DNA of 63,082 nucleotides, filler included, from Reticulomyxa filosa (Eukaryota; Protista; Foraminifera), in assembly GCA_000512085.1 (NCBI GenBank). It is 19 parts of 19 records of this genome, joined end to end, with 100 filler letters (N's around TTAATTAATTAA, not from the genome) between each part and the next. Parts side by side here need not be neighbours in the genome. Positions count along the whole stretch, not along the records: positions 27,080 to 30,541 come from ASPP01036886.1; 18 more parts are not named here. The stretch is one strand, 5' to 3'. Below, in pieces: positions 1 to 63,082 of the stretch. The position numbers and the translations under genes were made by a program. The notes beneath the pieces are model-generated. The model was not told the DNA's origin, did no database searches, and saw nothing but the letters and a program-made list of their open reading frames with translations. Position 1 is the first letter of the stretch. Each line of letters begins with the position of its first letter.

Positions 1-157
1 AATTCTATAAAAGAATAGTCCCATCAAACAATGTGGAGATCGATCATTCAATGATTTGATCAACAGAGTAGATCATCGTTGTAAACAAAACACGAACATT
101 GAAACATTTGCTCGAATATTGGATGGATCTACAAGTCAAGTGCAAATATAGTCTCGG

Positions 158-583
158 GTGACAATGCAGAAAAAGAATCATAGCTTATTGTCAAGTCATT
201 ACAATGAAAGAGGCCTGATTGTTTGGGACGCCATCGATACTCACATTGATCAATTGCTCGCAAAAAAGCAAGAGCGTATGCGTACCATTAGAGCAGCAAA
301 TATAATTTCAAAAATCAATGCATTATCCGATAATAAAAAAGAAAATGCGTCAACATGCGTAGAAAGAACTCAAAGAGGTAGTTATGCAATTTTTGTGAAA
401 CATCATTTGGCTATCTTGCTCGATGTGAACGCGACACGAGACAACCCACTTGGTACTGGTACAATGGCAGGCAAATTCAGATCCGTTTCGACTGTAAGCT
501 GGAAAATAAAAGAAGCTCGTTTGAATCAACGAGGCATTTTCCGAGCTAAATTGGTTCAAAGTAATTTTGAACTTTTATTTTAA
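158..583 (+). CDS. Hypothetical protein, 3' portion (possibly degenerate)
   Basis: Protein-like 141-aa ORF followed by AT-rich DNA. No true ATG start, an in-frame TAG just upstream, and no recognised domain. Confidence 0.3.
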   Translation: MTMQKKNHSLLSSHYNERGLIVWDAIDTHIDQLLAKKQERMRTIRAANIISKINALSDNKKENASTCVERTQRGSYAIFVKHHLAILLDVNATRDNPLGTGTMAGKFRSVSTVSWKIKEARLNQRGIFRAKLVQSNFELLF

Positions 584-943
584 AAACTTGGAGTTTGTCT
601 TTTTTTTTTATGATTTTAATAATTTTATTAATTTCAATTGCTTGATAGTTTTTTTAATTTCTGTAAACACCAGTAAACTCTAATTTGAACCAAAACAAAC
701 ACGTACATACTCACGCATACAAAGGTATATAATCATACCTTTTAAAAGTTGGTGTCATCCTGCCCAACCTTGCAAAGTTCAAATAGTGCAACTCCTTGCG
801 TTCCAACCGAAATAACAACATGAAAAATTCAAATCCCCACGGCCTTGAAGATAACCCAAGGTTTTCTATTTTACAAGAGCTGCAAGAGTCCAAAAAAAAA
901 GTGAAGTGTCCAATACCGGCATATCGGAGTTTTTTTTAAAGAA

Positions 944-1519
944 ATGGACCGCACAACAATAAAAAAAAGATAAGTGACAAATTGGACCAATGCCGAGAGA
1001 ATTTGCAAAACACAGTGGACAACATATCAGTATTGGAAAAGCATCGAGAAAAAGAGAGAATGAGCATAGACCGGCAGTTTGAGAAGATGGGAAAGGAGAT
1101 GTTGTTGGCATTAGAAGAGCGTAGGAAGCAATTGCAAAGTTCATTAGACGAAGAAGTGGACGCCAAAATCAACGAGTTGTTAGAGCGAACGAAAGTATAC
1201 CAAGAGCAGATTGCCGAAGGTATGAATCTGCAGCCATCATTGCAAAAACTGGAAGATTTTGAAAAGAGTGACATTTTCAACATTGACAAATCACAAGTTT
1301 TGGGGAAACATGTTATTGTTCTCAGTTTTTTTTTTTTTTTTTTTTTATATATTTGAATTGTGACAATACATATACATGTATGTATATACGCATATAAAAA
1401 AGAAAAATGGATCAAATCCGCGTATATCCGCAGACGAGAACAAAGACACTTCTTGGCTGAGTAAATCATCTCTCACAAAATCATTGCTATCACTAACCAT
1501 GCAACCTCAAAAATCCAAG
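944..1519 (+). CDS. Coiled-coil protein (B-box C-terminal-like), 5' part, intron-containing
   Basis: ATG at 944 joins ORF 982-1356 if one A is added in the A-run near 960. Heptad-rich sequence (IDRQFEKMGKEMLLALEERRKQLQSSLDEE), a second exon near 1400-1519, then the contig ends in an intron. Confidence 0.45.
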
Positions 1520-1635
1520 TTTTTTTCAAAAAAAAAAAAAAAAAATTTTTTTTTTTTTTGTTAATTGGCTTCCCCCTCCCTTTTCGCAATAATTTTTTTT
1601 TTTCACAAAAAAAAAAAAAAAAAAAAAAAAAAAAA

Positions 1636-1735
1636 NNNNNNNNNNNNNNNNNNNNNNNNNNNNNNNNNNNNNNNNNNNNTTAATTAATTAANNNNNNNNN
1701 NNNNNNNNNNNNNNNNNNNNNNNNNNNNNNNNNNN
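1636..1735. other. Artificial contig linker N44-TTAATTAATTAA-N44 (first of 18)
   Basis: Identical 100-nt spacer with stops in all six frames, starting at 1636, 6774, 8904, 14226, 16206, 18621, 20326, 21699, 25460, 26980, 30542, 34444, 37375, 42754, 44496, 51596, 57664 and 61464. It defines 19 unlinked contigs. Confidence 0.98.
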
Positions 1736-1861
1736 AGGCTTAGTTAAAGTTTCTTGTTACAAAGTTGTTATTAATCTGATCGAGTAAAGTTAGAAAAGAT
1801 CGAACACTTAATTCCAATGAAAGAAAAGAATATGATTAATTTTAAAAATTCCAAAATTGCA

Positions 1862-1936
1862 TCAGTGTTATTTTCTACTGTTGTATTTCATTCATTCTAC
1901 AGTCATACGGCCTGTTCCAACAGATTAACTCCTCAT
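1862..1936 (-). ncRNA. Candidate box C/D snoRNA, copy 1
   Basis: Minus strand reads ATGAGGA (box C-like) ... GACTGTAGAATGAATGAAA ... CTGA (box D), 75 nt. Tandem paralogue of 1964-2035. Confidence 0.35.
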
Positions 1937-1963
1937 TGGCCATATGGTTTCAAAGAAATTGAC

Positions 1964-2035
1964 TCAGAATTGTTCTATTGTTGACGTTTCATTCATTCTA
2001 CAGTCTAACGCCATTCAATAGAATTACATCCTCAT
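1964..2035 (-). ncRNA. Candidate box C/D snoRNA, copy 2
   Basis: Same ATGAGGA, 19-nt core and terminal CTGA as copy 1, 72 nt; the intervening sequence has diverged. Confidence 0.35.
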
Positions 2036-2761
2036 TGGCAACATATTTTCCAAGAAAACGTGAATAAAGAAAAATGATAAATATATAATAAAACTCAAAA
2101 AGTTGATGTTTGTATAAATAATTCAATTTTACCGATTTATGATTTTATGCAATTCTTCAACACATTTTATTAAGTTTACAGCATTTTTTGCCACCATACT
2201 TTTCATTATGGATAAGCTTTTCATTTGCTCTCCGGCAAAACTTTCAAAAAAATTTTGATTTTAGTTTGAATTAACACTGAAGACAGCTTTCTTATTTATA
2301 TTTTTTGCTCCAATGTATTCGTTGACTTCTTTTCAAACTTCAGTTAAAATTTCATTTCTTCTTTGTGTAGCCATGCGATAAGAAAAAATACGTTTATGGT
2401 ATAATTTTGTTCGAGGGAAACATCAAGTGACATTTTGAAAAAAAAAACAAGCAAACAAACATATGTAACAATGCCATCACAAATCCGACAACTCTTTCCT
2501 CTTCACAAAATAAAAAACACAAAAAACAAAACGGAAAGACACACAACCAAAGAAAAAAATCATAATTCTAAAGATCTAAACAAATATACTATGAAAAGAA
2601 CACCAACAAACTGTAGACTTAAAAAAAAGTCCTGGTAACGTTATCTTGGAGGTTCGGTGGACCCTACCCACGAGGCTATTCAACATAAAACACAAATGTA
2701 AGGTACATTACAACAGTTTGTTCGTGATTGTCGACAACAAAATGAAAATAAATAAGAAATA

Positions 2762-5700
2762 CTACAAACCAGCCCAATCCCACCATCCTTGTTGTTTCTG
2801 ATCACCAATATTTCCGCGAGGATTGGCACGTTGTACTTGTCTCGTGAGCTGGGCACGTTGTATTGAGGATAGATGTTGAGGATGAATAGGCACAGCTTGG
2901 TAAGTGATCGGTGTATTTATATTGGCGTTCGTGAGAATGTGGTGGTTATTATTTGGAGAATTGTTGATTGGAATGGTAGTGGTTGTGTTGAGATTGTTGG
3001 AAGGGGAAATGATCGTATTAATAGGAGAATGGGAATGAGTATGCGTATGAGCATTGATATTGGAATTGATATTGGAATTGATATTGAGGTTGGTGTTCGT
3101 GTTGTGATATTCCAGCCCTAATCCAATTCCACTGAGATTAGTGGAATGAACGGGATTAGTGGTTGGTGACGGCGTGAGAGACATGCGTCCAATTTGTTGC
3201 ATTTTTCGTTGGCGATGTTTGTCAACAACAGCCTTGGCACTATTGTGTTTATCACATGGGTTTTGTTATTCACCGACGACGCCGTGTCTGTTATTGTGTT
3301 GGTCGTCGGTGTCAATATACTCGGTGTGCCAACAGGTGTCGACACCGACAGCGGAGATGTAATGGGAATATTCGTTGTGGGAAGTATGTTATTATAGTTT
3401 AAATTTGTGGAAGTGGATGTTATAGGCATCGTTTGTGGACTTGGAGCAGAAACAGTGTACAGCAATGTATTTATGTGTTCGGGTTGTTGTTGTTGTTGCA
3501 ACAAAGGCTGTGGTACTTGCGATGTGTTCACATATTGGCCTGGCGTTGATCCTTTAGTAGTGGATGAAAGGGGTCTCAACGTGCTTGGATTGGTTCCAAC
3601 GCGACGACTCTTTATTTTTATTTTTTGTTTATTCATTGTGTTTTAAAAAAACATAACATATATGTATATGTATATATATATATATATTATGTCTATGCAC
3701 TGAACATGGAAATCATTATTTAGACTATGAAGCGAATGACCACTTTGTACGCTGGTATGAGATCCCATGGAAAATCCACTAAAGTTACGGTCGTGAGATA
3801 TTGTAGTGGTGTCTTTTTCCTTATGTTCGTCTCGATCTTTATCTCTCTCAATTTCTCCAATGACTCCAGTGAACTGACTACTCCAATTATTTGTCGCGTT
3901 GCTCGACATACTGTTGCTATGGTTCTTGGAGGTCCCACTCCCGCCTGGCGTTGGATGGGTACCGATTCGTGGACTTGATGGCAGAGTTATACCATGAGAA
4001 ACCGCTATCTGTTCCAATTGTTTCAATCGCTTTCTCAATCGTTTTTCTTTTCGTTCTTGCGTCTTTGTGTTATCTAGCAAATCTTTCACTGACTCTTCCA
4101 ATTCCCGGTTCACATTTGTTACATTTGCAACATCTTTCATTACACGTTCGAGCATCCACGATTTCTTGTTCACCAAAATTCTCAAGTTACTGATTATTAT
4201 TATTATTATTATTATTATTAATTGTTTTTTTCGTCTCACTCAATTAAAAACATATTATATCAATGTGACCATTTATTTATTTTTTTTGAAATAAAATGGG
4301 AACAAACTGATTCCAATCCACCAACATATCAACGTATTCTTGCCAGACATTGGAAATTTTTTCTTCTTCGGCAACTGGTGGCGGTGGTGGAGTACTTTCT
4401 TCTGGCAACATGACCTGCGGCCAGGTTCGCTCTCCGGTGTTTGGATCAATGAAAGTATATTTTTTGGTCCATTTTTCGTCGTCCATGATATAAATGCGTT
4501 TAATGACTCGTCCATATGCGTCCACTTCGGCATTGTTGGGGATTATTTCTTTCTCGATTTCCTTGTCTTTCTTGAAATCACGGAGTTGATTTTCCGCTTT
4601 TTCAAGTGCTTCTTTCAACTGTGTATTTTCCTTTATTAGTTTTTCAATTGTCTTTTTCAATGATACACTGTCAGAAGGAATAACAATGGGATGCAAGTCC
4701 ACCACTTGGAGTTGTATCACTTTGCTGCCGTTCGGAGTCCAATTGTTACTACTGTGAGTGTGAGGCAAGCCATGGGGCTGTCCCGGACTTAAACTGGGGG
4801 TACGACTACGTGGCACCGCTATCTAATCATGATTTCATTTCAATGGTATTCTTTGTGAAATGAAGCAAACAAACGGTACAAAAAAAAAAGGGGTCGAAAA
4901 TACAAACTTTTTTCAATCGGGCAATCTCTCGAAGTATTTTTTTACAATGCATCGATTTCACGGCCAGTTCATTTTTCAACTCTTGTTCGGTGATATCCAG
5001 TAGTATCATTCCGTCGATGTATTGCTCAATAAACGACGTCATATACATTTTGCAATGGATTGAGATAAGCCAGTATCCTACCTCTTCACACGTCCAATTC
5101 CAGCAATTTTCCTTTTTTTTTTTTTTTTTTTTTTGCATAAAAATAGTTTGTTACAAAACAAATCAGAAAACAGGAGATCAGAGTAACTGGTTTTGCAAAT
5201 TCGCTATTATTTTCTTTTTGCTCCATCAGCGAAGTTATTAAATTGGACAATGCTGTGCTGCCAAACTCGGAATTTAACGGTCTTGACACTGACAAGGTCT
5301 CAAACTTGGACGATGTTCTGGGTTTGTCTACATTTACGTATGCGTATATATGTGTACGTATATATATTCATATATATATATATTGTATATGTATTATGTA
5401 TAAATTATTGAATAAGTACAAATATGTAATGCACACATACACAAACACAATATTCTTTTTTTTTTTTTTTTTTAGTTGTTTAAACCATTGATGTGTTTAC
5501 TTTCTCCATTTTCACTGCCATTGGACTCATTCTCGTGATCAGTGTCAAATTTACTTTTCATTCGTTGCTCTAATTCCTCTTGTATTTTTTTTCGCTCTTC
5601 ACTAAACTTGTGATCATATTCCGTCGATATTTGAATGCGTAATTTCGCCTCCAAACTTTCACGTAGTGTACTCTTGTTTTGTTTTTTTTTTTAAATGGCG

Positions 5701-6735
5701 CAGTGAATATTTATTCTGTGAGAAGAAAAAAAAAAAAAAGACCTCTAAAGTATTTTTGACGGTTTGAATTTCAATAGACCGTTGTTCATCTTTTTCTTTC
5801 AAGCGGAATTCATAGTCTTTGACTAATTCGTGCAGTTTTTCGGTGTATTTTAAGACTTGTTCGCTGGAAGAAGCAGTCAATTGGTCCATTCGACTTCGGT
5901 GTTGTTCTTGCGCCGCTTGGTATTTTTCAGTCCAATGAACCAACTCTTGTTGAAATTTCTCACATTGATTTTGGCTCAATTTCAACTGTTTTTCCGTGGT
6001 CTGTAATTGTTCCACAAGACTTTGCTTTTCTTGTTGCCATTGATCTTCCATTGTCTTCAATTGTGCCAACAGAGCTAATTTGGTTTTTTGTTCATTCGAT
6101 GGGATCCGGCATTCCATCCACTCGCTTATTTCGAGCTTCCTTGTCACTTTCTAACCAAAGTAAGCAAGTATCATATACGCATAATGTGAATCGTTATCCG
6201 ATGAACAAAAAAAAAAAAAAAAAAAGACAAAACTCCTTTCAATTCTTGAATAGCTCTGAGGAGAGTGTTGACATGTAATCCTCGAATACGCAAATCTTTC
6301 TGTAAAAACTCTGCTGTCAAGTCATACAAGAGCATATCGCCTCGAATTTTATTTTGGAAAAATACTTGCATATATTCTTCATATCCAATGGTGGACAGCC
6401 AATATGCGACTTCGTATTCGTCCCATTTCAGTGCATTGTTCTTTTTTTATTTATTTATTTATTTTTTTTTTTAATGTAATAAAATAAAACAGTTACAAAA
6501 TAGCAAAAAGAAACAATATCGAAACTATGTCTGCAAAATCAGCGGCTAAGGCTCTTCGTTCCAACTCGGTTTGCCACTCTTGTTTGGTCTTAATTTTGGA
6601 TATTTGTTGGTCAACCAACGATTCAATTTGCTTCGTCATTTCTTGTTCTACCAAAGCAAGTTCAGAAGGATGCCATTCATCTGCTTCTTCCGCTTGCAGC
6701 ACTGATTTCCGATTCAATCGTTTTATTTCCGCTAT
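2762..6735 (-). CDS. Multi-exon protein with two SAM domains, coiled coils and a T/N/Q-rich tail (5' truncated)
   Basis: SAM1 WDEYEVAYWLSTIGYEEYMQVFFQNKIRGDMLLYDLTAEFLQKDLRIRGLHVNTLLRAIQEL (about 6240-6430) and SAM2 WTCEEVGYWLISIHCKMYMTSFIEQYIDGMILLDITEQELKNELAVKSMHCKKILREIARL (about 4910-5110). GT-AG introns 5112-5187 and 5673-5742 restore the frame. Ends GWWDWAGL*. Confidence 0.8.
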
Positions 6736-6873
6736 CTATTTTTTTAAAGTTTTTCTATTTTTTTTTTTTTTTTNNNNNNNNNNNNNNNNNNNNNNNNNNN
6801 NNNNNNNNNNNNNNNNNTTAATTAATTAANNNNNNNNNNNNNNNNNNNNNNNNNNNNNNNNNNNNNNNNNNNN

Positions 6874-8286
6874 AAATCGCACAACTGCAGTGCACTGAGT
6901 TTCTACCAGATGGAAAAGCACAGCAAATATTGCGACAACAAGTTGTGTGTAAGCAGTGTATCTGACGCGGAAGCGTTAATGAATAGTGCAACGAGTTTTC
7001 GCAGCAATACGCGTATCGAAGAAATTTTGCTGACGGATATAATCATTGAAGTGCACAAGATACGTCGCGCATTGCAGTTGACAAAGCAGCGTTTCCAAAG
7101 CCATCAACTGAAGCTGTCTTTCGTCAGTGACGACCCGTTCCAAATCCACGTGTGGAACCACCTCATCACCCAACACCATCAAAGCCTCGTGCTTGCACCC
7201 TCGCTTCCCATTGGAGGCACTTATGCACCCAGCAATCCACCAAGATACCAAGCACCACCAATGCTCGGTTCGAGTCTCGGGGGATTAACATAACATACTT
7301 TCATATTATTGCATAAAAGAGGGCCAAACAATTTTTTTTTTAAAAAAATATATATGCATGTATAATATATACATATATATGTATGTATATATAGTTGTTA
7401 TTTGTTTTGTGTGTGTGTGTGTGTGGAAAGGTGTATATATTGCGTTGAATGACTTGCGCAAAACGAGTGAAAGTCCGATAGGCATTCAAGTGGAAAGTGC
7501 CACGGGAAAAACGAAGATGATTGAAATGCTACAGTTTTTGGTGAATGAGTGCAGACAGACTTTGTATTTGAAAGGGTTTGAGCTGTATGGGTTGGTGAGG
7601 GAAAGTGAAAGGGCCATCGAGTGGGCAAAGGCAATTGCGAAAGAGTATTACTATGATTTGATCGGTCAAGACATTGGAGAACTCGTCATTGGGTCGGAAA
7701 TTTACTCTTCTTTCGCAAATGAAGTTCAACCCAGTGAGTACTTGTTCACGAGTCATGTCAATGCCTTGCATCTGTTGACCACGGTCTTGAACAATTATGA
7801 AAGAAGGCGCCGTCCAATTCCAACTCGAAGACTCCGGTTAAATATGCTCTCAATGTCGTCGATGCTGGAAACCAAATATTGAAAACAAAGCCAAATGAAC
7901 CGATCACCGCTCAGGTGACTCGCAAATATGTCCCCGATTATTTGCTTCGATCTTCTGCGAATGGTCAGAATGAAGAAGATTTGGAGGGAGAAAAGGAGGA
8001 GGACGTCAAACGACAAAGTGAAAATGACACTGTTGAAAATGATGGAATGATAAGTAGCCAATGGTATTTCTCTTGTGTCAATGACTACGGAATGATTTCA
8101 AGAAAAACCATCGCCACTTCCAATGACATTGAAAATGATATGTTGAACATTGGCACAAAAGTGCAACTCGCACTTGTCCCGCCTTCTCTTACGCCCACAA
8201 TTCACAATTTTGATTTCATTGTTGCTGTCAGAAATAATGTAGTGGTTGATGTCTGGAATCTTGAAGGTAGGTCTCCTGGACATTAA
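6874..8286 (+). CDS. Hypothetical protein, 3' part
   Basis: Three consecutive plus-strand ORFs joined by one probable intron (about 7270-7430) and a frameshift near 7880. No domain recognised. Confidence 0.5.
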
Positions 8287-9111
8287 CCTTCCTTCTCCTT
8301 TTCAATTTCGTACAATAGGCAATTCTTCCTTTTTTTAATAGCTTCAACATGCTTCGTATGTTGTTTCTTTTATGTAATTGTATTTAGAATTCATATTTTC
8401 CCAAATTTGTTTCGCTTGCTTAAAAAACTTTTTCATAATTGGATTTTTTTTTTGCAAATTTCAAGTGTTCCTATCAATTCTACCTTTTTCATTTAAAAAA
8501 CTTTATAATGACGAATTTGTAATATTAAAAATTTTTTTTCACATTTTTTAATAATTTTTTTAAATCCAAAAAACTTTTACAAAACTGTGTTGCCGTATTA
8601 TCGTAAAAAAAAGTATACAAAGGAAAATAGAAAAGGTTGGAAATATGCAAAAATACGCAAAAAGTAACATAACAAGCTAATCTTTCAACGAACTTCAAAT
8701 AACTTAAGTTAATATTTCGAGTGTTATCACTAATGAATACATTAAAAAGTAATTAATGTTTATCAACATAAAACAAGGCAAAAAACAAAATTAATTCCTT
8801 AGTTTGAACAACATTTACTCAGTGTAATCACACATGCTTTGGGTGGTAAATATTAGACGTAGAGTGTCATTTGGAGCGTAAGCTAGTGTTCAATTACTTT
8901 TTTNNNNNNNNNNNNNNNNNNNNNNNNNNNNNNNNNNNNNNNNNNNNTTAATTAATTAANNNNNNNNNNNNNNNNNNNNNNNNNNNNNNNNNNNNNNNNN
9001 NNNCCCGGAATTCAAACCCTTTCGGTTCCAACAGTTTTGTATTTATATATTACATATATATATATACGAAAGAACAGAAAATCGCACAAACAACAATAAC
9101 AAAATAACAAG

Positions 9112-9282
9112 GGATTAAATTGGGAATTAATGAGCGATCAACAAGTAAAACCACCATTTATGCCACGAATAACCACGAACACTGATTTATCTAATTTCGA
9201 AACTTATCCCGAGGAATCCATCGAGGAAGATCTTCTTGATGATCCTCAAGGTACAAAATATAAGTGGTGTGAGGACTTTTAA
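9112..9282 (+). CDS. AGC-family kinase C-terminal tail (PKA/PKG-like), last exon
   Basis: Manual translation GLNWELMSDQQVKPPFMPRITTNTDLSNFETYPEESIEEDLLDDPQGTKYKWCEDF* has the AGC PPFxP and DxSNF motifs and a terminal WxxDF. Missed by the ORF track. Confidence 0.8.
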   Translation, partial: GLNWELMSDQQVKPPFMPRITTNTDLSNFETYPEESIEEDLLDDPQGTKYKWCEDF

Positions 9283-10079
9283 TCAGGTTCGTTTTTTCCT
9301 TTTTTTCTATTTTTTATTTTTTCCTATCTTTTGTTGGCTGCCTTTCTTTTTTTTTCCATATCTCTTCCACATTTGTACATTGTAAGTTCGTTTGCTTTTT
9401 TTTCCCAAAGTTCTTCATTTCTGCTTTTTTGCAATATGTGGCAGTCTAGTTTGGTTTGTTTAAATACATCTTGTTGCTATTTGTTATTTTTTATTTTGTT
9501 TCATTTGTTGTGTTTATTTTTGTATTGCATTTTCGAAGCCAGAAATTGTCAAACAATCAAACGTTATCACATATTATATATTTTTTTCATGTATTAAAGT
9601 GTGCCGATTGTTAGCTACGACAGTTGTAGATAAAGAAAAACAAAAATATTAAAACTATTTGAATTGGATACCTCGAAAAGTATACTCGTTCGCGCGTTTT
9701 TAACTTGGAAACACATTTTGATGAATTACATTGTTGAAAGCCTTATGTTAATATTCCTAAAAAAATTTGTGCGAAAGAGTTAAAAAAATATACAATTGGA
9801 AAGTAGTGTTCATGTTAGTGTTTTTTCAATATCGTAATTAAGTAATACAAATAATTAGGATTTAATAACAAATATTCGGCACAAAATACTTACAAATAGT
9901 TTTTTTGTCAAAGACGAAAAAGAAACTTGAACGCAGTTTCCTATCATTTTGATCTTTGGTTACCATTGTTTACAAAAAAATGAAACAAATATACGGACAA
10001 GAAAAAAAATTTCATTAGTTTTGCAAAAAAAAAGTTAAGTACATTGTTTTCTGGTAAACCAAATAAATTTATTTGTTGA

Positions 10080-11554
10080 TCAGTTATCAAAAGTGTCGTT
10101 GTGAGCATATACCGGAGTAATACCAAAGAAAAACTTGCTGACAACATCGCAACAACCACAAAATCTTTGATAATGATGGTCCATCCACCTGAACGAAAAT
10201 ATCATAGTGCTAATATTGACAACGATATCGATGCTTCCTAAAAGTCCAATATTCCCAATGAAGGGTACCAAAAGAAAAACGGTAATCGTAGTCGCAATAC
10301 TGGTAACATATAACACGGCCAACTTAAATAGCAAGTAATAATACTTGTCAATTTGGGAACGTCGCTCAGCAAATCCTTTGTTTTGGAAACTCAAAACGCC
10401 CTCATTTCTGGCAATTATTGAATTTGACTTATTTAGATCTTGTGAGAGTGCTATATTTATTTGCTTATAATTAAATCCAAAAATCGGGAACGTTTTTTTG
10501 TGTATGTGTTGTTTATTGATTGAGCAGACCTGTGGCTTCCATTTCCAAATGTTGCAAGGAATGTTTTGCAAACAATTTGAGCTTCCACAAGAAAATGAAT
10601 GCCCACAAAGCCGTTGCTGTCGTGTCGATGATCACAGCCGGCAAAACGGCTTTGGCATTTAATCTTGCCGACTCACACTCCGCATAAGGTGCAGATCCAA
10701 CAATTATTACATAAAAAATTGAGCCTCCAAACAGTGCTATTGTCAATATATTATAAAAAAAACATCCATTTTTTTTTTTTTTTTTTGTACGTGGGTAGTG
10801 TACCACAATTATATTGTTTTAACGGACATTGAATTGTGTCAGATAACACGCATGAATTTGCTTGCGTATACATCCCTTCCAAACATATATAATATGTACA
10901 TATATACAAGACCCTCACCTAAAATAATGGCCACTGAAGAAATGTACAGATGTACAATATTAAATTGATAGGCAGTCCTTTGAAAAGTAAATTGTATTCG
11001 AAAGATGTAAAAAATAATATTGCATGCTCTTTGGACACTTAGCAATAATATTGGCAGATGATTAGGTACACAAGGTACTATCATTCTACAAAATAATTCG
11101 AGACCTATCGAGATTGAATTATATTGAACAAAAATGAGCATGCAAATACAGCTAATAATTAATACATATTTGATTATCCAATGTTGTGGTCCTTGTACAA
11201 CTTCAGCTTTGCTGCTCCTGTTACCATTGCTATTCTCTCTTTTTTCTGCTTGTGATTCTTGCGTGACTCGTACTTCTTGTAGTTCTGTTTCATTTGCATT
11301 TTCTTTACCGGCTACAATCTCTTTTCTTTTGATGAGAGTATATGCAGTTTTAGTTTCGATGGTCCTCTCTCAGACCCACTTGGCCGGGGATGCAGCTTTA
11401 TGGAATACGGACAGTACACAAACTGCAATAAACGCGCAGACACTATTATACTCGCAACCGCTACGAGAACTGACACAACGAACGAACCTATTGCTCCTGC
11501 TTTGCTGCTCCAAGTCCGTTGCCAATAAATTTGATTGCAATGGGCATTTTCCAT
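10080..11554 (-). CDS. Multi-pass (about 7 TM) GPCR-like membrane protein
   Basis: Four minus-strand ORFs (11554, 11141, 10806, 10571) give about seven hydrophobic helices. The last helix DIVVNISTMIFSF is followed by YQRFCGCC (helix-8/palmitoylation-like). Frameshifts at A-runs in the first loop. Confidence 0.6.
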
Positions 11555-13008
11555 TGTCTTATACCTTAGCTGTGTCTGCTCTCTCTGCTTCTTACGTTTT
11601 CAAACCTTAAATTTCACTTTTCCTTATTTTTCAAATTCACCTGCTTAAAAAACAGATAATTACAAAAGTTGCTGTCAACTATCCAAAAAGCAAGATATCA
11701 CAGCCTAACAAAGTTAATAGAGATTCTTGGACAATTTGAATACATAAATCAATTTGTCCAGTTTATAAGAAGTAAATAGGTAACAAATGTCATAAAAAGA
11801 TCGTTCTCTTTTGGGCCAGTTTCAATATGAAATAGAAAATAAATTAAATAATAAGAGCAAAACAAAATATAAATATTTGTTTTGCTTTTCCTTTTTCTGT
11901 GTAAAACACGTTTCAAAAAAACGCCTTGCAATTCCTTGCAATACATACATAAAGCGTAGAACATATAATATGTTGAAGGAAAAGTAGAAAAAAAACAGTA
12001 TAACGGTTATACGTACCTTTAGTCGTTCTGTGGCAGTGCCAAATGTAGGCTAGACTGAGACAACGTCCAAACGCAAACCCAATCTAAATTTCATTAGATT
12101 TGGATCAATATTCCTTCTTGTTTAGTGGAGCAGCAAATCGCTTAGATTTGCCACTGGATTGAAAAATTTCTGTGCGATCGTAGTGATCCGAGGTTGACAA
12201 TGCTGTTGTGATTCATGGGCAGAAGCATATCTTTCACTTGCATCGAGCGCGCTTCTCGTGTGTCCGTTTTATGATTTGAATTGAAAATTTTTCGTTAGTT
12301 AGTGACAATTCAACAAATGTAAATTGTCTGCCAATTTGTTTCTGCTTTCTTTAAACTGTTGTACAAGCTTCTTCAATCATTTCGCGGGTTTTGTCAGAAC
12401 AAAGTCGTATACGTCGTCCAATCCAAAGTGATTTATAAAACAAATGTCTTCAAACAAAAAAAGAACAAGAGCTTTTCAAGCGAATCAGCGCATGAAATGA
12501 CAGATATCGCTTCGGTTTTCCAATTGTGATAATGTCATTGTAATGCAACAGAATTAATAGCATTTGTGAGTGACCCCAGCAAAAAGATTATCTAGCAAGC
12601 ATACTTGATCGTACAAATACAAATTATAATAGTTGATGTGCACTTACTACCATAGCTTAGGACTCAACATATACATAACGATTAATATGCAAGATACATT
12701 ATTTCAAATATGAATTAAAATGTCGTATAAAGAGCTATCATTCGTCAATGCTTGACAAATAACAAAAACAATTTAATTCTAGTTTCTTTACAATTTCGGA
12801 CATCATATTTTGTAAAAATGAAGATAATAAAGAAAAGTTGAAAAGAGTAAACCCTACTAGTTGTTTAGAAGGTTACAAGGAAAACTCTGATTAAAAATGT
12901 AATTAGATGTGTTATTTCAACTTAATGTGCAATTGGACTGTTTATCTGTTTTTAAAAATTTCATTTGGTATATTCTAAAAATGAGATATTTTTTTCATAT
13001 GTTGATAG

Positions 13009-13490
13009 CTAAACATAACCACCCAAAAATAAAACACATCCCCCAAATGGGGCCAATCGTCCCCATTCTCTATTTTGAGCCAGACCAACAACATACAACG
13101 AACCACAAAATAGTACAATTCCAGTCGAAAAAAGGATCCCTGCTTTCGATACTCGGGCAGTTTCTTTGTTTTTAATTCCGTATGAAACTAACATCAGACC
13201 AAGACTGTGGTAGAATTGATATTTCACTCCAGTGTCAAAAGTCTCAAAAAAATAAGGATCAGACACCCGTGGCCTAAGGACATGAGCCCCTATCGTCCCC
13301 ATGCAAATAGATGACGCTGTATTTCATATTAATTGCCTTGTAATTGAACAAACTGTTTATGGGACAGCAAGCAAACGAAACGCGTTTTCTGTTCCAAACC
13401 TGCTGAAACACCCCCTAAGAACCACCAAACGCTTGCTTGCTTGAAACTACGGCTAGGAGTAGATGATATCTTCATTTTTTGGTTTGACAT
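13009..13490 (-). CDS. TMEM256: TMEM256 / DUF423 family membrane protein
   Basis: Family motifs GTIGAH, FDTGVKYQFYHSLGL, GIVLFCGSLY and APFGG; first exon MSNQK...WWFLGGVSAG. Confidence 0.85.
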
Positions 13491-27079: not shown

Positions 27080-28521
27080 ATGAAAATTTCACACAATTCA
27101 CAGAATCTGAATGTCCATCGAATGATTGAATTTGTTTGTTGTTATCAACATCCCATACACGAACTGTTTTATCAGATGATCCAGAACAAATCAATTGACA
27201 ATCATCAAGTGTTGAATAATCAATACTCCGCACCCAATTGGTATGTCCAGTGAATGTGTTGATTAATTTGGATGATGAACGAAACAAATCAAAATCGAAT
27301 TTGGATGGTGAATTTGACTCGTTTTGTAACAATTGATGAGTAGAATCATTTTCTTTTTTATCTTCGTCGATATGGTGAGTTTGATTATTTTTGAATTGTG
27401 TTTCTTTTTTTAATTGCCCAATTTCAGTAAGAATAGTGTCCTGATTGGTGTAATTTGTTATTTGTTTGCGTTATAAAATAGGAATAGCAAAAGAGAACGT
27501 ACCAGTTGTAGTTTTAATATTTGATTATCATTATTCATTTTTGAAATCTCTTCATTTTGTTTTTTTTCATTTATTTCTTTTTCTGATTTCAAATGTTTGA
27601 TTTCATCCTATGTTTGTTATTTATTTTAAATTGTCAATCCAAGAAATATTGCACATATTGACAATTTTTTTAAGAATAGAAAATATTTACATTGAGTTTC
27701 GTGCATGCATCACATGTACTTTGACATTGTTCAATTTGTTTTTTGAGTTGAGTAATATTCTGATTCATTTCCGATTTCACTTGTTGGATATCATTTGTCA
27801 ATTCAATTATTTGTGCATCTTTTTTCACAGATTCACGTTGTAAATCATCAATTTTTTCCTATTTATGTTTCAACAATTCAAGCATTAATGAATGGAAATC
27901 AAATAAATATTGAAATAAAACTTTATACATATTTGTGTTATATTTTTCCTTTATTTATAAATTGCAAATATTATAAAAATACAACAAAACTGTTTTCAGT
28001 TTTTCAATTTGCAATTGCAATTGCAACTCTTTAATCAATAAAATAATATGTTGAATTGAAATTAATTGACATTGTTTATCCAAATGATCTTTCATTTCCT
28101 TTATTTTTCCTTTATAATTGCATTGATTTTCTTGTTCTTCTTTTTCTCCTGATGTTATTCCCTCTTTTGGTTGTTTTTTTTTCATATCATATTGTCGAGG
28201 ACAGATTACCAATAAATCTGAAACTTGTTGTCTTGAAGATTTACTCTTCACAAATTCGCAATGATCGTGTTGTTCAATTGGACATTTTCCATCATTTTCT
28301 TTCAAATATCTTTGCAGACATTCCTCTCCAAATAAATACACTTGTTCTGCATTTTCATGTTCATCGCAATGCAATTCCACTGCGTTATTCGCAATTTGTT
28401 TGCAAATATAGCAGACTAACGGGTTTACTTTCTCTGGTTTGTTAGTCAACAAAGCCCAGTCTTTGTTATAACAACCAGAACTGGAAAATGTTTCTTCTTC
28501 ATCTCTTTCCAAGTCCAACAT
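27080..28521 (-). CDS. RING-like/TRAF-type zinc finger + coiled coil + WD40 protein (3' truncated)
   Basis: CYICKQIANNAVELHCDEH...GEECLQRYLKENDGKCPI (RING-like), VICPRQ...CNYKGKIKEMKDHLDKQC (TRAF/SIAH-type zinc finger), coiled-coil exons, then GHTNWVRSIDY...SGSSDKTVRVWD. Confidence 0.8.
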
Positions 28522-28899
28522 AATCCTTTTAGTTATTATGATAGAGTTTTTTTTTTTCTCCAAAAAAAAGTTTTGTTTAAAAAAAAGGGAGAACTTGAAA
28601 CTCTACTTACTTTATGAAGTGATTGTTTTTTTAAAAAATGTGATAATTTCAATGAAAAACAATGGAAAATTGAAAATAAAACTAAATAATCATTTCAAAA
28701 GAACAAGGATTGTACCTTATAGAATTATTGATATAAGTATTGCAGTTGCGACAAAGAGATACATTATTTAAGTTTATTATTATTAATTACATTTTTATTG
28801 CCATTGTTTCTTGCATTCTTTTTCCCAAGATATTTTGTGGATAAGAAGTAATTGACATCAAGTGTTTTTAAAATGTTGAAAGAATATGGAATTTGTGTA

Positions 28900-29100
28900 A
28901 CAAATTTAATCATTCCAAGAACATGAATGGACATCTGAATAAAACAGGTCAATTGTATTTTATGGAATTCAAAAGTATTGTTGTTTTCATCATACTTAAT
29001 TGATAAGTCTATATTTTCATGGAACTCCATCATCTCATTGATGTATCCTTTGATACAAAGCAATGAAAGTATACCCAACCATTAATAGATAATGTACCGT
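28900..29100 (-). pseudogene. Kelch-type propeller family relic
   Basis: LSIKYDENNNTFEFHKI resembles a motif I recall from an expanded foraminiferan Kelch-like family; the surrounding frame is broken. Confidence 0.4.
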
Positions 29101-29931
29101 GTTTCAAAAAAACATATTGGAAAGAGTTTAAAAAATTTTTATGTATTAAATCTATAAATAAAACTTTGCAATATACCTTGAAATACAAATAAATCCAAAA
29201 TTAGTTTCTTTTACATATTTTGGCTGACAAAGAAAAGTAGGAAACATTTTCTTTACTGAATTACATTTTAAAGGAAAAACGTTTCGAGATGCTGGTGATT
29301 ATCAAAAGTATAATAGAAAATTATCTATTTTATTTATTTTATTGTTTACCAAATTGCGACAAAATCATTACTAGTTTTTTTCTTGAACATTATGGACTAA
29401 TTGCATATTTGCAAAAAAAAAAAGTAATTTTGAAGAGAACTCTTTGCCATGAAAAAATTAAAAATCAATGAAAAAACATTGGGCAAAAAATGACTCTAAA
29501 TTCAATGATTTAGTCTGGAAATTAATAGTAAACTATTGATAGGGATTGCATTCTTGTGCATTCAAATTACCCATTTCCTAAATTTTGAGTAAAGAAGAAG
29601 AAATTAGAAATTATTTCAGTTCTCATTTTCTTTCATCAACTATACTCATATTCTCTTCATATAGTTTAGATGTTTGTAAATTGTTTGCAACGACAAAAAA
29701 AAGAACTCTTCCTACAGAAAAAAAATACATTGGTGTGTATGAATGTTAATACTCTACAAAATAAAACACATATTTCACACAAAGTTTATATTTATTTAAA
29801 TAAAAGAATTTTTATTGACCCTTCGTGATCCTAAAAAAAAGTTGAAAAGCATCTTTTTCATCATCTTTTCGTCTCAAAGATCATCTCAAAGATCATCTCA
29901 AAGAAGAAAAAAGAGAGATTTTAGCTTAGTA

Positions 29932-30541
29932 ATGAAAGTTTCGTTTAAGTTCTTTAGGTTTTTGTTATTATTGTTTTTCTCATTTTTGCTTTATGATTGA
30001 AACAGTCAAAAGAAGAAGAGATCCAAATCATTATTCATCATTGGATTCGAACATTCAACATTAAATTAGGATGGATCAAAGATTTTGATAAATTTGTTGT
30101 CAATTATGTTAGTTCATTTATTCTTTCTTTTCTTAAATGCCAATCAAAACATTACAATATTATTTAACATAGGTGTCTACTGTCTTCATGTTTGAAACAT
30201 TTTGTTCATCATCCAAATTAATCAACACATTCACTGGACATACAGACATTATATGTAGTATTGATTATTCAACATTTGATGATTGTCAATTGATTTGTTC
30301 TGGATCATCTGATAAAACAGTTCGTGTATGGGATGTTGATAACAACAAACAAATTCAATCATTTGATGGACATTCATATGGTGTGTGTTGTGTGAAATTT
30401 TCATCATATCATTATCATAATAATCGTCAACATGTCATTTGTTCTTCATCAGATGACAAAATCATTCGTTTTTGGGATTTCAAACATAATCAACAATTAC
30501 AAATATTCAATGGACACAATGATAGTGTTTGTGGCATTGAG
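29932..30541 (+). CDS. WD40-repeat protein (short helical N-terminus type), 3' truncated
   Basis: Exon SKEEEIQIIIHHWIRTFNIKLGWIKDFDKFVVNY, an intron, then three GH...WD repeats; 184/201 nt identical to 27080-27280. Confidence 0.88.
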
Positions 30542-30666
30542 NNNNNNNNNNNNNNNNNNNNNNNNNNNNNNNNNNNNNNNNNNNNTTAATTAATTAANNN
30601 NNNNNNNNNNNNNNNNNNNNNNNNNNNNNNNNNNNNNNNNNTTTTTTTTTTTTTTTTGAAAATAGT

Positions 30667-33600
30667 CAATTGTGGATACATTTTCATTTTCAATGACAAC
30701 GCACACCTGCGTGGACGATACTCCAGACCTTCCGAAATTGTTTTTAACCGGCAAACTGCCGAAGATGCACTTGAACATGTCAACGTCGCTGTTTCATACG
30801 CTATTTGAGGTGTTGGAGGGCATAAGAGATATCCCCTTTGACGACACCGTGGAGCTGCAAGAGCCTCTGCTGCCGCCAAAGGAAGAAATGGAAGAATTGC
30901 ACCAGTTGGCCGGACATCGGAGATCGACAATGCTCGACCTGCAAGGGATCACAATGGGATCAGGTTTTACTGCGCGGGCAAAATCACCACCATTACAAGA
31001 AGACAATAGTAATAAAGACGACAATTACATTAATGAAAATGATGACAATAACGATGAGACGATCACAAAGAAAAGAGGTGTTCATCAAAGCCAAATGAGT
31101 GAGGTAATGTTGGCTGATCTAATGAACGTGAATGAACTGGATCAAAATCAAAAAATGGAAGTGGAAATCCAAAAGAAGACAACTCCATATTCTCATTTTG
31201 TGTGTCAGTTTGATATGGAGTCGTTTTGCTTGCAGCTCGTGGATGACCATATTGACCGTGATTCGTGCAATTATTACAAGCAGCCCATTGTAATGTTTCG
31301 ATCGGAGAACTTGTGGATCAAGTTTATTTTACTTATTTTTATTTTTTCCTCCCTCTTTCTTTCTTTTGTTTTGTACACACTCAATCATTGACTCAAAGAC
31401 AAGAGTGGCATTCTTATACTTTATAGCCTGGATCGCACAAAGGAACGATTTGAAGGACACTTTCGACTCAAATCTTTGTTTGTGGAAGACCTGTTCCACC
31501 AAAGTGGTGCCGGCTTCAATTACCTGGTTACGTCGGAAGTGCAAGAAATATTCCCCATGATGGAATTGAGCGAACAAAGTGAGGACCTCATCTTCATTTA
31601 CGCGCTGTCGCGACCACACATTGACAACGTCACCGTGGCATGCAAATTCAATGCGCTGCACGTTGGCTGGAATCCCAACTCTGTGTTTGCCATTGTCAAG
31701 TTCGTCGACCGCATCGTGCTGATGAAAGACCAAATGCTCAAGCCTTCGACCATCCAAACGGATGCGTCGCAAGCCAATGTGCCGAACACTGGAATAGGAA
31801 CTGAGGTACTTTTTGCGACAAATGCGAATGAACACATCACAAAATTGGACCCATCGCTTTGCTTGCATTGTCGTCGTCGTCGTCGTCGTCACCGTTGTTG
31901 TTGTCGTCGTCGTCGGCGGCGCAATTGCAGGCATCGCTATCCCCAACCATTATGGACGTTGACATGAAGATGAAGTTTTTGGCAATCACGCTGAACACCA
32001 ACGACGCTCCGGTCATCCTGCAGCGCACTTCCGAAAAGCTGAGCGAGCAAACGAGCGACGATATTCAGAAGCAAGTAAAGACAGAGCCCGAAAAAAAAGT
32101 GTGGAACGCGCCGAAACAGTATCGCTCCATCGCGCGCATTATCAACTCCAATGCACACGTGGAGTTTCATAATTATCGAAAAGGATTGATACATATCATT
32201 GGCGAATTGGGAAATTTAAACTTGAAAGATTTGAGAAAAACAGAGACAATGTTAAGTTTTTTTTTTTTTTTTTTACATCATTAATTATAATTATAACAAT
32301 AAATAAATATATACATATATATAATTTTTTTTTTTTTTTAAAAAAAAAAGGTATGAAGACATTTTGTCATTAAAAGTGAAAAATGATCCCCAAATTGGCA
32401 AATTCGATTACAAATTGTTTGACCCTGCCAAGTTGCCAGCAGAAGAGTATCCCGGCTTTGCGTCGAAACTCGAATTTTCCATGAATTCCATTAAATTTGT
32501 ATATTTGCAAACGTTTTTGACGGAAATGCTATACTATGTGAATACATCTATTACAAACGTCCTCTTTCCTCCCAAGCCATCCACATCCACAACACCAGTG
32601 CCATCCACACAAAGCTTAAACTCGCAGGCCAGCTTGCTAACGTGTTCGCTGCACGAGCGATACAAGAACATTCGAAAGGAGCAAATGATGTTCCACATTC
32701 AAACCAGCAATCCTTTGGTAATTATTCCCAGACACTCCATGACTCCGGAATATATCAAACTAGACTTTGGAGTGGCCCTTGTTTCCAACGAGTGTGTGAT
32801 CCATTCCAACCAGCAAGACATTGTGGATATTTTGACTGTTTCCACCACGAAGGCGTCTTTCGGAAGCAACACGCATTTCATCGCAAACGACATTGGCATC
32901 GCCATGAAGTACGCACGCAAATTGAACCCGCAATGTTCCGAGCCCGACTACGAAATGGACATTGACATTCCCTTCTTAAATGGTCTGTTCCGACACGAGC
33001 ATTATGTGCTAATCTTGAATACCATCGCAGACAATTTCGGCGCGCAGTACACATTGCCCGTCGATCCTTTGCAAGCCAACATTGTGGACGAAAGTGTCTT
33101 AGCGATCGTCCATCTGAAGTCCCAGCCCATCAATGACAATGTCGACAGCAAAGATAACAACAATAACAATGGCAATGATAATGACAACAACGTCGAGGAG
33201 ACAAAGAATGCAAATGAACACGTGGTTACTCCTCCGACAGAAGGAACGAAAAAGCCTCCTGATACCATGTTATTCCGTCTGCGTGCACAAACGGTATCAC
33301 TATGGTTAGGACATGATTTGATCAATGGAAGAGCGTCGTCAAAGAAATTGGTCAAGTTGGACGTTACCGACTTTGTCATCGCCAATGTCAACTTCCGTTC
33401 TCTCGAAAGCCTTTTCACCGTGAAATTTGGTTCTGTCGCCATCACTGATGAAAGAAAGTTGTCCGGCCAACAATTTGACAAGGTTACAAACTTTAACAAT
33501 TTTTTTTTTTAAATTCTTTGTCTTACAACATTCATTCATACATATATGCATATATGTATATGCATATATGTATATGTATATGTATAAAAGATCTTGTGTC

Positions 33601-34395
33601 GATATCAAGACTTATTTTTAAATGATACCCCCAATGACGCTGCAACGAAAACAACAAATAAAACGCCATCGATGGAAATGACTTGGAAAACGATTTTGAA
33701 ACCGACTGAAAAAGGTCGTCGCCAAGAAATGGTGATCAACATGAATGATCCCTGTTCGTTTGCCATAGGCTCCGTCTTCCGACACGTGTACGACTGGTTC
33801 GTGACAACAGCAAATCCCTTTGCGGACGAATACAAAGTGGCGCCGGCCAATCCGAACCCGCCTTCGAAAGACATGAAAGACTCGGACAATGACAACAACA
33901 ATAAGTCCAGGAAGAGAGGAGAGTTGGACGAACAAACGATTGAGGAAGAAGAAGAGGAAGATCAAATGGATGAACTGGATGAGTCTGAAGAAGAAGCCAA
34001 AGCCAACATCAACTCTTCTTCATCCAATGGCAATGTGGTCATCGTATCTACATTTGATCGGGACGAATTCAATGTCACGGTGAACTTGGACAATGCCAGA
34101 ATTGTGTTGCTGCGAGACCTGGCCAAGCGCGACTGCGACGCCGTCGTCACACATGGCAACATCCAATACATTTACGACTGGGTGCTCACGCCGGACGTCG
34201 TGCTCAGTTCGCAGCACGTGTCATTGATCGACTTCCGTCTGCATTTCGCAAAGGCCAATCACGTGGCCTCTGCAGGGCATGTGGAGCTTATTCATCCCTC
34301 CAAATTTCATTACCATTCCTTGCTCACACAGAATCGAGTCAACGAAGACGAAATTTACAAACAGAGTTTGTCATTGGATAGTATTGTCATCAAAG
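30667..34395 (+). CDS. VPS13: VPS13-family bridge-like lipid transfer protein, internal part
   Basis: PDLPKLFLTGKLPKMHLNMS, MNSIKFVYLQTFLTEMLYY, NPLVIIPRHS..EYIKLDFG and NVTVNLDNARIVLL are typical VPS13 repeat motifs. Introns 32251-32350 and 33483-33590 restore the frame. Confidence 0.78.
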
Positions 34396-34403
34396 GTGTG
34401 CAC

Positions 34404-34443
<40 letters not shown>

Positions 34444-34800
34444 NNNNNNNNNNNNNNNNNNNNNNNNNNNNNNNNNNNNNNNNNNNNTTAATTAATTAAN
34501 NNNNNNNNNNNNNNNNNNNNNNNNNNNNNNNNNNNNNNNNNNNTACATTCAATTTTTTTAGCTGGCTTTTATAGTATGCCTTTTTTTTTTGTAACAAATT
34601 TTATTATTAAATCTATATCAAACTGTAAAGAAAAAATAATCTATTTAACAAATGTTTAAACTTGTGTTTAAAAGAAGCTTTTATGCGTGATGCAAGGATA
34701 TGCTGTCAGTTTTTTCCCAGTTTTCTTTGTATGCCATTTGTAGTTTAACACTTATCAGTTACCAACCCTGACCACTGCGGATTTTATCACTCAAAATAGA

Positions 34801-34890
34801 TTTTCTTCATGAAAAAAACATACAGACCTAATTTTTAAAAATATCTACGAATCGTATAGTTTTTAAATATGATTTTGACTTTAGCTTTTT
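34801..34890 (+). repeat. Dispersed non-coding repeat, copy 1
   Basis: CATGAAAA..AGACCTAATTTT..AAAAATATCTAC..TAGTTTTTAAATATGAT blocks recur in the same order at 57524-57625 on another contig. Confidence 0.65.
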
Positions 34891-37800
34891 GTTACATCTT
34901 TCATAATTTTTGAAAAAGTTGAATATTTTATTGATTTTTGAAAATTAATAATCGTGTCTGTATCATAACCATGAGTTTGCCAACTTTTTTTTAAGTATTT
35001 TCAAAAATTTTCTGTCGTAAATATTAATTTTTTTAAAAAATAACAAGTTTTCGCAATGTAAACGAATAAAAAATTTGTTGAAAAAATGCATTAAAATAAA
35101 AATTATTAATAGAGTTAAAAAAACAAAAATAAATGACGGCAAAGTAATTTTTATGTTAAGAATGTTATAGCAAATCAAAGTTTTTTAAATTTGATTTAAT
35201 TTTTTTTGACTTTTTTTTTTTGGCCATTGCGTGTCAATTTTTCGGCTTGTAATTTAAAAATTACTTTTTTTTTGCATAATCTATCTTTGCTCAATCGCTA
35301 CTGCTAGAATAAACGAGATAAACATTGCTTAAAAATAAATCAAGCGAGAATTTTCAAAAATTTTTTCTTTCTAAAATAAATATCATTTTGGTCATTGTAA
35401 CAATTTTAGAGAATAAAAAAGAACTTAAACAATAAATTTAATAAGTTGTAAATGCAAAAAAAAACAACTAATAATATGCACAAAGCCGGTCAAACAAAAA
35501 CGGCAAAAATTTCAAAAAAACTTAAAATTTAAGCAATTCTTTATAAAAACGAACTATCAATTACAATTTTTAGTGCGAATGTCCCAGGTTTAGTAGAGCA
35601 CGTGAAAGACCTGGCAAGAGAAACAAAATATGAAGAGAAGGAAGTTTTTAAAAACAAAAAACGAAATGACCACAAATAAAACAAGTACAATACCCGAGAC
35701 GAATCCTACGATACTTAGACAAAATATAAAGATACTATCGCTACCAAAGACTCGCCAGCATGGAGATATGTATTGAAAACATTTCGATATTACATCTTTG
35801 AAAAACGATTAGGAACGATTTACAAAACGACGGAAAAAAATGGCATTACTAACTAATATCGAAAATAAGATATGAAGGCAAAGCCAACAATTGATTAAAT
35901 CCTGATGTATAGACATACGTCGGATCAGGATTGGCATTATTTTGTATGAACTGGGTAAAAAAATTACACTTTATGATAAACAATTTTTTCAGTTTTTATC
36001 ATAAAACATAATTGGAAAAATGTATTATATAATTGACTTGAAGAAAAGCTGACATCAGGTTTATTTGAGATCACAAAAGATGATAATAGTTATGTTTACG
36101 TTGTGAACTAGCAATGCAGTAATAATACTAACTTATGGAAGTCTAGTGACAGTGGCTGCCATGTGTTGTGTTCAATATTCTGCTATCACTAAAAAAAATT
36201 TTAATAAAGCATTTGCCTTCACTGTCACTTTTTGTAAACATTAACACTCGTACTTTACAATTGTAAAAACAAACAATATTATAAGTAGCTTAGCTTTATA
36301 AAATCCACAAAACAACATCAAACAAACGCCGCGATGATATAACAAAAATTTTTAAAAAAATAGAAAGCTAGAACTGAAAGCTTTTCTTAGTGTTTCATGG
36401 CATTGAGTGAAGTCGATAGAAATAATTTCACTTAAATTCATTTGAATAACATGATATTTGACAATAACTGGTACGTCCTTAAACCTTTCAAAAAAAAAAA
36501 ACATTCTAATCAGTTGACCGGTGGACATTTTGAAAGAAAGGGGAGACAAACACCAAAATCATATATATGGACATGTCCGGCACGTCAATACCAAAATGGA
36601 TAGTGATAGCAGTCAGGAAGCAAACAGATGAAAGCAATAAAAAAGGCAGTTAAGTCCAGGAAAAAAGTACTAGTAGTCAAAAGTCAAGAATATGATATTA
36701 AACACCAAAGAAACTATATTTAAGGCTAAATTTGAAAAAAGAAATTTCTATTCTGGAGAAGCGCATTTTACAGAATCAATCAGAGTGGTCGCCACACGAG
36801 GAAAAAAAATCTTAAACATTTTCATGTTTTTCAGTGGCAATAGTTTTGTTTAAATTATTAGTGATGAAAATTTAGAGATGTTGAATTTGATATAGTAATT
36901 TGATGAATATTTATAAATCGCAAATTTGACATCACTATATGCGGTTGCCTCGAGGAATCTAGAAGTGATCACAAAGTGATCCTTTGATTCACTATTAGCT
37001 CCACAGAGAGGCAAGAGCCTTCAACTGTGTGATGATCACGAAAAGCTTGAAGGATAACTTCAAGTCTTCTTACAATGAGTCAAATGTACATTTTTTTATT
37101 TTCATACAAACAAATTTAATTAAAATTACTGCTACAAAGTTGAAGCTAGGATGTTGTTTGTTGGTTACTTTTTGTAATATATTATATTATTTGGTGCTGT
37201 ATTCAAGTGTGAAGTACTTGTCTTACAATATTTTCAAAGTTTGAATTCAACTTATAACATTCTATATGCAAAAAAATCTTTCAATATCGACAACAAGCAT
37301 TTCAAATTTGATTAAAAAAAAATAGCTCCATTCATAATCATTTTCAACTTACTGCAAAAGCTGTTTTTTTGAAANNNNNNNNNNNNNNNNNNNNNNNNNN
37401 NNNNNNNNNNNNNNNNNNTTAATTAATTAANNNNNNNNNNNNNNNNNNNNNNNNNNNNNNNNNNNNNNNNNNNNTTTATTTATTTTAATGGTTGTGCAAC
37501 ATAAAACAATAGAAACATGACAATGTGCGTGTTATTGTGAGCGAGGTCAAAGATAAACTTTCCATGAGATAATGTTTTTTTGTTTATTTTTTTAAACAAT
37601 ATTTAACTTGAAACTATATAAAGTCTTCAGTGACATTCCACCCTTGGCAATTCAAAAAGCATTACATATTTGTCTGACTTTAAAATTAATGTGCTAAACA
37701 TCAATAACCAAAGTGATAATTACAACGTTATTTTCTACTATTTTTATAATTTGTAAAAAAAGGCAATTTTTATTAATTTTGCTATTTGTCAAAGGAAAAA

Positions 37801-38099
37801 AAAAAATAGTATTTTACTTTAAGAAATTAAAAGGAAAAGTTTTGTTGAGTGAATCTCTTTTAATGAAATCCTGGATGACTTGCTCTTATTTATATGATAT
37901 CAACATGTTGAACTTGTGGCAAAAGCTACCAGAAGCTTATAGTAAGCATTGAGTGCCTTTACTTTCGCGTTCATTTCGGCTGCTGTGAGTTTCAAATCTT
38001 CTTTTTGTATAAAATAGTTGTCTTTTTTTTTTAGTTCAAAAAAAGGATTATGTTATATACTTTATTGAACATTGAAGTTTCCCTTGACTGGAATTATGA

Positions 38100-39309
38100 A
38101 ATCAAATGATAAAACTATTACAAGTATTTTACAACATTTGCTTAAAATCTTGGACATAAATATTGGATGGATCTATGACTTTGACAAACTTGTTGTCAAT
38201 TCTTTTGTTCTTTCTTTTTTTTGAAATAATAACCAAAATATTCAAATATTTATTTAACACAGTTAGATCATATCTTCGAGTTTGAAACATTTTGCTCATC
38301 ATCCAAATTAATCAATACATTAACTGAACATTCCAGTGCGGTGTAAAGCATTGATTATGCAACATTTGATGATTGTCATATTATGTGTTCTGGATCACAT
38401 GACAGAACAGTTTGTTGATAACTACAAAAAAATTCAATCATTTAATGGACATTCATCTGGTGTGTACTGTGTAAAATTTTCATCATATCATTATAACATT
38501 TTTCATCAAAATGTTATTTGTTCTTCATCAGATGACCAAACTATTCGTTTTTGGGATTTCAAAAATAGTACGCAATTACAAGTGTTCAATGAACACTGAT
38601 CGTGTTTGTGCAATGTAAATTTCATCATTTAGTGGTGGTAGATATTTATGTTCTGGATCATTCGACAAAACAATTCGTTTATGGGATATTGACACATATA
38701 AATCATTGTACGTTATAAATGACCATAAAGATTATGTGTCATGTGTTGATATTTCACAAGTAAAAGCTATTATAATCAAAGTAATAACATTTGTGTGATT
38801 GGTGGAAATAGATATACAATTTGTTCTGGGTCATATGATAAAACCATTAAAATATATGATATTTAAAAGGGTGAAATATGAATTTAAGTTTATAAATAGA
38901 AATAGTAACTATTGTAAAATAAGTAAAAAATGAATTAAAAAATATAATATTAGCTAGATCTAAAAATAGTAGTCTTTGTTTGTTGGATACTAGATCTGGA
39001 GAATTAAGACAAGAATTTTATGGACATGAGTAGCTGATACCTTGTATTGAACAGCCACAATTGATAATAGTCAATAATATTTCTTGTTCAAATGTAATAT
39101 TTTCTGGATCAATTGACAATACAATTAGATTCTGGGATATTCGATCGAATAAAGGACAATTATATATATTTAAATGTGATGAAAAAAATTATGTAATATA
39201 TTATCTTAAATTTATTAAATCAAAAAAGCAAGATAAGACGAAGAATATTAAATATGATTTGAATTTATGTTGTTGTTCTTTCAATGGTCATATTAATATT
39301 TATGGATGA
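38100..39309 (+). pseudogene. WD40-repeat family pseudogene
   Basis: Full-length paralogue of the 29932 gene with in-frame stops (for example TAA near 38345), deletions and frameshifts. Confidence 0.85.
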
Positions 39310-40404
39310 TTTATAAGAAGTGAAAGTTATTTTGTTTTGTATTTTTTTGTAAATGATAGTATTTGTTTGGTCATTGCTCGAATGTATTGCTTTTCATTCA
39401 ATGCAGACAATTGGCCAAAGGGCCAAACATATTTTTTCATTGTATCACACAAAAAGACAACACAATACACCAATTTTCTTGATTGGTCAATCAAATTCAT
39501 TACATCACTGTTTTATATTTGGTCCTTGATAAAAAAAATTATTAAAAAAATATCTGGAAACTTTAAGACAATGCTACATATATACATACAATTATGTGAT
39601 GAAAAGAAAGCTTTGTGAAACATCCAATTCTTATCTAATATCTTTTGCAAAAATAAATAAACAATAAAAGTAATTTTTGCATCAAAAAGCAAATAAAAAA
39701 GAAGCAGAAAAAACAATTATCAGAAAAGGCTTCAAATTTTCTTTCTTTGGGAGGTGTGTAAATAGCTTACATGAAATAAGTTTTACTTGTCAATTTGTGT
39801 AAACGTAGCATTTTCAAAGCACAAATTTCATTGAAAGGAAGGACGTACAGTAATGTGACGTAACTTGCAAAGGTTTCAAAAAAGCTTGTTTTTTTTAACT
39901 AAAATTGAAAACCAAAAAAGGATTTGTGATGTTCCCTGCATACAATAGGGAAATCAAAAAAAAGGAAAGAGGTAAAACTAATTTTCTTAATAAATTAGAT
40001 TTTATTTACTAAAAAAAAAGAAAGAAAATTATTGGCCAAAAGGGAACACGGGAGAATTTTTGGTGAAAAAACGAGAAAGTAAGAAGACGCTACATCAAAC
40101 GCGTTTTCAAAAATTGGGAAAAGAATGGAATAATTCTATGGCAATTTTGCAGTATGTTTACTGTCTACCTTTTTTCTTCGCTATATTGTCGTCGTTCGGC
40201 ACAAAAAAAAAAAAAAACAGATCAAAAAATAAGCTGTCAATTCTCGATCCTATACATAGAGGGAACAACCAAGCATCGTCAAACATACTAAAACCACTTA
40301 CAATGGGTAAGAGAAACATATTCTCTCAAATAAGAGGAAGGAAAAAACAGAAGAAATTAATAAACGAAAGAACACACGACTCTTTTTTTTTTTGTGCTTT
40401 AACA

Positions 40405-42393
40405 ATGACAGCTGAATTGAATAAAAGATACGTACAGCCACTGTTGCCATCATTACTACCAAATTTAAATGATACAAACAAAATTAATCAAAACTGTGCA
40501 CAAGAACTCGGTCCTTCAAAGGAATCCGAGTATCTTACCAAGACACAAAAAAGGACACAAAATATAAAAACGCAAAAAGTGGAGCGCTGTCAAGTCAATC
40601 GAACAATTCGTAAAAAAAACAAACCACATTCCAAATCAGTAAAAACGCTCCGACGTGTTGAGTTTGTGCAATTTTTTTTTGTTGTTCTAGTCAATGAAAA
40701 TTCTTGTAAACCAATATTATCAATGGCAATTTTAACAATAGTCTTTTCATTTGGATTTGTCTCCAATGAACCTTGGTACCGGTGTAAAAAAAGGAGTTAC
40801 CAAAACAGAGAAAGATTCAAAACTTGACAAAGATACATCTTTACCTTCATTGTTATATCATTTTGACATAATGCCCGAGCAAATGCAATCAAATACAGCC
40901 TATCATATGTTCTGTTATTTATTTGTCAGAGAGACTCATGGCTCTGTTGTATTTGTCGGAGCGTATCAATAAAATAAAATAAAATAAAAAATAACAGAAG
41001 CCACAACGGTGTTTTTCAAAAAGATGGCTTTAAAATCTCTCCGAACGGTACCCTTATTCCACAAGACATGAATGATGGGAGCAAACTCGACAGATTTATG
41101 GCCATTCGAAAAACAGATTTTTTGCATCTGGCCATTATTGGCCGAGGGAGCAGTGGGGTCGTATACAAATGTTGGGATTTAAGAACACACGCATTTGTTG
41201 CACTTAAAGTAAACGATACGATAACAATTTTTTTTTTGTAGATGATTGTTCACTGCTTATTTTATTTTATTTATTTTTTTAATACTTATTGATTATATAC
41301 GATAGTATGTGTCGGTATTTGAACACCACAAGCGAGAGCAAGTAATGCAAGAACTCCGAACTTTATTACACTATAAAAACGTGCAAGTTATTTTACGTTG
41401 CACTGGTGCATACTTTGAAGAGGGAAAAATAGTGGTTGCAATGGATTATTTTGATCGTGGTTCTCTGCAATCAATGTTGTCTTTAAATAAGTGTCAAAAG
41501 AACAATACATTTGAAAGCGGACTACCTGTCAATGTTTTAAGTTACATTGCTTACAACATTTTAATGCAATTACGGCATTTTCATGACAATTGGCAATGTA
41601 TTCATCGTGATATTAAACCTGATAATGTTTTAGTTGACAGCAGTGGCAGAGTTTCACTGACGGATTTTGGCATTTCTTCACACACAAAAACATTTTGTGA
41701 AGAAGTTGTGGGCACAACGTCTTACATGTCACCAGAAAGATTAATGGCAAAACAATACACATTTAATTCTGACATATGGTCACTGGGAATAATGTTGATG
41801 ACGTGTTTTTTGGGCAAATATCCTTTAAAGCAAAACGAAGAACTAAATGAAGACAATGAAGGGCACTGGGGTGTCATGCATGCGTTTGTAATGAACTATG
41901 ATGCAAAACCTCCGGTGTCTTTCCTTTTTACAAAAATGCAAGCACAAAAAAGTCCTACACGCTCAGAAAATTTATTTTTGGACTTTGTGACCAAATGGTT
42001 TGTTTTGATCTTTGTATTTTTCTCTTTGTCTCCTTCAATAAAAAAAATAATGTTATATCACTTGAATGAACACTCAGCACTTCAAAAGATGCTTCTGTAC
42101 GCTCAAATGCTCGAGATTTGTTGTTACATCCATTCGTGAGTGAAGAAAACAGAATGTCACAAAAACAATTTGCTGCCTACTTAAAAGAGTACTATGAACC
42201 TACTTTTATTCAGAAAAACAAAGAAGATGCTTACTTGACTTTAAAATATTTGATTCCAAAACTGCAAAATAAAGAAATATCCAAAGAAAAATTCTACATA
42301 AACTTGAAGTTCTTGTGCAGATCGTTGAATGTTCCTAGTAAATTTATTCTCGAGAAATACCAAGAATTAATAAAAAATAATTACTACAACTAA
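40405..42393 (+). CDS. MAP kinase kinase (STE7 family)
   Basis: [40 protein letters not shown] and SDIWSLG. Introns 40909-40997, 41209-41305 and about 41999-42077; long basic N-terminal extension. Confidence 0.9.
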
Positions 42394-43099
42394 GAATAGC
42401 TTGCATAAGTTTGTGTTATTTATAAATTGTACACTTTTATAAGCATGGCACTTTATTTAATTTATTTGAACTCCAAAATTAATTTCTTCCATAACGTTTT
42501 GAAAATGTATAATAAAAAGTCGAGAAAGAGAATTTTTTCTAACGGCAAACTTATATGCCATTTATTTACTGCTTGTAGTAAATTAACCGAATGGCTTTTT
42601 AATTGTGAAAAAAATTTTGCTAACTTTCTTGTTCACAAGTTGTGGAAAAAACAATGAAATTTTTTGAAATGTGTTTGAAGTCAAGGCACTTGACATTGGC
42701 CGTTAACTGAGTTGTTAATGTTGAATCTATTATTACGTAGGTTTAAAAAGGAANNNNNNNNNNNNNNNNNNNNNNNNNNNNNNNNNNNNNNNNNNNNTTA
42801 ATTAATTAANNNNNNNNNNNNNNNNNNNNNNNNNNNNNNNNNNNNNNNNNNNNGGGCCTTTTCATTGATTTCCGGGCCTTTGTAGGCCTTTTCGTTATTT
42901 TCCGTCCTCCGTAGGCTTATCACGTGTTTTTGGCACCTAGTCCGAAAACTTTCGTTAATGAGATGCCGATCTATGATTGAAGGATGTATTTTGGCATTTT
43001 TGCCACTCCCTTTCGCTTCGGCGCTTGCCCCTGTTGGCTTTTTTAGTTAGCCAATGATGATGAAGGGATATTATTTTATTTTTTATTTTTTATTTATTG

Positions 43100-43330
43100 A
43101 TAATTCAAGACATACGATGCCACGATATTTCCTATATAACCTGATCATTTGAAAAGATTGTATTGCATTCATTGCTATTTGGTGTGAAGAAGAAGAAACT
43201 GTCGAGCATTTCCTGATGGACAAATTTCAAAAATTGCTTCCACATATCAACGTATTATCCCTCCCAATGAAACAATTCATTATTGGGGATCGATCGTGGA
43301 AACAAAGTTGTGAAGTTCGTCGATACCAAG
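43100..43330 (+). mobile_element. Non-LTR retrotransposon 3' fragment (zinc knuckle), deleted copy
   Basis: WCEEEETVEHFLM; inverted homologue of 43939-44185 with internal deletions. Confidence 0.7.
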
Positions 43331-43938
43331 AGAAAAATTTGAATTGTTGGTGTAAGATTTTTGTGTTTCTTTCTTTTGTTTTTGTTTCTTTTTTGAGTAC
43401 TTTGTTCTATTTCTTAGAACGGGGTGCTCTTTTAACTAGCTATCTAAAAAAAAATGTTTGGCAGAACTCTGAAGGTCAGGTAACTCTACTGAACCTCGAG
43501 CAAAACTGAAACCACTAGCTGATAATAAGACTTGTGAAGGCGATCCGGACAGCCAAGGCAAGGTACTTTTACACTAATCGGCTCTACTGCAAGCCATGTC
43601 GGAACAAAATACCCCACATGGAATTGGATCAAGAATCGAACCTAATGGTAAGGCAGACATGTTAACTATACTTCCGGACATGTCTGACACTAGTGAATTA
43701 TCAAATTGCATGGTGGCATTGGAAATGGAATTGGATATGGTATTGATATCCTGATACCAGAAACAAACAACGACAATCCAAAATGACGTCGACACAAATG
43801 ACTTTTTTTTTTATAGATGGGTTGCAGTGGGGGTGTGTCAAGCGTCGGCAACTTGCACTTCTTTTTGCCCTCTCTACATGCACAAGCTCAGGTCTTTCAA
43901 GTTAAAAGAGCACATCGTTCTAAGAAATAGAATACAGT

Positions 43939-44495
43939 AGGGACAATACGTTGATATCTGGAAGCAATGTCTGGCTATTTATCCACCAACTGCGACGTAC
44001 CGCAGACATTCCATCAGGAAATGTTCAACAGTCTCTTCTTCTTCACACCAAATACAATCAGGAGACTCTGATCTTTGGATGTTATACAAATAATCATTTA
44101 GTCCAACTTTGACAGTGATCAGCCGACAAATGATCCTTGCGTTTACTATAGATAGGAAATATCGGGCATCACATGTCTTGGATTATCCACTCTTTCACAT
44201 ATCAATGTCTGTTTGTGAAATAGGGATTCAATTCATGATTATTCAGGAATGCTGCTGATCTGTGTTGTGGGATCAAATCTGGTTGCAATTGCAACACTTT
44301 CCTGCGAGCATTATTTGCAACAAGATCCACTTTATCATTACCAGGAATCCCAGAATAATCTTTAATCCAATAGATCTCTGGTACGTTATCCTCATTAAAT
44401 GATTTTAATATCCATAATTGGCAATTTATAGATGTCAGAATCCCATTTGTTGAGTATTGCATTAATCTTTTTTTTAGATGGTGGCTTCAAAGCCA
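43939..44495 (-). mobile_element. Non-LTR retrotransposon remnant (RNase H end + CCHC zinc knuckle)
   Basis: WIKDYSGIPGNDKVDLVA (RNase H WxxxHxGxxGNExAD-like), then ICRLITVKVGLNDYLYNIQRSESPDCIWCEEEETVEHFLMEC; contains stops. Confidence 0.8.
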
Positions 44496-44696
44496 NNNNN
44501 NNNNNNNNNNNNNNNNNNNNNNNNNNNNNNNNNNNNNNNTTAATTAATTAANNNNNNNNNNNNNNNNNNNNNNNNNNNNNNNNNNNNNNNNNNNNTTTTT
44601 AAAAAAAAAAAAAAAAATTTTTTTTTTTTTTTTTTTTTAGTGCACACATACTTTATCTTTCAACACATATATCCAAAAAAAAAAAAAAACGGTAGG

Positions 44697-47600
44697 TATG
44701 AAGACCCCGACATGGGAAACGTTAATGATTTGTCACCCTCAGACATGATAGAATTCATGCAAGAGAAATGCCCAAACATTGCACAGACTTCTCATTTGCA
44801 TCAAACCACATTTTACAAATATCTATCCGATCAATTTATTCCTTTGGCACACTCTGTTTTTTTACGAAATGAGGACATTGAAAGCCAAGAGTGGCCTTTT
44901 CTCTTCAAATACGAAGTCACCAAGTCTGTTATTGCAATGGGCACAGATCTTTCCTGTCGATTGTATCAAGGAAGGAGGAGGACACACAGCCAAGCCTCTC
45001 TCAAAGAGAATAAAGAAGAGGACGAATTTTACTTGTGTAAGAAGTGGAAACAGTCCAAAGAATTCCTATATTTGGTCAATCGAGATGACTGTGGTTTGTT
45101 AAATGTATTGACATGTTTTCGATGAAAAATATAATGTGTATGTGTATATATATAATGTATTTTGCCTTGCTTTCTCTCTCTTGTGAAAAGGTACAATTTC
45201 AATGCTGATCAACGACACAAAGTCGGTAGATAAAAAATGTCTACAACGTTTGCACGATTTGCATTTTACAATCTTAAATTGGAACGAAGAGATGAAATCT
45301 CGAAACGACGCAATCGAATCCGAGTGGAAGGTCTACTCTTTTTTTTTTTTTTTTTTTTTTACGTAATAGCAAGAAACCATACGTATACGTGGGTACACAT
45401 ATAACATGTAATATAACAATAAAGAAACCAATCAAGAGGGAAAAGAAAGGTGATGAACAAAAGCAGGATACTGAAATAGAAGAAAAAGAAAAAAGAACAG
45501 AGTTATTGTTTCGCGTCATTGGCATGAAAGAAACACTAAAGGCAAAGATCAAAGTGGAGCTATGGGGAGAAAAATTCAAAACAAAAGAGCAAGTAATAAG
45601 CAAAGATATGAAGATTGGTGAGTTCCGACATTATGTATTAACTTATGAAAATATATTGAAAATGATTGCCATATATTTGAGGATACAGTCGAATACACCG
45701 ATAATTTTAATGGGAGAAACGGGCTGTGGAAAGACGTCATTGATCAAATGTCTGGCCAAAGTGGCCAATGTCCCCTTGACAGCCGTCGATGTGCACAGCG
45801 GATTTGGAAGACAAGATCTTCGGAACATTGTTAAAGCATGCGTGGATAAATGGGAGGATGACGAAAAAAAGAGTGAAAGAGAGCGAGAACAATGGATATT
45901 CTTGGACGAAATCAATACTTCTCCAGATATTGGCTGGTTGAATGAATTGGTGTGTAATCATACATTGGACGGAGCGAAAATACCTGAAGAAATTAAAATC
46001 ATTGCTGCGTGCAATCCATATCGACTACGAAAATGGGACATTAAAGATGAAGATGAACTTTTTGCAAGTGATGAATTAAGCAAATACGTATATCGTGTGT
46101 ATCCATTGTGTGAGACCATGAAGGAGTACGTATGGTTTTTTGGAAGATTGTCCGAAGTGGATGAGCAGCAATATATTGTAGAAATGACAAACCAAGTGAA
46201 AAATGAAATCCCTTTTGCATCTCACAAAGAGTTTGAAACACGCAAAGGTGAAATTTCTAAAAAAATTGCGATAGCTCAAAAGTTCTTACGCACACATTTG
46301 AAAGATAAAGTCATTGTCTCATTGCGAGATGTGTCAAAATGTTTGAAAATATTTGTATGGTTAATGAAGCATTATGAAAAATTGAATTGTGAAAATAATA
46401 ATCCTTGGATTTGTCGAAGTTTGAATATTGCCATTGGGTTATGTTATTACTTTCGATTAAATATTGAAAAAAGACTGCAATTAAGTCAAGAGCTATCCAC
46501 GAATGGTCTATTTGTCAAACTCTTGGAGCAAGAAGTACATAAGTTATGCAAATCGTTTATAATTCCTAGAGGAATTGCTCTGAATCAAGGATTAAAAGAA
46601 AATTTGTTCGTCTTATTTATGTGCATTATTACAACCACTCCAATTATTTTGGTGGGCAAACCAGGCACTTCAAAGACTCTATCTTTTCAAATTGTTCGTG
46701 ATAATCTTTCTCATCTCAAAACAGAGTTTGAAAAGAATTAAAGACGAATAACCTGCTCTTCGCGGTTAAACCGATACATACCATTGCATTCCAGTGCACT
46801 CGTGATAGTAAGCCACAAGGGATTAAAAATCGGTGGGATCAAGCAATGCGGCACAGTGAAAGTAATCAAGTCAAAGCCGTATTACTGCTTGACGAAATTG
46901 GGTTGGCCGAGCACTCAAAGCATTCTCCTCTAAAAATATTACATCAGCTCTTGGAAGATCCAAAAATATCTTTTGTTGGAATTTCCAATTGGCCTTTGGA
47001 TGCTGCTAAAATGAATCGAGTGATTATGCATCAAATCCTGCCAATGACGACAAAAGAGTTGAAAAATACTGCCTTGAAAATGATGGAACATCACCAAAAG
47101 AGTACGAAATCAGATGAAATTGATTTGCGAAACGATTGGATAGGGAATGAGATTGAAAACATTGCCAAAGTGTACGACGGATTGATCGAAATGGCAGGAA
47201 AATTTGAGCCGATGAACAAAAAACATTTTTTTGGAGCCCGTGACTTTTTTTCGTTGATACGATATCAACTTCGGAATGCCTCCTATAAAATTAGTTTGCA
47301 GGTTTTATGAGAAATTTTGGAGGTATTCCAAGAGACGATCAGATTAAAAATTTAAGTGGCATTTTTTGTGATGTATTGAAAATGAAGGAAGAAGAGGCTG
47401 TCAAAAAAATGAGCGAATTCACGCCAATGGAGTGCGTTAGAATGAATCTTTCAGATATTACAATAAGCTCTTCCAAGTCTCTTGTAGATAATTATAATGT
47501 CAGCCGTCATTGTATGGTTATCAGTGAATCAGAGTATTCTTGGCAATTGTTGTTGGAAAATGAAATTTTAAAATATGACGACGTGTTTTTATTTAAAAGC

Positions 47601-50600
47601 GGCTTTGCATATGATCAAAGTTCAAGCATTGCGGACTTTGAGCATTTAAACAAAGTCATTAGTTGTATGAGTGCTGGGAAAAAGGTCGTTTTATATAAGC
47701 TGGACTCCATTTATGAAAGCTTATATGATATGCTTAACCAAAGATATCAAAAAAAGCCATCTGGTAAAAATACTTCAAAAAAAAAAAAAAGAGAAAATAT
47801 GTGTTGCAGAGTAGCACTTGGGAGTGAGAGTAAAGATTGTTTTGTAAAAGAAGAATTCAAATGCATCGTAATTATAAACAAGGATACGGCATACTCACCT
47901 GAAATGCCAATTGCATTTTTAAGTCGTTTTGAGAAACAATTGATATCCTATCGCACTTCGTTACCCTGTGAAATGGAATCATGGATATCACCAATAAAAG
48001 ATATGCTTACTCAAATATTTTGCGTGCATCAAAAAAGACTGAAGAAATTGTTTTTTGGATTTAATGATGATACCGTACCTTCAGCGTTGTCTAATATTTC
48101 GATCCAAAAAAAAGAAGATCAAGAGTTGCCCGACACTAATGATCCATATAAAGAAAAAGAGCTAGTACTTGATGAGGTAACTGTAAATGAAGTCATAGAT
48201 TTATTCAAACCTTTATGCAATCCAGAGACCATTCTCGAGATTGCCATTGATCAAAAGGAAAAATTTGATTATAAAAAAGCTGGACAAAAAGAATTTCCTT
48301 CCTTTGAAAAAGTTATCGAGTCACAACGTGCAAAGTCAGGCCAACAAATGGTATTAATCCTCACGGGCGATCTTGAGTACAATTTATCGGATCGATGGAG
48401 CAAGATAACGCAAAAAAAATTGAGGCATTCAAAACATCACGTGACTTTGAGCTGGCTATCCATCACTTCTTTAGTCCGGACAATACATTTCAAAACGTAC
48501 AAATTTTGCAATACATGCATGACTCCAAAAATTTAGGCCATTTCACGCATATTAAACATACGCTGGAACATGCACATTATCGATATTATTGTCGCGACAA
48601 AGAAGAAAAAACAGAAGAAGAGGTAAAAGATGACCAAAAAAATGAAAACGAACAGAAATTAATTGTTTTGCTTGTTCATATGAAACAACCGATTTTCAAA
48701 GATCCATTTCCATTGATTTTCTCAAGAAAATGGAAATTGACATATGTTGATAGCTTAAGTTCGATAGAGTCAGTACAAGTGGAAACTCTGCTCTCACAAA
48801 CCATTTCAGATGTGCTTGAAAGAGGACTATCAAATAAGCAGTTGCGCAATGCGATTCAGCGAGCGTTTGCACGATTACATAACCCTGCTCAAAAAGATGG
48901 AGTAGGTAATATACAAAAACTACTCACTCTGTTCGAGGAATCGACTCATATGGAGGAATGTCGAAGAGAAATTGTTTCAAGATTGAAAGAATTGTTTAAA
49001 GAAAAAGGTATTGTGTCTGAACCAATCGCGTGTATTTTGAATAAAGAAGAAATCAAAAGTCCTTCCATGTTGTCATTGGGCTACTCTTTTTTTGAAAGAT
49101 ATGAAAATATTGTTGACAGATTATTAGTCATGGCTTGCATGAATATTTTGTCAGTGTTTTATGAAAATTGCTATTTCCAAGTTAATTTCTTTTTTTTTCC
49201 ACCCATGATTATACGTATACGAATATTTGTGTAACGTATACACAAAAAAAAAAAAAAAAAGATATTTTTCGACGCAGTTGAAAAAAATTTGCAACATTTG
49301 GCTACATTATTTATGGAGGTCGCGAAAGACATGTCAATGGTGACAATCCCTCGTTTAACTGGTGTGATTCAGAGATTAGTGACTATTGAACCGGATCTAC
49401 GTGCAGTTAGTATCCAATATAAAGCTATGTTCCCATGGAGCCACATATTGCACAACTGGTGCCACTCCAACTTGGTTAATATTGATACTCAAAACTGCCA
49501 AATCGAAAAGCCCAGCGCATGTGTTAACGAAGATGAAAACGAAAAGGAAAATGAAAATGAAAGTAAATATGGATACCAAGGTGCTAACAAAAATGAAACT
49601 AAGACTATATTATTAGATAATCATCGCAGGATAATTCAAAGTTCCAAATTGTTCGGAATAGTAATGGGCGGAAGAGGGAGTGTATCGAGACTTTTGAATA
49701 AATGTGATATTGAATGTTGTCGCATGTATTTGATGGATGTCATTACGGCCAAATACCACTTATACGATCACTGTAAAGTTGCCATTGTTACAGACGTTAT
49801 GTTTTGCATGATGTCAATGTATGATTGGAGTGTATCTATTGCAATGATTGAATCCATTTTATATTTTTTGCCTGATATTTTTGCAAAGTATGTAGATCTG
49901 TTAAAAGGCTGTCAAGAAAATGATGGTATCATTTCGGAATTGTACACGTTATTAAAAAATGAAAAAAAGAGTACAAGATTGAGTGACTCCATTTGCTTGC
50001 TGTTGAAACATTTTATTTCATTTTCACCTGGTTTGTCTTTGTATTTCTTACCTTTTTCCTTCTCGTAGAAATTTTCCAAGCGCTTTACTTGTTTTCCTTT
50101 GTATACGTTACATATATAATTTTTGCAGAGAATGATTGGTTTGACATAGCCAGAAATTTGGAGGCAGTAAAAAGTGTAGTTCCAACAATCCTGCAGTTTG
50201 CAAAAGACTGGTATGGAGATGGCGATGAATATAAATCAATAATCTCCATGTGTCGCCAAGCACATCTTCACATACTTGGAGCAAAACATTTTGAAAGGCA
50301 AATTGTTGATCGAGTGGAACTGAATAAGAGGTTATCCCACATCATCACATTATCGGAGAATGGATGGCTGAACGACAACACCACAATACCAAGCATTTTG
50401 AATTGTATGCTCGAAGGAGAGAATCTTGCGTTGGACAAACGTCCACATTTCATTCGAGATGTGTTAACAACAGTGAAACAAATTGAAACACTTGACACCT
50501 TAGAAAAACAAAACGTATATCGCTCGGTAATTACGGAGTTATTTCATAATGCGCAAGCCTTAACATCAGGTACAAGAAATGAAACGGATAAGATTCGTTT

Positions 50601-51557
50601 GCAAATCTTGGAAGAGTTGATCCAACATCAATGGAACGAAGCGACATTCGCATTGAACTCGCATGAGGCAGCCTTATTGAATCGCGTGTTGGAGCGCATG
50701 TATATACATACATCGCATCCTCAGAGCAATGGTCCAAACCAAGTTATTGTCAATATTTCAAACTTGAAAGTCAAATTGTTTCAATTTATCAATTCGATTT
50801 TGTCGATTACTGAAGGCTTACAATAACAGAGGCGAAGGACAGTCAAGAGTTACATGAGATAATGCAACAAGTATCCCAATTGTTGATGGCTCAAACAAAC
50901 AAATATCACCAGCGTAGTTTGCATATATGGTTCCTGAAGCAGTTTTATGTTGTCAAAGGCATGAATTGGATTAAAATGCTTTTTACTGATGAAACAATCC
51001 GTACAAAGTTTCCAATTTTTGTTGATCCACAAATGAGCGAGGTATTTTCCGTATTCAAATATCGGCCATCCGATCTCCCTCCTACAGATCCGTTCATTGG
51101 CATTTATGGAAATAAATACATCCTTTTTCGAAGCAAACTTTTGCAAGGAATTAAATCGGGGAATATAGATCCGCAATACAATGGAAGTAAAAATGATTTT
51201 ATTCCTTTATTAGCAGCGGCTCTATCTTTGCTCAATCTCCGTGGCTCCTTCTTCAATCCAAATGTTGAAAGTTACTGACTCTGAATTTTTCCATTTGCTT
51301 TTTTAAACAGTATACGTTGCAAAAATAACAACAAAAAAAAAAAAAAAAGAGATAAAAGATTACTTAATGCAATGCAATGCTTTAGAATCTGATATTGAAC
51401 AAAAATTTGTGAAGGTGTTATTAAGTGAGACAATCCCCCCAACTGCTATTAGTCTAAGAATGGCCCAGAACAGTGATGCATCCACTGCCTTCATCCCAAG
51501 ATTGTGTTTTCATTTTCTGGGTTCACTCCAACTCATGAATAGTTACACTCCATTTTT

Positions 51558-51560
<3 letters not shown>
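44697..51560 (+). CDS. RNF213: RNF213/mysterin-like giant AAA+ ATPase (E3 ligase family), internal part
   Basis: MGETGCGKT, FLDEINT, IAACNPYR, VYRVYPL, VSLRDV, ENLF, VGKPGTSKT, LLDEIGLAE..PLKILH, VGISNWPLDAAKMNR, FFGARDF, LYDMLNQRY and FLSRFEKQ. GT-AG introns 45094-45190, 45331-45424, 49181-49261 and 51271-51349; several homopolymer frameshifts. Confidence 0.92.
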
Positions 51561-51593
<33 letters not shown>

Positions 51594-51695
51594 TTNNNNN
51601 NNNNNNNNNNNNNNNNNNNNNNNNNNNNNNNNNNNNNNNTTAATTAATTAANNNNNNNNNNNNNNNNNNNNNNNNNNNNNNNNNNNNNNNNNNNN

Positions 51696-51879
51696 GGACA
51701 CTGGCCAGCAGCCCTTCTGTAGTCATCTCGTACAACTGTGGGGTGTCCACTTTTGGATGATGCAAAATTCCAGTCAGCGTCAGTAGTCCAACGACTAACG
51801 ACACAATGCCCATCGACATTATCCACTTCTCTGGCCTCGCGTTGAGCCACTTTAGACAAAACACTGTTAAAGAGGACAT
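51696..51879 (-). CDS. Membrane protein N-terminus, partial
   Basis: ATG at 51879, one hydrophobic helix, open to the contig end. Confidence 0.35.
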
Positions 51880-52659
51880 TCCTTAGTCAATGATTTATTC
51901 TCCCTTCTTACTTGTCAATGATAAAGATAGATAGATGCAACAAACTCTCGCATATATATATTAGCGTGAAAATATAAAAAGATTTTATTTGGTGCATCAA
52001 TAATGATTCCTTTTTCAAGCAAACCTTCCGTTTACAGTTTTTAAAGAGTTGTGTCAACATTAAGAAAGATTGCTCTTATACAGTTCTTTTTTTGTAATAA
52101 CCAAAAATATTCGTATTCCAAAATTTAAAATTCTTAAAAAAAAAAATTTAATAAATTCAAACTTGGATGTCAATTATATTTTGGAAAGATTATCCCATAA
52201 AGCAGTGTAAGATAGTAAATGATCCGAAATAGAAAAAGAGAATGTTAAAATTAAAAAGAAAGGTTGGAGTTATTATGACTCTGCTCTGACGCAATGAGAA
52301 GTATCACTACAGATAACATTTTATGGCTAAAAGTTGTATTGCATAATACATTTTTGGAAACTTAGAAATTTGAAATGATAATGCGTTAATAGTTATTACA
52401 CAAACTTTTTTGATTGATACATTCAATTGAGAAAAATATGCTGAAATCAAGTTTTTCAAATTTTGGACAAACAATTTTTGATATCGTAATTATGTACTTT
52501 ATATAATTGTACAAACTTAGTACAATCTAAATATTTACCAAATTTTAATGCTGCAATGCTTTGTCTTTGTTATGTAAATACTTTTTAATTTACTACAAAC
52601 GCCAGCGAGTTTTCACATTACAAGTACAACTTAAAAATCTAATTATACAACAACCCCCA

Positions 52660-53400
52660 ACTATCATACAATTTGTTCGGGATCATTTGATAAAATTATT
52701 CGTATATGGGATTGAGACAAAAAAAGTTTGATTATTTTAAAAGGAATAATTGCTGTAAAATATGGACCTTATGAATCAAATTATTGTAACAATACAATAT
52801 TATCTGAATTAAGTGATAAACTTATTCTTTTGTTAGATTTGCGATCAAAAAGACAAATTTGTGAGTTAGCGGACATACAATAATATATGATTTGTTGAAT
52901 ATAATCAAAGCTGATAAAGATATAATATGCACCAATTCAAGAGATAATATAATTTAATTTTGGGATATTCGAATAATAAAGAATTTACATATGCTTACAG
53001 TAGACATTAAAGATAAAGTGATAATCAGCGAATACTCAAGATCTTTGTATGTGGCAATCTATTTATTGACTAAAGCACAATTGCATCTGGCTAACTAGAA
53101 AAGACTATCTGATTATGATATGCTACAACATGCAAATAAATTAGTATTTTTTATGATTCTCACTATGCAATATATTGTATATCTTACAGTTTATATTGTA
53201 AAAATTTGATTCTGTTCATTTGATAACCTAACTAAAGTGTAAGATATATTTGATGGTAAAAAGACAACTGAATTGAAAGTACGTTCAAATTGGGTTTTTG
53301 TGTTGATTATTTAAACGATTGTTACAATATCGTATATGTGTCATATGACAAATTTATTTGAATATAGGATCTGAAAAAAGATTGGCAAATTAGAATGATT
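52660..53400 (+). pseudogene. Highly eroded WD40 relic
   Basis: TICSGSFDKIIRIWD at about 52668-52712 and further WD fragments amid many stops. Confidence 0.6.
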
Positions 53401-55974
53401 AAATGTATTGTTGAAATAAAATTAGTTCTTTATGAGACTGCTAAAGCAATTCGAAGTGAAAACAGACAAAACTGATAATATATAATCAAATATACCAAAA
53501 CAATAGAAAGTGTAAACATAGAACTGTACATATAAAGATGATTGTTTTCTACTTGAAAAAAAACATTTAGAATTCGTTTTTCATTTTAAAAAATATCTTA
53601 CAAACAGTGTAGTATTATTTTATTTTATCTTTAGAATTTTTTAAAAAATTTGAATTTTTCAAAAGCAAACAGTAGTGTTTTTTTTTATTCGTGAAATTTG
53701 TCAATTTTGTGTTCAAATTACAGAATTGCAAAAGAAATTCGAAACAAATAATGCTTAATGATTGTTTCTAAAAGAGAATAGCAGGAGTAATTAAACAAAC
53801 ACAAAAATTTTGTTAAGTTATAGTCTAGATATTTGTGATAACTTTATTGACTGATAGACTAATTTGCAATAACATTTGCAGTTTTTTACAAAAAATTAAG
53901 AAAGATAAAAAATGAAAAATTACATCAAGTTTAAATGCGCTTTATAGCTTGCTTTTTTAAATCAGATTTTGTAACTTTGTTTTGTTGTAGATTTCATAAT
54001 TATAATTATTACAGTAATCAATGTTCTTTTTTCGATATTATCAATTCAACAAGTTAGTCAAATGAAGAAATTTATGCGAAAAGCAAACAAATAGAAGAAA
54101 TAAAGAAAAACAAAATAATTACTAAGAAAAAATAAAATTAATCAAATTATTTATTTACTATTTTGCTTTTTATATAATGAATGTAAATGGTTATTCAGTT
54201 ATTGATATAAAATATTTTTTTAAATTATCTTTAGTAATTTTAATGTAAGTGTCTTTAATTCATAAAGTCTTTTTATATTTTTATAATCTATTTATATGCT
54301 AATTGTTCGTGTGATCATTTTACATTATCAAAACAATTTTTGTGATGTTTATATAATATATTATTAAAATAAATTTTTGATACATGAAATGACCGTATGT
54401 CATTATATAAATATTTTCATATTTATTATAAATATAAAATATACATCTGCAGCAAACATATACTCGCTTTGTGTGATTTGTATTTCTTTATTTCATACAA
54501 GTCATTATGATTCTTGACATACATTGACTAATGTGAAAATATATGTCTATCTTTATCAAAAGTTCTTGATCTAATTCATCATGTTATAAATACAAATTTT
54601 TCTTTTTTTACTTAAACTTTATGTATAGTCAATTTCGCTTTATACAATTATAATACAAGTTCGATATATAAATAAAAAATTGATTTTAAGGATTCGACAA
54701 AAATAGATTACCGAGTCCTGAATTTTATTTTCTCACAAGAATCTATTAAAAAGAAAAATGTTTTTAAGGATTTATGACTACAATTGTGATAATTATTATG
54801 AAAAAAAGAAAATAAATTCAATAATATATTATAAAGATTTTTCATATTTAAAATTTTGTACAATATATATTAAAATGTAACATTGTAAAGTAATGCAAGA
54901 GAAATTTCAAAACTGCTGAATGATTTATTAACTTATAGTCCCAAGTCTGAACGATAATCGTAGCAAAATATAGACATAAGCAAAAATAAGAATAGCAATA
55001 TATAATTCAATATCATTTTTCTTGCAAGATAAGCGATAAAAAAATTTTCAAGTCTTTCATGAAACTGATATTTCAAAAAGTGCAAAATGACAAGTTTAAT
55101 TGAATTATCAGTGTTTATTAGTTCTATTATTGGTTTGTTGAATATTATTTAATTGACAAAAATTAAAAAAACACTTGTGTCGGCAAAAATAGACAATGCC
55201 CGACAGACAGGAAAGACAGATATAAAATTTAGAAAAGAGAATGACATTACACAACAATAAAGTTTCAAGAAAGTAGTTGATTTTATTTTTTCTCTTTGTC
55301 ACTTGACATAAAGAAAATATAAATTAAAGAGAAATACTGAATAAAGTAGAAAAGGGGTTTTAAAGAAAAAATAGCGAAATTAACTAGTTAAAGTATTTAC
55401 ATTTTAATACAATTCATTTTGACTAATTTTTCAAAGTAAATACAATGTATAGAGATAAAGAGTCTTTTTTGATGTTTCCTTAAAAAATTAAAGACAATGT
55501 TTGCGAAAAAATAAAGATGCAAATTTATCGAAAAAAGAATTTTCAAAGATCAAAAGTGCAAGCCAAACTCTACAATGCAATTCTCAAGTTGTTACTTAAT
55601 TGGAAAAAGAATGAAAAAGAAAAACACTTTTTCCAGAGATATTTCCAGAAATGGAAAAAAGAAAGAGCCCAAAACGGGAAAAATTTTTACTATTTACGAA
55701 AATTTGGTCTTATTTTTTGTTTTTTCGGTGCACCAAGTAGTTCAAGATCAGATTATTCATTGATCTTTTCTACATTAGTCTCAAACGAAACTCTTGGGCG
55801 TTTTCTGGTAATCTTTTTAGTTTGCTCCGTGACTGGTGCTTCTTTTTCGGCGTTTTTCTTTACATACCTTTCAATTGAGTACTTGATCTTTTCATCACTA
55901 ACATCAAACACAATCGATTTCAACTCCTCCTGACAAGCAATAAAAGCTTCATAACAATAATAAACAAATTAAAT

Positions 55975-56628
55975 TATTCGACAGACATTCAGATGCTGTA
56001 TGCTGTGTAAAATTCTCATCATATTATTATCAAAACTATCATCAAAATATCGTTTGTTCTTCATCACTTGACAACACCGTTCGTTTTTGGGATTTCAAAC
56101 ATAATAAACAATTAAAAATATTCAGTGGATACAAAAACGGTGTTTATGGTATTGAATTTTCACCATTTAATGGTGGTAGATATTTGTGTTCTGGCTCTGG
56201 TGACAAAAAAATTTGTTTATTTGATGTTGAAACACCAAAATTATTACATGTTTTCAATGGACATAACAAGGTTATTTGGTGTGTTGATATTTTACCATTA
56301 CAATGCAATAATAAAATGAATAATATTGGTGGAAATGGATATACAATTTGTTCCGGATCAAGTGATAAAACCATTCGAATATGGGATATTGAAAAACCAA
56401 ACAATTAAATGTATTCAATGGACATGAATATCGCATTACTAGCGTAAAATATGGATAAATGAATTATTAAATACAATATTATCTGGATCATATGATAAAG
56501 TGTTCGTTTGTGGGATATTCAATTAAATAAGAAATTATTTGTAATTACAGAAAATGGAAAAGATGATGCAATCACTTGCATTAAATTTATTAGATTGAAA
56601 AAGAATGGAACCAAGTTGTGCCATGGTA
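55975..56628 (+). pseudogene. 5'-truncated WD40-repeat pseudogene
   Basis: HSDAVCCVKFSSY...RFWDF...CSGSGDKKICLFD...GNGYTICSGSSDKTIRIWD, with frameshifts. Confidence 0.82.
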
Positions 56629-56795
56629 AAAGATGAAAGTAAATGGGTTTGTGTGTCATATGCAAAACCACTTGGAATAGTTACAACAAAATTGAATGCG
56701 ATACAACTGAACGAGGTTTTCAATGCATTGACAAATGGTCTAAGCGATGAAAATTTTTAGTTCGTATTTCATGTGCAGGATCACTTGAGATAGTT
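56629..56795 (+). pseudogene. HEAT-repeat fragment
   Basis: KDESKWVCVSYAKPLGIVTTKLNAIQLNEVFNALTNGLSDENF..VRISCAGSL matches the HEAT consensus LxxxLxDxxxxVRxxxAxxL. Confidence 0.6.
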
Positions 56796-57523
56796 TTTTT
56801 ATCAAATGATCAATAAATTAACTTTTTACCTTTCCAAAGATATAATTTAGAAATATTAATTTGTGAAGAAGTTATTAAAACAAACAAAAAAAGATTGGAT
56901 ATCTAAGTTAGAGTGTCTGTCACATCCAACCAACAAATAAAAATCAATACCAAAGCACCACAAAGGTGATAATTCTTTCGACAGCAACAAGTTTTAAAAT
57001 GATGCAATGAAAAAATACAATTGAAATTGATCACAAGGAGCGTGTGTTAATCAATATAATATGAGTGTTATCTTATCATTTGTGCAATGAACAATCCCAA
57101 CAAAATTGCATATTTTATCACATGTGCTGAGTGAGTCAAATCCTGCATCGATATTCCAAAAATGAAGAAAATTGAGATGGACACTATTACTACAGGATGA
57201 TCAAAAAAGAAGAAATTTAAATATACTACATTAATGGAATAAATAAGATAAATATCTTGTAAAATTTGAAGTACTTTTAACATAATTTATCAAAATGATG
57301 TTATTCATATGGAGGGAATGCCATTTAAACTAAAAGTTAGCATTGAAGGTAAATTCTACTTCATAATACTTCAGCTTTCAAATTAAAAAAATAATTTGAA
57401 ACTGGCAAAAATAAAAATCATTTCAGTTCAAAAAATTGGAAAATAAAGAAACAAAATGAAATTATTTGTGGAGCCTACAGTAGGTTGCAAAGAAAACTGA
57501 ACATATCCTATGATGATAATTAA

Positions 57524-57625
57524 TTTTCTCCATGAAAAGTCAACATTTAGACCTAATTTTTTTTAAAAAAATATCTACAAGTATTGTAGTTTTTAAATAT
57601 GATATTGATTTTTTAATAGCTTTTT
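57524..57625 (+). repeat. Dispersed non-coding repeat, copy 2
   Basis: Homologous to 34801-34890. Confidence 0.65.
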
Positions 57626-57763
57626 TTTTTTGCTGAAATCAACATTCTTTCAAATGATTTTTGNNNNNNNNNNNNNNNNNNNNNNNNNNNNNNNNNNNNN
57701 NNNNNNNTTAATTAATTAANNNNNNNNNNNNNNNNNNNNNNNNNNNNNNNNNNNNNNNNNNNN

Positions 57764-59300
57764 ATTAAATGCATTTGTGGTGATGCCAAACGCAAATAAT
57801 AGGAACACAAGAAATTGCAGTGAGACGAACGGGCAAGTACACTCCAATCAACACAGCAATACAAATATATTGATAATATCATGTGACACGTTGCTCAACC
57901 AACCAGCCAACTATGTGTGGAAATGTGAGCAATATCTAAAATTCTACAATGACATTGCATACACATCGACAGTGCAAATTTTCAACAATGAATCGGTGCT
58001 ATTAAAAATCGAAATTATACGTATTTTCCAAAGTGCTCTTGTTACAAATCCAAATCATTCGCAAGCCAAAATGCTGTCAATGAATATGATCATATCCACA
58101 TCATGTATATCATCGACTATCTACAAATTGACCCGCAAAGCTGTAACACTCAGGTAAATAATAGGGGATTAAATGGGAAAAAAATGTTCTTGATGAAAAA
58201 AAAAGATGTGGTTTACGTATCGCAATAGATAGTAAGGGGGATGATGTATTGTGTATATTATGAATTTGAAAGGATTTTAAAAAAAAAAAATCAATAGCAT
58301 ATTGACGACTGGTGAAGTAGAGGAAATGATATGCACGTCACTGTCGAATAAAGCGTGCAATAATCAAGAGCGAGTGTGTTTGCGATCAATTGTTCAATGC
58401 ACAACATTGCCGAGAGCAGAGACTGCAACCATAAATACTATCTGTAGCAGAGGCAGATTTATTTTTCCAACATCGCTCGCTATCCAATCCAATCAAATCA
58501 CAATCTCAAAATTCGCCGGCTATTTTGAAAATATTGTCCAATGCTGCAATGTTAAGTTATTTTTTTTTAACTTCCTTTTTTTGTTTGATAACAAACAAAC
58601 AAAAATTGATAGTGTGACTACGCGGTGCCATTATTGAATGGAAAATGGATGAACAACACATACTTTGACACATTGTCCAGCCATTTGCAATTGCTGGTAC
58701 AAACTGTGACTGAAAGTTTGTTGTTGCCATTCCATCGTCCAAAAAACATTGCCTTTAATGATAGAGGCACTGTTAGCGCAAATGAGGAAACTGGGAGACA
58801 ACGCATCAGACGATCAAGTCGATCGTGGTACCCATACTCTTTTATGCAAATCAGCGCTCAGTTCTTTAAGGCGTGGTTTCTAATGGCACTTAGCCGTCTG
58901 CTCATGATATTGCACGCAATAGACAAAGACTCGCATTGCAAATAATCGCCTCTTCCACACAATGCCCCTAGTCCATCTAAGCATTTATATTCAACAATAT
59001 GTCTCAATAGCTCAATTCAAAACGTCCACTATATCACTGGATTTTGCCAAGTTATTTTCGTTTTGTTTTTTTTGTTGTTGCAATTATAGACATTATTATT
59101 TTGTTTATTACTTGTGTATAGGACTCGTGATGGCATACAGTGTGAAAAATAATTGTTGGAATTGGAACAGCAGAAAAGATTGAACGAATACCACCACTAC
59201 ATACTGTTGTAGTTTGCAATGCGAGTGGTGCGTTGCAATATGAAGCACCAAGAGAAGGTAAAGTCTTTTGTTTTTCATTATGTTCAATTTATAATTATGA
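57764..59300 (+). CDS. Hypothetical multi-exon protein
   Basis: ORFs 57777, 58302 and 58625 join through GT-AG introns (58551-58612 checked in frame). No domain recognised. Confidence 0.45.
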
Positions 59301-61563
59301 CTTGTGCGTTTGTTTACAATAGAACACCGTTCAATGCAATGAAATGAAAGAAGAACATGGGGTAGAAACCACCCCCGTCTCCACAAGGAGAAACATAGGT
59401 TTGTTCGATTGATCCTTTTTTTCTGAATATGTCCAAATGTTGTATTATTTATAATATAGGTTCCCCCGCCCGCAAGATGTACAGATTATGTCCCCCTCAC
59501 TATATACACACAGAAAAAAAAATGGGGTTGAAATCTACCCCGTGTCAGAAAAAAAAAAGAAATGTTTGTGTATGTTTATATTTATTTATATATTATTTTC
59601 TCATATAATTTGATTGTTGTGATAAATAGGAATTCCCCCTTCAAAGAAAAAAGGATATATATGTATATTTATTATTTATTTGTTGTACACCTCCCCAAAA
59701 AAGAACAAACGCATTTGAAGTGTTACCACAGGAAAAAAAGAAAATGAAAATTAGATCGTGATACACTTATCAAAGTTATAAATATGTTTTTTTACTTGTT
59801 CTTTAAATATACTTTGTTTTTGTGTATGTAGACATCAGGGACAAAAAAGTATGTCATTTTTCTTAAAATTATATTTGGGAAAAAAAGTGGATAAATTGGG
59901 TAATACGTTGATGGTGAATTGTATCATACGCATAGCGCGACGATAATGATGACGATGAACACAAAGGCAATACCAATGGTAAATGACAACATCAACGAGA
60001 ACGATAAGGAAGAACGTAGTGGTCTAATATTTCAATTTGGCATTCGTTTTTTATGCGGTTCGATGTAATAAAGATATCTAAGTGAATTGTTGTTAGAAGT
60101 GGGCAATGTACGGGATTCAGTGATTACAGTACAACTAACACTGCTCTAATTTTAAAATATCAATACGCCTCCAACAGACTTTCGGGCTCTATACTTAGCA
60201 TAAAAGTCTTCCTGGAAATCGATACAATTAACAATCGCAGCATCCAGTTCCATTAATTCAAAAATCCATATTAAAGAGTGCACAGTGAACAACTTGTGCT
60301 TCCAAGCTATTTCTGAAATCACGTTCGAATTGACTACCAATTGTACCATGTCGTCCAAAGAGTTCAGTTTTGTTTATTCTCAAATCTTAGGCAGATTCGT
60401 GCGAACTCGAATAAGTATTACAAAGTATTCATAGCTTGTCTTCAATCCGAAGATATGTCCCACATTATTAATATTTGTATACTTATGAGTTGAATATTAA
60501 CTCAAGACAATACAATGCAAAATCCTGCGTGTCCAAATTTCTCCATCAAAAGGAAAAAAAGGCCAATCGGTTGAATTACATTCGGAGAAAGCAATTACCT
60601 TTCTCTTTCTTCAATAATTTACAATTGTTGTGTTATTCATATATGTAAATTTAAAACAAAAACTTTATTCAAATGAAAGCGTTAGGGGTTATTAATAGTT
60701 TGTCCAAAGCAGAGTCAGCACATAATACGTATCCTATTGCTGATCATATCTTGACTGGTACTGTTTATGACCCATCTGAGCACATCTGGTAATAGCGCTG
60801 CTAATATTGCTTCCTATCCAAATCGCGCGCTACAGGCGGTCAATATTGAACTTATTAACACGGCCTGCAGACAAATGAATCGGAACCAGTTTCAGCAATC
60901 TTGGGACCGGCCCCACAAATTGGTCAATTGGAATTTGAGAAGCAATTTACAATTACACTGCCTGTCTTAAAATGTGATCTGTATTACACTAAGGATGACA
61001 AAGATAACGTGCTCTATTTGAAGGTATATATTATTTGTATCATATTTTCAGTTATTGTACTAATGTCTTAATCAAAATAATGTGAACATGGACCTTTTCA
61101 TTGCAGAATGATTTACTTTAGGTTTGGAGTGAAAGAATGAAGAAAAAGAAGAGTAAATTAATAGAAGGAAAACAGAAAAAAAGCAAACATGCCGATCAAT
61201 AGTATTAGTAACACATGAATTATATTAAGAATATAATAAATAATAAGGAATCGTGCAAGGAGCATGAACTTACTGGAGAAGCAAAGAGACAATATGAATA
61301 TGGCCAACATAATACATCCATAAAAGATGCTGACACGTGCCCATCAAGAGTATTAGTAGTTATGGATGATATTTATGGAAATAAGACACTAGTGACAATG
61401 AATTATTATGTGTTTGCAATATTCAGATCACGTGCAATACTTTTACTCGCTCAATCTGACTTANNNNNNNNNNNNNNNNNNNNNNNNNNNNNNNNNNNNN
61501 NNNNNNNTTAATTAATTAANNNNNNNNNNNNNNNNNNNNNNNNNNNNNNNNNNNNNNNNNNNN

Positions 61564-62940
61564 CACTCCAATGTTCTCCACGTACTGTGATAATGCAACG
61601 AATACAAAGTAATTGCGTCGCATCCAACACGCCCGTCTGTAGGTCACAGTCGATTTGGAGACCATCACTGCAACAGGCGAGTGCCTTGCGTCTGTCGAAT
61701 AAGTGACGGTAATCTTTTGCCGAACTGAGCCAGTTCTCTCTCTCTATCTACTTTCACAATCATTAATGCTTATGCTACTCGCGATCTTATCATTTCTCCC
61801 ATCGGCAGCACACGGGCGGCTAAAAAGCCAAAGTTGCGGATATGCGCACGGTCACGGCCGGTATCGACATCAGTAATAGCTCTATTTTTATAACAATCGC
61901 GCTTCAATTGCCCGTTAGAACATGGAAATCGCAGCTCGACTCCCTCTTTGTGGATGATTGTTGAAGTGACACAGCTCCAGAGATTTGTGTGCACATATGT
62001 TGATGGTCAAGTTCGTTCCAATTGTTCGCGTGACCACTGCAAAGCATTTCCACACACTTTTTCATTGTCTTTGATCGGCGTGCGTTCTATTGGAAGGTAG
62101 TGTATGGGTCTGGAAACACAAAGTCTTCACTTGCGGGCGTGAAGAGCCATACACAACCACACTTAGAAAATCTAGAGATAATTTTTTTTTTAACAATCCA
62201 ACGCGAGATTCTTTCTTCATTACCATCTTTCTCTTACTCTTCCTCATACTTCTCTTCTTGCTTGTCAATACCTTCACGGATTTTCGCACACCTCCACCAA
62301 GTTGAGCCACTTCACCTGGAACATTCTCCCAATGATCGACTTTCTCGATTGCAATGAGTAACTATTTCCTAACGATTTCCACGTTCTTTGCTTCATCGAT
62401 TTCCACTTCTTCTACGTAGTCGTTGCGGCACCATCTTTTCTAATTTGCGCGTATTACAATGTCTTTCGTTTTTCTTGGCAATTTCTTTTGTTATCTGGAA
62501 CCAAGGCCCAACTTTCCGGAATTGGTCGAGAAGATCTTGTCCAACTGTTACACAAGAGCGGATGGCTTTGCAATTGAAAAAATCGTCTACCTTTTGATGA
62601 TAGACAATTTTGCGCGACATTTCTAGCATATCCAATATTCCCATTGCAATTTGATAGGATGGGAATTACCATTTTTATTCATTTTTTTCATTCTTGTGCA
62701 TTCATTGCTAAGATTCCTACCACCAACATACGCACACGATCTGACACCCAAAGTTGCGAATGTGCGTACGCACACAACGTTTTCATAATTGCCACTTTCT
62801 CTTGCTCGTTGGTGCCTGCAGATCAAAGTTTAAGTTATCTTTGGCGCTTTGCCATGTTAATAATTTTCTGAAGAAATTTGTTTGCGCCAATTGTTCGGGC
62901 TGCCATTACATACGCTTCCACAACTTATTCATTTTCCTTG
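61564..62940 (-). pseudogene. Degenerate coding sequence of unknown family
   Basis: Higher-GC coding-like minus-strand fragments in shifting frames, with an internal repeated motif. Confidence 0.35.
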
Positions 62941-63000
62941 TTTAGCGCGTTCTATTGGAAAATAGGCAATCTAGAACACGCAAAGCTACACTCAAATATT

Positions 63001-63082
63001 TTATTCACTATCTTATTCACTATCTTTTTTCCCAATGCTTTTTTCCCAATGACTTTTTCCCAATGATTTTTTCCCAATGATT
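63001..63082. repeat. Short tandem repeats (TTATTCACTATC x2; about 14-nt TTTTTCCCAATG-based unit x4)
   Basis: Directly visible; runs off the end of the window. Confidence 0.85.

Follow-up and report, generated by a model that had tools for sequence, protein, structure and literature searches.

A constant scaffold combined with selected hypervariable contacts is the hallmark of antibodies, of the VLRs of lampreys, of the NLRs of plants and animals and of the HNWD proteins of fungi. In the HNWD genes of Podospora anserina (het-e, het-d and het-r), each WD40 repeat carries four hypervariable codons under selection, 7 and 9 around codon 8 and 25 and 27 around codon 26, the residue in the middle of each pair being under purifying selection (Paoletti et al., 2007, PMC1805685). 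For the highly repetitive prokaryotic WD40 domains of STAND NTPases, diverse residues at the hotspot sites of a scaffold that is itself conserved have been reported (Hu et al., 2017, PMC5587647). We have analyzed a window of 63,082 nucleotides (filler included) made of 19 parts of 19 records of the genome of Reticulomyxa filosa (assembly GCA_000512085.1). Specifically, we have examined the piece at positions 27,080 to 30,541 (ASPP01036886.1), for which a sequence-only reading had proposed an amplified, concertedly evolving family of receptors in a protist, comparable to the HNWD NLRs. The protist in question is indeed R. filosa. Our analysis indicates that the two genes found there are members of a very large WD40 family of this organism, in which a constant scaffold and a diversified top face would probably make up a recognition repertoire.

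The piece is a R. filosa contig with two divergently transcribed WD40 genes (Table 1). The gene on the minus strand combines a TRAF-like zinc finger, a coiled coil and WD40, and the one on the plus strand a short N-terminal motif and WD40. The public gene models of this family in R. filosa are truncated at the 5' end. Our own models were searched exon by exon and not as joined products, and PF00400, with its GH and WD dipeptides, was matched in both genes. The AT-rich spacer between them is presumably a shared promoter region; neither a tRNA nor an Rfam match was found in it. The same head-to-head layout recurs at another family locus (L004) and twice at a third (L008). The motif exon of the plus gene has a homologue ahead of the propeller exon at each of the 12 loci aligned. 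The plus-gene propeller exon itself shows 77% identity with residues 1-118 of P0121, a paralogue with a full-length propeller.

Table 1. Features of the two WD40 genes in the piece (positions along the window).
Feature	Position	Strand	Description
Minus gene, exon 1	27991..28521	-	Cys/His-rich TRAF-like N-terminal domain, putative RING-like and TRAF-type zinc finger pattern; open frame, GT donor
Minus gene, exon 2	27691..27858	-	Coiled-coil-like segment; in frame, GT..AG introns of 132 and 83 nt; from paralogue alignment
Minus gene, exon 3	27503..27607	-	Coiled-coil-like segment; same segment precedes WD40 in P0095 and P0234
Minus gene, exon 4	27080..27440	-	Linker, WD40 blade 1 and start of blade 2; in frame; 62-nt GT..AG intron upstream; cut by piece edge
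Intergenic spacer	28522..29931	.	AT-rich, ~1.4 kb, GC 0.23-0.27; separates the divergent genes
Plus gene, motif exon	30006..30107	+	34-residue family-specific N-terminal motif, core IQxIIxHWIR...GW; no Pfam match
Plus gene, intron	30108..30172	+	Phase 0, 65 nt, GT..AG; between motif and propeller exons
Plus gene, propeller exon	30173..30541	+	Blades 1 and 2 and start of blade 3; cut by piece edge
Hypervariable patch, blade 1, minus gene	27228..27242	-	Codons H+1 to H+5, TNWVR
Hypervariable patch, blade 2, minus gene	27096..27110	-	SDSVN
Hypervariable patch, blade 1, plus gene	30242..30256	+	TDIIC; family entropy 2.6-3.4 bits at H+2, H+3, H+5
Hypervariable patch, blade 2, plus gene	30374..30388	+	SYGVC
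Hypervariable patch, blade 3, plus gene	30518..30532	+	NDSVC; position from reading frame; variability from family blade-3 entropy
B-C turn, blade 1, plus gene	30308..30316	+	D-1, D, D+1 = S D K; hypervariable in family, identical in the two copies of the piece
Inverted repeat, left arm	27080..27280	-	Minus-gene WD40 blade 1 and start of blade 2; Pfam WD40 E 1.5e-14
Inverted repeat, right arm	30204..30404	+	Plus-gene WD40 blade 1 and start of blade 2; Pfam WD40 E 4.1e-19

The WD40 parts of both genes form an inverted repeat, which a repeat search of the piece recovered independently. Its arms align without gaps over 201 nt (the length inside the piece, whose edge truncates the left arm), and in the direct alignment we counted exactly 17 differences, the number previously given. 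The clustering of 15 of them after the GH dipeptides was also reproduced: ten are located at offsets 40-52 (TNWVR versus TDIIC) and five at offsets 173-183 (SDSVN versus SYGVC). The remaining two are an L/F change at offset 71 and a silent TTC/TTT change at offset 160. Taking as target the 30 nt of the five codons that follow each GH, defined beforehand, the probability that 15 or more of the 17 differences land there by chance is 1.1e-12. Inside these windows the pair had a pS of 0.43 and a pN of 0.52, against 0.029 and 0.007 in the other 56 codons. The similarity between the arms starts sharply at SSSKL (27280 in one arm and 30204 in the other) and the sequences upstream are unrelated. The minus copy is a mosaic: the 12 nt coding for NWVR in its blade-1 patch are identical to those of the minus-strand paralogue at L004, whose flank differs, and its own flanks are common with the plus copy.

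Patterns of this kind might come from the assembly, if the arms were a collapsed or chimeric consensus of many paralogues and the mosaic of scaffold and patches did not correspond to a real haplotype. Both arms are located at contig ends, the left one being cut at the edge, and the R. filosa assembly is highly fragmented (50,809 contigs, N50 3.6 kb; PMC13746701, table), with many family members ending at contig edges. However, the same pattern appears in 147 separate predicted proteins, and also in propellers that are complete, occupy a single exon free of stops and lie within 11-14 kb contigs. Besides, chimerism could not create the diversity of the patches, and the two patches of one copy, ~130 nt apart, should by our estimate fit in a single read. 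We find an assembly artefact very unlikely.

The amplification of the family that had been proposed is evident: 141 and 430 proteins pass the thresholds used, and at E<=1e-20 the family has at least 430 predicted R. filosa proteins. Every match listed was from R. filosa, and among these matches the family is found only in this organism. In a wide search of representative proteins, the four with the highest identity (44-64%) among ten matches looked up were again from R. filosa, a search that is weak on relatives in other taxa because long multi-repeat bacterial WD40 proteins accumulate score over many repeats. In the full-text literature searched on Reticulomyxa with WD40, WD-repeat or NACHT, a coverage that leaves the 2014 genome paper outside, we found no description of the family. 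Elsewhere in the R. filosa genome there is a NACHT-WD40 protein (L001), with a WD40 of a different type.

Complete propellers of the family have ~355 amino acids and all complete members are seven-bladed. We judged the fold on the full-length P0121, as the copies of the piece end after blades 2 and 3. Its AF2 model (pLDDT 90.2, pTM 0.88) has at least 28 strands and gave Foldseek TM values of 0.7-0.9 to PkwA, WDR5, RACK1 and LIS1, so that the predicted fold of the family is a closed seven-bladed WD40 propeller. Among solved structures, the best sequence match was the Nostoc punctiforme propeller (PDB 2YMU, E 1.9e-78). Within this fold, 4-5 codons of each blade concentrate the variation, namely those following the GH (H+2, H+3 and H+5) and those of the B-C turn (D-1 and D+1). 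In each of the six blades with a GH, the entropy at H+2, H+3, H+5 and D-1 was 2.5-3.6 bits, versus a median of 0.85. According to the AF2 model, strand A comes after H+2 and H+3 and has H+5 as its second residue, and the B-C turn contains D-1 and D+1. The known hotspots of the WD40 top face, R1-2, R1 and D-1, are the variable positions of the family (PMC3419727). Thus both the model and the hotspots bear out the top-face location that the sequence-only reading had assigned to these codons, and the variable residues (D-A loop, start of strand A and B-C turn) form the predicted ligand-binding face.

The repertoire displayed on this face is large. We found 127 and 132 distinct patches, and 145 of the 147 members had a unique two-blade signature. 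Sharing a patch was no predictor of scaffold identity, and the divergence at the hypervariable codons was ~50% whether the scaffolds differed by 3% or by 20-40%. The composition of the top face was dominated by Y (20%), N (11%), S (9.5%) and W (8%), with only 0.8% of K.

Selection on these codons was estimated by pairwise Nei-Gojobori counts, which are near saturation, over 19 DNA copies that are not independent. For 18 top-face codons chosen a priori these gave a dN of 1.03 and a dS of 0.38, that is, an omega of 2.7 (bootstrap 1.55-4.9), against 0.39 for the remaining codons. The dN of this core was 2.4 times the dS of the rest (1.75-3.3), and pN exceeded the family pS at 16 of the 18 core codons. 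The dN/dS above 1 at the variable codons across the family, which had been suggested as the check to be carried out, is therefore what these counts show. The scaffold is under purifying selection. A different reading is that the top-face residues are simply the surface positions under the weakest constraint in a family that is redundant and partly decaying. The loops elsewhere on the surface of blades 6 and 7 are likewise variable, at least one member is frameshifted (L002), and the near-saturation of the estimates also goes in this direction. However, the interval of the core dN relative to the silent rate of the rest excludes 1, a composition with much Tyr, Trp, Asn and Ser but little Lys is far from the outcome of AT-biased neutral drift, and the scaffold is conserved with stop codons in none of the 19 copies. 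Relaxed constraint is thus quite improbable as the origin of the pattern.

How the scaffold is kept homogeneous can be approached by comparing the propeller exon with its surroundings. Paralogues resembled each other much more in the scaffold DNA of this exon than in the neighbouring intron and N-terminal exon, with scaffold identities of 93-95% where the identity of the adjacent intron was at the level of shuffled sequence, and the similarities of flank and scaffold were discordant (r 0.25). Taken together, this points to homogenisation limited to the exon. The PHI test for tract-structured recombination on scaffold sites was not significant in four data sets (p 0.24-0.84), although it is low-powered here because incompatibility was high at all distances. 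The case for conversion hence stands on the contrast between introns and exons and on the mosaic patterns. Of the concerted evolution originally proposed, the excess homogeneity of the scaffold over introns discordant with it was found, and the PHI test gave no signal. Such homogenisation would affect corresponding blades of paralogous genes and not the repeats of one gene. Each of the seven blades carries its own conserved scaffold, with ~71-75% DNA identity from blade to blade, so the homogenised repeats of the HNWD pattern, also part of the original proposal, do not apply here. Mutagenesis of the type of diversity-generating retroelements was considered and rejected from the alignments: the changes affect all bases, and the repeat search of the piece showed no template-like copy of a patch.

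The two genes of the piece could also be recent duplicates, with strong positive selection on point mutations arising in place at the post-GH codons and with neither conversion nor patch exchange. An omega above 1 at the top-face codons family-wide and the PHI result would agree with this. But selection in place does not predict the high silent divergence seen inside the windows, and several post-GH codons differ between the arms at two or three bases. The nucleotide identity of the minus blade-1 patch with that of L004 over different flanks and the decoupling of scaffold identity from that of introns and N-terminal exons also argue against it. This explanation seems unlikely to us.

Exon 1 of the minus gene has 40 paralogues in R. 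filosa, several of them named 'TRAF-type domain-containing' by UniProt. Its match to zf-RING_2 (E 0.03) is below the Pfam cut-off, and the same sub-threshold match appears in 5 of 21 paralogues of this exon; zf-TRAF (PF02176) was found in three of the 21 (best E 7.7e-7) and went undetected in the copy of the piece. A CxxC...CxxH pattern is conserved across these paralogues. A sequence search of PDB with this exon gave no match, and its AF2 model, with a pLDDT of 54, is unusable for the fold but shows a long helix. The exon of the minus gene itself may tentatively be assigned to RING and TRAF types from such sequence patterns. Exons 2-4 appear to code for a coiled coil followed by a C-terminal WD40, with no MATH domain, as judged from the gene model, the AF2 helix and Pfam. 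For the N-terminal motif of the plus gene, LisH and F-box identities were rejected because Pfam gave no support.

The pattern is the signature of a diversified recognition repertoire, and we infer a receptor function from it. In our proposal, the scaffold would owe its homogeneity to gene conversion confined to the propeller exon, and the specificity patches their differences to selection for diversity or to exchange of short patches. The pair of the piece would be an extreme case, with recently homogenised flanks and patches showing the divergence typical of the family. The products might then constitute a repertoire, encoded in the germline, of binding modules that are cytosolic and have many different specificities. 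The TRAF-like zinc-finger/coiled-coil module or the short helical motif would couple them to partners in oligomerisation, signalling or ubiquitin ligation. Their role would most likely be the recognition of variable ligands, for example non-self, prey or parasite proteins. More tentatively, and with a fair measure of doubt about so complete a picture, this could be a previously undescribed germline recognition system of foraminifera. It would comprise several hundred WD40 binders of the cytosol that share one fixed scaffold of seven blades. Selection would maintain the differences among their ~25-30 top-face residues, rich in Tyr, Trp, Asn and Ser like an antibody paratope, which would be reshuffled as patches of 4-5 codons, with exon-restricted conversion keeping the scaffold uniform. 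Part of them would be wired to TRAF-like zinc-finger/coiled-coil modules, as an NLR-independent route of innate immunity or prey recognition.

If confirmed, the occurrence of this design in WD40 form in a rhizarian would extend it to a eukaryotic supergroup with almost no known genetics of immunity or allorecognition. It would also provide a natural library of more than 100 top-face variants on one stable propeller, for the study and engineering of WD40 binding specificity.

The same mechanism might instead serve endogenous ligands, the products being diversified adaptors such as substrate receptors of ubiquitin ligases or cargo/motor adaptors of the reticulopodia, and not sensors of non-self. 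TRAF7 and COP1, which act as E3 ligase or adaptor, have a RING, zinc finger or coiled coil followed by WD40. The minus gene resembles them in the order of a RING-like/TRAF-type region, a coiled coil and a C-terminal seven-bladed WD40. LIS1 is also among the nearest folds, and Glockner and co-workers are said to have described in 2014 amplified families of cytoskeletal motors in R. filosa. However, hundreds of unique top faces with an omega above 1 are what is usually seen at interfaces of antagonism or allorecognition and not in housekeeping adaptors. We consider the endogenous alternative rather unlikely. TRAF7 and COP1 are single conserved genes without hypervariable faces, and the RING match of R. 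filosa is below threshold; the likeness noted here is one of layout. Returning to a recognition repertoire, TRIM5alpha and the finTRIM proteins of fish belong to large paralogous families with RING, B-box, coiled coil and B30.2, whose surface loops are under diversifying selection. They serve as a working analogy only, an oligomerising E3-like N-terminus joined to a diversified recognition domain, as the B30.2/SPRY fold and its lineage are unrelated.

In the prokaryotic WD40 domains of STAND NTPases, the likeness is between repeats within one protein, whereas in R. filosa it is between genes, blade by blade, and identity with bacterial multi-repeat WD40 proteins is only ~35-45%. The differences with Podospora are also clear. 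NACHT was absent from all exons of both genes of the piece and from the N-termini of the family in Pfam searches and alignments, and HET had no Pfam match in either gene, which goes against reading these genes as NLRs. Lacking NACHT, HET and interchangeable repeats, the family is not one of HNWD NLRs. At its N-terminus there is instead either a short motif or a coiled coil preceded by a TRAF-like zinc finger. HNWD proteins have near-identical interchangeable repeats in variable number, in contrast with the fixed seven blades of R. filosa, each with its own scaffold, and RIP, which acts on the Podospora genes, is missing here. There, diversity comes from ten genes plus allelic variation, and here from hundreds of paralogous genes in one genome; the R. 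filosa design would thus work without NACHT and with separate genes instead of shuffled repeats. Nevertheless, the HNWD-like codon pattern that had been claimed is there, at the same four positions, on either side of a conserved V and of a conserved D (PMC1805685). Codons 7/9 and 25/27 of Podospora correspond to H+3/H+5 around the V and to D-1/D+1 around the D in R. filosa. Fungi and a foraminifer would have made independent use of the same four codons per WD40 blade. Both families have in common interaction-face codons under diversifying selection; the rest of the repeat is homogenised in Podospora, and in R. filosa the scaffold would be homogenised between genes.

The piece of contig containing both arms of the inverted repeat is AT-rich (GC 0.21-0.34) and carries two WD40 genes, divergently transcribed and about 1.4 kb apart, whose models we searched exon by exon. 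The four exons of the minus gene are separated by three introns (132, 83 and 62 nt), all canonical GT..AG. Its first exon has 40 paralogues in R. filosa, several of them named 'TRAF-type domain-containing protein' in UniProt. Among the 21 exon-1 paralogues aligned, Pfam zf-TRAF was present in 3, and zf-RING_2 appeared only below threshold, also in the minus gene itself (E 0.03). The motif exon of the plus gene gave no match in Pfam, and neither tRNA nor Rfam families were found in the piece. For the plus gene, a first exon is putatively placed at window 29932-30005, with its ATG at 29932; compared with the paralogue on contig L005 it has a gap of 4 nt, and it lacks an in-frame GT donor linking it to the motif exon; the 5' end of this gene may be damaged.

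Features of the two divergent WD40 genes
Feature	Position	Strand	Description
Minus-gene exon 1	28521-27991	-	Cys/His-rich domain
Minus-gene exons 2 and 3		-	Coiled-coil-like
Minus-gene exon 4		-	Continues into propeller
Plus-gene motif exon	30006-30107	+	34 codons
Plus-gene intron after motif exon		+	65 nt, phase-0
Plus-gene propeller exon	from 30173	+	

Both arms are WD40 repeats. Re-alignment confirmed the claim of the sequence-only reading that 27080-27280 (reverse complement) and 30204-30404 match over 201 nt with 0 gaps and exactly 17 differences, 15 of them after GH, and an independent repeat search of the piece recovered the identical inverted repeat. The first GH is followed within five codons by ten of the differences (TNWVR vs TDIIC) and the second by five (SDSVN vs SYGVC), the remaining two being one Leu/Phe replacement and one silent change. 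When the 30 nt that follow the two GH dipeptides were defined a priori as the target region, the probability of finding at least 15 of the 17 inside by chance was 1.1e-12. The similarity begins abruptly at SSSKL, and the left arm is cut off by the edge of the piece.

The same positions vary in the other members of the family. Entropy in blade 1 (85 copies), blade 2 (51) and blade 3 (34) was 2.5-3.5 bits at the second, third and fifth positions after GH (H+2, H+3, H+5) and just before the conserved D of the B-C turn (D-1), about 2 bits just after it (D+1) and mostly 0-1 bit elsewhere. The high-entropy positions were likewise found in all six GH blades of 40 complete propellers (median entropy 0.85 bits). 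The AF2 model of the paralogous protein P0121, a complete propeller, with an input alignment of 40 paralogues, was confident (pLDDT 90.2, pTM 0.88) and gave TM values of 0.7-0.9 against the seven-bladed WD40 structures PkwA, WDR5, RACK1 and LIS1; the top PDB sequence match was 2YMU, a highly repetitive Nostoc propeller. There are seven blades, each with its own scaffold, and blade 4 has an Asn-rich insert of variable length (P0121 residues 169-187; L008:5273-6325), which is predicted to be disordered (pLDDT below 50) and in one copy includes about 16 consecutive Asn. The model places H+2 and H+3 ahead of strand A and H+5 at the second residue of that strand, with D-1 and D+1 in the B-C turn. 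Top-face hotspots of WD40 domains (R1-2, R1 and D-1) have been defined from 36 crystal structures and mutagenesis (PMC3419727), and H+3, H+5 and D-1 equal them. These sites are not the only variable ones: the loops of blades 6 and 7 vary too.

We compared 19 DNA copies, from eleven contigs and the piece, none of which contains a stop codon. As the sequence-only reading had anticipated, dN/dS was above 1 at the top-face codons: the 18 core codons set a priori had dN 1.03, dS 0.38 and omega 2.7 (codon bootstrap 1.55-4.9; pairwise Nei-Gojobori estimates near saturation, from pairs that are not independent and with no tree-based site model behind omega), vs dN 0.17, dS 0.43 and omega 0.39 for the other 317. 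The ratio of core dN to dS of the rest was 2.4 (1.75-3.3), and pN exceeded the family pS at 16 of the 18 core codons. These data support diversifying selection on the top-face residues at the family level. Tyr (20%), Asn (11%), Ser (9.5%) and Trp (8%) are frequent at the core top face and Lys is rare (0.8%), a composition that AT bias would not produce. The repertoire of patches (the five hypervariable codons after the GH of one blade) is large: 147 members spanning blades 1 and 2 have 127 and 132 distinct patches, respectively, and 145 unique two-blade signatures. Members with a common blade-1 patch are not closer in scaffold than the average (identity 0.71 vs 0.70), and they have the blade-2 patch also in common in 1 of 24 cases.

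The family is amplified, as had been proposed. With the plus-strand WD40 exon as query, a word search retrieved 141 proteins at E<=1e-10, all the matches listed being from R. filosa GCA_000512085.1, and a second with a 205-aa member retrieved 430 at E<=1e-20, the 120 listed being all from R. filosa and about 40 of them complete propellers of roughly 355 aa. The motif exon and intron precede the propeller exon in 12 of 12 loci aligned. They were found, with the intron in phase 0, in L003, L005-L011 and window 29931-30187 even where the public models begin at an internal Met (MF[DE]TF...), and therefore many of these models seem to be missing 5' sequence. The head-to-head layout occurs elsewhere too: in one pair in L004, which has the TRAF-like/motif pairing of the piece, and in two pairs in L008. 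In L004:1-3029 (ASPP01014930.1) a TRAF-like/coiled-coil/WD40 gene and a motif/WD40 gene occupy opposite strands; the coiled-coil and intergenic DNA of this contig could not be aligned to the piece by blastn. L008:1-12300 (ASPP01013894.1, a 13.9-kb contig) holds five family propellers, so at least part of the family occurs in clusters; this contig also encodes a 391-aa N-terminal region joined to an FSPDG-type WD40. The protein P0234 (from the same 8317-bp contig as P0128) carries the TRAF-like domain and the coiled coil ahead of the N-terminal motif, so both types of N-terminal module can precede the propeller in one protein. Propeller remnants across several reading frames were seen at L002:3467-4230(-), and a degenerate blade 1 in the L002:1195 region(-). 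Some copies, at least, are pseudogenes or fragments.

At the hypervariable codons about 50% of nucleotides differ between copies, in pairs with scaffolds 3% apart as in pairs with scaffolds 20-40% apart. Scaffold DNA is 93-95% identical in pairs whose adjacent introns sit at the level of shuffled sequence (for example, 0.69 vs 0.61 for the plus-gene copy and L006, 0.54 vs 0.51 for the plus-gene copy and L004). Scaffold and intron similarity correlate poorly (r 0.25); the nearest relative of the plus-gene copy is L005 by intron and motif exon and L006 by scaffold. Between the two arms, pS is 0.43 within the patches, the family-typical value, vs 0.029 outside. The 12 nt coding for NWVR are common to the minus copy and L004(-), and the flanks and B-C turn of the minus copy are common to the plus copy. 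Because of this decoupling, the scaffold-intron contrast, the pS of the arms and the NWVR mosaic taken together, we favour recent conversion of scaffolds between paralogues, the patches being retained or exchanged separately. A PHI-type recombination test was not significant, and therefore the tract structure of conversion is not demonstrated. Of the proposal of an amplified, concertedly evolving family with a putative role in recognition, the amplification, the homogenised scaffold and the diversification of the top face are supported at the family level.

In domain order the minus gene is like TRAF7 and COP1. In a representative sequence search multi-repeat bacterial proteins predominated, the matches looked up at 47% identity or more being all from R. 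filosa, and we found no description of the family in the literature, the R. filosa genome paper being outside the scope. L001:3767-9322, next to a family member on the same contig, is an open frame of 1851 aa. It encodes a NACHT domain (Pfam E 1.6e-9) and then about 15 WD40 repeats, each 42 aa long (mean identity 36%) and of a type unlike that of the family; this foraminifer thus has a true NACHT-WD40 protein, NLR-like and of the STAND class. In the HNWD genes of Podospora the variable codons 7 and 9 surround a purified codon 8, and 25 and 27 a purified 26 (Paoletti et al., 2007; PMC1805685). The analogy drawn earlier with these fungal NLRs fails for membership, as the R. filosa family lacks NACHT, HET and interchangeable repeats and has a fixed repeat number, but it holds for the mechanism: the geometry of variable codons is the same, and by this analogy the family appears to work like the HNWD repertoire, yet without being a member of it.
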